A stretch of 64,000 bases of DNA from Promethearchaeota archaeon (GCA_016839705.1 JAEOTR010000057.1:62601-126600); one strand, 5' to 3'. Shown: positions 1 to 64,000, numbered from the stretch's first letter. Notes: generated by a model from the letters alone, not told the origin. Numbers and translations are program-made.

Positions 1-368
1 CAGCTTGGATCGTCAGCAGAAATTAATACCATCCCTCCTCGCGCTCCCGCATATGCTGCGGTCATAAACGCATCAGATGCAACATTCAAACCAACATGTT
101 TCATACTCGCAAAAGATCGGGCGTTTGACATTGAACCTCCATAAGCTACTTCAAAAGCAACTTTTTCATTAATACTCCATTCTACTTTTAGGTTTGGGTA
201 ATATTTTTGCATTTCAGCTAAAGTGGACAAGATCTCTGATGAGGGCGTTCCGGGATATCCTGCCCCAATTACAACTCCTGCTTCTAATATGCCACGTGCT
301 ATTGCTTCATTCCCAAGTAAGATTATACGCAAGCCTGGTGCATTTTCTACAAATTGTGGAATACTCAT
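1..368 (-). CDS. iorA: Indolepyruvate:ferredoxin oxidoreductase alpha subunit, N-terminal part (runs off the window; not in the ORF track)
   Basis: Manual translation from ATG at 368: [46 protein letters not shown]...[15 protein letters not shown]...[11 protein letters not shown]. Start overlaps the iorB stop (ATGA). Confidence 0.92.
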
Positions 369-982
369 TTTATTTCACTTATAATAAATTTACCTTTTTC
401 AATTCCTTTCTTAAAAGCAATCTCATTAATTTTCTGATATTTCTTAGGAATTAGTACCATCATAGATTTTTCTATTGCCTCCCGAGAGATAGGTAATTTT
501 CCTGAGCCCAATAAAACTCCTAGCATTAATACATTTAAAGTACGCGGATTACCCAATTTCAGTGCTTCTTCATGCCCATTAACAAGAAAAATATTTGACG
601 AGATCTGATGCAAAAATTTTTGAATATTCTCAATATTCGGATATTCCATATCCATTGAATGTACTGTTGGGGGTACAATGATTTTATTGTTTATGAAAAT
701 GAAAGTATTAGAATCAGCATAATTAAAATAACGTACAGCTTCACTTGCTTCAAAAGCTAAAACTACTTGGCAATTGCCTTTTGCAATTAAAGGACCTTCA
801 ATCCCACTTCCAAATCGAAGAAAAGAGGCCACAGAACCTCCTCTCTGTGCCATTCCATGAGTCTCTGCTGTTCGGACTTTATAATTATCAAATAACGCAG
901 CCTTTGTGAGAATTTGTATAGCACTAATAACACCTTGACCACCTACACCAACGATCAGAAGGTTAAAGTTTCTAATTTCCAT
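365..982 (-). CDS. iorB: Indolepyruvate oxidoreductase beta subunit
   Basis: [18 protein letters not shown] and NVLMLG motifs; translationally coupled to iorA. Confidence 0.92.
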
Positions 983-1188
983 GATGCGTTTCTTTGATTG
1001 CTTTATAGAATAAAATATTTTACTATTGCTACTTAATCACTAGTTTTTAATTAACTTATACATGATCATAACTAATGGGAATAATCTCCCATATTTTATT
1101 ATCTGAACTAGCTGATAAATAATAGTTTCCTCTAAACTAAACAAATTTTAAAAATAAAAAAAAGGAAGGTAAGTAAATATCACTTAAT

Positions 1189-1710
1189 TTAACTTATTAT
1201 TTTGCCTAAATCTTTTCTAGTCTGCTTTGTTTTCTTGTTTGTAATGTAAAATCCAATAAAATAGGCAATTAAAACAAGAGCAAATAGGATTATTGTTGAA
1301 AGATAAAACCACCGCCCCAATTGTCCCATGACATCCATAATTATCCATTTAAGTAGCCATACTGCTAATCCACCACCTATAACGAATAAAATGTCAAAAA
1401 ACGCATTAATAAAACTATCACGCCGATTTTCATACTTAACTCCAAGTTTCCACAAGAGTGTATTTTCTATGATTTCCCAGCCAATTCCAACTGCAATAAC
1501 AAATGACATTATCCACCACCAAGGCATAATTGCTGCAGTTATATAAATAAGTTCATAGATTGTAATAATTAACGAAAATATGGCAAAAGCTCCAATCCCA
1601 AATGCAATATGACCCCAACTATAAAAATCCAATGGAGAACGACCTACATAATCCTCAAGAAGTCCTATAAATGGTGCATAACGTTTCTTACCAGATTCTT
1701 CACTTGACAT
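1189..1710 (-). CDS. Integral membrane protein, DUF2585-like
   Basis: About 4 TM helices with the pattern DFYSWGH...WEIIEN...DSFINAFFD. Confidence 0.6.
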   Translation of the reverse strand: MSSEESGKKRYAPFIGLLEDYVGRSPLDFYSWGHIAFGIGAFAIFSLIITIYELIYITAAIMPWWWIMSFVIAVGIGWEIIENTLLWKLGVKYENRRDSFINAFFDILFVIGGGLAVWLLKWIIMDVMGQLGRWFYLSTIILFALVLIAYFIGFYITNKKTKQTRKDLGKIIS

Positions 1711-1928
1711 ACAAAATCCTCTTATTTTTTTGAAAAACTTTTCAAACAGATTTGATAGTATACCAACAGTTCATTAAACTAATAAATTTAAGTGATTTTA
1801 TATTAGGGAAAGTGCTTTCAAAGAAAATTAAATGCTTTAACTGTTTGATTTATATATACTAATTTCTCATTATAAGTTTACAGATCATTTTTTTTGATCA
1901 TATCTATAAAAAAATCGAAGTTAGAAAT

Positions 1929-4900
1929 ATGAAAACCAAAATTACCAGAAGAAAAATATTTGTAATTTTAGCAATTTCCTTATTCTTTTTATTCAACGTT
2001 GCTATGCTATCTAATGGGCTAGCAAGAACTATACAAGAAGATGTTATTTTTAACCTGGATAAAGAAGATCCTTTAGGTCCTGAAGGTTATGGTGTGATAA
2101 TTCCATCTCCTAATACATTAGGAGCTGTAACTATCGATGGTTCAAACCAAGGTAAATTTACAATAATGGATTGGGATGGATCACCTACAGGATTCGAAGA
2201 ATTAGTCAATAATCCTGGTGAAGATATTTCTATACATTATCCAATGCCTTTAGATGATTATATAACAGGAACAGGCAGTTTTACGAATAATGATGAAATT
2301 GATCCATGGTCGGATATTGGTTGGTTAAATATATCTGCCTATAATGCTGAGGCTGAAACTTTATCACCTTTTACAGTGAATACTGTTTTTGATTATTTTG
2401 TAATGGAAGAAGGAGGGTCTTTAACTGCTCCTGTGAATCACGAACATCCAATGCAAATCGATGTCATCGTAAAAAGTAGAGGTCCAAAAACATTGCAATT
2501 TGATTGGTTAATGCTTAATCCTGCCGCTGCTTCGTATAATTATTATTTAATTTCCCCATCAGGGAAGGTCCTAAACCCACATACCTATTTTATCCCAATA
2601 TCTCATACATTGAACCCAGGTACAGAATTATTTAATACTTTTAAATTTACAGCTAGAGAAACAGGTGCATATCGTTTAATCTTTGAGATTTTTCATACAG
2701 CACCTAGTTCTTTGTATTTTGAGTTCTTAACTCCTCAAATATCCTCTTTACCTGTGAATACAGCGAAATTTGCAGGTAATAGTGAAGGAGTATTATCTAT
2801 TGAGGCAGGAAGCTATGCTGATTGGCAAACAACTTGTTTTAAAATTAGCGGAAGTAAAGGAGACTTCTTTGAGGTGGACATTTTTGAAGATTATGCAACC
2901 GGGTTTACACCACTTATAGATATCTGGACACCTTGTGGTAATGGGTATCTTCTCTACATGAGTGTAGGAACAGGAACTCATGAAATCTACTTTCCGACAA
3001 GCGGTGTAGCATATATAACATTTTCTGATATGATTTTTGGTGACTGGTATAGATATTCACTATTTCTAGAAAAATTCGAAACTGTACAATATAACATAGG
3101 AGATCCTTTAACAGAATTTTTGATTTCAGATGATGAATCAAAAGTGATACAATTTTCACTTCCAACCGATGCCATCGTTCGATTTAATTATACTAGTTTA
3201 CCTCCTGGAAATCCACAGGTTTATGCATTTGGTACCCCTAGAGCGTTTATTTTTAGAGATTCAAAAGAACTTGTATGTTATGATATTAATTCGAATATCT
3301 TGACACGAACAGTGGATTCAACCGATTTTTACTGGCATTATATGCCAGCAGGAGTGTATAGAGCTGTAATAAGAAATACAAATCCTACCGCGAATGGGAT
3401 CTTCCAAATTAGTTCAACAGTCTCTGATTGGTCTGACGATACCATTCCTATTAATGCTTTAACTTATCCCTATGATAATCCATCAGAATTTGTAACTATT
3501 GAATTTGAACCAGATAGTGCTTTCGATAGTCTTAAAAATCCAGTAGGTATAGATATTGATATCCCTGATATGAGTCAGGTTAGACTGAATACAACCATGC
3601 GGGTAATAGATAATGACGGGGCAGCAGCAAGTAGCTTTCCCTCCCACCTTTACACATTAAACGACACAGATTTAGTTTATTATACATCTGGTTATCCCTA
3701 TCCTGCTTTCTCAACAGATGGTATGGATAGTGAAGTAAATGATTATTTATATATCGGCGCTCCAACGAGATGGACTGGAATGACATTTAACTTTTCCGTT
3801 CCGGGAGTAGGTGGATCTATTGCTAATCCTCTAGTTTATACGGACCCTGCATGGGGTACAGTTCCACTGGATAACGATGGCTCTAGTGGTTTTACGGCTG
3901 ATGGAATTATTGAATTAGATATATCTGATTCTGATTTTGATGATTGGACTAAAGGAGCTGATGATGATTTAGATCCAAATATAGATGAAAGTGATTATTA
4001 CTGGATGGCAATACGATGTTCTGGAGATTATTCAACCGTACCTATCATACAACAATTAACTCTATTAAACAACACTATTAGAGGAGACTTACTATTCTTA
4101 CTTATTGGAGAAAGTGGATATGAATATGATGATTATTGGGGACCAGCAGGAATAATTCAACCTAGTCATCCATCTAACTTAGAGGTTAGCTTTGATGATG
4201 ATGATGGTGGTCATGATATTGATACAAGAGAATCTTTTATTATTGATAACCCATCTGCAGATCCATGGACAATTGGTCCTGAAGGAGGAACTTATAAATT
4301 GCTCATTATTCCTGAACAATGGGATTATCCTGGTTCAGTTTCTGTTCAGTTTGCTGTCGAAAATTTCTGGGATTATACCCATCTTGGAACTTATGACATC
4401 CAAAATATCCCAAATCTTCATATAACGGATATAACAAACTATACAGATGCTGGATATTCCAATTTAACGGGAACAATTTATGATTACGACCTAACAACAG
4501 AATATAATCATACTGAAATTGAACCCGCCTATGGTGGTGAAAGCTATTTTGCTCTTGAATGCACTGGTGATCCATATCAATGGACACAATTAGTTGTTTA
4601 CGTAGAAGGTGTAACTGCTGATTATGAACTATATTTGATACAAGATCTTCCATGGATTAATGAAAACGGACCAAATTCCGAGATTACCACAATTGATAGC
4701 ACAATAAATTCTAACAGAACTTTTGAATTTGGAGTTTTCTCAGATCATTTTACATTACTGTTTGAAGTTATAACAGTAGCAGAAATGGTTTCATTTAAGA
4801 TAGCACTAAGTCAGTATGATACTTTAGCACTCATAACAAGTGATTTGAGAGCATCTTATACGCCCCCATTGGATCCTGGATTGGTTCTTGCATTAGCAAT

Positions 4901-4988
4901 AGTTATCCCATCGGTAGTAGGTGTTGTAATAATTGTTTACATTCTAAAAAGAAAAGGGAAGATTTTAACAAAACGTCCTGGACCTTAA
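1929..4988 (+). CDS. Large secreted, membrane-anchored cell-surface protein of unknown function
   Basis: Basic-hydrophobic signal peptide; acidic, aromatic, beta-rich body with many N-x-S/T sequons; C-terminal TM helix followed by KRKGK. Confidence 0.8.
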   Translation: MKTKITRRKIFVILAISLFFLFNVAMLSNGLARTIQEDVIFNLDKEDPLGPEGYGVIIPSPNTLGAVTIDGSNQGKFTIMDWDGSPTGFEELVNNPGEDISIHYPMPLDDYITGTGSFTNNDEIDPWSDIGWLNISAYNAEAETLSPFTVNTVFDYFVMEEGGSLTAPVNHEHPMQIDVIVKSRGPKTLQFDWLMLNPAAASYNYYLISPSGKVLNPHTYFIPISHTLNPGTELFNTFKFTARETGAYRLIFEIFHTAPSSLYFEFLTPQISSLPVNTAKFAGNSEGVLSIEAGSYADWQTTCFKISGSKGDFFEVDIFEDYATGFTPLIDIWTPCGNGYLLYMSVGTGTHEIYFPTSGVAYITFSDMIFGDWYRYSLFLEKFETVQYNIGDPLTEFLISDDESKVIQFSLPTDAIVRFNYTSLPPGNPQVYAFGTPRAFIFRDSKELVCYDINSNILTRTVDSTDFYWHYMPAGVYRAVIRNTNPTANGIFQISSTVSDWSDDTIPINALTYPYDNPSEFVTIEFEPDSAFDSLKNPVGIDIDIPDMSQVRLNTTMRVIDNDGAAASSFPSHLYTLNDTDLVYYTSGYPYPAFSTDGMDSEVNDYLYIGAPTRWTGMTFNFSVPGVGGSIANPLVYTDPAWGTVPLDNDGSSGFTADGIIELDISDSDFDDWTKGADDDLDPNIDESDYYWMAIRCSGDYSTVPIIQQLTLLNNTIRGDLLFLLIGESGYEYDDYWGPAGIIQPSHPSNLEVSFDDDDGGHDIDTRESFIIDNPSADPWTIGPEGGTYKLLIIPEQWDYPGSVSVQFAVENFWDYTHLGTYDIQNIPNLHITDITNYTDAGYSNLTGTIYDYDLTTEYNHTEIEPAYGGESYFALECTGDPYQWTQLVVYVEGVTADYELYLIQDLPWINENGPNSEITTIDSTINSNRTFEFGVFSDHFTLLFEVITVAEMVSFKIALSQYDTLALITSDLRASYTPPLDPGLVLALAIVIPSVVGVVIIVYILKRKGKILTKRPGP

Positions 4989-5055
4989 TAATTAATAAAT
5001 TCTTTTTTTTTAATTTTGTTATGAAATTATACCGAGACCTTTAAGAATATTATTT

Positions 5056-7107
5056 TTAGATAATTATTTCTGAATTCAAAAGAGATTTTACATCTGATGA
5101 TGGACCAACAAAAATATCATATTTCATTTTTTCAATTTCCCAATTTTTAGTTTCAGGATTAAAATATGCTAAATTCTTTTTATTGACTGTTAAAGATACA
5201 CGCTTAGTCTCTTTTGGTTCTATCTCCACTTTTTTAAATCCTTTTAATAACTTTCTGGGTCGATCAATTTTCGAATTTTCAAATCCGACATATAATTGTA
5301 TAATTTCCTCACCTATCATATCGCCTATATTTGTTACATCTACTGTAGCAATTATAGAATCATCTGAAAGTTTCACTTTAAGATTTTCATATTTAAACTC
5401 AGTATAACTCAGCCCAAATCCAAAAGGAAAAGCAGGTTGCATTTCTTTCTTATCTAGCAAACTATATCCATGATAATATCCATATTCTATTTCATCAGCG
5501 TCTTTATCAAAGAAGGGAAGGTGAGCAGGATCCTTCGGTATTGTGAAAGGCAACTTTCCACTTGGATTTACTCTACCAAAAATAATATCAGCTAAGGCGT
5601 TTCCTCCTTCCATCCCAGAATACCACGCCATTAATATCGCGGGAACTGAATTCTTCCATTCCTCCATAATAATCGCACTACCACCGATTAATACAACTAT
5701 ACAATTTTGATTTACACTCGATACAGATTTAATCAATTCTACATCGCTGCTTTTTAGACCAAGGTTAACTCTATCTCCTCCGCCCCTCAAAAAATTTTCG
5801 AAATATTCTCCTTCATCTTTATACGTATATCCCACTGCTATAACAACAACATCAACGCTCTGAGCAATTTTTTGGGCAGAATCCAAATTTTTCCCTATTT
5901 CGTATAATACTTTTACCTTATCTCCAAATTGATTTTTAAATCCTTGGAAGGGAGTAATGATATTCGGTTGATTTACATTACTACTCCCCTTGTCACCTGT
6001 ATTCTTTTTATCCGCTAATGAACCTATCACAGCTAAAGATTTCGTTTTTTCTAAATTTAGAGGTAAAAAATTAGATTCATTTTTAAGCAAGGCCATACTT
6101 TTTTCAGCCACTTTTCGAGCCAAATCTATATGTTCCTTACTTGCTATTAAACTAGTATCATATTTTTGAGGATCTTCTCTCGTTGTAAATTTTAAAACAG
6201 TACGAATTATTCTCCTTACCGAATCATCAATTAAGTCTATTGGTATTTGTTTATTCTTTACTTTTATTATTAATTCCTTGCTATAATATTTAGGGCGAGG
6301 CATCTCCACATCTAAACCTCCTTGAATTCCTTCTATGGTTCCTCTTACTCCCTTAAGCCAATCTGAATGGACAAAACCTTCAAATCCCCATTCCTTTTTG
6401 AGTATATCTCGTAATAAATATTTATGATGACTACAAAATTCTCCACGAAATTTGTTATATGCTGTCATTACAGTAGCACAACCCTCTTTAATACAATGTT
6501 TAAAATGAGGTAAATATACTTCGCGTAAGGTCCGCTCATCCATTAGAACATTAACCTTAAACCGTGCATTTTCAATACTATTTGCTGCATAATGCTTCAC
6601 AGTTGCCATAACGTTATGTTTTTGGACTCCTCTTACCAAAGATGAACCCAATTGCCCAATATGAAAAGAATCTTCACCATATGTTTCCTGAGCTCTGCCC
6701 CATGAAGGGTGGCGTAATAAATTAATACATACACCACCAAAAAGATTGCCCCCGTGAGCACGAACCTCAGCTCCAATTACTTCCCCTATTTTCTCTTCTA
6801 AATTGACATCCCAGCTAGCCCCTCTTGCCATAGAAACAGGAAAACAAGTAGACCCAGTTATTTTTACACCACGAGGACCATCTGTAAATAAGAATGGAGG
6901 AATATTTAGTCTTTTAACCCCACCACCAGGATAAGCTCTCACACCAAATTTTCTATCTGTAATAACATTCTTATAGAAATTATGGCCTGTCATTGCGTAA
7001 GCTTTTTCTTCCAATGTCATTTCTTCGAGAGCTTTTTCAACTAACTTATCAATTTCATGAATTGACATCCCTTTTCTAATTTTAAGATCATCTGTTATGT
7101 TGATCAA
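5056..7107 (-). CDS. GH3 beta-glucosidase (BglX-like), cytoplasmic
   Basis: TDGPRGV, WGRAQETYGED, KHY, SDW nucleophile, PSGKLP, PFGFGLSYT and an Fn3-like C-terminus. TTG start. Confidence 0.92.
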   Translation of the reverse strand: MINITDDLKIRKGMSIHEIDKLVEKALEEMTLEEKAYAMTGHNFYKNVITDRKFGVRAYPGGGVKRLNIPPFLFTDGPRGVKITGSTCFPVSMARGASWDVNLEEKIGEVIGAEVRAHGGNLFGGVCINLLRHPSWGRAQETYGEDSFHIGQLGSSLVRGVQKHNVMATVKHYAANSIENARFKVNVLMDERTLREVYLPHFKHCIKEGCATVMTAYNKFRGEFCSHHKYLLRDILKKEWGFEGFVHSDWLKGVRGTIEGIQGGLDVEMPRPKYYSKELIIKVKNKQIPIDLIDDSVRRIIRTVLKFTTREDPQKYDTSLIASKEHIDLARKVAEKSMALLKNESNFLPLNLEKTKSLAVIGSLADKKNTGDKGSSNVNQPNIITPFQGFKNQFGDKVKVLYEIGKNLDSAQKIAQSVDVVVIAVGYTYKDEGEYFENFLRGGGDRVNLGLKSSDVELIKSVSSVNQNCIVVLIGGSAIIMEEWKNSVPAILMAWYSGMEGGNALADIIFGRVNPSGKLPFTIPKDPAHLPFFDKDADEIEYGYYHGYSLLDKKEMQPAFPFGFGLSYTEFKYENLKVKLSDDSIIATVDVTNIGDMIGEEIIQLYVGFENSKIDRPRKLLKGFKKVEIEPKETKRVSLTVNKKNLAYFNPETKNWEIEKMKYDIFVGPSSDVKSLLNSEIII

Positions 7108-7811
7108 CTCATAAGTGTGAACAATAAATAGATCGTATTAAAATTACATCTATACAATCACCAAATATATTTATAAGAAATCCGATATTGTTTTAAAACT
7201 TAGGGTATGCAAAAATATTCAGTCTATTCATAGCTTTACCGTGAATTCGTCGTTATTAAGTTCTTAATAAAATTAAAATAAGATAACACTCAAAACTTTT
7301 AGATCAAAAATTTTTTTAAAAATTCGGGTGTGGTAACTGAAAAAAATTGTCTTTATTCACCTAGATTTGAAGAAAAATTTTTTTCATTCATTAAATTTAT
7401 GGCTTTATTTAGCTTTTATTTCTAAAATAAGGATGTTATTAAGAAATCTCAAATTTTATACCTCAATACTGTATCATACCAATGAAATTTACGGAATAAT
7501 AGAATAGAGCGTTCATGAAATTGACGATAAATACCAAACATTTATTAGGATAGGTAACTAGATAAATAACAGAAAAAAATATTTTTTTTTCTACACCGTA
7601 GTGGAATGTTTTTTTGCCATAATTTATTCCTCCACAATAATTTGACTGAAAATTCATTCCATTACTTTTTTTTTATCTTTTAACTTCACAAATTCAACTT
7701 AAACTAAGTTTAATTTATAATTTAACGTATTTGAATGTATAGATTATTTGTATCAATGGTGAGCGTCTGGAGAAAGTCTAAAGTTAAACATAAATCATTA
7801 CATTTTTGCTT

Positions 7812-9005
7812 TTAACTTATTTCCTTTTTCAATGCTTCTATTAATAAAGGTACAATTTCTTCAAGATCCCCCACTATCCCATAATGAGCAACATTAAAAA
7901 TTGGGGCAGTTCGGTCCTTATTTATAGCTACAATAATTTCGGCACTTTGTATGCCTACTAAATGTTGGATAGCCCCTGATATACCACATGCGATATATAA
8001 TTTTGGAGAAACCGTTTTACCCGTTTGACCTATTTGTCTATTTTGATCTAACCAGCCCAGTTCAACTGTAACACGTGAACCTCCTAATTCTGCTCCTAGT
8101 ACTTCGGCTAATTCTTCTATTATTTTGAAGTTCTGCTTAGATCCCACTCCCCTACCTCCCGCCACAATAATTTCAGCATCTTCAAGGTTTACAGAACTTT
8201 TCTCCCTTTCAATTACCTTCACTATTTTAGTGACTAAATCTTTTTCTTTGAATTTGAAGTCAATTTTTTTTATCTTTGCTTCGTTTTCGCTTTCTAGTTG
8301 GGAAACAAATATTCCTGGTCTAACTGTTGCCATTTGTGGCCTACTATTTGGTGTTCTGATTGTTGCCATGAGAGTCCCCCCAAATGTTGGGCGAGTTTGT
8401 AATAGATTTCTTGTAGTCTGATCAATTTCTAATCCAGTACAATCTGCTGTTAAGCCTGCATTCAATCTCTTTGCAATTCGAGGGGCAAAATCTCTCCCCG
8501 TCGGAGTGGCTCCTATTAGAATAATTTCAGGTTTATTTTTATGAATTAATTCAGTTAAAGCTTGAGCATATAAATCTGAATAAAAATGCTTCAAAACTGG
8601 TGATTTGATATATAATATCTCATCTGGGCCATATCTACTTAACTCTTTTAGATTATCATCAAAATCCGCCCCTAAAATTACAAGCGTCAAATTTACTTCT
8701 AATTCTTTCGCTAAATCTCCTCCTTTTCCTAACAACTGAAATACAACTGGATGGATAATGTTTTTATAGTGTTCAGCAATAACCCAAACTCCTTTAAATT
8801 CTGAAAGATCGAGTTTTTCTACTTCATATTCCTTTCTTTCAATTAAGATAGCGTCAACGGGACAGACATCAAGACAGACACCACAAAAATTACAACTTTC
8901 CGTAATAACTGCTTTATTATCAATAATTTCAATCCCTACAAAGGGACAAGCGTCTGAACAACTCCCACACCCAGTACAAAGATCATCATTGATAAATATG
9001 CTCAT
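7812..9005 (-). CDS. etfA: Electron transfer flavoprotein alpha subunit with N-terminal 2x[4Fe-4S] ferredoxin domain
   Basis: CTGCGSCSDACP and CNFCGVCLDVCP; LTADCT, TRPTFGG, QIGQTGK, GISGAIQH. Confidence 0.95.
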   Translation of the reverse strand: MSIFINDDLCTGCGSCSDACPFVGIEIIDNKAVITESCNFCGVCLDVCPVDAILIERKEYEVEKLDLSEFKGVWVIAEHYKNIIHPVVFQLLGKGGDLAKELEVNLTLVILGADFDDNLKELSRYGPDEILYIKSPVLKHFYSDLYAQALTELIHKNKPEIILIGATPTGRDFAPRIAKRLNAGLTADCTGLEIDQTTRNLLQTRPTFGGTLMATIRTPNSRPQMATVRPGIFVSQLESENEAKIKKIDFKFKEKDLVTKIVKVIEREKSSVNLEDAEIIVAGGRGVGSKQNFKIIEELAEVLGAELGGSRVTVELGWLDQNRQIGQTGKTVSPKLYIACGISGAIQHLVGIQSAEIIVAINKDRTAPIFNVAHYGIVGDLEEIVPLLIEALKKEIS

Positions 9006-9018
9006 TTAAAGCGCTCTC

Positions 9019-9822
9019 CTAAAGTATTTTATCATCCTTCAAACTTTTACATAATTCCTGAACTTTTTCTTCGTTTGTTCCTGTGAAAATAATCTGATCA
9101 ATTTTCCTTTCTGGGACAAATACTTTCCAGACCTCAGTCATAGAACCATGCCTGCCTATTTTACGTTTATCCGGTTTTAGTTCCTCAGCATTTAACACTT
9201 TCACTTCTTTTTTATATGCTCTTACTACTCCAGAGATCGTTGGATTTCTAGGATTATTAATTTCCTTTAAAACCGTAATTAGGGCGGGTATTCTTGATTC
9301 AATGACAACAACCTCATCCGTTCTAAATATTCTCTCAACCAAGATTTTATCTTCTGTTAATCCAAACTTTTGAACATAGGTAATTTGAGGAATATTTAAT
9401 TCTTCAGCTAACTCTGGCCCAACCTGGCCTGTATCCCCGTCAATAGCTTGAGCACCAAGGATAACAAGATATTTCGTTTTATCTTTAGATCCTTTCAATA
9501 GATTTTTTATAGCAAGAGCTAAAGTATAAGAGGTAGCTAATGTGTCCGCCCCTGCAAAGGCTTTATCACTTAATAAAAAAGCACTATCCACACCCATAGC
9601 TAAAGCTTCTCTTAATACTTCCTTTGCTTGGGGTGGCCCCATGCTTATTGCTATAACTTCAGCAGTATGTTTCTCTTTAATTGTTAAAGCTAACTCAATC
9701 GCATTCTTGTCAAAAGGGTTAGTGATAGATGGAATTCCTTCTCTCACTAAAGAATTTGTCTTAGGATCAATTCTTACCTCAGAGACTCCTGGTACTTGCT
9801 TAATACAGACGAAAATCTTCAA
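9019..9822 (-). CDS. etfB: Electron transfer flavoprotein beta subunit
   Basis: CIKQVP, NPFD, GADTLAT, DGDTGQVGP. Confidence 0.95.
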   Translation of the reverse strand: MKIFVCIKQVPGVSEVRIDPKTNSLVREGIPSITNPFDKNAIELALTIKEKHTAEVIAISMGPPQAKEVLREALAMGVDSAFLLSDKAFAGADTLATSYTLALAIKNLLKGSKDKTKYLVILGAQAIDGDTGQVGPELAEELNIPQITYVQKFGLTEDKILVERIFRTDEVVVIESRIPALITVLKEINNPRNPTISGVVRAYKKEVKVLNAEELKPDKRKIGRHGSMTEVWKVFVPERKIDQIIFTGTNEEKVQELCKSLKDDKIL

Positions 9823-9849
9823 AATTATTCACAATTTCACTGGGTGAAC

Positions 9850-11013
9850 TTATAAGATATTAGCTCCCTTTCTTAATAACTGATTGGCTATAACCAACCT
9901 CTGAATTTCACTGGTCCCTTCATAAACCTCTCCCATTTTGGCATCCCTAAAATACCTTTCAACAGCATATGCTTTCATTAAGCCATAACCTCCATGAATT
10001 TGAACGGCACTATGAGCTGCTTTCATTGCTGCTTCAGATGCAACTAATTTAGCCATAGCACTAGCTAATCCATAATCCATTCCATTATCACACATATGTG
10101 CCGCTTTATATGTTAATAATCTTCCAGATTCTACCGCACAAGCCATATCTGAAATTTTCCATTGAATACCTTGAAATCGTCCAATTGGTTGTCCAAATTG
10201 TATTCTTTCATTTGAATATTTAATAGAAGCTTCTAAACAGGCTTGACCTAGACCTACACATTGCGAGGCTATAGAAATTCTACCATAATCTAAAGTTTTC
10301 ATAGCTAACCGAAAACCTTCCCCAATGTTCCCTAAGATATTTTCATAAGGAACTCGAACATCTTGAAAAACAAGTTCAGATGTGTTTGAAGCTCGAACTC
10401 CAAGTTTATCTTCTTTTACACCTACGGAATAACCAGGAGTATTTGTATCAACAATAAAGATTGTTAGTTCTTTTCTTGATCCTTTTTCCCCAGATTTAGC
10501 TACAACAAGTAAAGTTTGGGCAATCCCCCCATTGGTGGCAAAAATTTTGCTTCCATTTAGTATCCATTCATCTCCATCTTTCTCAGCACTCAGTTGAACA
10601 CCTCCTGCATCTGAGCCTGCATTGGCTTCAGTTAAGCAGAATGCCCCTACTTTATTACCTTTAGCTAGGTCTATAAGAAATCTTTGTTTTTGATCTTCAG
10701 TTCCAAATTTATAAATAGGATATGCACATACACTACAATGGACTCCGATAGTAATCCCCCATGAGGCATCAACTCTTCCAATTTCTTCAGTTACTATACA
10801 AAAACTTATTGTATCGTCATGTAAGCCCGCCCCACCATATTCTTCTGGAATACAGGTACCAAAGTAATTCATCTCTTTCATTTTTTGAAAAATTTTATCA
10901 TCTAACTTTGATTTTTGGTCGCTTTCCTCTGCTACAGGTGCTATATATTCTTCAGCAAACTCCCGTGTGATTTTTCTCAACATTTTTTGTTGTTCATTTA
11001 AGGTGAAATCCAT
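9850..11013 (-). CDS. Acyl-CoA dehydrogenase (butyryl-CoA dehydrogenase-like)
   Basis: FCLTEANAGSDA, GSKIFATNG, QIHGGYG, and YEGTSEIQR carrying the catalytic Glu. Confidence 0.93.
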   Translation of the reverse strand: MDFTLNEQQKMLRKITREFAEEYIAPVAEESDQKSKLDDKIFQKMKEMNYFGTCIPEEYGGAGLHDDTISFCIVTEEIGRVDASWGITIGVHCSVCAYPIYKFGTEDQKQRFLIDLAKGNKVGAFCLTEANAGSDAGGVQLSAEKDGDEWILNGSKIFATNGGIAQTLLVVAKSGEKGSRKELTIFIVDTNTPGYSVGVKEDKLGVRASNTSELVFQDVRVPYENILGNIGEGFRLAMKTLDYGRISIASQCVGLGQACLEASIKYSNERIQFGQPIGRFQGIQWKISDMACAVESGRLLTYKAAHMCDNGMDYGLASAMAKLVASEAAMKAAHSAVQIHGGYGLMKAYAVERYFRDAKMGEVYEGTSEIQRLVIANQLLRKGANIL

Positions 11014-11200
11014 TTTACAACAACTATTTGTTTGTTATTTCATAATCTAACTAATGAAAAAATTAGTTATTGATGATAATTATATTTTATCAATCCAAAC
11101 TGGCTAAATAAGAATTTAATTGATATTCTGTATAGGATTTTATTATATTAGTTGTATTTCAAAATTTAAAATTTAAATCTATATTAACCTTACTTTAACT

Positions 11201-12007
11201 ATGAGTAGTCTCAACCACCATTTTAAAATTTCTAAACTTAAAGATTATTTATACGTTATAATGGAGAATATCTCTATTATTCATCCTGTATATAGAAATG
11301 ATCCTCTAAATTTGTACTTACTTCTAGGTACTCACACCGCTCTTTTAATGGATACAGGATGTGGTCTTTATCCTTTAAAACCTATCGTGGATGAATTGAT
11401 AGTTGACCGAAAATTATTAGTTTTCAACACTCATTATCACTGGGACCATCCTTTGGGCAATGTAGAATTTGGAGAGGTTTATATTCATGAAAGTGAAGTT
11501 GAACTTGTTTCAAAACCCTATGATGTTTCATACTTCAAAGATTCTCCTAATGAAATTGTAAAGATTTACGCGGAGCAAGACTTTTTAATACCTCCCGCAA
11601 AAATAATTAAACCATTACAAGATGGAAATATTTTTGATTTAGGAGAAATTGAGGTAAAGGTTATACATTGTCCAGGACATTCCCCCGGCTCAATTTGTTT
11701 ACTTACAAACAGAGGAGAACTTTTTACTAGTGATGTAGCTTATTATGGGGATATTTTTCTTCCTAACAGAGATTCATTTCCATTAGTACTTAAATCTCTT
11801 TCCAAATTAATGAAAATTTGTGAAGAACAACCAGATCTCGAACTGTATCCATCACATCAGATATATCCATGTGATAAAAATCTTTTAGTTGATCTTTATA
11901 ATGGTATTAGAAATATTGAAAACCTATGGGAGTCTAAAAAAGCCTTTGATTTTTTTGAAGCTTGGCAAGTTGATGATGAGAAGTTTAGGTATTACGTAGC
12001 TAGATGA
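11201..12007 (+). CDS. Metallo-beta-lactamase-fold hydrolase
   Basis: DTG, THYHWDH (HxHxDH), PGHSPGS, TSD, PSH. Confidence 0.88.
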   Translation: MSSLNHHFKISKLKDYLYVIMENISIIHPVYRNDPLNLYLLLGTHTALLMDTGCGLYPLKPIVDELIVDRKLLVFNTHYHWDHPLGNVEFGEVYIHESEVELVSKPYDVSYFKDSPNEIVKIYAEQDFLIPPAKIIKPLQDGNIFDLGEIEVKVIHCPGHSPGSICLLTNRGELFTSDVAYYGDIFLPNRDSFPLVLKSLSKLMKICEEQPDLELYPSHQIYPCDKNLLVDLYNGIRNIENLWESKKAFDFFEAWQVDDEKFRYYVAR

Positions 12008-12136
12008 TAAAAGTTTTTAAAAATCCATATAGAATTAAGCAAATTGTAGAAGAATCATTTGACAAAAGTTTTTATACAATCACGATAATTTTAGAAATGT
12101 TTTAATTTAATAAAACTAAACCAAAGGGTTTGAAAA

Positions 12137-13249
12137 ATGTCAATATCAGATAGATCTAAACTTAGTCAGCAAGTAAAAGAGCTTATGGATGAGTTTCAAA
12201 AGATTCAGATGAAAGCTATTTCAGAATTCCTTAAAATTAAAGAAAACCAGACTATAAATTTCCTTGAACTTAATTCTAAAATCATGGAAGCAAATAAACG
12301 TTGGGTTGAAACCAAAGGAAAAGATTTAACAATTCAGGATTTATATGATCTAACTACACCTGAAGAACGACTCTATCTTAAAAGATTATTCCAATTCATT
12401 TTCGACAAGATGTCAGATCAGCAAGAAAGTGAAAATCCCTTGCCAGAAAACATTAAAATAGAACAGATTATGGCATATGACATCCCTGCAGAATGGCAGA
12501 TTGTTCCAGGAGTAAATGATGATCGAGTTTTATTATATTTCCATGGTGGTGGTATGGTTATAGGTTCCCCTCGAGATTCTCGATATTTCACTGTGGCATT
12601 AGGGCAAGCAACAAAGATGCGGGTATTGAGTATAGATTATCGTCTTGCCCCAGAGCATCCTCATCCTGCAGGTCAAGAAGATTGTGTCACAGCATACAAA
12701 TGGCTCCTGTCAACAGGAATTAAACCAGAAAATATTATAATAGGTGGACTTTCAGCAGGTGGTTATTTTACTCTTACTACAATTCTACGGTTGCGAGAGG
12801 AAGGAATTCCTTTACCCTTAGGAGCAATCTGTCTATCACCAGGTACAGATTTCAGACAAGAGGGTATTGATGACTTATTCTTTGAAAATGCTAGGACAGA
12901 TCCAATATTAGCAGATGGGGGATTATTGTTATTTTGTATCCCCGCTTATGCAGCAGGTGCAGATCTAAACGATCCACTACTTTCCCCAGTTATAGCTGAT
13001 TTTAAGGGATTCCCCCCGTTGCTTGTACAAGCGAGTACAAGTGAAATGCTCTATAGTGGATCCAAGCGTCTTGCTGAAAAAGCTAAGGAAGCAGGAGTTG
13101 ATGTTACTCTAGAGACATGGGATAATATACCACATGGATTTCATGTATTTGGATTAAATGTATTACCTGAAGCTGAGGACGCTATTAATCACATTAAAAT
13201 CTTTATTCAGAAATTGTTTAAAGAAGAAGCGCTTGAAATTCAAGTCTAA
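12137..13249 (+). CDS. Alpha/beta hydrolase, HSL-family esterase
   Basis: HGGG oxyanion motif, DYRLAPEHP, GLSAGG nucleophile elbow, HGF. Confidence 0.9.
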   Translation: MSISDRSKLSQQVKELMDEFQKIQMKAISEFLKIKENQTINFLELNSKIMEANKRWVETKGKDLTIQDLYDLTTPEERLYLKRLFQFIFDKMSDQQESENPLPENIKIEQIMAYDIPAEWQIVPGVNDDRVLLYFHGGGMVIGSPRDSRYFTVALGQATKMRVLSIDYRLAPEHPHPAGQEDCVTAYKWLLSTGIKPENIIIGGLSAGGYFTLTTILRLREEGIPLPLGAICLSPGTDFRQEGIDDLFFENARTDPILADGGLLLFCIPAYAAGADLNDPLLSPVIADFKGFPPLLVQASTSEMLYSGSKRLAEKAKEAGVDVTLETWDNIPHGFHVFGLNVLPEAEDAINHIKIFIQKLFKEEALEIQV

Positions 13250-13377
13250 TTTTTAATTCATCATTTTTTTTCCCCTACTATAAAAATTACCTATTTTGTT
13301 CTATTTTTAAAAAAATAAATATAAATATCTATTATTACAGTACATAAAGATAATTAGCAAATTAATGTGATTTTAAA

Positions 13378-15051
13378 TTGTTTGATAAAGATTATTTGGA
13401 AAAGGTCAAAGAAGAAAAAGAGAAATGGGAAAAGCTCTATGAAAGCCTGAAAGAACGTGATGTTAGATTTGTAACCGACTCTGAAATTCCAATTAAGAAA
13501 TTGTATACTCCATTGGATCTCAAAGAGAACGACTATCTGAGCAATATCAGCTTTCCAGGAACCCCTCCATATACAAGGGGAGTTTATCCTTCTATGTACC
13601 GGGGGAGATTGTGGACTATGAGATTATTTTCAGGTCATGGAACTCCTGAAGAAACTAATAAAAGATGGAAATTTCTCTATGAAAACGGGGAAACAGGATT
13701 TAGTGCGGCAGTTGATGCATTAACTTTTAATGGAATTGACCCTACTAATCCGGATGGTGCTCCCGAAGTTGGAACATCTGGTGTACCGTTGTATTGTATC
13801 GATAGTCTGTTTGCTTTAACTGAAGATATACCAATAGACAAAATCAGTGTAGCATTAGTCGTTGAGCCTTTTACATCTGCACCTGTATGTGCAATGTATT
13901 TTAATATGGCCAAAATGCGCGGATATGACATAAGTAAATTAATAGGTACAACTCAAAATGACATTTTAACAATGACCGTAGGCTATATTCCTTATAAAAA
14001 TTGTCCTCCTAATCACATTCTACGTTTAGCATGCGATTTCATTGAATGGACCGTACCGATGAAAAATGTTCCAAATTGGCATCCTATTAATTTTACTGGA
14101 TACAATTATCGAGAAGGTGGAATTGATGCTGTCCAAGAACTTGGATTCGTATTTGCAAGCGCTTGTTCCCATATTGACAATCTTATTGAACGGGGATGGA
14201 GGGCTGATGATTTTGTAGGGCGTTTAGCTTTTCATTTAGCAGCCCATAAAGATTTTTTTGAAGAAATCGCAAAATTTAGAGCAGCTAGGAGAATTTGGTA
14301 TAAGTTAATGAAAAAATATGAAGTTAAAGATCCAAGAAATTTTGGTTTTCGATTCCATGTTCAGACTGCGGGTTCCTCTTTGACAGCACAATTACCTAAA
14401 TTGAATATAGTAAGAACTGCAATCCAAGCATTAGAAGCAAATCTCGGTGGTTGTCAATCATTGCACACTAATTCTTATGATGAAGCAATTTGCTTACCAT
14501 CTGAGGAAGCTGCTTTAGTTGCCTTAAGAACTCAACAAATAATATCAGATGAAAGTCGGATTCATAATACGATAGATCCTCTCGCAGGCTCATACTTTAT
14601 TGAATGGCTAACTGATGAGATCGAGGAAAGGGTGTGGAAGTATATGGATAAAGTCCAACAGGTGGGGTCGATTGACAAAGCCCTTTCGTCTGGATTTTTA
14701 TATAAGGAAATGAGGGATGCCTTCCATAAGAGAAAAACGCGTCTTGAAAGTGGTGATGAAATTATGCTCGGTGTCAATAAATATCCTGTTCCTTATGACG
14801 ATGTTACTGATGTATTTAGGACCAATAAGAAAGCAATTAACATTGAAGTGGACAGAATTAATAAGTTAAAAGCCAGAAGAGATAACGCAAAATTAGAAAA
14901 GATTTTAGATAAATTGCGGGATGTGTGCGAAAAAGAAGAAAATGTTATGCCTGTTATAATGGAAGCAACTAAAGAAGGGGCAACTGTGGGTGAAATCTGT
15001 GATATTTATAGAGAAATCTGGGGTATCTGGGAGCCTCCATTAGCAATTTAA
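13378..15051 (+). CDS. AdoCbl-dependent acyl-CoA mutase large (substrate-binding) subunit, MCM family, divergent active site
   Basis: PYTRGVYPSMY, QNDIL, FFEEIAKFRAARR, FHVQTAG, QSLHTNSYDEA, IDPLAGSY. Confidence 0.93.
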   Translation: MFDKDYLEKVKEEKEKWEKLYESLKERDVRFVTDSEIPIKKLYTPLDLKENDYLSNISFPGTPPYTRGVYPSMYRGRLWTMRLFSGHGTPEETNKRWKFLYENGETGFSAAVDALTFNGIDPTNPDGAPEVGTSGVPLYCIDSLFALTEDIPIDKISVALVVEPFTSAPVCAMYFNMAKMRGYDISKLIGTTQNDILTMTVGYIPYKNCPPNHILRLACDFIEWTVPMKNVPNWHPINFTGYNYREGGIDAVQELGFVFASACSHIDNLIERGWRADDFVGRLAFHLAAHKDFFEEIAKFRAARRIWYKLMKKYEVKDPRNFGFRFHVQTAGSSLTAQLPKLNIVRTAIQALEANLGGCQSLHTNSYDEAICLPSEEAALVALRTQQIISDESRIHNTIDPLAGSYFIEWLTDEIEERVWKYMDKVQQVGSIDKALSSGFLYKEMRDAFHKRKTRLESGDEIMLGVNKYPVPYDDVTDVFRTNKKAINIEVDRINKLKARRDNAKLEKILDKLRDVCEKEENVMPVIMEATKEGATVGEICDIYREIWGIWEPPLAI

Positions 15052-15069
15052 ATCTAAAGGTGATACCAT

Positions 15070-15468
15070 ATGGATGATAAGAAAATAAGAGTCTTGATGT
15101 CAAAACCGGGTATTGATGGACATTGGCGTGGTGGGATTGTTGTCTCAAGAGCAATTAGAGATGCTGGGATGGAGCTTATATTTGGTGGCTTTCAAAATGT
15201 TCAACAAATTGTTGAAGCAGCAATTCAAGAAGATGTTGATATTATTGGTTTAAGTATTCATTCAGGAGCACATTTTGCTTACACTCAAGAAATCATTGAC
15301 TTATTAAAAGAAAAAGGTGTTTTTGACGACATTATGATTCTAGTCGGAGGTGTTATTCCTGCCATAGACTTTCCAAAATTACGGGAAATGGGAGTAGCAA
15401 ATGTTTACGGTCCTGGAAGTCTTACAAAAGATATCATTGATTTTATTCAAAATAACGTCAAAAAATAA
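15070..15468 (+). CDS. Acyl-CoA mutase cobalamin-binding small subunit
   Basis: KPGIDGHWRG (DxHxxG), GLSIHSGAH, VGGVIP. Confidence 0.93.
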   Translation: MDDKKIRVLMSKPGIDGHWRGGIVVSRAIRDAGMELIFGGFQNVQQIVEAAIQEDVDIIGLSIHSGAHFAYTQEIIDLLKEKGVFDDIMILVGGVIPAIDFPKLREMGVANVYGPGSLTKDIIDFIQNNVKK

Positions 15469-15537
15469 AAAAACTATGCAATATTTTCTTTTTTAAATTA
15501 AAATATATAAGCTATTTTTTAATGGGGTTGCTATTTC

Positions 15538-16512
15538 TTGAAAAGGGACTACGACATTAATGATTTAATCACTAAATTTAAAAATAAGGATAAAATAGCC
15601 TTAGCAAGGTTAATCACAATCATAGAAAATGAACCAGATAAGGCTCATGAGATTTTCAGACATTTAGAAGATGTGAAAAATGATTCATACATAATAGGTA
15701 TTACGGGCTCTCCCGGTGTTGGTAAAAGTACTTTAACGGGTGAAATCTGTAAAAAACTCTTAGATGATGGAAAGAGGATCGGAATAATATGCGTAGATCC
15801 TACGAGCCCATTTAGTGGGGGAGCATTTTTGGGTGATAGGGTAAGGATGACTAATATTTCTTTACACCCAAATATGTTTTTGAGAAGCCTTGCATCAAGA
15901 GGATATAAAGGCGGAATTTCTAGAGCTGTCTTTGACATCAGTTTGTTATATGAAGCTTTTGGAATGGATATAATTATTATCGAAACTGTTGGTGTTGGCC
16001 AAGCTGAATTTGATATCTACAATTTAGTATATTCTGTTGTTGTGGTCCTAGTCCCTGGATACGGAGATGCAATTCAAATGCAAAAAGCAGGAATAATAGA
16101 AATTGGGGATATTTACGATGTAAACAAAAAAGATTTAGGTGGTGAAGACATTGCCGTTCAAATAGAAATGATGCTTGATGATTCCACTTTCCAGAGTGGA
16201 TGGAGACCACCTGTTTCTATGACTAATGCCATTTCCGGGGAAGGTGTGGATGATTTAGTGCAAAATATCATGGACCACAAGGAACATTTAGAATTATCTG
16301 AATCTATTAATGAAAAGAAAAAAAATAGGTTTAGGTATAAGATTAAGGAATTAGTGTATACAAAGATTGATAAAATCATCTCAGAAGGCTTTCTAAATGA
16401 AAACGAAATTAATGAGATTATAAATCATGCTCTAGATGATGGAAAGTTTAAAATTTATCGAACTATCCATAATAAATTCGAGGATGTAAATTTCGAAATT
16501 AATAAAAAATAA
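15538..16512 (+). CDS. meaB: MeaB/ArgK mutase-associated GTPase chaperone
   Basis: GSPGVGKST, VDPTSPFSGGAFLGDRVRM, ETVGVGQ, NKKD. Confidence 0.93.
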   Translation: MKRDYDINDLITKFKNKDKIALARLITIIENEPDKAHEIFRHLEDVKNDSYIIGITGSPGVGKSTLTGEICKKLLDDGKRIGIICVDPTSPFSGGAFLGDRVRMTNISLHPNMFLRSLASRGYKGGISRAVFDISLLYEAFGMDIIIIETVGVGQAEFDIYNLVYSVVVVLVPGYGDAIQMQKAGIIEIGDIYDVNKKDLGGEDIAVQIEMMLDDSTFQSGWRPPVSMTNAISGEGVDDLVQNIMDHKEHLELSESINEKKKNRFRYKIKELVYTKIDKIISEGFLNENEINEIINHALDDGKFKIYRTIHNKFEDVNFEINKK

Positions 16513-16620
16513 AAAAATAACTTTTTCATTTGAATTTCTATTTTATATTGATCAATGTTTAATATTCTTCATTATTTTCAAAAACAATAATTCAAATCAA
16601 ATTAAATTAGACTGTTAAAT

Positions 16621-17427
16621 ATGCCAATACTAGGAATAGATTATGAAAAATGTAATGACTGTCAAATTTGCTATAATGCATGCTATAGATATTTCAGACG
16701 TGATAAAGAATTAAATAAAATGGTATTTGAAGATCCTAATAATCTTTGTGATTCATGCGGGCGTTGCATAGCAAGGTGTAAATCGGATGCGATTTTGTAT
16801 GAAAACTTTGGGGAATTCTTAACTTTTGAAGAAGCTCAAAATCCTAGTACATTAATATCATACGATAATATGCATAAATTTATGAGTGCTAAGCGTTCAA
16901 TTAGGGGATTCAAAAAGAAAAAAGTTCCAAAAGCTGATTTAAAAAAAGTCTTGGACACTATGAAATATGCCCCTACAGGAGCTAACATCCGAACTTTAGA
17001 ATGTACTATAATTTCAGATAATGAAAAAATCAAAGAATTATCAGGAGTGGTTATGGACGCAATAATAGCTTCACGCCTTCCAAGGTATTATGAAAATTTC
17101 ATAAAGGCTAAGAAATATGGGATAGATACAATTTTTCATAATGCCCCTCATGTAATGATTATACACTCAGAAAATCCTGGAGATGCCATGAATTCTACAA
17201 TAGCCCTGACATATGGAATGCTATGTGCGCAAACTTTAGGACTGGGAAGTTGTTGGATTGGATTAGCTCATGGAGTTCTTTCATCGAGTAAAGAAATACA
17301 GGAGAAATATACTGGAATTCAAGGTATTGTATGGGGTGTAATAATTATCGGATATCCTACACAAATTTACTATCGAGTACCACCACGTCCAGACATAAAA
17401 ACTAAAGGATTAGAGGAACTAGAATAA
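16621..17427 (+). CDS. Nitroreductase family protein with N-terminal 4Fe-4S ferredoxin domain
   Basis: CNDCQICYNAC and CDSCGRCIARC; KRSIR, APTGAN, GLGSCWIG. Confidence 0.88.
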   Translation: MPILGIDYEKCNDCQICYNACYRYFRRDKELNKMVFEDPNNLCDSCGRCIARCKSDAILYENFGEFLTFEEAQNPSTLISYDNMHKFMSAKRSIRGFKKKKVPKADLKKVLDTMKYAPTGANIRTLECTIISDNEKIKELSGVVMDAIIASRLPRYYENFIKAKKYGIDTIFHNAPHVMIIHSENPGDAMNSTIALTYGMLCAQTLGLGSCWIGLAHGVLSSSKEIQEKYTGIQGIVWGVIIIGYPTQIYYRVPPRPDIKTKGLEELE

Positions 17428-17460
17428 ATTGTAAATTAATTTATCGAATATTGAAAAAAT

Positions 17461-17829
17461 ATGGTAGAATTCTGTCCTGAATGTGGGAATTTGTTAAGGA
17501 GAAAAACCTGCAGATGTGGGTATGGAGAACCAGAAGGAATCACTAAAGATGCATCTTACAATCATATGAAAAAAATCTGGGATCCCCCCTCTCCTAATAA
17601 CATATACTGCAAAATAACAGCTACTCCTTATGATAAACTTAAATCTATGCTAAATAAAGGGAATATTCCCGAAAAATTAAAGGAAGTAAGAGAGAATATA
17701 AAATCTCATCTTTATTCGTGTAGTAACTGTCTTTATTATCATGGGGATATATTTCTTTGTAAATTTAAAAATAAATACTTAACAAAAGATTCCATCTGTA
17801 GGAGTTTTGAACCCTATTCAGATAACTAA
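17461..17829 (+). CDS. Cys-rich zinc-ribbon protein
   Basis: N-terminal FCPECGNLL...CRCG; second Cys cluster CSNC...C...C at the C-terminus. Confidence 0.7.
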   Translation: MVEFCPECGNLLRRKTCRCGYGEPEGITKDASYNHMKKIWDPPSPNNIYCKITATPYDKLKSMLNKGNIPEKLKEVRENIKSHLYSCSNCLYYHGDIFLCKFKNKYLTKDSICRSFEPYSDN

Positions 17830-17838
17830 TTTCTGAGC

Positions 17839-17887
17839 CTTTAAGCAACTTGTATTGTTCGAAAAGTGGACTTTAAACCTTTAAATA
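17839..17887 (+). promoter_or_regulatory. Conserved operator plus BRE/TATA promoter, copy 1
   Basis: ctttaagcaacttgtattgttcgaaaagtggactttaaacctttaaata; near-identical to 18495-18544 and 20250-20299. Confidence 0.8.
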
Positions 17888-17931
17888 TAATAAAAATAAT
17901 TAAAAACAAAATTGTGAAGGAAAATCATATT

Positions 17932-18444
17932 ATGAAAGAAATTAAAAAATTAGTGTGGATTTTTCCACTTATTGGTGGAATTATAACACTTATCGCTTTA
18001 TTAACTCCCGCCGCATATTTTATTTATCGATCACCATCCTTTACTAGTGATTTTTATCTTTGGATGTGTAATTTATATTTTTCTCATAGGTTTGAATTTG
18101 GTATTTATACCACGATAATTGAATTTGATACCCAATTAATAGGTCTTATCCCCTCGATTATATTATCGCTAATAATTACAATTTTAAGTATATTAACTAT
18201 TACAACTGCTATTAAATGTAGAAAAGGAACTATGAATATCAATATTAGCTGGATGGTCTCGGCTGTGGTAATAATAATTGCAACAATAATATGGATGATA
18301 ATGATGGAAGTTTCTAGGAGAGTGCTATATGGTCATCAATTTTGGGGGATTTTTAATCCTGGTTTCGGTGTTATTGTCCCATTTATAGGTGCCGGTTTAG
18401 AAATAGTAGGATATATTTTTTTGAAGAAAACATTAAGAAATTGA
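17932..18444 (+). CDS. 4-TM membrane protein of unknown function (start moved from GTG 17866 to ATG 17932)
   Basis: Four hydrophobic helices. The annotated GTG lies inside the promoter motif, so the downstream ATG is more plausible. Confidence 0.75.
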   Translation: MKEIKKLVWIFPLIGGIITLIALLTPAAYFIYRSPSFTSDFYLWMCNLYFSHRFEFGIYTTIIEFDTQLIGLIPSIILSLIITILSILTITTAIKCRKGTMNINISWMVSAVVIIIATIIWMIMMEVSRRVLYGHQFWGIFNPGFGVIVPFIGAGLEIVGYIFLKKTLRN

Positions 18445-18494
18445 TAAGCTATCCAATCGTTAATCCTGCAGATTCTATATATAGATGTTTTTAA

Positions 18495-18544
18495 CTTTAA
18501 GTATCTTGTTTTGTTCGAAAAGTGCACCTTAAACCTTTATATAC
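18495..18544 (+). promoter_or_regulatory. Conserved operator plus BRE/TATA promoter, copy 2
   Basis: ctttaagtatcttgttttgttcgaaaagtgcaccttaaacctttatata, ending 57 bp before ATG 18601. Confidence 0.8.
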
Positions 18545-18600
18545 TTTCTTTATAGGTTTGATATAATTTTAAACAAAATAAAAAATTTCAATTAATTCTA

Positions 18601-20208
18601 ATGAAAATCTTTAAAGAAAGAGTTGGAAAATATTACATTCTTTTAACTGTAATTTTTAACCTATTATTCCTAACCGGATTGCTTAATTCAGCAAGTTCAG
18701 TAAAAGAGAATGCCAAACCATATCTTTATTGTTCATATTTCGGAGGATCAGAAAAAGATATTATTACAGGAATGGCTATTGATTCAACGGGTAATGTTGT
18801 TGTAGTGGGTGGAACATTTTCAACAGACCTTGTCGTTCTTAATGGGTTCCAAGAAGAATATGGAGGGGGTTCAAGTGATAATAATCATGAGAACGGAGGA
18901 GATGGATTTGTAGCAAAAATCTCTCCTTCTGGAGACTTAATTTGGGGGACTTACTTGGGTGGAAATGATTTGGATTGTTGTAATGATGTGATAGTTGATC
19001 ATGAGGATAATATCTTAGTTATAGGAAAAACAACATCTGAAAATTTTCCCACAATTGGTAATGCCCTAAAAAAAGAGTTCAGTGGTACCACTGATGGATT
19101 CATTTCAAAATTTTTGTCAAACGGATCCTTAATTTATTCAACATACATCGGGGAAGATGGTGCTGAAAATTTAGTAGATCTCATTGAAGATAAATTTGGT
19201 AATATTATGATAGTTGGGGCGTCTGGATCCTCGAATTTCACCACCACTTTAAATGCTCCTCAGCCAATATTTGGGGGTGTTTTTGATACAATTGTTCTTA
19301 ATTTGTCCCATAACTGTTCGGATATCCTTTTTAGCACATTTTTAGGTGGCAACCGAGGAGATGGTGGTTATAACATTGCATTAGATTATGAAAATAACAT
19401 AATAATAACAGGATATACGTTGAGTGATGATTTTCCCTTAAAAAATCCCTTACAAGATGAAATTTTGGGTGATCAGAGAGAAATCTTTGTCACAAAATTC
19501 AATTCTACCGGTCAAATTATATTTTCAACATATCTCGGGGGAAGCTCATTTGAGGATTCCTTTGGATTGACAGTTAATGCATCAGGAAATATTATTATTT
19601 CCGGGAGAACTGCATCTGATGATTATCCCACGGAAAAAGGTTTACAAAATAATTATTCAGGTGGAGTAGATGCAATTATTTCGATTATAAGTCCTGATGG
19701 TCAGACCCTCGAATATTCAACTTTTCTCGGAGGAAATGGTTGGGACACATTGCATCAAGTAGCTGTTAACTCTTCGAATTCTTTATATGCATGTGGAATC
19801 GGAAGTGGGTTTCCTACAAAAAAGCCATTTCAAAATGGTGTAGCAGGTGGATCAGATTTAGTAATAATGCAATTTTCTCCTGGAAATCATGTGGAACTTT
19901 GCACTTATTTCGGAGGAACTGGGGAAGAATGTCCATATTCTATGAATTTTTATAATACGTCCTTATATATCGCAGGACTTACAAATTCAGAATCACTATT
20001 TATCAGCAAAGACGCCTTTCAAGACAACTATGGAGGAAATACTGACGGATTCATTCTAATAATTGACATCCCCTCTTATTTAGCTTTGGTAGACTCCTTT
20101 CAAATCTTCAATCTAGGTTTAATTCTCACTATAATGATCCCAATTTCTCTGATTGCAGTGACAGGTACTGTTTTTCTTATCCGCAAATATAGAAGGGGAA
20201 TTAGTTAA
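18601..20208 (+). CDS. Secreted, membrane-anchored SBBP-repeat beta-propeller protein
   Basis: Signal peptide; repeated (W/Y/F)STYLGG..D.......D..GN...G.T.S.DFP units; C-terminal TM helix plus RKYRR. Confidence 0.85.
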   Translation: MKIFKERVGKYYILLTVIFNLLFLTGLLNSASSVKENAKPYLYCSYFGGSEKDIITGMAIDSTGNVVVVGGTFSTDLVVLNGFQEEYGGGSSDNNHENGGDGFVAKISPSGDLIWGTYLGGNDLDCCNDVIVDHEDNILVIGKTTSENFPTIGNALKKEFSGTTDGFISKFLSNGSLIYSTYIGEDGAENLVDLIEDKFGNIMIVGASGSSNFTTTLNAPQPIFGGVFDTIVLNLSHNCSDILFSTFLGGNRGDGGYNIALDYENNIIITGYTLSDDFPLKNPLQDEILGDQREIFVTKFNSTGQIIFSTYLGGSSFEDSFGLTVNASGNIIISGRTASDDYPTEKGLQNNYSGGVDAIISIISPDGQTLEYSTFLGGNGWDTLHQVAVNSSNSLYACGIGSGFPTKKPFQNGVAGGSDLVIMQFSPGNHVELCTYFGGTGEECPYSMNFYNTSLYIAGLTNSESLFISKDAFQDNYGGNTDGFILIIDIPSYLALVDSFQIFNLGLILTIMIPISLIAVTGTVFLIRKYRRGIS

Positions 20209-20249
20209 AATTTGGCAGTTCATAAATTTTATTTCTAAAATTTTTTTTT

Positions 20250-20299
20250 CTTTAGCATTACTTAAATTGTACGAAAACTGCACCTTAAAGCTTTATATA
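20250..20299 (+). promoter_or_regulatory. Conserved operator plus BRE/TATA promoter, copy 3
   Basis: ctttagcattacttaaattgtacgaaaactgcaccttaaagctttatata, ending 54 bp before ATG 20353. Confidence 0.78.
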
Positions 20300-20352
20300 C
20301 AGTGTTGTTTCTCATTATATAACTATAATCAAAAGTTAAAGTGTGTAAGTGA

Positions 20353-20949
20353 ATGAACCTAAAAAGAGTTAATATTAAAAATAATATTATTTCATTTTCT
20401 ACCAGTATTTCTTCTTTTTTAATTCCGATTTTCCAATACGTACCATGTACTGGTGTATGGTTTGGGATAATGAGTATACCATTGATATATTATCTGGGTT
20501 TCTTTTTTCAAAATCCTGGAATTGCCTCTTCAGATATTCAATTCTTAATCAGAAACAATGGATTCTACGTTGTACTATTTGGTTTCATTATTTACATCTA
20601 TTCTTTAATATATCAATTAACTCATAGAAAGCAATTGATGCAGACTGGACCCTATAAATATGTGAGACATCCTCAATATATTGCTTTTATTATCATGACT
20701 TTAGGATTAACTATAATTACTTTTGACACAAGTCCAATTTTCAATTTTAATATTGGTAATCTTAACGGATTTACCATTATATTAATTATTTGGATTGGTG
20801 AAGTGATTGCGTATATTGTTTTAGGAAAGATTGAAGAAATTGCCTTAAAAGCTAAATATGGTGATCAATTCTTAAAGTATGCAAGCGAAGTACCATTTAT
20901 GGTCCCATTCTTAAAATTAAAAAGGAATGAAATTAAGAAAAATAATTGA
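20353..20949 (+). CDS. Isoprenylcysteine carboxyl methyltransferase / PEMT family membrane methyltransferase
   Basis: TGPYKYVRHPQY and EEIALKAKYGDQFLKYASEVP motifs; multiple TM helices. Confidence 0.82.
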   Translation: MNLKRVNIKNNIISFSTSISSFLIPIFQYVPCTGVWFGIMSIPLIYYLGFFFQNPGIASSDIQFLIRNNGFYVVLFGFIIYIYSLIYQLTHRKQLMQTGPYKYVRHPQYIAFIIMTLGLTIITFDTSPIFNFNIGNLNGFTIILIIWIGEVIAYIVLGKIEEIALKAKYGDQFLKYASEVPFMVPFLKLKRNEIKKNN

Positions 20950-20979
20950 TAACAACATATTGAAAAATTTAATAATAAT

Positions 20980-21684
20980 ATGAAAACTAAAAATGCTAAA
21001 ATTTTACATTTTTTTAGATTTACACTAATTTTATTATCTCTTGCTTTTCTATCAATTGTCTTATATTTAGTTTTCTCTTATGAAATTCCGTTTTTTGATC
21101 CTACAATAAATACCATTAAATTTGTCATAATTGTTCTTTTAATACCACTATTAGCATTTATAACTATTTTAGCTGCTCTTACAATCAAAGAATACAAGGC
21201 CTATTTTGTGAGGAGAACTCATATTAAACAGGGAAGATCCTATCTGACCCTTACTGATATTTTTGAAAATGAAAACCGTATAAATCTCATAAATCAAATC
21301 CTAAGGAATCCCGGTATTCATCATAACGAATTACTACGAAAATGTGAATTACAAAAAGGACAATTACAATATCATTTAGATATCTTATTAAAGTACAACA
21401 TTATAAAAAAGGAAAAATATGGGCAATTTACAATTTATTTTCCGATTACAACATCATTTGATGCAGAAGAGTATTTAGAAAATCTTATCGCAAAATCAAA
21501 AACCACTTCAGAAATCTTGAATATTATTAAAAAAACTCCCGGAATTAATTCTTCTGAAATATCACGAATTCTGAATATTTCTCGTAATACTGTGAAATAT
21601 CACATTGATAAATTATCACAAGAAAAGCTAGTAAAATTAACTAAAAAAGGTCGCACAATAGAATTATATCCTATTCTTAATTAA
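20980..21684 (+). CDS. Membrane-anchored transcriptional regulator with two winged-HTH domains (COG3398-like)
   Basis: Two N-terminal TM helices, then NPGIHHNEL...GQLQYHLDIL and TPGINSSEISRILNISRNTVKYHIDKL. Confidence 0.85.
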   Translation: MKTKNAKILHFFRFTLILLSLAFLSIVLYLVFSYEIPFFDPTINTIKFVIIVLLIPLLAFITILAALTIKEYKAYFVRRTHIKQGRSYLTLTDIFENENRINLINQILRNPGIHHNELLRKCELQKGQLQYHLDILLKYNIIKKEKYGQFTIYFPITTSFDAEEYLENLIAKSKTTSEILNIIKKTPGINSSEISRILNISRNTVKYHIDKLSQEKLVKLTKKGRTIELYPILN

Positions 21685-21791
21685 TTAGATATTCTTATTC
21701 TATTTTAATATCTAGAAAGATCTATAATAGACTTATCATTAATTTACTTACTTGATTCAATTTAGGATATAGCTCAAGGTTTAAAGAAATT

Positions 21792-22919
21792 ATGAATGCA
21801 CATGAAAGAGTAATAAAAACGTTAAATCATGAAGAACCTGATCGAGTACCTCTTTTCTGTCAAGCAATAATGCCTGGATTCGAAAGAAATCTGATTAAAT
21901 ATTGGGGTAATGAATATAAGCATGATGAGAGATATGTTTTATATTTTAGTGATTATAACCTTCATAGAAAATTAGGTTTTGATCTTTGCTGGGGATTTGG
22001 TGTAGTTCCCGCCAAATTACCACGAAACTTTTTAAAAGATAACCCAACTCCACAATTAGATGATCCAAATAAAATTATTGATATTGATGGTAGGGTTTAC
22101 TTAAGAAATCCTGAATTCAATGTACCTTGGTATTATGAAAACTATATTACAACAGAAGAAATGGCAGATTATTTTTATGACAGATACTATTCAATAGAAT
22201 GGGAAGAAAACTCTAATTTTATACCAAAGCTCAATAAGACTTTAAGCAAATATCCCCTAGATGAGATTGTTCCTTGTACTCACATAAACAGTATTTTAGA
22301 ACCTATTTGGGAAGGTTTAGGATTATCTTTATTTACGAAGTTATTAAGAAAAAAAAGATCTAAACTCAAAAAATACATTGATTTAAGAACAAAAATCTCA
22401 GTAAAGGGAGCAAAAGTGTTAGCAGAAACTGATTTTGACGTTTTCTTTCTATGTGATGACACAGCGTTTAAAAATAGAACAATGATTAATCCTAAAGACC
22501 ATCGAGAACTAATTATTCCTGCTTATAAGAAGATTCTTCATGAGTTAAATAAAGCAGGAAAATATGCGATTTTTCATTCAGATGGTTATACTGAACCCTA
22601 CTTTGATGGGTTGATTGAGGCAGGATTTAAAGGGGTTGAATCTTTAGAACCAATGGCGGGCATGAATTTAAAACATTTAAAGGACACATATGGGGATAAA
22701 CTCTGTTTAATTGGGAATATAGATGTTTCAAAACTTTTACCTTTCGGCACAACAGATGAAGTTACACAATCAGTAAAAAAATGTATAAAAGATGCCGGTG
22801 AAGGTGGAGGATATATGCTGAGCGCCTGTACAGATATAACGAATGCATGTAAACTTGAAAATATTTTTACTATGATTTCTGCCACAAAGAAATATGGGAA
22901 ATATCCACTAAAATTATGA
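21792..22919 (+). CDS. Uroporphyrinogen decarboxylase / MtaA-CmuA (MT2) methyltransferase family protein
   Basis: MNAHERV..LNHEEPDRVP, CDD, FHSDG, LIGNID, GGGYMLS. Confidence 0.82.
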   Translation: MNAHERVIKTLNHEEPDRVPLFCQAIMPGFERNLIKYWGNEYKHDERYVLYFSDYNLHRKLGFDLCWGFGVVPAKLPRNFLKDNPTPQLDDPNKIIDIDGRVYLRNPEFNVPWYYENYITTEEMADYFYDRYYSIEWEENSNFIPKLNKTLSKYPLDEIVPCTHINSILEPIWEGLGLSLFTKLLRKKRSKLKKYIDLRTKISVKGAKVLAETDFDVFFLCDDTAFKNRTMINPKDHRELIIPAYKKILHELNKAGKYAIFHSDGYTEPYFDGLIEAGFKGVESLEPMAGMNLKHLKDTYGDKLCLIGNIDVSKLLPFGTTDEVTQSVKKCIKDAGEGGGYMLSACTDITNACKLENIFTMISATKKYGKYPLKL

Positions 22920-23047
22920 ATAAAGTGATTTTCTAATTTAAGGATAAATCTTTATTGAACTTGGTATGATATTTAAAAATATAATCATTAGTAACTCTAA
23001 AACTTGTATATTTATATTCTCATTAATATAAAAAGGAGAAAGTCCAG

Positions 23048-24718
23048 ATGAACGATAACAATATTGATTTGAAAATAAGAAGTAAAAGCCTATTCGATGG
23101 CATTAGCAAAACGCCATTTAGATATGGGAAAATAGAATTACTGAAGTCCTTAGGTTTAGACGATAATGATATTAATAATAAACCTTTTATTGGGATAGTA
23201 AATACTTGGAATGAACTCAATCCCGGTCATAAACATTTAAGAAGCCTCGCTGAAGCAGTAAGATATGGAATTATTGAAGCGGGGGGTGTACCATTTGAGT
23301 TCTGCACTATTGGAGCATGTGATGGAATAGCTATGGGAAATATCGGAATGCGTTCTATCTTACCACACAGAGAAGTAATTGTAGATTCAATAGAATTAAT
23401 GGTTGAGGCTCATCGATTGGATGCTATGGTCACGTTGTCGAGTTGTGATAAAATCAACCCGGCAATATTAATGGCAGCAGTAAGATTAGACATTCCTACA
23501 ATATGTGTTCCGGGGGGTTCGAATTTATATCAAGTAAGATTCATGCCGGGTTATAAAGGAATTGCAACGGACAATTATGAAGATTTTGCTCATAAGTTTG
23601 GATGTATTACATGTGCAACATATGGTGCCTGTGAAGCTATGGGTACTGCCAACACCACTCAGTGTCTAATGGAAGCATTTGGGATGACATTACCTAATGC
23701 TGGCACAATACCCGCAATGACTCAAATGAAATATATGATAGCAAAGAATTCAGGGAAAAGAATAATTGAATTATTGAAACAAGGAATAATTCCATCTCAA
23801 ATTATGACGAAAAAATCTTTAGAAAATGCCATTATCGTTGATTTAGCAATAGGTGGATCAACTAATTCAACACTTCATCTTCCAGCAATCGCTAATGAAA
23901 TGGGAATAGATTTTGATTTAGAAGTATTTAATGAGTATAATAAAAAAATACCAACTATTGTAAATGTTGCCCCATCGGGAGATTATGGAACTCCAGATTT
24001 ATATACGGCAGGAGGGATTCCTGCAGTATTAAGTAGATTAAAGGAATTTCTTCATTTAGGCTGTTTAACAGTATCTGGGAAGACTATTGGAGAAATTATT
24101 AAAAACACAAAAGTTCTGGACGAGAACATAATTAAACCGTTGAATGATCCTATATTTCCCGAAGGTGGGACTGTAATATTGAAAGGTAATTTAGCACCAG
24201 AAGGTGCTGTGGTTAAGCAATCAGCAATCAAGAATGAAGACATGTTAAAGTTTGAAGGACCTGCTATATGTTTTAACTCAGAACAAGATGTGACTGATGC
24301 TTTAACTTCGGATCAAGTCCAAAATAATTCAGTAATTATCGTTCGATATGAAGGCCCAAAAGGAGGGCCGGGTATGCCCGAATTACTAGCCGTAACGCTA
24401 ACCTTAGTAGGAAAACGTAATTTAGATAAGGTTGCTCTAATTACTGATGGACGTTTTTCAGGATACACTTCAGGACCCTGTATTGGTCATGTGAGTCCTG
24501 AAGCATATGTTGGAGGACCAATTGCTCTAGTGAGAAATGGAGATATAATCAAAATTGATATCCCTAACAGAATTCTTGATGTAAATATCACGAAGGACGA
24601 AATTCAAGAACGCTTAGAAAAATGGAAACCTTTTGAGAAAGATATAAAAAGTAAAGCGCTTTTGAAATACCGTTCCCTTGTAACCTCTGCTGCCCAGGGT
24701 GCAACCCTTAAATTTTAG
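23048..24718 (+). CDS. ilvD: Dihydroxy-acid dehydratase
   Basis: CDGIAMG, CDKINP, GTANT, GGSTN, GPKGGPGMPE, TDGRFSG, GHVSPEA. Confidence 0.9.
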   Translation: MNDNNIDLKIRSKSLFDGISKTPFRYGKIELLKSLGLDDNDINNKPFIGIVNTWNELNPGHKHLRSLAEAVRYGIIEAGGVPFEFCTIGACDGIAMGNIGMRSILPHREVIVDSIELMVEAHRLDAMVTLSSCDKINPAILMAAVRLDIPTICVPGGSNLYQVRFMPGYKGIATDNYEDFAHKFGCITCATYGACEAMGTANTTQCLMEAFGMTLPNAGTIPAMTQMKYMIAKNSGKRIIELLKQGIIPSQIMTKKSLENAIIVDLAIGGSTNSTLHLPAIANEMGIDFDLEVFNEYNKKIPTIVNVAPSGDYGTPDLYTAGGIPAVLSRLKEFLHLGCLTVSGKTIGEIIKNTKVLDENIIKPLNDPIFPEGGTVILKGNLAPEGAVVKQSAIKNEDMLKFEGPAICFNSEQDVTDALTSDQVQNNSVIIVRYEGPKGGPGMPELLAVTLTLVGKRNLDKVALITDGRFSGYTSGPCIGHVSPEAYVGGPIALVRNGDIIKIDIPNRILDVNITKDEIQERLEKWKPFEKDIKSKALLKYRSLVTSAAQGATLKF

Positions 24719-24782
24719 TTTATTATCAATTCAATTTTAAATTTAATTCCTCTAATTTTTGAAAACCTAAGAGATCCGCTTC

Positions 24783-25733
24783 TTATTTCTCAAATTCTAA
24801 AGACAAGGAATATATTTCAGCAGTAATTTTTTGATAAATAGCTCGTAGTACGATTTCAAAAGCCTTATTTTCAATATTTTGAGGTACTCCTAAATTCTCT
24901 AAAGTTTCTATGATTTTTCCTGGCTTTTTTAGCTTAAAATCGATATTAAAATCATCTTCTCCTAATTTTTTTTGCCAACTAGATAATTCTTGAATAGAGA
25001 TTTTTGGTACATTAAATTTGGATTCAATTTTTTGCTTGGTCACAACTTTTTCTAATTTCTTCTTATTCTTTGATGGTTGAGCAAGACTTAAATCAGTGAG
25101 TATTTCATTCTTAGGCTTTCCTCTTAATTCTAATAACAAAAATGGATTAAAATCTATAACACGTGCAAGATATAAAATAACAGAAGCAATATGTTTACAA
25201 GGAATTGCCTTATCAGGGCAAGAACAAGTGGCATTTAAACCTTTTGACGCATCTGGAAATAATGAGTAATCACTCTCATTAAAAATAGTGATAATTTCTT
25301 CTGGTAAGGATCCTTCTAATAATTCTATAAGGTTTATGGTTCTTTTTGTAAGTTTTTCTAAAAGAATTTCCCAATCTTTTTCTAGGATGGTCTCAAATTT
25401 TATTTTAACACGATAGGGAGTTGGAGCAGTACCTTGTACTGTTGCAAAAATCTGACCTGGGATAATTGAAAGATTATCGATTCGTCTCTTATCTTTTACA
25501 TAGTCAATTCCTCTTTGCATTCTGAAGGGACGCCCTATTTTTAAATTTGACTGAATCCATTGTTTTCCCCATGATGTTTTAGCAAAGTTTATAAGATCTA
25601 TTTTAATCTGTTCTACCTCTTCACGAGTATGTTGTCTTTCATATTCTGTCTTTCTTTGAGGTTTTCCCTGTTTTTTTCCCTTGATTCTTCTATTATTCAT
25701 AAATTCTTTTTTTCGGTTATCTATTTTCATCAC
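24783..25733 (-). CDS. SWIM zinc-finger protein, partner of the SNF2 ATPase
   Basis: CSCPD...PCKHIA, ATVQGT..PYRV, PFLLLELRG. Confidence 0.88.
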   Translation of the reverse strand: MMKIDNRKKEFMNNRRIKGKKQGKPQRKTEYERQHTREEVEQIKIDLINFAKTSWGKQWIQSNLKIGRPFRMQRGIDYVKDKRRIDNLSIIPGQIFATVQGTAPTPYRVKIKFETILEKDWEILLEKLTKRTINLIELLEGSLPEEIITIFNESDYSLFPDASKGLNATCSCPDKAIPCKHIASVILYLARVIDFNPFLLLELRGKPKNEILTDLSLAQPSKNKKKLEKVVTKQKIESKFNVPKISIQELSSWQKKLGEDDFNIDFKLKKPGKIIETLENLGVPQNIENKAFEIVLRAIYQKITAEIYSLSLEFEK

Positions 25734-25742
25734 ATCTCCTTT

Positions 25743-28700
25743 TTAATCACTTAACAGTAATAATTCTTTTAGTTTTTCATTATTCAAATTAGAAATCCAA
25801 GATTCTCCGGTGGATGTCACGATTTTTTCTGATAAATCTCTTTTTTCCTCTAATAAAACGTCGATTTTTTCTTCAATTGTTCGATGTGTAATGAATTTAT
25901 ACACATTCACTACAGATTTTTGACCAATTCGATAAGCTCTGTCTGTAGCTTGGTCTTCAACAGCAGGATTCCACCACCTATCAAAATGAATAACTGTTGT
26001 TCCTTGAGTTAAATTTAAACCCGTCCCACCAGCTTTTAAGGATAAAATCAATATTGGAGGACTTTCAATTTCTTCTGATTGAAAATCGTCTATTATTTCA
26101 CTCCTTTTCTTTTCAGGGACACTACCATGAAAAAAGAGAATTTGAAAGTTATACTTCCATTCAAGTATCTTTTTTATAATTGTCCCCATCTGTGTAAATT
26201 GGGTAAAAATCAAAACCTTTTCCCCATTCGAAATAACTTCATCAGTCATTTCTAATAATCTTTCCAACTTGTTTGACAAGGAAATAATATGTTTTATATC
26301 TTTATCTGATGCTGTCGACACGATATCTTTCTTAAGGTATTGATAAGGATGGTTGCAAATTTGCTTTAATTTAACTAATAATGCTAATATTAATCCCCTT
26401 TTCTTTCTATTGTCAACTGTGCTGTCATCCAGTGTTAATAATATCTCTTCAGTAAGATCTTTATACAATTTCTCTTGCTCCTTAGTCAATTCAATTGTTA
26501 TTTTCATTTCATTTTTTTCCGGCAAATCCTTTATTATTGATCTATCCGATTTAACACGGCGTAAAATAAAGGGAGCTATGATAACCTTTAAGTCATTAAT
26601 AGCTTCTTGATTTTGAAATCGTTCAATCGGTAAAATATATTTTTCTTGAAATTCCTCTCTATTTCCTAAAAGGCCAGGATTTAAAAAATTAAATAGAGTC
26701 CAAAGTTCAAGTAAACGATTTTCTATGGGAGTTCCACTTAAACAAATTCTATATTGACTTTTCAATTTCGATATTGCTTGGGTTTGTTTTGAAGTATAAT
26801 TCTTCATATTTTGGCTCTCATCTATAATAATGCCACTAAAATGAATTGTTTCTAAGAAATCAATATCATTTCTAATAGTTCCATAAGATGTTAGAAAGAT
26901 TCTATGTGCTTTTAAAAATTCTGGAATCTCTGAGACTTTTTTATATCGATTAGGACCATGATGAAGTATTACTTCTAAATTGGGGGCAAACTTTGTAATT
27001 TCACGTTGCCAATTAAACAGTACTGAAGTAGGACATACAACTAAAATACTCCCCTTCTTATTTGGATAGTTTTCTTTTAGATAAAGCAAAAACGCAATTA
27101 CTTGAATTGTTTTACCAAGACCCATATCATCAGCTAAACACAATCCAAAATTAAGTTTTGTCATATTTCCCATCCATTTAACTGCTACTTCCTGATATTC
27201 ACGCAATTTTCCATTAAAAGATGAAGGACAAGAGATATCTTCAAAAGAATCGATAGATTGAATTCGATTAATTATTTCATTTAATTCTCCTTTGATAATT
27301 ACATCATATTTAGTACCATTATCTTGCAGTTGGACTTTGCCAATTAATCCTAATTTTAAAGCATCTAAATAATTTTCCACATGGAATTTCTTAATATTCC
27401 TTAAATCTTCGAGGTCATTTTGAGCAATTAATACCCATCTTCCATTTAAATTGACTAATGGGTCGTTAGAATTAATTAAGTTATTGAATTCTTCTTCTGC
27501 AATTTTCTTTCCTTCAATTCTAGCATCCCATTTAATGTCTAGCATTGATTCGATACCAAATAGAGATGGTAGAGCGCTAGTTACTCCTCTTTTTTTCCTC
27601 GCATCCTCTTTTAAACGAATAATTAAACGGGTGGTTAAACGTTGCTTTCCACCTAATGTAAATACTTCAGGTAGAACAACGTTGAACCCACTTTGGATTA
27701 ATAGATCTTTCGGATATTTTAAAAATTCCATTACTTCACTCGAGGTAAGTTTAATCTCATGTTGAATGTCTTCTAAAAAGGCTCTCTTTAGGGGCGGAAA
27801 TATTTTTGATGCGGTTCCCAGCGCTCTTAAAATTATTTCTAAGTATTGCTCATCACCGTTAACATTTTTTGAAAATAGTTCTTTTTTAAGTTCATGTCCT
27901 TCCCAAAGCTCATTTAAAGCTAGGATTTTCTTCCCATTTTGAAATGACAAGGAAATTTTTAATATCCAATCATCTTCTCCCGTTTCTGGATACTCTAATT
28001 CCAAATTTAATGTAAAATCATATCTTAATTGGAATCCTATAGCAGATTGAGTCCAATTCTGAATTAATACCGGTAAAATAGATTCATAGAATTCATCAAC
28101 CATAAAACTATTATCCTTTTTAATAAGTGTTTTAAGAAATTTATAATCCCAATTTAATCGAAAATCGGGGCTCACTTCTCTTTTTATCTCGGTGCTATAA
28201 AATTCATCAAAAGTTTGAAATTTGCTTTTCTTTAAGGTAGATCGGATCAAATAATCTCCAATACTATCCAAAAATACCGTAAAAAGGTAAGAAGGATGCC
28301 AAAGACCATTCGTTTTAATGACATCATTTTCATGAATTATATTTATCGGAAGACAAAAAGCTGACCAAGAACTATGATTTAAAATAGATTTAAAACGATC
28401 ATTATCATATTGAGATTTTAAAATTAACCTCCAATGACTATTGTACAATTTCTCTCCAGTTGGTTCGATTACAGGGACAAATTGACCTTTATTTAATAGT
28501 TCAAACACTAATTTTGTTAGAAGAGCCCATGTTTTAATGGAATTACTATAACGAATTCTATTTCGATCTGAATTTTCAATTATTTCCAATTGGTAAAGTA
28601 ATTTTGCGGCAGGTGAAATTGGTATGATTTTTCCTATATGTGAAATAATATTACATATTTTTTTTGGGGAGCTCTCTTTTTTTTTGGTTTCTGATAAATG

Positions 28701-28940
28701 ATTAGGAATTGCGAGGTTGATTTTACATGATAAAAGCTTTTTTGTAGGAATATCCGGAAAAGTATGATTAATATGCTCAACCAGTTCTTTCTCAGATTGA
28801 TTTGAAGGTATCCATAAAATAAAAAAACTACTGTTTTTAGGGAGTTGTTTTACTTTAGAAATCAATTCAAAATTACTTGCAGGCTCATTCCAATATGCTG
28901 CAGGAATATAAAGCGATTCAAGTTTATTAGCCAATTTCAT
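25743..28940 (-). CDS. SNF2-family ATPase/helicase
   Basis: LADDMGLGKT, DESQ, SGTPIEN, KLKQICNHP, SLKAGGTGLNL, WWNPAVEDQATDRAYRIGQ. Confidence 0.95.
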   Translation of the reverse strand: MKLANKLESLYIPAAYWNEPASNFELISKVKQLPKNSSFFILWIPSNQSEKELVEHINHTFPDIPTKKLLSCKINLAIPNHLSETKKKESSPKKICNIISHIGKIIPISPAAKLLYQLEIIENSDRNRIRYSNSIKTWALLTKLVFELLNKGQFVPVIEPTGEKLYNSHWRLILKSQYDNDRFKSILNHSSWSAFCLPINIIHENDVIKTNGLWHPSYLFTVFLDSIGDYLIRSTLKKSKFQTFDEFYSTEIKREVSPDFRLNWDYKFLKTLIKKDNSFMVDEFYESILPVLIQNWTQSAIGFQLRYDFTLNLELEYPETGEDDWILKISLSFQNGKKILALNELWEGHELKKELFSKNVNGDEQYLEIILRALGTASKIFPPLKRAFLEDIQHEIKLTSSEVMEFLKYPKDLLIQSGFNVVLPEVFTLGGKQRLTTRLIIRLKEDARKKRGVTSALPSLFGIESMLDIKWDARIEGKKIAEEEFNNLINSNDPLVNLNGRWVLIAQNDLEDLRNIKKFHVENYLDALKLGLIGKVQLQDNGTKYDVIIKGELNEIINRIQSIDSFEDISCPSSFNGKLREYQEVAVKWMGNMTKLNFGLCLADDMGLGKTIQVIAFLLYLKENYPNKKGSILVVCPTSVLFNWQREITKFAPNLEVILHHGPNRYKKVSEIPEFLKAHRIFLTSYGTIRNDIDFLETIHFSGIIIDESQNMKNYTSKQTQAISKLKSQYRICLSGTPIENRLLELWTLFNFLNPGLLGNREEFQEKYILPIERFQNQEAINDLKVIIAPFILRRVKSDRSIIKDLPEKNEMKITIELTKEQEKLYKDLTEEILLTLDDSTVDNRKKRGLILALLVKLKQICNHPYQYLKKDIVSTASDKDIKHIISLSNKLERLLEMTDEVISNGEKVLIFTQFTQMGTIIKKILEWKYNFQILFFHGSVPEKKRSEIIDDFQSEEIESPPILILSLKAGGTGLNLTQGTTVIHFDRWWNPAVEDQATDRAYRIGQKSVVNVYKFITHRTIEEKIDVLLEEKRDLSEKIVTSTGESWISNLNNEKLKELLLLSD

Positions 28941-29092
28941 ATATTAATATCGCTTAATTACAATGAATATTATCTTTTTACTATTAACTATTAATTTAAT
29001 AAATTTAGAACTATAATTTTGATAATTAAAGAACTAACATAAAGATATCATCTTTAAATAAAAAGAAGTTTAATACTGTAATCATTATTCAT

Positions 29093-29461
29093 TTGGTGAT
29101 GAATAAATTGGTCGATATAGAAAAAGTAAAAAAAATATTTGGGATAATCTGGCTGGTAATTTTAGTAATTTTGTTTATTGCTTATCCATACTTTCCAGGA
29201 GATATATTTTTCTGGATGTGGTTGGCAATAATTTGGGCCATAATTGGCGGAGTAATAGGCACAATATTTTTCATGACTGAAAGTAAAAGAAATGAAAAGA
29301 TAATTGGGATTATTTGGGCAGTTATTTTGGTACTCCTATGGCTTTTTTATCCTTTCTTTCCAGGTAATACTTTAGCATGGATGTGGACTGCAATAATCTG
29401 GAGTATAATTGGGTTTATCATAGCGATAAGTCTTTTTATTTTCAAAAGGATTAAAAAGTAA
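29093..29461 (+). CDS. Small 4-TM membrane protein built from an internal tandem duplication
   Basis: Two copies of KI.GIIW.VILV.L...YP.FPG....WMW.AIIW.IIG..I. Confidence 0.78.
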   Translation: MVMNKLVDIEKVKKIFGIIWLVILVILFIAYPYFPGDIFFWMWLAIIWAIIGGVIGTIFFMTESKRNEKIIGIIWAVILVLLWLFYPFFPGNTLAWMWTAIIWSIIGFIIAISLFIFKRIKK

Positions 29462-29689
29462 ACAAAATAGAAATGAAAGAATCATAAGAATAAAGTAGAC
29501 CAAAGTTAAATTTTTTTTTATTGTATTATTTATTAATTTCTTTATAAATTAGGATGAGCAATATCTATCTATGGTGTTCTTAACCATAAAATATTTCTTT
29601 CAATAAATTTTTCATATCATATTTGTAATGAATTAGAGAATCTCAATTAACTAAAATGCTTTAACTCCTTTAAATTTATTATCATATAA

Positions 29690-31495
29690 CTAAAATGATC
29701 CGATAGCGTCATAAGTATTCTTTTGTGATTTTCCCCTCTCCCATTCATTCCTAAGGATAAATTTCTGAATAAAATCATTTGCATTTTTTGGTAATTCTTT
29801 TTTAAATTCAATATAACGTGGAACCATAAAATATGCAAGGTTTTGCTTTAAAAAGTCATATAACTCTTTAGGAGTGATTTTAGCCCCTCTTTTAATTGTA
29901 GCACATATTTTTAATTCTTTATCAGTAGAATTTTCATCAATAACCTCAAAAACAGCGCTTCCAATAATAAGGGGATGGGAATTTGCTACTATTTCAATAT
30001 CTATCGCAAAAAATGTATGTTCTCCTCTTATAATCATATCTGATTTCCTTCCTAAGTAATAAATGAAGCCTTCATGATCTGAATAACCAAAATCACCGGT
30101 GTAAAACCATCTTTCCTTTCTTTTTCTCGGTGTCGTTTCATTTTGCAAGTTATAATATTCAAGGTCAAAAGGAAGTCTCAATCTTGCACAAATTTCACCA
30201 ATTTGATTCCGACCAGGAAGTTTTTCAATTCCTTCTGAATCAACGATTTTAACCTCAAATCCTACAGCCGGCTTTCCTATTGATCCGAGTTTTCCTCCTT
30301 TTGAACCTTCAGTATTAATTGTAAGTCCAATACCCTCAACTAGAGACCACATTTCGATAATTTGTGCTCCAAATCGTCTTTCAAAAGTTTCCCACACTTC
30401 TTTTAAGGCACCGGCACCAAAAGCGTATTGAATTGAATGATTTCTATCTACTTGTTTTGGTGGTTGATTTACTAATGCTGTTAAATATGCACCATAATAA
30501 CAAAAACAATTAGGTTTGTAGAGATTGATATCATTCCAAAAAGTTGAAATGTCAAATTTTTCTGCTATTATTATCGATCCATCAAAATATATTACGGGAA
30601 TTATTACAAAATATCGCGCAAATCCTTGAAATAATGGTAATGGACAATATAATTTTATTTTATCGTTATTAAATCCTAATTTTTCCCATCCTCTTCCAAT
30701 ACTAATTCCTGACAGAGTATAATAATTTCTGTACAAAACACCTTTTGGTGTACCCATAGTTCCTGAAGTGTATGAGATTTCAAGAGGATGATAATTATTT
30801 ACATTAATAGTCGTATTTTCTGAATTTTTTGAGAAGAAACTTTCAAAATCCATACTTTTTTCTTCGAATTTATAATCACCTGGAGCATTTCGAATAATTA
30901 TTTTCTTAATATTAGGTAAATTCTCTCTAATCTCTTCAAAATTAGGGTAATATTCATAGTCGATTATTAAAATTTCAGTTTCACTATTTTTCAAGACAAA
31001 TTCTAATAGGTCTTTTTTTAATAAATAGCTAATAGGTACAAAAATACATCCTGCTTTAGCCACACCAAACCAACAAAAAATAGATTCTGGACAATTAGGA
31101 AATATTAAAGAAATTTTCGGATTATTTAATTTTAATTTTTTATTTAATTTTATAAGTGCATGGGCTATTTGATTTGAAATTTGGTTTGTATCTTGATATG
31201 AATACATTTTGTCTTGAAAAAAGATAAATGGCTTATTTTTATTCAATGATGCTTTACTTTCTATTATTTTAGTGATTGTAGCGTCTTTAACTTCATATTC
31301 TTTTGTAAGTTCACTTAAATTATAGATCTTACGAATTTGCATATGCTCTCCTATTAAATCTACCAAGACTTCTTCTTTATCTCTAAAAGGAAAATCAAAA
31401 TCTTTAGAAATTTTACTGGGAATATAAACCCAATAACTATCATATCTACGATTGCCTGATTTCCTTTTTAAAATTCTTCCTTTTCCTGTTTTCAT
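29690..31495 (-). CDS. CaiC-like AMP-binding acyl-CoA ligase domain fused to an N-terminal AbrB-like domain
   Basis: YTSGTMGTPKG, WFYTGD, GRKSD, FMVPRYIEF; N-terminal YWVYIPSKISKD..FPF...EEVLVDL. Confidence 0.8.
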   Translation of the reverse strand: MKTGKGRILKRKSGNRRYDSYWVYIPSKISKDFDFPFRDKEEVLVDLIGEHMQIRKIYNLSELTKEYEVKDATITKIIESKASLNKNKPFIFFQDKMYSYQDTNQISNQIAHALIKLNKKLKLNNPKISLIFPNCPESIFCWFGVAKAGCIFVPISYLLKKDLLEFVLKNSETEILIIDYEYYPNFEEIRENLPNIKKIIIRNAPGDYKFEEKSMDFESFFSKNSENTTINVNNYHPLEISYTSGTMGTPKGVLYRNYYTLSGISIGRGWEKLGFNNDKIKLYCPLPLFQGFARYFVIIPVIYFDGSIIIAEKFDISTFWNDINLYKPNCFCYYGAYLTALVNQPPKQVDRNHSIQYAFGAGALKEVWETFERRFGAQIIEMWSLVEGIGLTINTEGSKGGKLGSIGKPAVGFEVKIVDSEGIEKLPGRNQIGEICARLRLPFDLEYYNLQNETTPRKRKERWFYTGDFGYSDHEGFIYYLGRKSDMIIRGEHTFFAIDIEIVANSHPLIIGSAVFEVIDENSTDKELKICATIKRGAKITPKELYDFLKQNLAYFMVPRYIEFKKELPKNANDFIQKFILRNEWERGKSQKNTYDAIGSF

Positions 31496-31521
31496 TACAG
31501 CTTATTTAACTTACCAATGTG

Positions 31522-31549
31522 CTATAGTAATTAAAGAATCCTATAGTAA
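31522..31549. promoter_or_regulatory. CTATAGTAA direct repeat upstream of the AbrB-ligase fusion gene
   Basis: CTATAGTAA at 31522-31530 and 31541-31549. Confidence 0.4.
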
Positions 31550-31582
31550 AAAATATGCCACTAATTTAACTTTTCTAAAAAT

Positions 31583-33640
31583 TCACTTTAAAGGTATTTG
31601 ATCATATTCTTGCTTTATCGTAGGAAATTTGTCAAGATTATAGTGTGGAAAATAGAGAGAGAAGGTATATTCGCTCTGAAATATTGGTGATGATGCAATT
31701 TCTCGATATCTAATTTTATAAGCAATTTCATTTGCCAAATATCTTTGCTCGAAATCTTTTATAAATAATTGTGCCCCTACACCCGCTGAATTCCCTATTT
31801 GGAAAATGTTATCTTGATCAACTTCAGGGAATAAACCTATAAAGGCAGCACTTTTTTTATTAATATAAGTTCCAAATCCACCTGCTAGAAGAATCTGCTC
31901 AATATCATTTACGGTTTTGTTTTCCATTTTAAGTAATATATTGGCTGCAGCTAAGAATGCTCCTTTTGCTAATTGAAGCTGATTTATATCCTTCTGAGAA
32001 ATTGTAATTTCCCTAATAATATCTTGATTAGTATCTGTTTGAAAGGATTCATTATCCCATTTTTCACTGTATATAATGTAATGGTATCCATCTTCTTTTT
32101 TCACAACCCTTCGGTGTTTAATTACTTCTTCCAATTTACTATTAAATTTTCCAGCGCGAGTAATAATCTTTGATTTCAACATTTCAGCTACAATATCAAT
32201 AAGTCCCGAACCACATAATCCAAGTGGGGTTTGGTTTCCTATTACATCTATAGAAGGTTCTAATGTTTCTCTATCTATAATTACTGATTCAATTGCACCC
32301 TCTGAGGCTCTCATACCATACGAAATATGAGCACCCTCCAAAGCTGAACCTGCAGCGCATGAACCTGCAACAAGACCTTTCCTATTTCCCATTACAAGTT
32401 CTCCATTAGTCCCAATATCAATCAATAGAGAATATTTTTTGAATGTATTAATTTTAGATGATATAATGCCTCCAATTGTATCTGTTCCTACATAACCTGC
32501 AACCACAGGAGGAGAATATACATTTACATTTGGATTACATTTAATACCAAGAGTACCAGCTCTTAAATTAATTGGAGCTTTAAATACGGGATTGTAAGGT
32601 GAAACTGCCAAAAACTCAGAGGGTATTCCAAAAACCATATGGTGTATTGCTGTATTACCTACAATAGAAATATCTCTTACTTCTGAAATAGAAATGTTTG
32701 CCTTATTACAACAATCCTCGAGTATTTGATTAATAGCATCAATAATTAACTCTTTAGCCATATTAATCGCGTTATTCTTTACGATATGAGTAATTCTTGA
32801 AATTATATCTTCGCCGATCATAATTTGAGGATTCAACAGTGCTGATATAGCCGCAATCTCACCTGTTTTTAAATAAATTAGATATCCAACAATAGTTGTT
32901 GTACCAATATCTAATGCTAATCCAAATAACTTGTCAGATACATTTCCCTCATCAATATCATAAAGTACCCATGGTTCGTCCAAGGACAATTTTCGGAAAA
33001 AGGCTGTTATTTTACCATTTTGATTTCTCAAAATATATGGAAGCTTTTTTATAACCTCATAAAGTGAATCGTTTAAAAAGCATAACATGGTATCATTAAA
33101 TATTTTAAATTTATCGCTTTTTGCTATTACAGCATCTTCTAGACGAGACAAATCATTCTTTGGATTGTTTATATCTGCATTTTTTACTTCAAATAATTGG
33201 GAGGTAATAATAGGTTGAATTTTAATGTTATTATTGATTCCAAGGGATTCTAAATCTGAATCAACTAAAATTCTGGGACCTTTTGGAATTAATGAATCAG
33301 TAAGATATATTCTTAGATCTCCTAAAATTTTTGTTTGACACGTTAACCTGTAACCCTCTGATATTTTTTCATTGCCTAAAATTTTTATTTCTTTCTCGGT
33401 TGGTTCTGAAATTTTAGGATCAGAATCCAAAATATGAATGATGCATTTTCCACAAGTTCCTTCACCTCCGCAAAAGGCACCTATTGGAAAGTTTAATGCC
33501 AGAATTGCTTCATAAATCAATAAACCTTTATCCACACTTATTCGCTTGGAAGTAGGTTCTAAAATAAGACTAAATCTCTTTTTCTCTATATCAGTGCCCC
33601 TCTTAGTTTGGAAATCCCTTGTATATTTTAAAAAAAACAA
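31583..33640 (-). CDS. ASKHA-type reductive activator of corrinoid proteins (RACE/AcsV, DUF4445) with N-terminal 2Fe-2S domain
   Basis: CGGEGTCGKC...RLTC, DIGTTT, DIGTNGE, AAGSALEG, GLCGSG, LAGGFG, GNSAG. Confidence 0.9.
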   Translation of the reverse strand: MFFLKYTRDFQTKRGTDIEKKRFSLILEPTSKRISVDKGLLIYEAILALNFPIGAFCGGEGTCGKCIIHILDSDPKISEPTEKEIKILGNEKISEGYRLTCQTKILGDLRIYLTDSLIPKGPRILVDSDLESLGINNNIKIQPIITSQLFEVKNADINNPKNDLSRLEDAVIAKSDKFKIFNDTMLCFLNDSLYEVIKKLPYILRNQNGKITAFFRKLSLDEPWVLYDIDEGNVSDKLFGLALDIGTTTIVGYLIYLKTGEIAAISALLNPQIMIGEDIISRITHIVKNNAINMAKELIIDAINQILEDCCNKANISISEVRDISIVGNTAIHHMVFGIPSEFLAVSPYNPVFKAPINLRAGTLGIKCNPNVNVYSPPVVAGYVGTDTIGGIISSKINTFKKYSLLIDIGTNGELVMGNRKGLVAGSCAAGSALEGAHISYGMRASEGAIESVIIDRETLEPSIDVIGNQTPLGLCGSGLIDIVAEMLKSKIITRAGKFNSKLEEVIKHRRVVKKEDGYHYIIYSEKWDNESFQTDTNQDIIREITISQKDINQLQLAKGAFLAAANILLKMENKTVNDIEQILLAGGFGTYINKKSAAFIGLFPEVDQDNIFQIGNSAGVGAQLFIKDFEQRYLANEIAYKIRYREIASSPIFQSEYTFSLYFPHYNLDKFPTIKQEYDQIPLK

Positions 33641-33652
33641 CCCAACGGTGCA

Positions 33653-34324
33653 TTAAAAAATTTTTGTTTTTAACCACTTCTCAATAATATCAACACCATG
33701 TAAAGCGTCTGTAGCATAAGCATCTGCGTTAGTTTCTTCTGCTATCTCTTGTGATACAGCAGCACCACCTAAAATTACTTTTACTTTGTTTTTTAATTCT
33801 CCAGTTTTCAATAAACTCATTACTTCTTTAATTCTGGGTTCTGCAGCAGAAAGAAGAAAAGATATACCTATAACCTTAACTTCTGGTAAATGGGCGAATT
33901 CTTCAAACTTTTTAGGTTCTACATCAACACCAAGATCAATGACATCCATACCGTATGATTTCATTATAATACCTGCTATATTTTTTCCCAAACTATGAAT
34001 ATCTCCTCTTATTGTCCCGATTACAACTTTTCCAGAATAATTTTGAGATTTAGCCAATCTTTTCTGCTCTTCCTCATCGATAGAAATGATTTCTCCATCA
34101 AGAGCTTCAGCAGCTAATATGAGTCCCATTTCTCCTGATTCTTCTAATCCTACTAATACTCCTTTTTTAATTATATCAACCATCGGGATCCTCATATTTA
34201 TAGCTTCTCTAATTGCTATCTTCATTGAATAAAAATCAAGTATATTAACAGCTTCTATGATTTCATTAATATAATGTTCATCACTTTTCTTTACTTCTTT
34301 ATATTCTGTACTTATGTTTTTCAT
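33653..34324 (-). CDS. Methyltransferase corrinoid protein (MtaC-like B12-binding domain)
   Basis: GTIRGDIHSLGKN (DxHxxG), DLGVDV, ILGGAAV, ADAYATDA. Confidence 0.88.
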   Translation of the reverse strand: MKNISTEYKEVKKSDEHYINEIIEAVNILDFYSMKIAIREAINMRIPMVDIIKKGVLVGLEESGEMGLILAAEALDGEIISIDEEEQKRLAKSQNYSGKVVIGTIRGDIHSLGKNIAGIIMKSYGMDVIDLGVDVEPKKFEEFAHLPEVKVIGISFLLSAAEPRIKEVMSLLKTGELKNKVKVILGGAAVSQEIAEETNADAYATDALHGVDIIEKWLKTKIF

Positions 34325-34365
34325 AGTGTGGACTTATCTTTCTAATTTTCTTATGATTTATTATA

Positions 34366-35151
34366 TTAAACTATTAATACAATGCCATGCCAGACAACAA
34401 AGGGTACAGATTCTTCTGGATGTTCGGGATTAATTACAAATGGTGCCTTTTCGCCACATTTAACTGCAGTAGCAAAACTATCTACTCCACAAGCTTCTAA
34501 AGCTGGTCGAGCTCTTAAATATTGTCGACACATTTGATTATCGAGTACAGGACAGAGTGGTATCTTTTTTTGCTGCATTAAATCTTTGAAATATTCAGGA
34601 GAAAAAAATCCACACCCTACACAAGGACCTCCTTTAAATCCCATAGCAAGATAATATCCCATGTATGTTGCTTCACCTTCAATCATTCCAACCATTTGAG
34701 TTAATAAATTAACATCTCCTTGAACACCCAGAAAAATGCTAGGAAAAACATGATTTTTTATTGGGGGGTAGAATGAAATTAATATAGCATGTTTATAGCT
34801 GTTCACAATTTCTCTCATCTGTTCGGTAGTAGGAGAATGTGGAGGACAATTCAAGCTCGTTCCAAAACCAAAACACACTGGAATTTGACATTTCCACCTT
34901 ACACGTGGGTCTATTACAATATTATCTGTTGTTATTAATTTCGCATGACCACTAGCTTTAATCTTTGCTTTTGCAATAATATCATTTATGATTTGATTAG
35001 AACGTTCAATGAGTTCTTCAAAAACTTTTTCATCAGGTTCAAACTTAATTGGAGAGGGTGGTCTATCCTTCTTTTTTGGTAATAACCTTCGCCATTTATA
35101 AGATATCTTTGACCATTCTCTCTCAATTTCAGGAATTAATTTCTGTTCCAT
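34366..35151 (-). CDS. DUF2284 Cys-rich predicted metal-binding protein
   Basis: VIDPRVRWKC...CPP, GPCVGC, C...C, RPALEACGVD. Confidence 0.8.
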   Translation of the reverse strand: MEQKLIPEIEREWSKISYKWRRLLPKKKDRPPSPIKFEPDEKVFEELIERSNQIINDIIAKAKIKASGHAKLITTDNIVIDPRVRWKCQIPVCFGFGTSLNCPPHSPTTEQMREIVNSYKHAILISFYPPIKNHVFPSIFLGVQGDVNLLTQMVGMIEGEATYMGYYLAMGFKGGPCVGCGFFSPEYFKDLMQQKKIPLCPVLDNQMCRQYLRARPALEACGVDSFATAVKCGEKAPFVINPEHPEESVPFVVWHGIVLIV

Positions 35152-35177
35152 AAGATTTCAGCGTATGTTGTGCTTTT

Positions 35178-35272
35178 TATTTACTTAAATAATCATTTAT
35201 TCATTAAAAAAATATGATGATTTACTGACGTAAAATAATTTCTTGTCAGTAAAAAACTTATTTAAGTAAATA
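35178..35272. promoter_or_regulatory. Nested inverted repeats upstream of the DUF2284-corrinoid-RACE operon
   Basis: 15-bp perfect inverted repeat (35178-35192 / 35258-35272) enclosing TTTACTGAC-N15-GTCAGTAAA (35221-35253). Confidence 0.6.
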
Positions 35273-35464
35273 TTAAATTTCTATTATTTATAAAGCTAGT
35301 CAATTTTAAATGAATGTAAAATTAAGCATAGGTATGTAAATCCTCGATTTTTTGCCATCCCCGAAGGGAGATTACCAGAAGATAAATTTTTTGAACTCGT
35401 TGAAGAAGCTCGGAAAAACAGAACTACCGCGTTACTTCTAAATAATAGAAGAAGTTTTACTCTT

Positions 35465-36343
35465 TTAAATTAATAATTTGGGGTATTTGTTTTCTCTTCT
35501 AATTTCAATGTCAATAATCTTGTCCAATAATTTTTTACGTTCTTTACTGACTAAAACCTCTAATTTTCTAATATTTAATGGATCCACCCTTTCTCTCAAA
35601 AGAGAGATTTCAGAAATCGTTGGTGGCTCTGTTTCCGTCAATTTATCTGGAATGATTAATTCAAACCCAGTTGAGTCCTTAAGAGTTTCAAGTTCAACAC
35701 CAGGATGAAGTGATCCTAATTTCATACATTTAGCTTTCTTATCAAAATCTAAATAAGCAAGATTAGTAATAACACACTGTGGACCTGAACCACCACAAAT
35801 GGAAGGCTTTCCGTCAGGAAATCCGACACCAGAAATAAAATCAAGTTTTTCAGAAGGAACAAAAGTTCTTGTGTCATGTCGAGGTGTATAGAGGAAAGAC
35901 CCACGGGCATAGAACATGCTAAAATCAAGGATACCTGCTGCCCCTGGAAGCCTAATTTTTGGCTTTTCCCATTCTCCAATACAAATATTATTTGTATTCC
36001 CATACTGATCAATTTGAGCAGGTCTAAAAAATTCAATAGTAGTTAGCTTATCAGAAGGAAGAGATTCTAAAGTACATTCTACACTGTCTTGAAATCGATA
36101 AGCTCTTGCTGTATTCATCTCAAGGTAGAGTAAACTCACTTGGCGAGGTTCCCCAACAAATGTATTTCCCATAATATAGTGATATATGGCATCTGGAGCA
36201 TGAGTTAATTTTGCTAAAGTGAACGCAGCCCAAACCATTGGAGTTGCCACACCAACAATCATTACATCATCATTTCTGACTTCTCTCGACATTAAAACGG
36301 TCATTATCTCATCTATACTATAATCTTTTGAATATTCACTCAT
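35465..36343 (-). CDS. CoA-transferase family (GctB/IpdB-like) beta subunit; start moved to ATG 36343
   Basis: AQIDQYGNTN, RLPGAAG, GPQCVITNL, HPGV...TGF. SD GGAGGA at 36356-36351. Confidence 0.85.
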   Translation of the reverse strand: MSEYSKDYSIDEIMTVLMSREVRNDDVMIVGVATPMVWAAFTLAKLTHAPDAIYHYIMGNTFVGEPRQVSLLYLEMNTARAYRFQDSVECTLESLPSDKLTTIEFFRPAQIDQYGNTNNICIGEWEKPKIRLPGAAGILDFSMFYARGSFLYTPRHDTRTFVPSEKLDFISGVGFPDGKPSICGGSGPQCVITNLAYLDFDKKAKCMKLGSLHPGVELETLKDSTGFELIIPDKLTETEPPTISEISLLRERVDPLNIRKLEVLVSKERKKLLDKIIDIEIRRENKYPKLLI

Positions 36344-36369
36344 TTCTGTTTCCTCCAATTTGAACATTC

Positions 36370-37161
36370 TTAATTATTTCCTTCTAACCATACCTTAAGT
36401 GCGGTTTTTACTGATCTCCTCATTTCTTTTGAAAAATCCGCCCCAGATTTACGAAGATATACATCTTGTCCTAAATTTTTAGCATTTTTTTCAACAATCT
36501 TCCTGTCTACATTCTTGAACATTTCTGTTAATTCCTCCTCATTTAACCTTTGGTACTTATTTTCGAAATGGATAAATTTTTGAGGAAATCGTGATGTTAA
36601 GGGTATTTTTTCTTTATCTCCTTTCGGGTATCCAAAACAAACCATTGCTATGGGAAATACCCATTTTGAAAGATTAAACATTTCTTTATGGATTTCATAA
36701 TTTTCCATAATATCACCAATATAACAAGAACCTATTCCTAAAGATTCTGCGGTTATAACGGCATTCTGAGCAGCTATTAAGGCATCACAGGAAGCAAGTA
36801 GTAAATCAGATTCTTGAGGAGTTTGAAATTCTTTGCCAATATCGTTACATAATTCAGGAATCTTACATATATCAAAATAATCCCACCAACGTTGTAAATC
36901 TGCTAGGAATATTAAAACTAACGGTGCTTTAGCTATGTGTGGTTGGTTATCACATGTTTTAACTAACTTTTCTTTTATAACTTGATCCGTTATCTGAAGA
37001 ATTGAATACATCATCATATTCCCAGCGGTTGGAGCTCTCATAGCACCACGTATTATTATCTCAATCACTTCTTGTGTCAATTCTTTCTTATTATAAGCAC
37101 GAATAGTTTTTCTATTTTCTATCAATTTTAATGTTTCATTTTTCTCAACCAAATTCATCAA
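36370..37161 (-). CDS. NfsA/Frp-like nitroreductase
   Basis: RKTIRAY, APTAGNMM, DALIAAQN..AESLGIGSCYIG. Confidence 0.88.
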   Translation of the reverse strand: MMNLVEKNETLKLIENRKTIRAYNKKELTQEVIEIIIRGAMRAPTAGNMMMYSILQITDQVIKEKLVKTCDNQPHIAKAPLVLIFLADLQRWWDYFDICKIPELCNDIGKEFQTPQESDLLLASCDALIAAQNAVITAESLGIGSCYIGDIMENYEIHKEMFNLSKWVFPIAMVCFGYPKGDKEKIPLTSRFPQKFIHFENKYQRLNEEELTEMFKNVDRKIVEKNAKNLGQDVYLRKSGADFSKEMRRSVKTALKVWLEGNN

Positions 37162-37191
37162 CCCGTTAATTTTAAACTCTTTATTGTAATA

Positions 37192-38052
37192 TTAAAGAAG
37201 TATGTTGAGTATTGTTTTTGCCCCTCCCGCATTTTCTAAATAAAGAGTTTGAGAATTTATATCAATATATTTCTTTTTATAATTAGCAAAATCCGTTTTA
37301 AGATATTTCTGAATATGAATAGGATCATATGTATATATTGGATAACAACTTGTAGGGTGTGCTCCAAAAGGTATTTTGACAACTGCGTCAGTAGTTTGCT
37401 GTGGTATTTGTGCTTTTCCTGGTAAATATCTAATATCTTCCGTTTCTACGAGTTTTTCACATGTGATTATCGTTTTTTTTGCAGTTTTTGCCATATCTGC
37501 GTCCATCCATACAGCACCCGCGATATTTCCATTTCCGTATTCATCAGCATAAGGAACATGAATTATTGCTACATCTAAATCAATTTTAGGTACTGCCATT
37601 ACTTGAGTTCCAGAACCAAGAGGATCCTCAATTTGTTTGATATCACTCCTCACTTTTGGCATATCGGTTCCAATAATACCTTTCAGTGGCATAAATGGAA
37701 CTTTCAAGTAAGATGCCCTTAATCCTAATGCAATAGTAGCTTCACTTTCTTCAGAAACCTTAATAGAGCCTGTTTCAACTGCTTTTCTATAATGGGGCGC
37801 CATACCGAATATTTCCATCCCCACAAAACAACTTCTCACTTCAGAAACACACCCCGTAGCTATAAGCATATCTATATCAATTCCACCGACGAAAGTACAT
37901 ATAGAAAGATCCCTTTTGTTTTGTCGAACTATTTCTCTACAAGCACTAATTGCTTTTCTCCAAAAAGAAAGACCACCAATTCCAACAAGATCTCCATCTT
38001 GAACATACGTAGAAATTGCTTCTTCCAAAGATATCAGCTTAGGAGTCCTCAT
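37192..38052 (-). CDS. CoA-transferase family (GctA/IpdA-like) alpha subunit
   Basis: DGDLVGIGG, PFMP...GTD, DVAIIHV..ADEYGN, GAHPTSC. Confidence 0.88.
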   Translation of the reverse strand: MRTPKLISLEEAISTYVQDGDLVGIGGLSFWRKAISACREIVRQNKRDLSICTFVGGIDIDMLIATGCVSEVRSCFVGMEIFGMAPHYRKAVETGSIKVSEESEATIALGLRASYLKVPFMPLKGIIGTDMPKVRSDIKQIEDPLGSGTQVMAVPKIDLDVAIIHVPYADEYGNGNIAGAVWMDADMAKTAKKTIITCEKLVETEDIRYLPGKAQIPQQTTDAVVKIPFGAHPTSCYPIYTYDPIHIQKYLKTDFANYKKKYIDINSQTLYLENAGGAKTILNILL

Positions 38053-38165
38053 ATTATAACGCCCGATTAGGTTTAAATTGATATAATTTTAATCTTATCA
38101 ACTTATAATGGTTTATCAAATTAAAGAATTGAGAATGATTTTGTTTATTTAATGTATGTATATGA

Positions 38166-38190
38166 AAACGATTAACATAAAAATAATGAT
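38166..38190 (+). promoter_or_regulatory. Upstream element shared with ligase copy 3
   Basis: AAACGATTAACATAAAAATAATGAT; one mismatch to 44587-44611. Confidence 0.6.
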
Positions 38191-38270
38191 GCTTATATGA
38201 TCTAAATCATAAATCTTGAAATCATAAATAATAAAATTATAAAAAAAGAAATGTAAAAATGTGATTAAAT

Positions 38271-40001
38271 ATGGAAAACAAAACCTATCCCGAATACAGT
38301 TCTCATTATCCACTCCTGCTTACTACCTTTATGAAAAGACCAGTGAGGGTTTATCCGAATGAGATTGGTGTGGTTTATAGAAACCATGCTACTGGTGAAT
38401 ACTTTAGGTTTACATGGCTTGAATGGTATAAGCGTACATGTCGTTTGGCAAATGCTTTGAAAACTCTCAAAATTAATCCTGGGGAACCTGGAAAACCTGG
38501 AGATAGAGTCGCAACCATGGCACTTAACAATCATAGACATTTAGAGATTTATTATGCGGCACCTTGTAGTGGGGCTCTTTTACATCCAATAAATATAAGA
38601 CTTTCGCCAGAGCATATCATTTATACAATAAACCATGCAGAAGATAAAATTATTTTTTTTGATGATTTGCTTCTTAAACTTGTTGAAGGTATCTATGACC
38701 ATATAAAAGACACTGTCAAGATGTTCGTATACATGTCTGATAAACCGGGATTACCTGATACTAAAATAGAAAACCTTTATGAGTATGAAGAGTTGATTAA
38801 AACGGAATCTGAGGAATATGAATGGCCTCATTTGAGTGAAGATAATTATGCAACTTTATGTTATACAACAGGTACAACAGGTCTTCCAAAAGGGGCCATG
38901 TTCACTCACAGAGCTATTTACTTATTAATTATACACACTCTTGCTTATGCTGTTTTCAGTAACAGTCCTGAACGTGTTTATCTTGGAGAAAATGCTATTC
39001 CTATGATGCTTACCCCCCTATATCATATTCATGCATGGGGGGCCCCTTTTACGTCTGTTTTCATGGCACTACGTATTGTATTACCAGGAACGTTTACAGT
39101 TGAAGGATTCTGTGAACTCGTTCAAACAGAGAAGGTAACTTCAGTAGGGGTGGTTCCAACTATATTAGCTTTGCTTCTTGAGTACAAAGACATCGACAAA
39201 TATGATTTAAGTAGTCTTGCTAGGGTTGGTGTAGGTGGTGGAGCTTTACCTTTAGGATTAAAAAAAAAAGTTGAGAAAAAGTTTCCACAAATTACAGCAG
39301 GTTCGGGATATGGAATGACTGAGACTGCTCCTACGACTATTACGGCTTTTATTAAAAAATATATGAGCGATTGGCCTAAAGAGAAATTAGATGAAGTAAG
39401 AGTAAAAACTGGTCTGCCTCTTCCAGGTTTAGATATTGAAGTTGTGGATGAAAATGGAAAACCAATTCCCCATGATAATAGTGCGATTGGTGAGATAATT
39501 ATTCGTGGCCCCTGGGTAATGGAAAAGTATTATAAGAATCCACGCCAAACTTCTGCAGTTTGGCGTGATGGCTGGTTTCATACTGGAGATATGGCAAAGA
39601 TTGACGAGGAAGACTTTATTATCATTGCAGATAGAATGTCTGATATCATTAGGAGCGGTGCTGAAATGATTCCAACTGTACTTCTTGAAAATCTAATTGC
39701 TATGGCTGAATTTGTTCTTGAAGCTACAGTAGTAGGCGTTCCAGATGATGTATGGGGCGAAAAGGCGATGGCTATCGTAAAACTTGTTCCTGGTTCTGAT
39801 AAGAATGAACAGGATATAATTGATTTTCTCAAAGCTGAAGGTGTAGATAAGGGGAAAATTACTAAATGGATGCTTCCTAAATTGGTAGCAATCACTAATA
39901 TGATACCGAGAACTAGTGTTGGGAAATTTGATAAAATAGAAATTAGAAAAAATTTGGATAAATTCCTAGAAATAGCTAAGGACATGCGAACTGATAAATA
40001 A
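38271..40001 (+). CDS. Fatty-acid-CoA ligase (FadD/AlkK-like), paralogue 1
   Basis: YTTGTTGLPKG, GYGMTE, GWFHTGD, PRTSVGKF. Confidence 0.92.
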   Translation: MENKTYPEYSSHYPLLLTTFMKRPVRVYPNEIGVVYRNHATGEYFRFTWLEWYKRTCRLANALKTLKINPGEPGKPGDRVATMALNNHRHLEIYYAAPCSGALLHPINIRLSPEHIIYTINHAEDKIIFFDDLLLKLVEGIYDHIKDTVKMFVYMSDKPGLPDTKIENLYEYEELIKTESEEYEWPHLSEDNYATLCYTTGTTGLPKGAMFTHRAIYLLIIHTLAYAVFSNSPERVYLGENAIPMMLTPLYHIHAWGAPFTSVFMALRIVLPGTFTVEGFCELVQTEKVTSVGVVPTILALLLEYKDIDKYDLSSLARVGVGGGALPLGLKKKVEKKFPQITAGSGYGMTETAPTTITAFIKKYMSDWPKEKLDEVRVKTGLPLPGLDIEVVDENGKPIPHDNSAIGEIIIRGPWVMEKYYKNPRQTSAVWRDGWFHTGDMAKIDEEDFIIIADRMSDIIRSGAEMIPTVLLENLIAMAEFVLEATVVGVPDDVWGEKAMAIVKLVPGSDKNEQDIIDFLKAEGVDKGKITKWMLPKLVAITNMIPRTSVGKFDKIEIRKNLDKFLEIAKDMRTDK

Positions 40002-40209
40002 ATTACTCAAGTTAATTCATGATCTAGGATTTTTTCAGATTCTATCAATTCCCATGAATTAAGATATTTTTTTTCTTTAGTCTAATTAAAATTCCATTAA
40101 ATAAGATAATCATCTATAAACTGAAAAAAAGAGAATATGCAATTTCAGTTTAAATTTTTATATACTGAGGGTTATATTAAATTATTACATTTAAAAAGAG
40201 GAAATAAAT

Positions 40210-42477
40210 TTGAATCACTATGAAAAATTTGAAGGTATAATTGCGCGTACTTATAATGAATCCACTCCCTGCTGGCCTACTCCAAAACGAGTAGGGGATG
40301 GTAGCCCAAACATAATAATAATTCTTCTTGATGATACTGGCTTTGCTCACTTTGGGTGCTACGGTTCTAGTATCGATACTCCTAATTTTGATCGTTTAGC
40401 TAAAGGAGGTTTGCGATATAAAAATTTCCACACTACTGCTTTATGTTCTCCAACACGTGCTTGCTTACTGACAGGACGGAATCATCATACTGTAGGGATG
40501 CGAGCTATCTCCAACTTTAATCCGGGTTTTCCTAATATGCGAGGTTTTATTACTCCACATGCTGCTACTCTGGCAGAAGTTTTACGTGAGGAAGGTTATG
40601 CCACTATGGCTGTTGGCAAGTGGCATCTAACACCCATGGAACATGCTTCTGTTGCTGGACCATTTGACCATTGGCCTCTCCAACGTGGCTTTAATCGATT
40701 CTATGGATTTATGCAAGGTGAAACTGATCAATTCTATCCGGAATTAACTTATGATAATCATCCAGTTGATCCTCCTTATAGAGCTGAAGAAGGATATCAT
40801 GTTACTGAAGATTTCATAGATAAATCGATCCAATTCATACGAGATCAAAAATCAATACGACCTGATCAACCATTTTTTCTTTATTTAGCAACTGGTGCGA
40901 CTCATTCACCTCATCAAGCTCCTAAAGAGTTTATTGAAAAGTATCGTGGTCGTTTCGATGCAGGGTGGGATGTTATTCGAAAGGAATGGTATGAGAGACA
41001 ACTTCAGATGGGCATTATTCCACCTGGTACCAAACTTGCTCCTCGTAATCCAGGGGTACTATCTTGGGATGAATTATCAAAAAATGCGAAGAAGTTTGCA
41101 TTACGGCTTCAGGAAGCTTTTGCTGCATTTCTTGATCACACTGATCATCACATTGGTAGATTAATTACATTTCTTGAAGAGATTGGAGAATTAGATAATA
41201 CACTTATCATTTTATTAGCGGATAATGGTGCAAGCATGGAAGGAGGTCACACTGGCGTAATGGATGAATTCAAATATTTTAATGCACTTTTGGAGGACGT
41301 GGATGCAATACAGAATAGATTAGATGATATTGGCGGTCCGAAGAGTCATTCTAATTATCCTTGGGGTTGGGCACAAGTTGGAAACACACCGCTTAAATGG
41401 TATAAATCACATATATTTGGTGGTGGGGTTCGAGATCCCCTAATTATTCATTGGCCAAAACAAATAAAAGATCAAGGAGGTATGCGGAATCAGTTCCATT
41501 ATATTACAGATATTACACCCACAATTCTCGATATACTTAATATTGAACCACCATCGATATATAGAGGATATAATCAAATCCCGATATCGGGTACATCTAT
41601 GGCTTATACTTTCGATTCTCCAAATGAAAAATCGCATAAACATATCCAGCATTTTGAGATGTTTGGTAATCGTGGTATTTGGGTTGATGGTTGGAAAGCA
41701 GTAACTGCGCATCGACAGGGAGCACCTTATGACGATAAAGAATGGGAGCTTTATAACTTAGAAGATGACTTTTCAGAATGTAATAACCTAGCTGAAGAAC
41801 ACCCCGACAAATTGAGAAAACTTATTGACCTTTGGTGGGTTGAAGCTGGGAAACATGGTGTCTTACCTTTAGATGATAGAAGAGCTGAGCTATTTAGAGC
41901 TCAATTCGAAGCAGGATCTCCTCATGCGAAGCGTGAATATAACTACTATCCTCCCATCGCTCATTTACCCGCTGAAGTGTCTCCTGTTGTTGGAAATCGA
42001 ACTTGGATAATAACCGCTACTATTGAGCGTTCTAGTGAACAAGAAGAAGGAGTACTTGTTTCCATGGGAACTCAGAATTGTGGCTATTGCTGGTACATTA
42101 AGGATAATCTTGCTGTATTTGATTATAATGTTTTTACAAAGCACCATAGGGTTCAATCAACTATTCCAATTCCTGTGGGAGAATGTTCAATTGGAGTGTA
42201 TTTTAAACGGGAAGGAAGGACAGGAACGATAAGTCTTAAAATAGGCGATAAAGAATGTGGTACTATTCAAGTTCCATATATAATGCGAATGATATCATCT
42301 ACGGGATTCGATATTGGGAGAAATAGTCTGTCACCAATCACAGATGATTATAAGGCACCCTTCGAGTTTCAAGGGAAAATTAATAAGGTGAATATCAAAC
42401 TTCCTCGTTATAGAAAACCATCAGAAATACGTGAAGATGCAAAAAGTCAATTTCGAGCTGAGATGACCAAACAATAG
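40210..42477 (+). CDS. Arylsulfatase (AtsA-like, Cys-type formylglycine sulfatase), cytoplasmic
   Basis: NIIIILLDD, LCSPTRACLLTGR (CxPxR), GKWHL, ADNG; C-terminal beta domain; no signal peptide. Confidence 0.92.
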   Translation: MNHYEKFEGIIARTYNESTPCWPTPKRVGDGSPNIIIILLDDTGFAHFGCYGSSIDTPNFDRLAKGGLRYKNFHTTALCSPTRACLLTGRNHHTVGMRAISNFNPGFPNMRGFITPHAATLAEVLREEGYATMAVGKWHLTPMEHASVAGPFDHWPLQRGFNRFYGFMQGETDQFYPELTYDNHPVDPPYRAEEGYHVTEDFIDKSIQFIRDQKSIRPDQPFFLYLATGATHSPHQAPKEFIEKYRGRFDAGWDVIRKEWYERQLQMGIIPPGTKLAPRNPGVLSWDELSKNAKKFALRLQEAFAAFLDHTDHHIGRLITFLEEIGELDNTLIILLADNGASMEGGHTGVMDEFKYFNALLEDVDAIQNRLDDIGGPKSHSNYPWGWAQVGNTPLKWYKSHIFGGGVRDPLIIHWPKQIKDQGGMRNQFHYITDITPTILDILNIEPPSIYRGYNQIPISGTSMAYTFDSPNEKSHKHIQHFEMFGNRGIWVDGWKAVTAHRQGAPYDDKEWELYNLEDDFSECNNLAEEHPDKLRKLIDLWWVEAGKHGVLPLDDRRAELFRAQFEAGSPHAKREYNYYPPIAHLPAEVSPVVGNRTWIITATIERSSEQEEGVLVSMGTQNCGYCWYIKDNLAVFDYNVFTKHHRVQSTIPIPVGECSIGVYFKREGRTGTISLKIGDKECGTIQVPYIMRMISSTGFDIGRNSLSPITDDYKAPFEFQGKINKVNIKLPRYRKPSEIREDAKSQFRAEMTKQ

Positions 42478-42642
42478 TAAAAAATCATATTATCACCTTT
42501 ATTTTATTAGAAATAGTAGCGAGTATTAAAATCTAAAAAATTTAAATATTCCGATATTCAAATTATAATAATACTATTTTGTAAATTCTTTAGTATTAGA
42601 TATTTGAAAATTAAAAAAAAACTAAAAATAGTGAGAATTGAA

Positions 42643-44370
42643 ATGGCAAAAGAAACATTTCCGGAATTTAGCTCTCATTATCCACTCCTCCTTACAACAT
42701 TTATGAAAAGACCAGTGAAAGTTTATCCAAACGAGATTGGTGTGGTTTATAGAAACCATGTTACCGGGGAATACTTTAGATTTACGTGGATGGAATGGTA
42801 TAAACGCACATGTCGTCTAGCAAATGCCTTAAAAAAACTAAATATAAATCCTGGAGAACCTGGAAAACCTGGAGATAGAGTTGCAACCATGGCGCTTAAT
42901 ACTCATAGGCATTTAGAGATTTATTATGCGGCGCCTTGTAGTGGAGCAATGCTTCATACAATCAATGTAAGACTCTCACCTGAGCACATCATTTTTACTA
43001 TAAACCATGCGGGAGATAAAATTTTATTTTTTGATGATATACTTCTTCGATTAGTTGAGGGGATCTATGACCATATAAAAGATACTGTCAAAATGTTTGT
43101 ATATATGTCTGATAAGCCGGGATTACCTGATACTAAGATAGAAAATCTCTATGAATATGAAGAATTGCTAAAAGCTGAATCAGATGAATACGAATGGCCT
43201 CACTTGAGTGAAGACAATTATGCAACTTTATGTTATACAACAGGTACTACCGGGCTTCCAAAAGGGGCTATGTTCACCCACAGAGCAATTTATTTATTGT
43301 GTATACACGTCCAAGCCTATACTGTTTGTAGTAACGATCCCGCTCGTGTCTTTCTCGGTGAGAATACGGTTCCTATGATAATCACCCCACTATTTCATAT
43401 TCATGGCTGGGGAGCACCTTTTTCCTACGTTTTAATGGGAGTAAAGATTGTGCTACCAGGAACGTTTACAGTTCAAGGTTTCTGCGAACTTGTTCAAACA
43501 GAGAGGGTTTCTACTGTAGGTGTAGTCCCAACTATATTAGCGTTACTTCTTGAATACCCGGATCTCGATAAATACGACTTAAGTAGTCTTGTTAGTGTTG
43601 CTGTAGGTGGCGGTGCTCTACCGCTAGGATTAAAAAATAAGATCGAGAAAAAGTTACCAGGATTTACAGCAAGTTCAGGATATGGAATGACTGAGACCGC
43701 TCCTACGACGATTGCAGCATTCGTAAAAAAATATATGAGCGATTGGCCTAAAGAGAAATTAGATGAAGTAAGAGTAAAAACTGGTCTACCTCTTCCAGGT
43801 TTAGATATTGAAGTTGTGGATGAAAATGGAAAACCTATCCCTCATGATGATAATACTCTTGGGGAGATAGTCATTCGTGGTCCTTGGGTAATGGAAAAAT
43901 ACTATAAGAATCCGCAGAAAACCGCAGAAGTTTGGAGAAATGGTTGGTTTCATACCGGGGATATGGCAAAGATTGACGAAGAAGATTTTATAGTTATAGC
44001 AGATAGAATGTCGGATCTCATTAGAAGCGGTGCTGAAATGGTTCCAACTGTACTTCTTGAAAATCTGGCTGCTATGGCTGATTTCGTCCTCGAAGCTACT
44101 GTAGTAGGAGTTCCAGATGAAGTATGGGGCGAAAAAGCAATGGCTATAATAAAACTTATTCCAGGTTCAGATAAGAATGAACAAGATTTGATTGATTTTC
44201 TTACGGCTGAAGGTGTGGATAAAGGAAAAATAACTAAATGGATGCTTCCTAAACTAGTAGCAATTGTAGATGAGATACCTAAAACAAGTGTTGGAAAATT
44301 TAATAAAATAGCAATTAGAAAGGATTTGGATAAGTTCTTGGCAAATGCAAAAGATATGAAAAGCAATTAG
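42643..44370 (+). CDS. Fatty-acid-CoA ligase, paralogue 2 (start moved to ATG 42643)
   Basis: Same motifs as paralogue 1. MAKETFPEFSSHYP aligns with the N-termini of the other two paralogues. Confidence 0.92.
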   Translation: MAKETFPEFSSHYPLLLTTFMKRPVKVYPNEIGVVYRNHVTGEYFRFTWMEWYKRTCRLANALKKLNINPGEPGKPGDRVATMALNTHRHLEIYYAAPCSGAMLHTINVRLSPEHIIFTINHAGDKILFFDDILLRLVEGIYDHIKDTVKMFVYMSDKPGLPDTKIENLYEYEELLKAESDEYEWPHLSEDNYATLCYTTGTTGLPKGAMFTHRAIYLLCIHVQAYTVCSNDPARVFLGENTVPMIITPLFHIHGWGAPFSYVLMGVKIVLPGTFTVQGFCELVQTERVSTVGVVPTILALLLEYPDLDKYDLSSLVSVAVGGGALPLGLKNKIEKKLPGFTASSGYGMTETAPTTIAAFVKKYMSDWPKEKLDEVRVKTGLPLPGLDIEVVDENGKPIPHDDNTLGEIVIRGPWVMEKYYKNPQKTAEVWRNGWFHTGDMAKIDEEDFIVIADRMSDLIRSGAEMVPTVLLENLAAMADFVLEATVVGVPDEVWGEKAMAIIKLIPGSDKNEQDLIDFLTAEGVDKGKITKWMLPKLVAIVDEIPKTSVGKFNKIAIRKDLDKFLANAKDMKSN

Positions 44371-44586
44371 ACATTTTAAAAGTCAAATTTTTTTATTTTT
44401 ACTTTTTTTTTAATAGTTTAAATTATTGGTATTCAAGATAGCTTCTCTTCTTAAAGATACAAAAAATACAGTTAGATTTGATTATTTTGTGCCTTTTTCC
44501 CTATATTGATATTAAATCCTTGACTTTCACTCCATAAAGAATATCTTAAGCATCTTCGAGTATATTAAAACAAAATATCGAAGTAG

Positions 44587-44611
44587 AAACGATTAAAATA
44601 AAAATAATGAT
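44587..44611 (+). promoter_or_regulatory. Upstream element shared with ligase copy 1
   Basis: AAACGATTAAAATAAAAATAATGAT. Confidence 0.6.
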
Positions 44612-44657
44612 AACTTTTATATCAAAATTATAAAAGACTTAAAAATGGAGATATAAA

Positions 44658-46385
44658 ATGGTTAAAGGACCATTCCCCGAATTTAGTTCTCATTATCCCC
44701 TATTACTTACAACATTTATGCAAAGACCCATAAAAACTTATCCTAATGAGATAGGTGTTGTGTATAGAAATCATATTACTTGTGAATACCACCGTTTTAC
44801 TTGGATTGAGTGGTATAAACGTACATGTCGTCTGGCTAACCTTTTGAAAGCTTTTAATGCGAAGAGCGGGAAACCTGGAAAACCGGGGGATCGAATTGCG
44901 ACAATGGCACTTAATACACATAGACATTTAGAACTATATTTTGCAGTTCCTTGTATTGGAGCTACATTGCATCCAATCAACGTAAGACTTGCTATTGATC
45001 ATATAACCTATACAATAAATCATTCAGGAGATAAAATAATTTTTGTTGATGATGTACTTTTACCACTATTAGAATCAGCATATGATAAAATAAAAGATAC
45101 CGTTGAAAAATTTGTATATATGTCTGATAAACCGGGTTTACCTAATACAAAAATTGAGAATATCTATGAATATGAAGAGTTGCTTAGTCAACAATCTGAT
45201 GAGTTCGAATGGCCTTATCTAAACGAAGATAACTATGCCACTCTTTGTTATACAACCGGAACTACAGGTCTCCCAAAAGGTGCGATGTTCACTCATAGAG
45301 CCTTGTATATCTTTACTTTACATATGATTGCTTACACTTCTTTCTTGAATGACCCTACGCATAAAGCTCTTGGTGAAAATAATGTTCCAATGGTAACTAC
45401 CCCACTATTTCATATTCATGCCTGGGGTGCCCCTTTCATCTATACATTTCTGGCGGTGAAAATGGTATTACCTGGCACATTCACAGTTGATGGTTTTTGC
45501 GAATTAGTCCAAACTGAAAAAGTAACATCTGTGGCAGTTGTACCAACAATATTAGCATTGCTCATTGAATATCCAGATATAGATAAATATGATTTAAGTA
45601 GTCTTATATCTGTTAGTGTAGGTGGCGGAGCTTTACCCTTAGGATTAAAAAAAAAGGTTGAGAAAAAAATTCCTGGATTCACAGCAAGTTCTGGTTATGG
45701 GATGACTGAAACGGCACCAACAACCATTAGAGCGTTTGTTAAGAAATACATGAGAGATTGGCCCAAAGAAAAACTAGATGAGGTTAGAGTGAAGACCGGA
45801 TTACCTATGCCTGGACTTGAAGTAGAAGTTGTAGATGAAAATGGAAATACTGTACCCCATGATTCTGAAACTATAGGAGAAATTGTTATACGTGGACCGT
45901 GGGTAATGGAGAAATATTATAAAAGTCCTAAAAAAACCGCTGATGTATGGTATGATGGGTGGTTTCATACTGGAGATTTAGCCTATGTTGATGAGGAAGA
46001 TTTTATAGTAATAGCAGATAGAATTAAAGATGTAATAAGGAGCGGTGCCGAAATGGTTCCCACTGTCTTACTTGAAAATTTATCTGCCATGGCAGATTTT
46101 GTTCTTGAAGCAACTGTTGTCGGTGTTCCAGATGAGGTGTGGGGGGAAATACCTATGGCTCTAGTGAAATTTGTGCCAAACTCTAATAAGGTAGAAAAAG
46201 ATCTAATCGATTTTCTTACAACTGAAGGTGTGGATAAAGGCAAAATAACCAAATGGATGCTTCCTAAGCTTGTCGCAATTGTAGATGAGATACCTAGAAC
46301 CAGTGTTGGAAAATTTAACAAGATTGCAATTCGAGAGGATTTAGACCAGTTCTTAGCAAAAGCTAAAGATATGAGGAAAAAATAA
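44658..46385 (+). CDS. Fatty-acid-CoA ligase, paralogue 3
   Basis: Same motifs as the other two paralogues. Confidence 0.92.
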   Translation: MVKGPFPEFSSHYPLLLTTFMQRPIKTYPNEIGVVYRNHITCEYHRFTWIEWYKRTCRLANLLKAFNAKSGKPGKPGDRIATMALNTHRHLELYFAVPCIGATLHPINVRLAIDHITYTINHSGDKIIFVDDVLLPLLESAYDKIKDTVEKFVYMSDKPGLPNTKIENIYEYEELLSQQSDEFEWPYLNEDNYATLCYTTGTTGLPKGAMFTHRALYIFTLHMIAYTSFLNDPTHKALGENNVPMVTTPLFHIHAWGAPFIYTFLAVKMVLPGTFTVDGFCELVQTEKVTSVAVVPTILALLIEYPDIDKYDLSSLISVSVGGGALPLGLKKKVEKKIPGFTASSGYGMTETAPTTIRAFVKKYMRDWPKEKLDEVRVKTGLPMPGLEVEVVDENGNTVPHDSETIGEIVIRGPWVMEKYYKSPKKTADVWYDGWFHTGDLAYVDEEDFIVIADRIKDVIRSGAEMVPTVLLENLSAMADFVLEATVVGVPDEVWGEIPMALVKFVPNSNKVEKDLIDFLTTEGVDKGKITKWMLPKLVAIVDEIPRTSVGKFNKIAIREDLDQFLAKAKDMRKK

Positions 46386-46566
46386 TTTACTTCGTAATCA
46401 ATTTTTCTATTTTTCTTTCTTAATTTTTAATAGAAAAAATCTTTTTTTAATGAGTTTTAAACTAAAAAATAATTAAATAATCAAATATTTCAGAAAATCA
46501 TAAATTCTATATCAAAAAAATAGTCAAACAAGGTCGTTTATCATTCGGAAAAGGTTAAAACAAGGT

Positions 46567-47076
46567 TTGGTTCAATGCTATTTTGGAAGAGGTAAGGGAA
46601 AGACTACTGCAGCAATAGGTCAAGGAGTACGGGCAACGGGACATGGGTTTAAGGTCTATATGATTCAATTTATGAAAGGCAATTATAAATATGGGGAAAT
46701 AGAAGCTATCAAAAATATTTCAAATTTCGAGTTAAAACAGTTTGGGAGTCCCGATCTTATAGCAGAACCGAGTGATTTTGATAGAAATGAGGGTCATAAA
46801 GCACTTGATTTTGCTAAAGACATTATTATGAGTGATGAATATGATGTTGTGATTCTTGATGAGGTGGGTGTTGCGATATCTATGAATGTAATCTCTGTTG
46901 AACCCGTGTTGGAACTAATAAAAAACAAACCTGAAAAAGTCGAACTCGTTCTAACAGGGGGTCCAAAAATGCATCCTAAGATAAAGGAGATGGCTGATTT
47001 AGTTACTGAGATGAGAATGATAAAACATTACTATTCCTCAAAGGGAATAACAGCTCGATATGGAATTGAATATTAG
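46567..47076 (+). CDS. cobA: Cob(I)yrinic acid a,c-diamide adenosyltransferase (CobA/BtuR); true start possibly slightly upstream
   Basis: GRGKGKTTAA, IQFMKG, VILDE, ELVLTG, ADLVTEM..IKH, GIEY. Confidence 0.9.
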   Translation: MVQCYFGRGKGKTTAAIGQGVRATGHGFKVYMIQFMKGNYKYGEIEAIKNISNFELKQFGSPDLIAEPSDFDRNEGHKALDFAKDIIMSDEYDVVILDEVGVAISMNVISVEPVLELIKNKPEKVELVLTGGPKMHPKIKEMADLVTEMRMIKHYYSSKGITARYGIEY

Positions 47077-47108
47077 GATTAAAAAAAAAAAGAATAAAAG
47101 AGTAAATT

Positions 47109-47543
47109 TCACATAAAAACTATTGTTCCTTCTCCGGTAGTTACTACCTCATCATCCTGGTTTTTCACTATAGTATCACATATGATGAATTTCAATTTGC
47201 CTTCTTTTTTTGTGAACATTTCTTTTACGGTGGCAACTGCGGTTAGGGTATCACCAAAAAACACAGGCTTCACGAATTTAACAGTTTGGCCTCCGTATAA
47301 AATTCCCGGCCCAAATAATTTCGTCCCTAAAACCGCTGAAATTAAACCAGAACTTAGTGCTCCATGGGCTACTTGTTTTCCAAACATTTGAGTTTTAGCA
47401 AATTCGGGATTAACATGGATAGGGTTGAAATCTCCAGTTACTTCAGCAAATGTCATAACATCTTTTTCAGTTATTTTCTTAGTAAAGGAGGCAGACTGTC
47501 CCACTTTATAATCCTCATATTTTACAGGCTCTAAATCTGACAT
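47109..47543 (-). CDS. MaoC-family (R)-specific enoyl-CoA hydratase
   Basis: FAEVTGDFNPIH, VAHG, FVKPVFFGD. Confidence 0.9.
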   Translation of the reverse strand: MSDLEPVKYEDYKVGQSASFTKKITEKDVMTFAEVTGDFNPIHVNPEFAKTQMFGKQVAHGALSSGLISAVLGTKLFGPGILYGGQTVKFVKPVFFGDTLTAVATVKEMFTKKEGKLKFIICDTIVKNQDDEVVTTGEGTIVFM

Positions 47544-47625
47544 AAGAAAAAATAATGAATATATAGATAAAAATTTTGACTATAATATATTGTAATATAA
47601 AACAGTATCCTATTGTTCATATTCA

Positions 47626-47843
47626 AAATACATGGAAAAAAAACCACTATTGATGCCATATTCGCATTAGCATATGGACTCTATACATATGTCAATCTGG
47701 TAACCACAGTAACAGGTGGTGCCGATTTAGTAAATCTTTTAACTCAAGATTTAAAGAATATAACGGGTGGAATTTTGCATGTTGAAACAGATCCAATTCA
47801 AGCCGTCGATGCCATGTTAGATCATATTTAAAAGAATAGGAAA
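47626..47843 (+). pseudogene. cooS: C-terminal remnant of Ni-CO dehydrogenase catalytic subunit
   Basis: YME/KKTTIDAIFALAYGLYTYVN...VTGG..LV.LLT.D...TGG.L.VETDP resembles the CooS C-terminus. Frameshift in the A8 run at 47636-47643; TAA at 47829. Confidence 0.75.
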
Positions 47844-47846
47844 TAT

Positions 47847-48233
47847 TTACACAGTCTAAATTTAAGAATGAATAAATTAACTGATCTTCCAGAATCTATT
47901 GGACAATTAGAATACCTTGATGAGCTTAGTTTAATGGGTAATGAACTAAAAACTTTACCAGAATCCATAGGAAAACTTACAAACCTCAGGGTTCTCAATT
48001 TAGAAAATAATAAGATAACTGCTTTACCCGAGTCAATTTGTAATATACCATGTTATATTGAATTATCAAACAATAAAATAGCGTCAATTGACGAGAAAAT
48101 TCTAGAAACCTGTAAAATGGATTTAACAGGAAATCCTATTATAGATACCTTAGAGAGAACTTTACAAGAGACGACCCTATGGAAAATTCAAATGAAAGAA
48201 AGAAAAAAAGAAAAAGAAAAATTAAAGAAATAA
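47847..48233 (+). pseudogene. Leucine-rich-repeat protein, probably 5'-truncated
   Basis: LxxLxLxxNxLxxLPESIG repeats. The LRR pattern (LHSLNLR) continues upstream of the annotated ATG at 47868. Confidence 0.7.
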
Positions 48234-48411
48234 CTAAATTTTGCAGTAAATTTAACTTTCAAGTGTAAAGAATAACACTAATTATAATTGAAACTTGGAA
48301 TTAATCTTCAGAAAAAGGTCTAAACTACTAGTTTGATTTATATTATATGGCTCTTTAAGAATTAAAAAGGGCATAGAACTTCATTTTTATTACTCATTAA
48401 GGTAAAAAAGT

Positions 48412-48615
48412 ATGAAAGAGAATAAAGTAATTACTGATATTGAGCAGTTAACACCAGAACGGTTGACAAGAATCTTCAAAAATAAGGGTTACATTAGCCA
48501 AGGGAAAGTTACAAAAATAATTAAGAAAAATTCGCAAGAATCTCTCAGTTCTAATTTGCATTTCTTAGATCAAAACTTTTCTACTGATGCTCAAACGGAA
48601 TCGAATTCTTTTTGA
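48412..48615 (+). pseudogene. N-terminal fragment of a phosphotransferase (APH/EcKinase-like) gene
   Basis: ITDIEQLTPERLT..F...G....G.V resembles the N-terminus of this family; ends after 67 aa with no kinase core. Confidence 0.45.
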
Positions 48616-48686
48616 TTTAAGTAAATATAGAAATTAAGAATAAGTTCACAGTTATTTTGAAGAGGAAGAAATCGACGATTACTTAG

Positions 48687-48974
<288 letters not shown>

Positions 48975-48977
48975 AAA

Positions 48978-49322
48978 TTGAAATTTAAATTAGATGAAAA
49001 TAATCCTTGGATTTTAAAGGATGTCATTGAAAATGTTGGGCAACATGAAGTAGATTCTGTTTTTCATGAAAATATTACTGGTATTAATGATAAAGAATTG
49101 AATAAGAGGTGTTTTGAAGAAAATCGAGTTTTAATCACACTTAACTCGGATTTTATTAATCCTCTCGATGAATTTTATGGAATTATTATAATGAGATCAA
49201 TAAAACAAGGTAAGAATGCAGTAAAAGAACTTTTTGAGAGATTTTTAAAGAGTTATTCTCTATCGGAATCTATTGGAAAAATTATTATAATCGAACCTGA
49301 CCAAATTAGGGTAAGGTTTTAA
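48978..49322 (+). CDS. DUF5615 PIN-like toxin (VapC45-like)
   Basis: MKFKLDEN, G.NDKEL, RVLITLNSDF, GIIIMR; starts 3 bp after DUF433. Confidence 0.85.
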   Translation: MKFKLDENNPWILKDVIENVGQHEVDSVFHENITGINDKELNKRCFEENRVLITLNSDFINPLDEFYGIIIMRSIKQGKNAVKELFERFLKSYSLSESIGKIIIIEPDQIRVRF

Positions 49323-49852
49323 TTCATTTCTCGACTAAAAATGAGTTATAACTTTTCACTACCTCTTAAAATTCTTCATTCTTCTAGATTAGAAGCTCTC
49401 ATTAGTATTATAGAAGATTTGATTCGCATGGAACTACTAGAAAAATAGAGTACCTTTAAGAATTGGGAACAAATTCCCATTAGCTTAAGATAAATTTTAC
49501 TATTCTTCATTAATCAAACCACATCAAACCCAAATATTTAAATATTTATTATGTACTAATATGTATAGTGATTAAAAATGGAATAAGTTTATAGCGGTTA
49601 TCATTTTTGAATGAAACTTTTTTTCTAAGTACTAATTTTCGCCTTAATAATTATAGATTATTGCTATGAACTTTACCATTCGCCTTTTACATTGACTTAC
49701 TTCAAAAATAATTGATAATTTGCTATAAGCTAAATTTTCAGAAGTAAAGAAGTAAGGAATTCAGTAAAGGTAGCCAGAAGAGATAGGCTTTATTAGATCG
49801 ATTTTGACTCCATAAAATTTAATAAAAAAAAAAAAATAATAATAGAAAAGAT

Positions 49853-51148
49853 ATGGTGAGTAAAGTGAAAATCCTTTCCAAAGATAAATTGGAACACCCT
49901 GAAAAAGTTGGGCGTACAAATCTATATGCTTTGATGTTCACTTCATTAATTTATGGAATCGGTTCGAATATGTTCTTTATTGTTTATGTACCATTCTTAT
50001 ATGAATTTACAGATTCAATTATTATAATCGGAGTAATAACTACACTGGGAAGTATAATACAATTTTTAATGATGCCATGGATCGGAAGATTGTCAGATAA
50101 ATATGGCAGAAAATTATTTTGGTATTTTGATTCCCCTCTTATGATTCTGGGATTAATTTTCTTTATTTTTGCAGATAATCTATTTATTCTTATAACCGGT
50201 GTTTTGTGTTTCTACTTTGGACTCGGAATTGGTTATTCAATTTACCAAGTATTGGTGATGGAAAGTAGTACAGAATCGAAAAAAGGAATCAACTATGGAG
50301 TTCTAGGTTTTTTGATGTCTGTGGGAAATATTGCTGGCAGTATTTTTGTTTTGGTAGATTCAAGGTTTAATGTACGCTTTTATTTTATTATATTTATAAT
50401 CATTATGGTGATTAATCAGGTAATTGTCATATTTTTTATTTTTGATCCCATTCCACGAAAACAGAAAAAATTATTCAATCCAACGGGCCTAAATAAAACT
50501 AAAAAGGGATCTTGGAAGAAAATATTCACAAGATCTAAAACTAGAGTAATGATATTTTATTTCACCATAGATGCTTTTATTTACAGCATTTCTTTTTCAA
50601 TTTATACCGCGGGTATTATAACTCAATACCACATCACACAACAAGATATAGCCCTTTTATCTCTTTGCAGCACAATTAGTTTTATTATCTTCCAAATTCC
50701 CGCAGGCCATCTCGCTGATAAAATCGGAAAAAGGAAAGCCTTGATATTTAGTGAATCATTCGGTCTATCATTCTTTTTCTTACTGATCATATCCTACTTT
50801 CTATGGTCAAGTGGGTTTGAATTTTTAATACTCCCTCTATTAATTACAGGACAAATTATTTGGGCAGTAAATCAAACCACATTTGCTCCCGCAGAAGTTA
50901 TAACGACAACAAACTTAGATGAAACCAGAAGAGCAGAATCATATGGGATATTGGTACTTATTAGAGGAATTGGTGTAATGCCTACGGGTATTATTGCAGG
51001 ACTTTTAATAGTAAATGTGCATTATATCGTCCCATTTATCTTAACGATAATGGGAATCATCTTTAAGATATGGTTTTTACTCAAATTTTTTGAAAGGAAT
51101 ATCGCGGAAAAAGGAGATAATCATGAAAAAACCTCAAATGATATGTAA
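49853..51148 (+). CDS. MFS transporter
   Basis: About 12 TM helices; GRLSDKYGRK and GHLADKIGKRK (motif A). Confidence 0.9.
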   Translation: MVSKVKILSKDKLEHPEKVGRTNLYALMFTSLIYGIGSNMFFIVYVPFLYEFTDSIIIIGVITTLGSIIQFLMMPWIGRLSDKYGRKLFWYFDSPLMILGLIFFIFADNLFILITGVLCFYFGLGIGYSIYQVLVMESSTESKKGINYGVLGFLMSVGNIAGSIFVLVDSRFNVRFYFIIFIIIMVINQVIVIFFIFDPIPRKQKKLFNPTGLNKTKKGSWKKIFTRSKTRVMIFYFTIDAFIYSISFSIYTAGIITQYHITQQDIALLSLCSTISFIIFQIPAGHLADKIGKRKALIFSESFGLSFFFLLIISYFLWSSGFEFLILPLLITGQIIWAVNQTTFAPAEVITTTNLDETRRAESYGILVLIRGIGVMPTGIIAGLLIVNVHYIVPFILTIMGIIFKIWFLLKFFERNIAEKGDNHEKTSNDM

Positions 51149-51151
51149 CAT

Positions 51152-52429
51152 TTGTCATTACTAATTTTCTATTATTTCTTGGTTCAAATTATATTGATTA
51201 ATAATAAAGGATCTTCAGGGGAAATTAATAAATTAAAGCGGGAAAATTTAAAGGTATTATTTTTTATCAATTTAATCCATGGAATGGGCGTGGGGATGTT
51301 TAATGTTGTATATCAACCTTATGTATTGGAAATTACTAATTCGATAATGATAACTGGCGTTTTAATCACACTTGGTGCATTTATCCAATTTATACCAATG
51401 CCTTTAGTAGGTAAATTTTCAGATCGAATTGGCCGTAGGAAGTTGATGTTAATAAGTATGCCCTTTTATGTTTTAGGATTAATATCTCTTATCTTTTCAA
51501 ATTCAAATACTTTAATACTACTGATATTAGGTATTGTTTTTTATTACTTAGGTTTCATAATGAATAATCTTAGCACCTTGATATTTATATCCGAAAATAG
51601 TAATTCTTCAAAAGGTTTAATGTATGGACTTATTCTTTTTTCCTTTTTTGGAGGAACAATAGGCGGTTCTACATTTGTATTACTAGGTGGAGCATTAGAT
51701 TCACGGATTTTCTTTGGATTATTTATTGGAATTTTGATAATTGAAGGATTCATAAACATAACTTTCTTATCAGATAAACTCATATTTAAGAGACATTCAA
51801 ACTTAAAGCTTATAGATATGAGTGATTCACAAGAAGGAATTTGGAGAAAAATAATGAGGAATCCCAAAAGTAAAAACATTCTCATTTTTTTTACATTAGA
51901 CTTGTTTATCTATAATATTGGACTATCTATCTATAGTGCAGGATTACGAGATTTTTATTTCATTACTCGAGAACAACTTGCCTTAATAACTATTGTATTT
52001 AATGTGACCAATGTGATTTTCCAAATTCCTGGTGGTCATGTAGCAGATAAAATAGGAAAAAAGAAATCTCTTATTTTAAGTCAGTTTTTTGGTATATCAT
52101 TTTTTATCATCAATATATTAGCTTATTATATTTGGGCAGGAGGCTTTACAGCATTCTTATTTCCTGCCCTATTATTTAGCCATATACCATTTGCCTTAAG
52201 TGTATGCACATTTATTCCTTCACAACAGATGTCATTAACTAATTTAGATGAAACTCGAAAAGGTGAATCCTATGGAATTGCTGGTTTAATGAGAGGAATT
52301 GGATTTTTACCTACGGGTTATATTGGAGGATTTCTTATTGAAAATGTACATTACGTGGCACCTTTATTTATTTCATTTTTCGGGATTTTTTTTGAAATAT
52401 GGTATTTATCCAAATATTTTCATGATTAA
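51152..52429 (+). CDS. MFS transporter, paralogue of the upstream gene (start uncertain)
   Basis: GKFSDRIGRRK, GHVADKIGKKK; shares NLDETR..ESYGI and NVHY. Confidence 0.88.
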   Translation: MSLLIFYYFLVQIILINNKGSSGEINKLKRENLKVLFFINLIHGMGVGMFNVVYQPYVLEITNSIMITGVLITLGAFIQFIPMPLVGKFSDRIGRRKLMLISMPFYVLGLISLIFSNSNTLILLILGIVFYYLGFIMNNLSTLIFISENSNSSKGLMYGLILFSFFGGTIGGSTFVLLGGALDSRIFFGLFIGILIIEGFINITFLSDKLIFKRHSNLKLIDMSDSQEGIWRKIMRNPKSKNILIFFTLDLFIYNIGLSIYSAGLRDFYFITREQLALITIVFNVTNVIFQIPGGHVADKIGKKKSLILSQFFGISFFIINILAYYIWAGGFTAFLFPALLFSHIPFALSVCTFIPSQQMSLTNLDETRKGESYGIAGLMRGIGFLPTGYIGGFLIENVHYVAPLFISFFGIFFEIWYLSKYFHD

Positions 52430-52529
52430 GAAAAATTTATTAGATAAAACAATAACTAATTTAATTTTTCAAAAATTCAATTCTTTGAATTTCAATTTAA
52501 TAAATAAAGAAGAAAATATTGGTGAAAAT

Positions 52530-53789
52530 ATGGGTAAATTAGCAAGAAAAGTAGCAATGATAGGAGCCGGAATGAGTACGTTTGGTGTTCACTTTCCACA
52601 TAAAAGAAACCCTGATTTATGGGTTGATGCTTGGTTAGACGCAGTAAGCAGAGTAGATAATGGAATTGAGCCAAAAGATGTTGATGCGTGTTATGTAGGA
52701 AATTATTCTTCGGATCTATTTAATCATCAAGGACATTTGGGACCACAAATGGCGAATTTAGTAGGCTTAACCCCAAAACCAGCGGGTCGTTTTGAGGGTG
52801 CCTGTGCCAGTAGTGGGATTGCCTTACGTCAAGCAATCTTAGCCGTAGCCTCAGGAGTACATGACGTTATTGCCGTATCTGGGGTTGAATGCATGACAGA
52901 GCTACCTACAACAGGGGTTACTGATGTATTAGCAACAGCATCAGACAGTCTTTTTGAATATCCCGCCGGTGCGACGTTTCCGGGATTATATGCGACTTTG
53001 GCATCGGCACATTTTAATAAATATGGCACTACTGTAGAAGATTTAATGAGGGTTGCGATAAAAAACCATGAAAATGGAAAAGAAAATCCTTATGCTCAAA
53101 TGCAAAGGTCAATTTCTGATCTAATGGCAAGTAAAATCGCCAAGATAGAAAAATCAGGAGGAGAAGTTCCAGATTGGAAAGATGAGTTTGATTATCTTAA
53201 AGGTAGTTCAAATCCAATGATTGCATATCCTTTACGACTATTTGATTGTAGTTTAATTACAGATGGTGCTGCGTGTGTATTTATAGCTTCTGAAGATGTT
53301 GCTAAAAATTATACTGATACCCCAATTTGGATTGTTGGTACTGGTCAAGGAAGTGCAGCATTAGCATTGCATGATCGAGAAGATTTAACTAGTTTTATTG
53401 CTACAAAAGAGGCAGCACGACAAGCTTATGAAATGTCGAGATTTAAACCTAAAGATATTCAAGTAGCAGAAGTTCATGACTGTTTTACGATTGCAGAAAT
53501 AGTTGCTTTGGAAGATTTAGGTTTTTATGAAAAGGGTAAGGCTGTTGAAGCAATTAGGAATGGAGAAACAAAACGAGATGGTTCATTACCAATAAATACT
53601 AGCGGAGGATTAAAGAGTAAAGGTCATCCTGTAGGTGCTACTGGAGCAGCATTTTGCGTAGAAGTCTTTAAACAAATGAGAGGTATTGCTGAAAGAAATC
53701 GCCAGGTGAAATTTGATGTGGAACGTATGTTGGCTCATAATTTAGGTGGTTCAGGAGCAACATGTGTTGTAACTATATTTGAAAAATAG
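52530..53789 (+). CDS. Thiolase (archaeal/SCP2-type acetyl-CoA acetyltransferase); start moved to ATG 52530
   Basis: EGACASSG, KNH, DGAA, EVHDCF, GHPVGATG. Confidence 0.92.
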   Translation: MGKLARKVAMIGAGMSTFGVHFPHKRNPDLWVDAWLDAVSRVDNGIEPKDVDACYVGNYSSDLFNHQGHLGPQMANLVGLTPKPAGRFEGACASSGIALRQAILAVASGVHDVIAVSGVECMTELPTTGVTDVLATASDSLFEYPAGATFPGLYATLASAHFNKYGTTVEDLMRVAIKNHENGKENPYAQMQRSISDLMASKIAKIEKSGGEVPDWKDEFDYLKGSSNPMIAYPLRLFDCSLITDGAACVFIASEDVAKNYTDTPIWIVGTGQGSAALALHDREDLTSFIATKEAARQAYEMSRFKPKDIQVAEVHDCFTIAEIVALEDLGFYEKGKAVEAIRNGETKRDGSLPINTSGGLKSKGHPVGATGAAFCVEVFKQMRGIAERNRQVKFDVERMLAHNLGGSGATCVVTIFEK

Positions 53790-53791
53790 AG

Positions 53792-54223
53792 GTGAAGAAA
53801 ATGTCAGAGAATGAAAGAGAATTTACTATTAAAAGTTATATAGATTATTTATCTGAGAAGAAACTAATGGCCTCAAAGTGTAAAGATTGTGGTGCTTCCT
53901 ATGTACCTGTTAGAAAACTATGTACTAAATGTAACAGTGTAAATATGGAATGGGTTGAAATGTCAGGAAAAGGAAAAATTGCAGCATTCACGAGTATTAC
54001 CGTAGGGACACCTTTTTTTGTTGAAAAGGGTTACGATAGAAATAAACCATATTGCTTTTCAGTTATAAAATTAGATGAGGGTCCTATGGTTAGTGGTCAA
54101 TTAATTGGCGTTGATGAAAGCAAACCTGATACCATCAATATAGGAATGCAAGTTAAAGCAACTTTTATTAAAACTGAAATTAGAGGAGAAACAAGAGTAG
54201 ACTTAGGTTTCGAACCTGTTTAA
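53792..54223 (+). CDS. DUF35 Zn-ribbon/OB-fold thiolase partner
   Basis: CKDCG..Y.P.R..CTKC, SGKGKI..FT, LDEGP. Confidence 0.9.
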   Translation: MKKMSENEREFTIKSYIDYLSEKKLMASKCKDCGASYVPVRKLCTKCNSVNMEWVEMSGKGKIAAFTSITVGTPFFVEKGYDRNKPYCFSVIKLDEGPMVSGQLIGVDESKPDTINIGMQVKATFIKTEIRGETRVDLGFEPV

Positions 54224-54232
54224 ACTTATTAT

Positions 54233-54859
54233 TTATTTTTTTTCTTTTTTTTCATGTTCTTTTACATAGTTATCCCATGTAAGGAGTTTTTTTTTCCAGA
54301 TATCATGCGATTTTTTCCTTTTTTTGCTTCTTGATAGCTGATCTAAAAATAGCATTACTTCCTTCATTTTCCCCTTGATTATATTTACTGCTGCTGGACG
54401 TGTAAACACAGGTCCTTGAGATTTCGCGTCCGTCCATTGATGAGCTTCATGAATAAGTTGATCAATAAGGATCATTTTTTCTTCGGGAGTTCGAGCTTTA
54501 GGTAATTTTACTATAAAATTTTTAAAAACATCCAATGCACCTCCTCCATGAAGTTGTTTTTTTTGATAACTTTTAAGATATGTTCCCCAATTAGTCTCCC
54601 ACAAACAATTTTTGCACCCAAGTATTTCTTCCTTCTTTCCTTTATGGAAGATTAAGTTCCCACATCGAATACATTTTACTCTACCCAGACTTGCATCTGT
54701 CACAGTGATAATATCCTGACATCGAACAAAAAAACTAAAGGCTATATCATCTATTAATTCCTCATCAATTATACCCTTTGCGTCTTTTTCATACAATAAG
54801 AGAATTTTCTGTTGGGAAACTCTCGGCGACCACCTAATCATCTCACTCTTTGAGCTCAT
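54233..54859 (-). CDS. Hypothetical protein with a zinc ribbon
   Basis: CIRCG...CKNC; 208-aa open frame. Confidence 0.7.
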   Translation of the reverse strand: MSSKSEMIRWSPRVSQQKILLLYEKDAKGIIDEELIDDIAFSFFVRCQDIITVTDASLGRVKCIRCGNLIFHKGKKEEILGCKNCLWETNWGTYLKSYQKKQLHGGGALDVFKNFIVKLPKARTPEEKMILIDQLIHEAHQWTDAKSQGPVFTRPAAVNIIKGKMKEVMLFLDQLSRSKKRKKSHDIWKKKLLTWDNYVKEHEKKEKK

Positions 54860-54961
54860 ATTTCTAAAAATTGGATATACATTTTGAATATTTTCAATTA
54901 GTCCAGCTTAATCATAATATTTTTCAAAAGTAAAGAGTTTCTAGGCTATAACTTAAAAATT

Positions 54962-55762
54962 TCAGCCAATCTTTGAACATTGACCTCCATCTACAGGGAG
55001 AATAACTGAAGTAATGAATTTCGCTTCATCTGATGCTAAGAAAAGTGCCGCATTTGCTGTATCCCATGCAGTACCCATTCCACCTTTAAGAGGAACCATC
55101 CTATTCCTCATTTTTATCAGATCCTCTTTACTCATCCCTCTAGCCTTTGAAATTCCTTCAATCGCCATAGGGGTATTCATTAAGCCTGGCATGATAGCGT
55201 TAACTCGGATACCATTCTTGGCATATTTCATAGCAAGTTGATGAGTTAAGGAATTAACCCCTGATTTTGAAATTTTATACGCTACATAACGAGCAGCTGC
55301 AACAGCTGCAACAGAAGAAATATTTATTATTGATCCTCTCTCCTGTTTTTCCATCACGGGTAAGACATATTTACATACAAAAAACATCCCCTTAAGGTTT
55401 ACATCAAAAATCTTATCCCATGCCTCTTCACTTAAATCGACCAAATTCCTATCTCCCGCACCGATACCAACATTATTTACAAGGATGTCGATTCTTTCGT
55501 AAACCTCTACACATTTATCTGCAATTTGCTGACATTCATCCTCTTTTGTAATATCTGCTTTAAAAATAAAAGATTCTCCACCTTCCTTATCAATCATGAA
55601 TTTTGTTTCCTTAGCTCTATCAAGATTCTTATCAACTAGCATTACCTTAGCACCTTCACGGGCAAAAAGGATTGACATCGCTCTTCCATTTCCAATACCT
55701 TCTCCTGGTTGTTGTCCCGCTCCAACAACTATAGCAATTTTTCCATTTAATCGTTTTCCCAT
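54962..55762 (-). CDS. Short-chain dehydrogenase/reductase
   Basis: GIGNG, NNVG, ISS, YKISK (YxxxK), PG...TP, VDGG. Confidence 0.92.
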   Translation of the reverse strand: MGKRLNGKIAIVVGAGQQPGEGIGNGRAMSILFAREGAKVMLVDKNLDRAKETKFMIDKEGGESFIFKADITKEDECQQIADKCVEVYERIDILVNNVGIGAGDRNLVDLSEEAWDKIFDVNLKGMFFVCKYVLPVMEKQERGSIINISSVAAVAAARYVAYKISKSGVNSLTHQLAMKYAKNGIRVNAIMPGLMNTPMAIEGISKARGMSKEDLIKMRNRMVPLKGGMGTAWDTANAALFLASDEAKFITSVILPVDGGQCSKIG

Positions 55763-55880
55763 TTTATCACTTCTTTATTTAATTCCTAATAAATTTCAAT
55801 TGAAAAAATTTTCAGAAAAAATCTGTTGAAATAAAAGAAGAACCTCTAGCTTAAAAAATTAATAATTTATCAGTCGATGA

Positions 55881-57926
55881 TTAACCAAGAAATTCGAACT
55901 TACCTTGTAATCGAACATCTCTTGAAGAAGCTCCTATTAAGATTTCGAATTTCCCCTTTTCTGCAACCCAGTTTCCACTAGTTTCATCAAAGAAAGAAAG
56001 ATCCTCTTTCCCAATCTCAAAAGAAACTGTTGATTTTTCACTTGGCTGAAGCCTTATTTTTTTAAATCCCTTTAATTCTTTAAGAGGTCTTTCTACACTA
56101 GATTCTATATCTCGAATATATTGTTGAATTACTTCTGCCCCAAACTTCTCACCAGAGTTTACAACATCAGCAGTAACAACAAGTTTTTCATTCCCCGCTA
56201 TCTTTTCTTTACTTAGCTTAAGATTTTCATATGTAAATTTAGTGTAGGATAATCCATAACCAAAGGGGAAAAGTGGTTCGATGCGGTTTGTATCATAATG
56301 ACGATATCCTACAAAAATACCTTCATCATAAAATACCCTTAAATTTTCATCCCCAGGAAAAGTTCTTTCAGAAACGTGGGCAGGTGAATCTGATAGAACT
56401 TTCGGAAAAGTTATTGGAAGTTTTCCAGAGGGGTTGACATCTCCAAAAAGAATATTCGCAATTGCATTTCCCGCTTCCAATCCTCCATACCATGCTTGTA
56501 CTACAGCAGGAACCTTATCAATCCACTCTATCATTGAGACTGGACTACCACTGGTAAGAACAACTATTGTATTTGGGTTATCTTTTATTGTTTTAGTGAT
56601 TAATGAAACTTGATCTTCTGGTAATCCAAAAGAAACTTTATCCTCCCCTTCTATATCCATTCCCTCTTGATGCCTTAAACCCGCAAAAATTACAGTTATA
56701 TCCGCATCTGAGGGAGAATTGATAATTTCGACTTTTCCTTTACATTTTTCTGTAATCCCAATAATTGGTTTAATCTCATAAGGAGGATAATTACTAGAAC
56801 TCCCTCCTCCTAAGTGGGTTTTTTTAATAGCGGTTGGGCCTATTACAGCAATTTTCTTGAGTTTTTTCATATCTAGGGGAAGGATATTACTCTCATTCTT
56901 CAGAAGTACTATACCTTCTTCAGCAATTTCACGAGATAAAGCTTGATGTTCAGGTGTATTTCTACTTCCTTTAGGTAATGCATCTTCATCATCAAAAAGA
57001 CCCACTAAGAACATCACTCGTAGTAAACGTCGTATATTATCATTAAGGTTTTTTTCAGTAAATCTCCTTTCTTTATAAGCTTGAGCTAATCTAAAAATAT
57101 TATATTTTATAGCTATAGGCATTTCAAGAGTCAAACCTGCTTTAATGCAACTCTCCGTACTTTTTGTATATCTGGTAGCCACCCAGTCAGATACTACAAA
57201 TCCTCTGAATCCCCACTCACCCATCAATACTTCTCTAAGGAGATGCTCATTTTCAGAACCATATATTCCATTAACTTTGTTATAACAACTCATAATCGAC
57301 CAGGCATCTGCTTCTTCGACTGCTCCTTTAAACGCGGGATAATATATTTCTTGTAAAGTTCTTTCACTGACTTCAGAACTAGAAGTATGACGATTTGTTT
57401 CTTGATTATTGCAAATGAAATGTTTTATACATGCTGCTACTCTTTGGCTTTGAACTCCCGTAACAACAGCCACGGCTAATTCTTTATTCAAATATGGATC
57501 CTCGGTTTGATATTCAAAAGTTCGCCCACACATAGGAGTTCGTTGGATATTTATACCAGGAGCAAGCAACATATGTGCTCCGACATCTCGTATTTCTTGT
57601 GCTATTGCAATTCCAAACTTGTTCGATAACTCCACATTCCAAGTCGCAGCTCTACATATTGACGACGGAAAATATGTTGTTTTTATTTTTCCTTCTCTAT
57701 CTGGCCTGACACCATGAGGTCCATCAAACATCGTAAAGGGTTTAATCCCTAATCTTCGTATTCGTTTCGTGTGCCAACGTTTTCTTCCTGAAAGTAGTCT
57801 GAATTTCTCGTGTAATGTTAAACGTTCTAGTAAATCTTCTACCCTTTTTTCCGCTTCAAGGTTACTATCCATAAAAGGTAAAGTTAAAACCTTAATCTTC
57901 GATCTTTCTTTTCTCAAGTCAAACAT
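55881..57926 (-). CDS. GH3 beta-glucosidase, second paralogue
   Basis: DGPHGVR, GRTFEY..ED, KHF, SDW, PSGKLP, PFGYGLSYT. Confidence 0.92.
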   Translation of the reverse strand: MFDLRKERSKIKVLTLPFMDSNLEAEKRVEDLLERLTLHEKFRLLSGRKRWHTKRIRRLGIKPFTMFDGPHGVRPDREGKIKTTYFPSSICRAATWNVELSNKFGIAIAQEIRDVGAHMLLAPGINIQRTPMCGRTFEYQTEDPYLNKELAVAVVTGVQSQRVAACIKHFICNNQETNRHTSSSEVSERTLQEIYYPAFKGAVEEADAWSIMSCYNKVNGIYGSENEHLLREVLMGEWGFRGFVVSDWVATRYTKSTESCIKAGLTLEMPIAIKYNIFRLAQAYKERRFTEKNLNDNIRRLLRVMFLVGLFDDEDALPKGSRNTPEHQALSREIAEEGIVLLKNESNILPLDMKKLKKIAVIGPTAIKKTHLGGGSSSNYPPYEIKPIIGITEKCKGKVEIINSPSDADITVIFAGLRHQEGMDIEGEDKVSFGLPEDQVSLITKTIKDNPNTIVVLTSGSPVSMIEWIDKVPAVVQAWYGGLEAGNAIANILFGDVNPSGKLPITFPKVLSDSPAHVSERTFPGDENLRVFYDEGIFVGYRHYDTNRIEPLFPFGYGLSYTKFTYENLKLSKEKIAGNEKLVVTADVVNSGEKFGAEVIQQYIRDIESSVERPLKELKGFKKIRLQPSEKSTVSFEIGKEDLSFFDETSGNWVAEKGKFEILIGASSRDVRLQGKFEFLG

Positions 57927-58026
57927 CCCCTTTTTTAGAAATAAAAGATTATTACAAAAATAATATTTATCAATAAAACTAAAATATTTCGCAAAGGGTT
58001 ATTAAAATATCTTCTCATCAAGGTGG

Positions 58027-59184
58027 ATGGTAATTAAAAAAGAATTCAAGCTTATCATTCCTCTCATTTTTATCTTCTTAGGATTAGGATCATTTTATGT
58101 GCCTTATTTTTCAAGAAGTAACCTAAAAGTTCAAAATATTGATGTAGAATTAAATTTTGAAGGTGATAATGCCTATTCTTACATCGTAGATCAATTAAAT
58201 ATTGGATTTCGAATTCCAGGAACTCAAGAAAGAGTAGATTGTGCTAATTATTTTATTTCAAAATTTCAAGAAATTAACAACAATTTTACTTACTTTTTGG
58301 ATAATTTTACACTACATTCAACTGAATGTCAGAATGTTCTATTTAAACTAAATGAAAATCACAGCAATATTGTCATTCTAGGAGCTCACTATGACTCACG
58401 CGCAAGAGCAACAAAAGATCCGGATCCATTAAAAAGAACTGATCCAGTCCCAGGCGCAAATGATGGAGCTAGTGGATCTGCTGTTTTAATTGAACTTGCT
58501 AAAGCTTTCTTTGCAATAAGAGAAAGCTTATCTTGCCAGATTTGGTTTTTATTTTTTGACGCTGAAGATCAAGGCGCTGATGAAGGAGGAGCTGGGATAG
58601 TAGGATGGGACTGGGTTGAGGGTTCAAGAAATTTTGTAGACAATATTGATAATTTCTATAATTCTCAATATGAAGAGTTTGATGCAATGATTTTGTTGGA
58701 TATGGTGGGTGGTACCCATCTACGATTTATAGATGAACAATATTCTACATCCTCTCTCTTAGATGAGTTATTTGCTGTTGGCAGAAGTTTGGGCTTTACT
58801 TCACAGTTTCCATTAAACCCTACATCAAGCTCAATTATCGATGATCATCGAGCTTTTTTAAATATTGGAATCCCTTCAGCAGATCTGATAATCAATTTCT
58901 GGGATAATCCAAATTGGCCTTTTCATCACACTACTCAAGATGACATTAATAATATTGCAAATATTAGTTTGGATATAACAGGGAAAACGGTGGAGCAATT
59001 TATTCATAATAATTACTTTAATTCGACGATAGAGGATTATACAGGTAATTATCCTTGGTTTGAAGATATTGATAGGACTTTTTTAGAAATAATTATGTAT
59101 TTCATAATTATTATTGCTAGTGGAGCGATAATTACATTAACATTCAATGTTGTTAAACAGAAATCGTCCCGAGACATCAATTAA
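58027..59184 (+). CDS. M28 peptidase / glutaminyl cyclase-like exported enzyme, membrane-anchored
   Basis: GAHYDSR, GANDGASG, FDAED, LLDMVG, DDH, HHTTQD; N- and C-terminal TM helices. Confidence 0.88.
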   Translation: MVIKKEFKLIIPLIFIFLGLGSFYVPYFSRSNLKVQNIDVELNFEGDNAYSYIVDQLNIGFRIPGTQERVDCANYFISKFQEINNNFTYFLDNFTLHSTECQNVLFKLNENHSNIVILGAHYDSRARATKDPDPLKRTDPVPGANDGASGSAVLIELAKAFFAIRESLSCQIWFLFFDAEDQGADEGGAGIVGWDWVEGSRNFVDNIDNFYNSQYEEFDAMILLDMVGGTHLRFIDEQYSTSSLLDELFAVGRSLGFTSQFPLNPTSSSIIDDHRAFLNIGIPSADLIINFWDNPNWPFHHTTQDDINNIANISLDITGKTVEQFIHNNYFNSTIEDYTGNYPWFEDIDRTFLEIIMYFIIIIASGAIITLTFNVVKQKSSRDIN

Positions 59185-60146
59185 TGATCGCAATCCCAAT
59201 AATAATGGCCATATTTCTCTTTAAAGGCTTCTGCGAACTCATTTGTTTTGGGTCGAATAAATTCCTGCCCATCTTTTATTGTTTCATAAGTAACTGGTAA
59301 TTCACCTAACATTTCACCATCAACTTGACATAAGTATGCATCATCATCAGGATTTAACATTTCAATCCTAACCTTCCTACTCTGATATTCATTAAGATTC
59401 GGATGCGGTAATAAAGAAGCACTATACGTTTTTTTAAATTGAAAGAGTAATTTGAGTTTTTTAATGTTGGCAATGCTGATATCAAACAAACCATCATCTA
59501 CTTTAGCTTTTTGGCAAATGTACATTCCACCTCCATAAGAACCACCATTCCCTACTGCAACCAGGATCGCCTCCCCCTCGTACGTATCATTATCCATTAT
59601 AACTTTTACCTTCTTGCTTTTCCATCCAAAAAACACTTTAAGAACCAGTGCATTATAATTTTTCTCTTTATTTTCATTTGCCCTTCTTGCGACTTCTGAA
59701 TCGAATCCTTGACTTCCTACACCCAGAAAGTACCTTTTAGTACCATCATCTTTCGTTGCCAGACCCACATCAGATTTAGTAGTATGGCCCTCAGCAATAA
59801 TTTCACAAGCTCTTTTAATATCTGGTAAAATTCCAATAACTGCAGGTACATCATTACCGGAACCCATAGGTATAAATCCACACAATGCTCCTGAATTTGA
59901 ACTTATGACCCCATGAAGAACTTCATTACACGTCCCATCACCACCTGCCCCAATAACCCGATATCCATCTATAGCTAGTTGGCTAGCTAGGTCTATGGCA
60001 TGTCCTGCGTATTCCGTCTTATAAATTTTATATGAAACTTTTAAATTATCTAAACATTCACTTACAAGATCTATGTCACTTCTTCCTTTCTTTTTGCTTC
60101 CAGCAAGAGGATTGTGAATAATCGCAATATCTTCCATTTTAATCAA
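59181..60146 (-). CDS. Diacylglycerol kinase (YegS/DgkB) family lipid kinase
   Basis: NPLAG, GGDGT.NEV, PMGSGND, YGGG, DDGLFD, VDGE. Confidence 0.9.
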   Translation of the reverse strand: MIKMEDIAIIHNPLAGSKKKGRSDIDLVSECLDNLKVSYKIYKTEYAGHAIDLASQLAIDGYRVIGAGGDGTCNEVLHGVISSNSGALCGFIPMGSGNDVPAVIGILPDIKRACEIIAEGHTTKSDVGLATKDDGTKRYFLGVGSQGFDSEVARRANENKEKNYNALVLKVFFGWKSKKVKVIMDNDTYEGEAILVAVGNGGSYGGGMYICQKAKVDDGLFDISIANIKKLKLLFQFKKTYSASLLPHPNLNEYQSRKVRIEMLNPDDDAYLCQVDGEMLGELPVTYETIKDGQEFIRPKTNEFAEAFKEKYGHYYWDCDH

Positions 60147-60275
60147 TTTAAATTTTGAGTAATTTGTTAGAATTTACAACTTAAGTTAATATCACTTTGA
60201 ATAAAGAACTATTTATAATTATTTTAAAAAACGACCTAAAAAGAGTTATAAGATCATGATTATGCTAAAGTAAAC

Positions 60276-61064
60276 TCAGTTTTTCCATTCAAATCCGCAA
60301 ATTCCACAGTACTTCTTTTTTCCATAAATGCGTGGATAATCCAGTATGATTTGGGTTTTATCAGTAACTTCATGAATGGATGTTAGATCTCCACAGCTAG
60401 GGCATTTCCTGCGACCAGCGGAATTCTTAGATACTAATGTAGTACTACTATAACTATCCGACAGAGATTTTATTTCACCTCTCTCCATAAAAGATTCTCC
60501 AATTTCTGAGAAATTATCCTTCTTAATTGGCATTTCGGTCATTTCTCGGAGATATTCCTCATTTCTCATTAATATATAGCCCTTTACAATAGAATCAACT
60601 TCTTGATTTATTGGGAGTCTATTATATTTTGCTTGAAAGTTATCAAGAAAGTTGTAAGCGTCATTATTATTTATTGAATAACCTTTAAGCTTAATTAATT
60701 CAATGATATTATTAATAATTTCACCCTTCGAAGGAATATTGTCCTTTTTTTCTTCATGTTTCACCGTAATTTTTAAATCTTTTTTTAATTCTTGCCAAAT
60801 ATTCTCAACTTGTTCATCACTTAATTGCCCTTTTACTTGGATATAAACCTTCTTCTCTGGTTCTTGAAGAATAGTAATTCTATTACTTTTTTGTTTCTCT
60901 TGATCCATCTTTTCATCAAAATAATTAATTCGGAGTAATGATTCTCCGAGCTTAATAGAGTCGGTTGAAAATTTCAATTTATTTTGTAGAATATTCTCTA
61001 TTTGTATTTGGATTCCAGTACACTCCTTTCCGTTCATGTCAAATGATTGAATTCTCTCAAACAT
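60276..61064 (-). CDS. Hypothetical protein with C-terminal zinc ribbon
   Basis: RRKCPSCG...YGKKKYCGICGFEW. Confidence 0.75.
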   Translation of the reverse strand: MFERIQSFDMNGKECTGIQIQIENILQNKLKFSTDSIKLGESLLRINYFDEKMDQEKQKSNRITILQEPEKKVYIQVKGQLSDEQVENIWQELKKDLKITVKHEEKKDNIPSKGEIINNIIELIKLKGYSINNNDAYNFLDNFQAKYNRLPINQEVDSIVKGYILMRNEEYLREMTEMPIKKDNFSEIGESFMERGEIKSLSDSYSSTTLVSKNSAGRRKCPSCGDLTSIHEVTDKTQIILDYPRIYGKKKYCGICGFEWKN

Positions 61065-61318
61065 TTAAAAGATCTTAACCCTATACCAGTTTTATTCTAA
61101 GATATATTGAATTATTAAAATCAAGAATCTATTCTTTAAGATTTTAATGCAAAATTTCTAGAATATTTCTAAAAATTATTTAAAATATTATGAGAAAAAC
61201 TGAATAAGATCCTAAATTTCACTGATCTTTCATCTTTTTTTCACAGATCTCATACCTAAATACAAAATTTAAATTACTCATTTGATTTAATAGTTCATAA
61301 GACATTAAGGATAAAACT

Positions 61319-61993
61319 ATGGAAAGAAGAAAGATTAAGGCTCCAATAAGACAAGAAAAACAACCATCACTCAAGAGAAAAATCATCGTAACAGTAATTG
61401 TACTTGGAGTTGCTTTTTCTGGAGCCTTTTTAATCTATTTTATAATGCAAGTGGTGCTGAATACCAACGCTCCAATGGTTGTGGTTGTTTCAGGATCAAT
61501 GGAACCTAATTTACATAAAGGTGATTTGTTATTTCTAAGAGGAGTCAATCCCGAAACGATAAAAAATGGCACAATTGAAGGAAAGGAAGGTGACATTATT
61601 GTTTTTGATGCGAGTGATTTATGGTTTCATGCCCCTGCGGATCCTATAGTTCATAGAGTTATTGATAAAAAGTATGACAATGGATGGTTATTTTTGACTA
61701 AGGGTGATGCAAATCCAAGTCCTGATACCGCGTGGGTTCCAGAAACGTTTATTTTCGGAGTTGTTGTGGGTAGAATTCCCTATATTGGTTGGGTAAAAAT
61801 TATCCTTACTGATTCTGGCTTACTAATCCCCTTATTAGTTATTGTTTCAATTTTACTTGTTATTAGTATAATATGGGACATAGTTAAGAAAGACGAAGAT
61901 AATTCTAAGGAAGACGGTAAAAAGAGAATTTATAATGAGAAGAAAATAAAAGAGGAAATCGAAATAGATTTTACGAAAACTGAGAAACACTAA
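61319..61993 (+). CDS. sec11: Signal peptidase I (Sec11, archaeal/ER type)
   Basis: VVSGSMEP, GDIIVF, IVHRV, TKGDAN, IPYIGW. Confidence 0.93.
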   Translation: MERRKIKAPIRQEKQPSLKRKIIVTVIVLGVAFSGAFLIYFIMQVVLNTNAPMVVVVSGSMEPNLHKGDLLFLRGVNPETIKNGTIEGKEGDIIVFDASDLWFHAPADPIVHRVIDKKYDNGWLFLTKGDANPSPDTAWVPETFIFGVVVGRIPYIGWVKIILTDSGLLIPLLVIVSILLVISIIWDIVKKDEDNSKEDGKKRIYNEKKIKEEIEIDFTKTEKH

Positions 61994-62089
61994 TTATAGC
62001 TAAAAACTTACATCTCATTAGTCAAAGTTTATAAAACCCAAAAACCAATAATATCATACTGAAACAAATGGTATAAATAAATAAGATTA

Positions 62090-62323
62090 TTGGTGAAAAA
62101 AATGGGATGGACACCCCCTAGCAAAGGAATGGTAATTGTAACATTTTTTACAATGATAATTGGAATTTTTATCCTACTTGATAGTGCGGGGATTTGGCCC
62201 AGTCTATTAGCGAGCATACCATTAACCATTGGAACATTTGATGGATGGTTGATTATCGCAGTAATTCTGGTCTTTCTCACTTGGTTTCTCTTCTTCCTTG
62301 CAGTAAAGATGAAAGGTATATAA
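62090..62323 (+). CDS. Small 2-TM membrane protein
   Basis: Two hydrophobic helices; ATG at 62102 is an alternative start. Confidence 0.65.
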   Translation: MVKKMGWTPPSKGMVIVTFFTMIIGIFILLDSAGIWPSLLASIPLTIGTFDGWLIIAVILVFLTWFLFFLAVKMKGI

Positions 62324-62601
62324 AATTTTATCCTTAAAAATTTTTTTTAAATAGAAATTTAACCTGACACTCAATAAAGATAATCAAAATATTAGAAGAA
62401 AACTAAAATTAATACCTTATTTATTCAAATTCTTTATTAGCCAGACAATAAAATTTAAAAAATGTCCAAAATTTCAAAAGAGTATAATTACCGTAATTTA
62501 AAATCAAATTACGAGAAAACTTTAATACGTAATACGTAAACGCAAAAAAACAAACAAAAAAGATACATTATAGATAATTAAAATCAAAAGAGGAAAATAA
62601 A

Positions 62602-62880
62602 ATGGCTAAAGAAGAAAATGCAGTCTTTGTTGGTCGTCGCCCTACAATGAACTATGTGATGGCCACTATGATGATCCTTAACAAGGGTGAAGAATGTACA
62701 GTGAAAGCCCGAGGTAGAGCTATTTCTCACGCTGTTGATGTGTGTGAAATCCTAAGAAATAGATTCTTAAAAGGCACTGAATATAAGGACATCAAACTTA
62801 GCACAGAACAATTAGAAGGAGAAAATGGACAAAACAACAATGTTTCTAGTATTGAAATTGTACTAGCACCACCAAAATAA
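62602..62880 (+). CDS. albA: Alba DNA/RNA-binding protein
   Basis: [33 protein letters not shown]; AGAGG SD upstream. Confidence 0.95.
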
Positions 62881-63305
62881 GCTGAATTACCTTTTCTCTA
62901 TGATTTACATCCGAACAATCAATTTACATTTTTTTTTATTATTTTTCTAAACTTTCCATATTTAAATTATACTCCTACTAAATTTTCTATTTTTTAATAT
63001 TGATTTCATAGATTTAATTAAATATCTCCTTAAGATTATGGAGATTTATTGAGATCATTTATACTGCTTTGCAAACTTTAACGTAATTTTACTTTTGATG
63101 AAGATAATTTTAGATTTAAAACCTTTAAATCTTCACTAAAATTTGTGAGAAAAAATAGAAATTAAAAAAATCTAGGTTTAATAGCAAAGATTTAATAATA
63201 CAGTTGAAAAATAAATACTTAACAAACTGTAATTTATTCAATTCTATTTTAAACTGTAGTTTAAATAAAATTTTAAAAAACATCTAAAAAAGAGGATGAT
63301 ATAAA

Positions 63306-63506
63306 ATGGCAAAAAAAGTCGGGAAGGTTGAGCCACTCTTCGTAAAATCAAAGGTACGAGAATATATTAAAGGAAAAGAATGTAATACAAGCTCAGCAGT
63401 ATTAGATGGTGAGGCTTTAAACGGAATCATCATGGGTATGCTTGATAAGGCAGTTGGCCGAGCTCAAGGAAATAATCGAAAAACTGTAAAAGCACGCGAT
63501 CTGTAA
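63306..63506 (+). CDS. Short histone-fold protein (non-nucleosomal, face-to-face/bacterial-like type)
   Basis: LFVKSKVREYIK...NTSS...AVGRAQGNNRKTVKARDL: RKT..D clamp and a truncated alpha3 helix; AGAGG SD. Confidence 0.85.
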   Translation: MAKKVGKVEPLFVKSKVREYIKGKECNTSSAVLDGEALNGIIMGMLDKAVGRAQGNNRKTVKARDL

Positions 63507-63522
63507 ATTAATTTTTCAACCA

Positions 63523-63540
63523 CTTTTTTTTTCTTCTTCT
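63523..63540 (+). terminator. Oligo-T archaeal terminator after the histone gene
   Basis: T9 tract followed by CTTCTTCT, starting 17 bp after the stop codon. Confidence 0.5.
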
Positions 63541-63600
63541 AATTTAAAATTAGATTCTTTATATTTCAAAAAGAAATACCTAATGCTTGATCATTTTCGA

Positions 63601-63840
63601 TCAAAAATTTGAATCTAATAAAACAATAAGTGTTAGCGTGTGAATCCGCTTACGTTCTAATTTTTTATCATATTTACGAGCCACAGTCTCTAGGATGGGA
63701 GCCGCATACTCTGGATCATGAACTCAGTTTGTACAATGGTGTGGGAAGTCACGCTCGGCAAGAAGTTATGCAGTTATCCCAATAGGAATTTAAGGTGTCT
63801 TGGTGGTAAATGCTATAAAATTTAAGTATTAATTAGGATG
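63601..63840 (-). pseudogene. Degraded coding remnant of unknown family
   Basis: One minus-strand frame reads ...IPIGITA*LLAERDFPHHCTN*VHDPEYAAPILETVARKYDKKLE... with scattered stops; GC is higher than flanking intergenic DNA. Confidence 0.35.
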
Positions 63841-63892
63841 GATATTTGGAGTTAAATAACAGAATTTTTCTTTTTTTTGGGTAGTTACAAAA

Positions 63893-64000
63893 TTAAGTGA
63901 TTGCGTTTAAATCTTTTGATGAGTCCCGTACATTGCTAAGTGTGAAATAATCATCCCATATCTCTTGGTACTTTCCGAACCATTCATCAAGCTTCTTAAA
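63893..64000 (-). CDS. C-terminal end of a gene entering from the right edge (possibly an ArsR-type regulator)
   Basis: FKKLDEWFGKYQEIWDDYFTLSNVRDSSKDLNAIT*, resembling the C-terminal helix of ArsR-family regulators. Confidence 0.5.
   Translation of the reverse strand, partial: FKKLDEWFGKYQEIWDDYFTLSNVRDSSKDLNAIT

Follow-up and report, generated by a model that had tools for sequence, protein, structure and literature searches.

In an uncultured archaeon, three consecutive promoters carry one conserved element, and this element is tied, here and in related genomes, to the gene of a putative membrane-anchored transcription regulator that we call REG. It is likely, in our judgement, that the cluster forms an autoregulated and mostly local envelope regulon, in which the transmembrane (TM) regulator would dock on about 19-21 bp abutting BRE and TATA and would probably activate, with an ICMT-like enzyme as a possible input partner in the membrane. 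The evidence is comparative genomics of related genomes, which are not independent samples. We found no published description of the box-REG system in the literature, and the cluster provides a candidate gene switch, open to experiment, in an archaeon related to eukaryotes. An initial annotation had placed the DNA among the Asgard archaea, and the genome indeed belongs to the Promethearchaeota. The window is the whole stretch of DNA that was analysed, 64,000 nucleotides long, and positions are counted from its first letter. The features are as follows.

17855..17887, + strand: box 1 with TATA-like octamer (17880-17887), promoter of the 4-TM gene, exact 33-mer match
17932..18444, + strand: target 1, small 4-TM membrane protein of 170 aa with four hydrophobic segments
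18511..18543, + strand: box 2 with TATA (18536-18543), promoter of the SBBP gene, exact 33-mer match
18601..20208, + strand: target 2, SBBP beta-propeller surface protein (PF06739 SBBP, 1.5e-14)
20267..20299, + strand: box 3 with TATA (20292-20299), promoter of the ICMT-like/regulator operon, exact 33-mer match
20353..20949, + strand: ICMT/PEMT-superfamily membrane methyltransferase-like protein of 198 aa, first gene of the box-3 operon
20980..21684, + strand: putative transmembrane transcription regulator (REG) of 234 aa, 2-TM hairpin, wHTH1 at about 91-152 and wHTH2 at about 162-231

The degenerate 33-mer has three exact sites with 0 mismatches, all on the + strand and at the positions listed, and it was matched in none of 100 shuffles. 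The initial annotation had reported these three copies, although the end of the second lies at 18543 and not at 18544. When all 97 contigs of the genome (3.36 Mb) were searched with a 31-nt form of the motif, allowing up to 3 mismatches, just the three sites of the cluster came up, and exact matches to the 15-nt core are confined to the same sites. The nearest near-matches, C82:46088 and C53:43298, both lie within ORFs and are chance hits. A motif common genome-wide, which had been named as the finding that would speak against a regulon, is thus not what the genome scan returned; it gave 3 sites, all of them promoters of the cluster. A dispersed repeat or MITE end was rejected on the same grounds, 3 copies in 3.36 Mb at the promoters of one cluster. 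Rfam covariance models gave no match at E<=1 in 17400-21800. All three boxes are intergenic and co-oriented with the downstream gene, 75-88 bp 5' of its start codon. The distance from core start to ATG is 75 nt for box 1, where an SD-like AAGGA stands about 11-15 nt before the ATG, and 88 nt for box 2, of which the orthologous site and gene are found in G027 and G028 (L034, L064). Box 3 is the copy kept in all relatives, and its distance of 84 nt is the modal value among 65 sites.

The consensus of the box reads T-GTTC-g-A-a-AAGTGCAC-CTT. Judged by its sequence, the element is a composite promoter, in which about 19-21 specific bp directly precede an A-rich BRE-like stretch and a TATA box, at a spacing that does not vary. 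A logo of the 65 sites has 28 consecutive positions at 1-2.7 bits with flanks near 0. The conserved block passes, with no gap, into the BRE-like A-tract and then the TATA, which is near consensus at 65/65 sites. The fixed spacing just upstream of BRE/TATA that had been noted for the three copies is invariant in this logo. Two further descriptions given at that time hold in part: the pseudo-palindromic core exists as 3+3 bases, but conservation is continuous and asymmetric over about 31 nt, and the upstream CTTTAAG...CTT similarity is seen in this genome and a few close relatives, while beyond -10 the information over the 65 sites is about 0. The flanks of TATA-like octamers genome-wide show no more than a weak enrichment of A at -3 and -4. 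A CTTAAA that stands 2 nt ahead of a TATA was counted 6 times genome-wide; boxes 2 and 3 account for two of these, and box 1 has TTTAAA instead. The box is distinct from generic promoter sequence. A strong-looking TATA with an A-tract is compatible with a repressor and an activator alike.

The tie between box and REG is seen throughout the related genomes. The box lies upstream of the orthologous ICMT-like/REG pair at every related locus inspected, in more than 50 Promethearchaeota genomes from at least 6 genera, so that co-occurrence with TM-wHTH-wHTH genes, suggested as a check at the outset, is well documented. All orthologous loci with upstream DNA (40/40) have the box, about 84 bp before ICMT or, where ICMT-REG closes a longer operon, before the opening gene of that operon. 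When 32 orthologous upstream regions were aligned, anchored at the ATG and not selected for the motif, the box was the sole block at 80-99% column identity. Genus-wide, about 70 of 103 box matches are followed within 10 kb by a REG gene on the same strand; a reversed-pattern control gave about 10 matches in total. The linkage was also seen in the genera g20, g19, g18, g21 and g23. Among the g20 genomes, 23 of 32 with a REG orthologue have the box, versus 1 of 10 without, and in the apparent g20 exceptions G075 and G127 the contigs end inside ICMT just past the box. Where REG is absent the box is absent too, in 9/10 REG-less g20 genomes and in G004 and G068. In G005, where the ICMT-REG pair is deleted, the leftover box has decayed and is altered at an otherwise invariant G. 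In G019, which is 92% complete, a radical-SAM module is preceded by a perfect box, and no REG orthologue was found. Related genomes carry 1-4 box copies each, with the exception of g18. There, REG-type proteins are expanded to a maximum of 9 copies (G100), box variants with GTACAC or CTTC...GTGTAC occur at 12 sites beside REG-type genes, and the recognition helix of wHTH2 differs. Variation of the box within one genome is as large as between genomes, and therefore residue-to-base co-variation would be visible only between genera, where it is confounded by phylogeny. In distant lineages the TATA-proximal CTTAAA drifts while AAGTGCACC is retained, which places the specific contacts upstream of the BRE.

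REG combines predicted TM helices with DNA-binding domains in one protein. Both domains score above the Pfam gathering thresholds and assign it to the ArsR/MarR-type wHTH proteins (HTH_24, HTH_20): PF24266 (HVO_0163-type N-terminal HTH) matches residues 98-162 with 1.2e-20 and 73.8 bits (cut-off 31), and PF13412 (HTH_24) matches residues 174-219 with 7.3e-16 and 57.9 bits (cut-off 21.9). Hydrophobic segments span residues 14-32 and 49-67, within AF2 helices 2-35 and 41-86, and the AF2 model (pLDDT 76) consists of helices and two winged helices. The predicted layout is a cytoplasmic N-terminus, a 2-TM hairpin with an outside loop of about 12 residues, a short basic juxtamembrane helix and cytoplasmic wHTHs. 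The two winged helices, both nearly invariant, differ from each other, and a linker of some 20 residues separates them from the TM anchor. Neither recognition helix varies among 26 orthologues, which matches the near-invariant box. The TM part is variable, a pattern that speaks against a specific ligand site within the membrane. In relatives from another genus the two TM helices are separated by a large extracytoplasmic domain, in place of an ICMT-like partner. The gap between ICMT and REG measures 30 bp and leaves no room for a separate REG promoter. The domain searches agree with the gene content given in the initial annotation, namely a 4-TM protein, an SBBP protein, an ICMT/PEMT-like protein and, after this gap, a protein with 2 TM helices and two wHTHs. 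Two winged helices per chain are also found in PF0095 of Pyrococcus furiosus (PDB 2quf), ScpB and RPC34 (Foldseek E 8e-5 to 3e-4), where TM-scores of 0.23-0.28 against tandem winged-helix proteins are low because the relative domain orientation is uncertain. Unlike REG, these three lack a membrane anchor, and two of them, ScpB and RPC34, do not regulate in a sequence-specific manner.

The genes behind the boxes encode predominantly membrane and surface proteins. For the 4-TM gene the start is most likely ATG 17932, with GTG 17914 as the alternative; ATG 17866 was rejected since it lies 5' of the TATA. Its product has no match in Pfam or NCBIfam, and other genomes likewise have orthologues downstream of the box (L052, L064 and L115 among them). 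The SBBP protein has an N-terminal signal/TM segment and a C-terminal TM anchor (hydrophobic segments 13-31 and 507-525). Across genomes nearly all box targets have signal peptides or TM segments, and they include LVIVD, SBBP, PKD and CARDB surface proteins; by this measure the membrane or surface nature proposed for the three original targets extends overwhelmingly to the whole set. The target set differs from species to species. Additional box copies precede variable neighbour genes, nearly all of which encode signal-peptide or multi-TM proteins, and in at least 10 genomes a distal box heads a module of radical-SAM/SPASM protein, small TM peptide and methyltransferase-TPR protein.

From its predicted architecture, the system would be of the transmembrane transcription regulator (TTR) kind, with a logic that resembles those of ArnR and TFB-RF1. 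TTRs were defined by Demey et al. 2023, with ToxR, CadC and TcpP as examples and about 4 reported per archaeal genome (PMC10269533). Like REG as predicted, they have TM segments and a DNA-binding domain in one polypeptide, and they are presumed to act from the membrane (PMC10269533). However, in ToxR and CadC an OmpR-type wHTH at the N-terminus is followed by one TM segment and a periplasmic sensor, while REG has an N-terminal 2-TM hairpin with almost no external loop and two C-terminal ArsR/MarR-like wHTHs, has an ICMT-superfamily enzyme as its sometimes fused partner, and shares no sequence relationship with them. Membership in the ToxR/CadC family, characterised by the N-terminal OmpR/PhoB-type wHTH, was rejected, since REG gives no Trans_reg_C match and has two TM helices, a loop of about 12 residues and C-terminal wHTHs. 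ArnR and ArnR1 of Sulfolobus acidocaldarius are membrane-bound one-component regulators that activate surface-structure genes (archaellum, pili), and their boxes are inverted repeats at -43 to -84, upstream of BRE/TATA, of which two are needed (PMC6396743). The likeness lies in an archaeal membrane-bound regulator, a box upstream of BRE/TATA and cell-surface genes. In contrast to REG, ArnR begins with an HTH, continues with HAMP-like and sensor domains and ends in two TM helices; REG has the reversed domain order, no HAMP, two wHTHs and a single asymmetric box abutting the BRE. We therefore rejected an identity with ArnR/ArnR1: the domain order is reversed, a HAMP/sensor domain was not found and the box is asymmetric. 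TFB-RF1 (PF1088) of Pyrococcus furiosus binds directly upstream of the BRE and activates by recruiting TFB; its regulon consists of its own operon, which includes a co-transcribed gene of unknown function, and one more (PMC5937170). The present cluster would share with it the very small regulon that includes the own operon, the partner gene in this operon, the site directly upstream of the BRE and activation through TFB. However, TFB-RF1 is soluble, its target promoters have weak BREs, and homology to REG is not demonstrated.

In the reading that we prefer, REG would bind the asymmetric box from its place in the membrane, with successive major grooves read by its two wHTH domains, and it would control its own operon, composed of the ICMT-like gene and REG, together with the adjacent envelope genes. 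As the third unit is the ICMT-REG operon, autoregulation is the natural reading. Given binding, we lean slightly towards activation through recruitment of TFB/TBP, by analogy with TFB-RF1 or Ptr2, since the site lies immediately upstream of BRE/TATA. Mostly local targets would fit a non-diffusing factor, and would also fit loci that stay at the membrane because their products are inserted during translation.

The sign of regulation might also be the opposite, although we find this doubtful: REG could be an autorepressor that blocks TFB at the BRE until an envelope or membrane signal, possibly via the ICMT-like partner, releases it. The gapless run of the conserved block into A-tract and TATA would suit such a block, the near-consensus TATA at all 65 sites points in the same direction because strong core promoters usually need repression more than activation, and the nearest matches in sequence and fold, ArsR/SmtB and MarR-type wHTH proteins, are mostly repressors. 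However, characterised archaeal sites upstream of BRE/TATA usually activate (TFB-RF1, PMC5937170; ArnR, PMC6396743), the known membrane-bound one-component factors ArnR and ToxR/CadC are activators (PMC6396743, PMC10269533), and the CTTAAA drift in distant lineages puts the contacts upstream of the BRE. It seems quite unlikely that another factor, a soluble regulator whose gene lies elsewhere or a specialised TFB/TBP paralogue, reads the box and that the ICMT-REG operon is merely one of its targets. The connection of REG to the DNA is drawn from sequence comparison, the block covers the BRE position contacted by TFB, some boxes are distal and far from REG, and G019 has a perfect box but no detectable REG orthologue. 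Against this stand the shared locus of box and REG orthologue in the many genomes above, the missing or decayed box in REG-less genomes, and the box copy number and variant in g18, which change along with the REG family. A dedicated general-factor paralogue would be an odd investment for 3 sites.

Two further explanations are very improbable. The repeats might be recombination points of a cassette array whose genes are swapped between species, without regulatory role. The genes between the conserved flanks and ICMT do vary (none, LVIVD, f14, SBBP, 4-TM or the radical-SAM module) with a box before each, and G027 lacks exactly the 4-TM unit found here. However, the 40 mapped loci share no conserved integrase or recombinase, the box is kept before the invariant ICMT-REG operon where nothing is swapped, and single distal copies head the radical-SAM module. 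The fixed-spacing TATA, the 75-88 nt to the ATG and the SD-like sequences in the predicted leader are promoter anatomy, and homologous recombination between promoter copies would make swapping a by-product of regulation. An integron-like array was rejected as well, since no recombinase family recurs in these loci and the element, with its TATA, precedes the genes, in contrast to the attC-like imperfect inverted repeats at the 3' ends of integron cassettes. Similarly, we attach hardly any weight to the idea that REG is freed from the membrane by regulated intramembrane proteolysis, in the manner of SREBP, ATF6 or RsgI, and then acts as a soluble factor. This draws on the architecture alone, a TM anchor, a linker and DNA-binding domains. 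However, in the 40 loci a protease gene is conserved neither in nor beside the cluster, the variable TM helices show no conserved cleavage-like motif, ArnR and bacterial TTRs act from the membrane (PMC6396743, PMC10269533), release is unnecessary where there is no nuclear envelope, and local clustering of targets fits a non-diffusing factor. Thus, from the overall reading of the initial annotation the promoter-linked, cluster-specific element tied to a TM-wHTH-wHTH gene is retained, while release of the SREBP/ATF6 type is left without support.

The preferred reading, an envelope regulon under membrane-anchored REG, assigns a role to the ICMT-like protein. This multi-TM protein belongs to the ICMT/PEMT superfamily by Pfam gathering scores (PF04140, 31.7 bits, cut-off 24; PF04191, 29.6 bits, cut-off 25), and the fused form matches too. 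It shares with this superfamily the size of about 200 aa, the multi-TM build, an invariant RHPxY-type block and a C-terminal acidic/aromatic block; the blocks GPY..RHPQY and E..Y..L..IE..LK.KYG are invariant in 29 orthologues. An isoprenylcysteine O-methyltransferase proper was rejected (NCBIfam equivalog NF040696, 28.1 bits versus a cut-off of 160). The AF2 model is poor (pLDDT 62) and 5v7p matches at just E=3, a profile search of PDB sequences gave no match, and the encoded proteins inspected have no CaaX-type C-terminal motif. The gene is nearly always adjacent to the regulator gene, with predicted co-transcription, and is fused to it in three cases (G017, G002/P0001, P0029). We propose that the enzyme may provide the input, as a 'trigger enzyme' or co-sensor that acts in or at the membrane. 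It is not obligatory, because in G036 and G023 (L068, L069) the box stands directly before REG with no ICMT gene between, and g18 forms also lack it. CadC is controlled by the membrane partner LysP, and the logic proposed for the ICMT-like protein and REG is alike. A more specific version, which we regard as unlikely, makes the enzyme the sensory half of a two-part, sometimes fused, membrane switch, in which REG would receive the enzyme's substrate occupancy or methyl-transfer state as a signal within the membrane and would then activate the surface-protein genes. The substrate would be a lipid, or a lipid-modified or prenylated envelope protein, and the surface-protein genes would be held at the membrane. 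If true, the archaeal lineage closest to eukaryotes would possess a transmembrane transcription switch that is gated by an enzyme and works without a kinase, with ICMT-type activity coupled to gene control. The ICMT-like gene as constant and sometimes fused partner of REG had been overlooked in the initial annotation, as had the species-variable targets and the distal radical-SAM module.

The initial annotation had described three copies of one promoter module ahead of three genes of the window, and this observation holds. Its degenerate 33-mer matches at three sites, all on the forward strand, where chance predicts none, and the gene content of the cluster is as it had stated:

17855-17887, forward strand: first box, ahead of the 4-TM gene
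From 17932, forward strand: 4-TM protein, best start ATG 17932
18511-18543, forward strand: second box, ahead of the SBBP gene
18601-20208: SBBP propeller, signal-bearing and anchored at the C-terminus
20267-20299, forward strand: third box, ahead of the ICMT-REG operon
20353-20949: ICMT/PEMT-like membrane protein (ICMT)
20980-21684: REG, 30 bp further on, 234 aa, two TM and two winged helices

The start of the 4-TM gene is placed at ATG 17932 because the GTG at 17866 falls 5' of the TATA element. When the three upstream regions are aligned, they share one unbroken identical block from the core to a TATA-like octamer. We searched the whole assembly (3.36 Mb, 97 contigs, 31% G+C), of which the window is C46:62601-126600, with a 31-nt version of the box, allowing up to three mismatches, and recovered the three cluster sites only; the exact 15-nt core is confined to the same places. 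The nearest near-matches outside the cluster, C82:46088 and C53:43298, lie inside ORFs and were dismissed as extra sites. With three sites in 3.36 Mb and intragenic near-matches, these counts rule out a common dispersed repeat or MITE, the outcome that the initial annotation had named as fatal to its own reading. The locus gave no match to a known RNA family of the Rfam type. In relatives the box also precedes a radical-SAM gene; an orthologue of this gene was not found in the studied genome, and hence its regulon appears to consist of just three promoters.

The box is widely conserved. Of 36 genomes sampled from the same genus, 22 contain the exact 15-nt core, with next to nothing for a reversed-pattern control; flanks diverge among these genomes and the block runs on into CTTAAA, two bases and TATA. 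Most genomes of the genus encode a REG orthologue. For 40 of these orthologues we took about 11 kb of surrounding sequence and located the ORF families and box matches in it. Every mapped locus with upstream DNA has a box about 84 bp ahead of the ICMT-like gene, followed by REG, and where ICMT-REG closes a longer operon the box precedes that operon's first gene. A 21-nt pattern with at most two mismatches finds the box in 48 of 54 genomes of the genus (103 matches versus about 10 for the reversed control), and by our count against REG coordinates about 70 of the 103 have a REG gene on the same strand no more than 10 kb downstream. Family-wide, the box is also found in genera g20 (24 of 42 genomes), g19 and g18, again adjoining REG orthologues. 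Lineages missed by this search carry a degenerate box at the canonical place before ICMT-REG, in which AAGTGCACC is best preserved and the CTTAAA part drifts. Within g20, 23 of the 32 genomes that have a REG orthologue carry the box, versus 1 of the 10 without, counts that come from related genomes and are not an independent-sample statistic. In two apparent exceptions of this genus (G075 and G127) the contigs stop inside ICMT right after the box. The genome G005, which is 100% complete, lacks the ICMT-REG pair at the syntenic place. Its remaining box (L126:3001-3528) has a G-to-A change at an otherwise invariant position and now precedes a gene for a 117-aa 4-TM protein. It looks as if, in G005, the regulator had been lost by a natural deletion and its site had then decayed.

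Which part of the block is specific and which is generic promoter? The logo built from 65 sites in 41 genomes has the consensus T-GTTC-g-A-a-AAGTGCAC-CTTAAA-cC-TTTAtAAa, with 1-2.7 bits over 28 consecutive positions, approximately zero in the flanks, and a modal distance of 84 nt from core start to ATG. These sites had been picked by motif, and hence we made a control alignment of 32 ICMT upstream regions anchored at the start codon alone; it shows the same block, with 80-99% column identity versus an AT-rich background. TATA-like octamers upstream of genes show genome-wide a weak A preference at -3 and -4 only. AAA-N2-TATA occurs 364 times in the genome versus six occurrences of CTTAAA-N2-TATA; boxes 2 and 3 are two of the six, and box 1 has TTTAAA at this place. 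A generic BRE/TATA was therefore rejected as an explanation of the block, and for the same reasons the element is read as about 19-21 specific bp followed by a generic BRE-like A-tract and TATA. Only 12 tRNAs were found, too few for their promoters to serve as a core-promoter reference. The predicted leaders would be about 20-35 nt long, with transcription predicted to start about 24-27 nt past the TATA centre, near 17910, 18565 and 20320, and would contain the SD-like sequences found before the 4-TM and ICMT genes.

In an alignment of 26 REG orthologues the TM helices vary, the basic stretch next to the membrane is conserved, and the recognition helices of both winged helices are invariant. 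The AF2 model (pLDDT 76) places helices at 2-35 and 41-86 and the two winged helices at 91-152 (wHTH1) and 162-231 (wHTH2), with a disordered linker between these two, and its Foldseek matches are tandem winged-helix proteins (ScpB, RPC34, PF0095) and ArsR/SmtB repressors. Since the hairpin has basic residues at both ends and an inter-TM loop of only about 12 residues, the DNA-binding part must be cytoplasmic and near the membrane, and an external sensor is essentially absent. In g18 the tandem wHTH module is found at the C-terminus of proteins of 445-770 aa, which have a TM helix at the N-terminus, then 200-550 residues that presumably lie outside the cytoplasm, and a second TM helix before the module. 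One g18 genome (G100; L132-L147, L138-L140) has up to nine such genes and twelve variant-type boxes, which adjoin those genes and also precede PKD, CARDB/trypsin-like and PGAP1-like surface proteins. The wHTH2 recognition helix of g18 departs from the otherwise invariant one, and this co-variation with the box, at the level of the whole genus, points weakly in the same direction as a reading of the box by REG. In genus g1 the boxes vary as much within one genome as between genomes, and residue-to-base co-variation is thus uninformative there. A paralogue of 419 aa with the order TM, about 190 aa, TM, wHTH, wHTH (L152:2724-3980) is encoded in essentially every genome of the order searched, including the studied one (C82:76723-77979). 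Its gene has no box upstream.

The ICMT-like protein scores above the Pfam cut-offs for both ICMT and PEMT and below the NCBIfam cut-off for an orthologue of characterised ICMT. Its sequence conservation is strong and takes in an RHPxY-type block and, at the C-terminus, an acidic/aromatic block. A profile made from the ICMT alignment matched no PDB sequence, and the AF2 model (pLDDT 62) is of low confidence for Foldseek comparison. Head-to-tail fusions of ICMT and REG are found in G017, G002 and a more distant database protein, P0029, from a genome outside the 151 searched. In many genomes the two genes share one frame with a single stop codon between them, so that fusion needs only stop loss; an open frame of 470 aa in g19, considered as a further fusion, turned out to be two such in-frame genes. 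The partner is not obligatory, since in two genomes REG follows the box with no ICMT gene between them, and the g18 forms lack ICMT. Double-length ICMT-family proteins of 414-458 aa without an HTH domain were also observed (L170:4470-5714 in G106, P0038, P0041 and P0046) and may be tandem ICMT domains or another fusion; the one in G106 sits between a degenerate box and the regulator.

Extra boxes, all of them on the same strand, stand ahead of variable genes that are inserted directly upstream. The products of these genes are an LVIVD propeller (about 360 aa), an anchored protein (about 520 aa), SBBP, the 4-TM protein and a small TM protein related to it; in two genomes (L036, L037) the insert is a radical-SAM/SPASM, small peptide and methyltransferase-TPR module inside the cluster. 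Away from REG, boxes recur before the radical-SAM module in at least 10 genomes (L109:3001-5912, also L110, L113, L116, L118, L123-L125, L127 and L111). Its three genes encode a radical-SAM/SPASM enzyme of 374 aa, a single-TM protein of 86 aa and a methyltransferase-TPR protein of about 445 aa. In NCBIfam the enzyme comes nearest to peptide maturases, with every score under the cut-off, and the module may serve to modify a peptide under control of the same regulator. At other distal sites the targets are a 4-TM protein, a 6-TM protein, a 4-TM protein of 117 aa, a 146-aa protein that bears a signal and lies beside an M1 peptidase, and a gene pair including an HGD-D-type protein.

The regulon and the link between box and regulator, as proposed in the initial annotation, are supported by comparative evidence. 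The best-supported reading of these sequences is a transmembrane transcription regulator: REG, anchored in the membrane, would bind the box from there and would autoregulate the ICMT-REG operon together with a few, mostly local envelope genes. The motif scan and co-occurrence check that the annotation had suggested show the box tracking the TM-wHTH-wHTH gene. G019 departs from this pattern: a perfect box stands ahead of its radical-SAM module, and in its 92%-complete assembly an orthologue of REG was not found. That another factor reads the box is less likely, as is action of REG after proteolytic release. A purely recombinational box is likewise less likely. The transmembrane transcription regulators (TTRs) form a known, widespread class with about four members per archaeal genome (PMC10269533). 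Among archaea the nearest parallel is ArnR/ArnR1, which are membrane-bound, activate surface-structure genes and have their boxes upstream of BRE/TATA (PMC6396743); their architecture is reversed relative to REG and there is no homology. TFB-RF1 (PMC5937170) resembles the box system in site position and in its tiny autoregulated regulon, and because of this likeness, and by comparison with the ArnR/ArnR1 activators, we prefer activation as the putative direction of control. The core promoter looks strong, which would suit repression by REG, the less probable alternative.

To our knowledge very little has been learned of how Asgard archaea regulate their genes, and we know of no cultured organism with this system. 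Our literature search found no paper on HVO_0163-type regulators, Asgard ICMT-like proteins or this circuit. The candidate circuit is compact and falsifiable, with a box of about 20 bp on a core promoter, a regulator with two conserved recognition helices and few envelope targets, and it is kept in more than 50 genomes of at least six genera. The ICMT-like enzyme is a candidate for its membrane input. If confirmed, it would be the first Promethearchaeota regulator-operator pair that we are aware of and an example of membrane-based transcription control coupled to an enzyme partner.

Several further observations concern the surroundings of the boxes. The closest relative, G027, lacks exactly the 4-TM unit of box plus gene (L034:5570-7340 compared with window 17855-20299), and from one species to another the genes that separate the conserved flank from ICMT are swapped unit by unit. 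This is consistent with promoter-copy recombination that shuffles surface-protein genes, and such turnover behind one box bears on cell-surface variation in these archaea. At many loci an alpha/beta-hydrolase gene of family f12 (L048:4695-5522 and equivalents) is divergent from the box, and the conserved AT-rich stretch of about 35 nt between them may be its own promoter. The left flank of the cluster, conserved in many genomes, consists of the B12 mutase large subunit, the B12-binding subunit, MeaB and a ferredoxin-nitroreductase (window 13378-17427). Between this flank and the first box, ending shortly before the latter, lies the gene of a Cys-rich 122-aa protein with no family match (window 17461-17829); it has the same position in at least 12 related genomes, is without a box of its own, and may be a member of the upstream mutase/MeaB/nitroreductase group.
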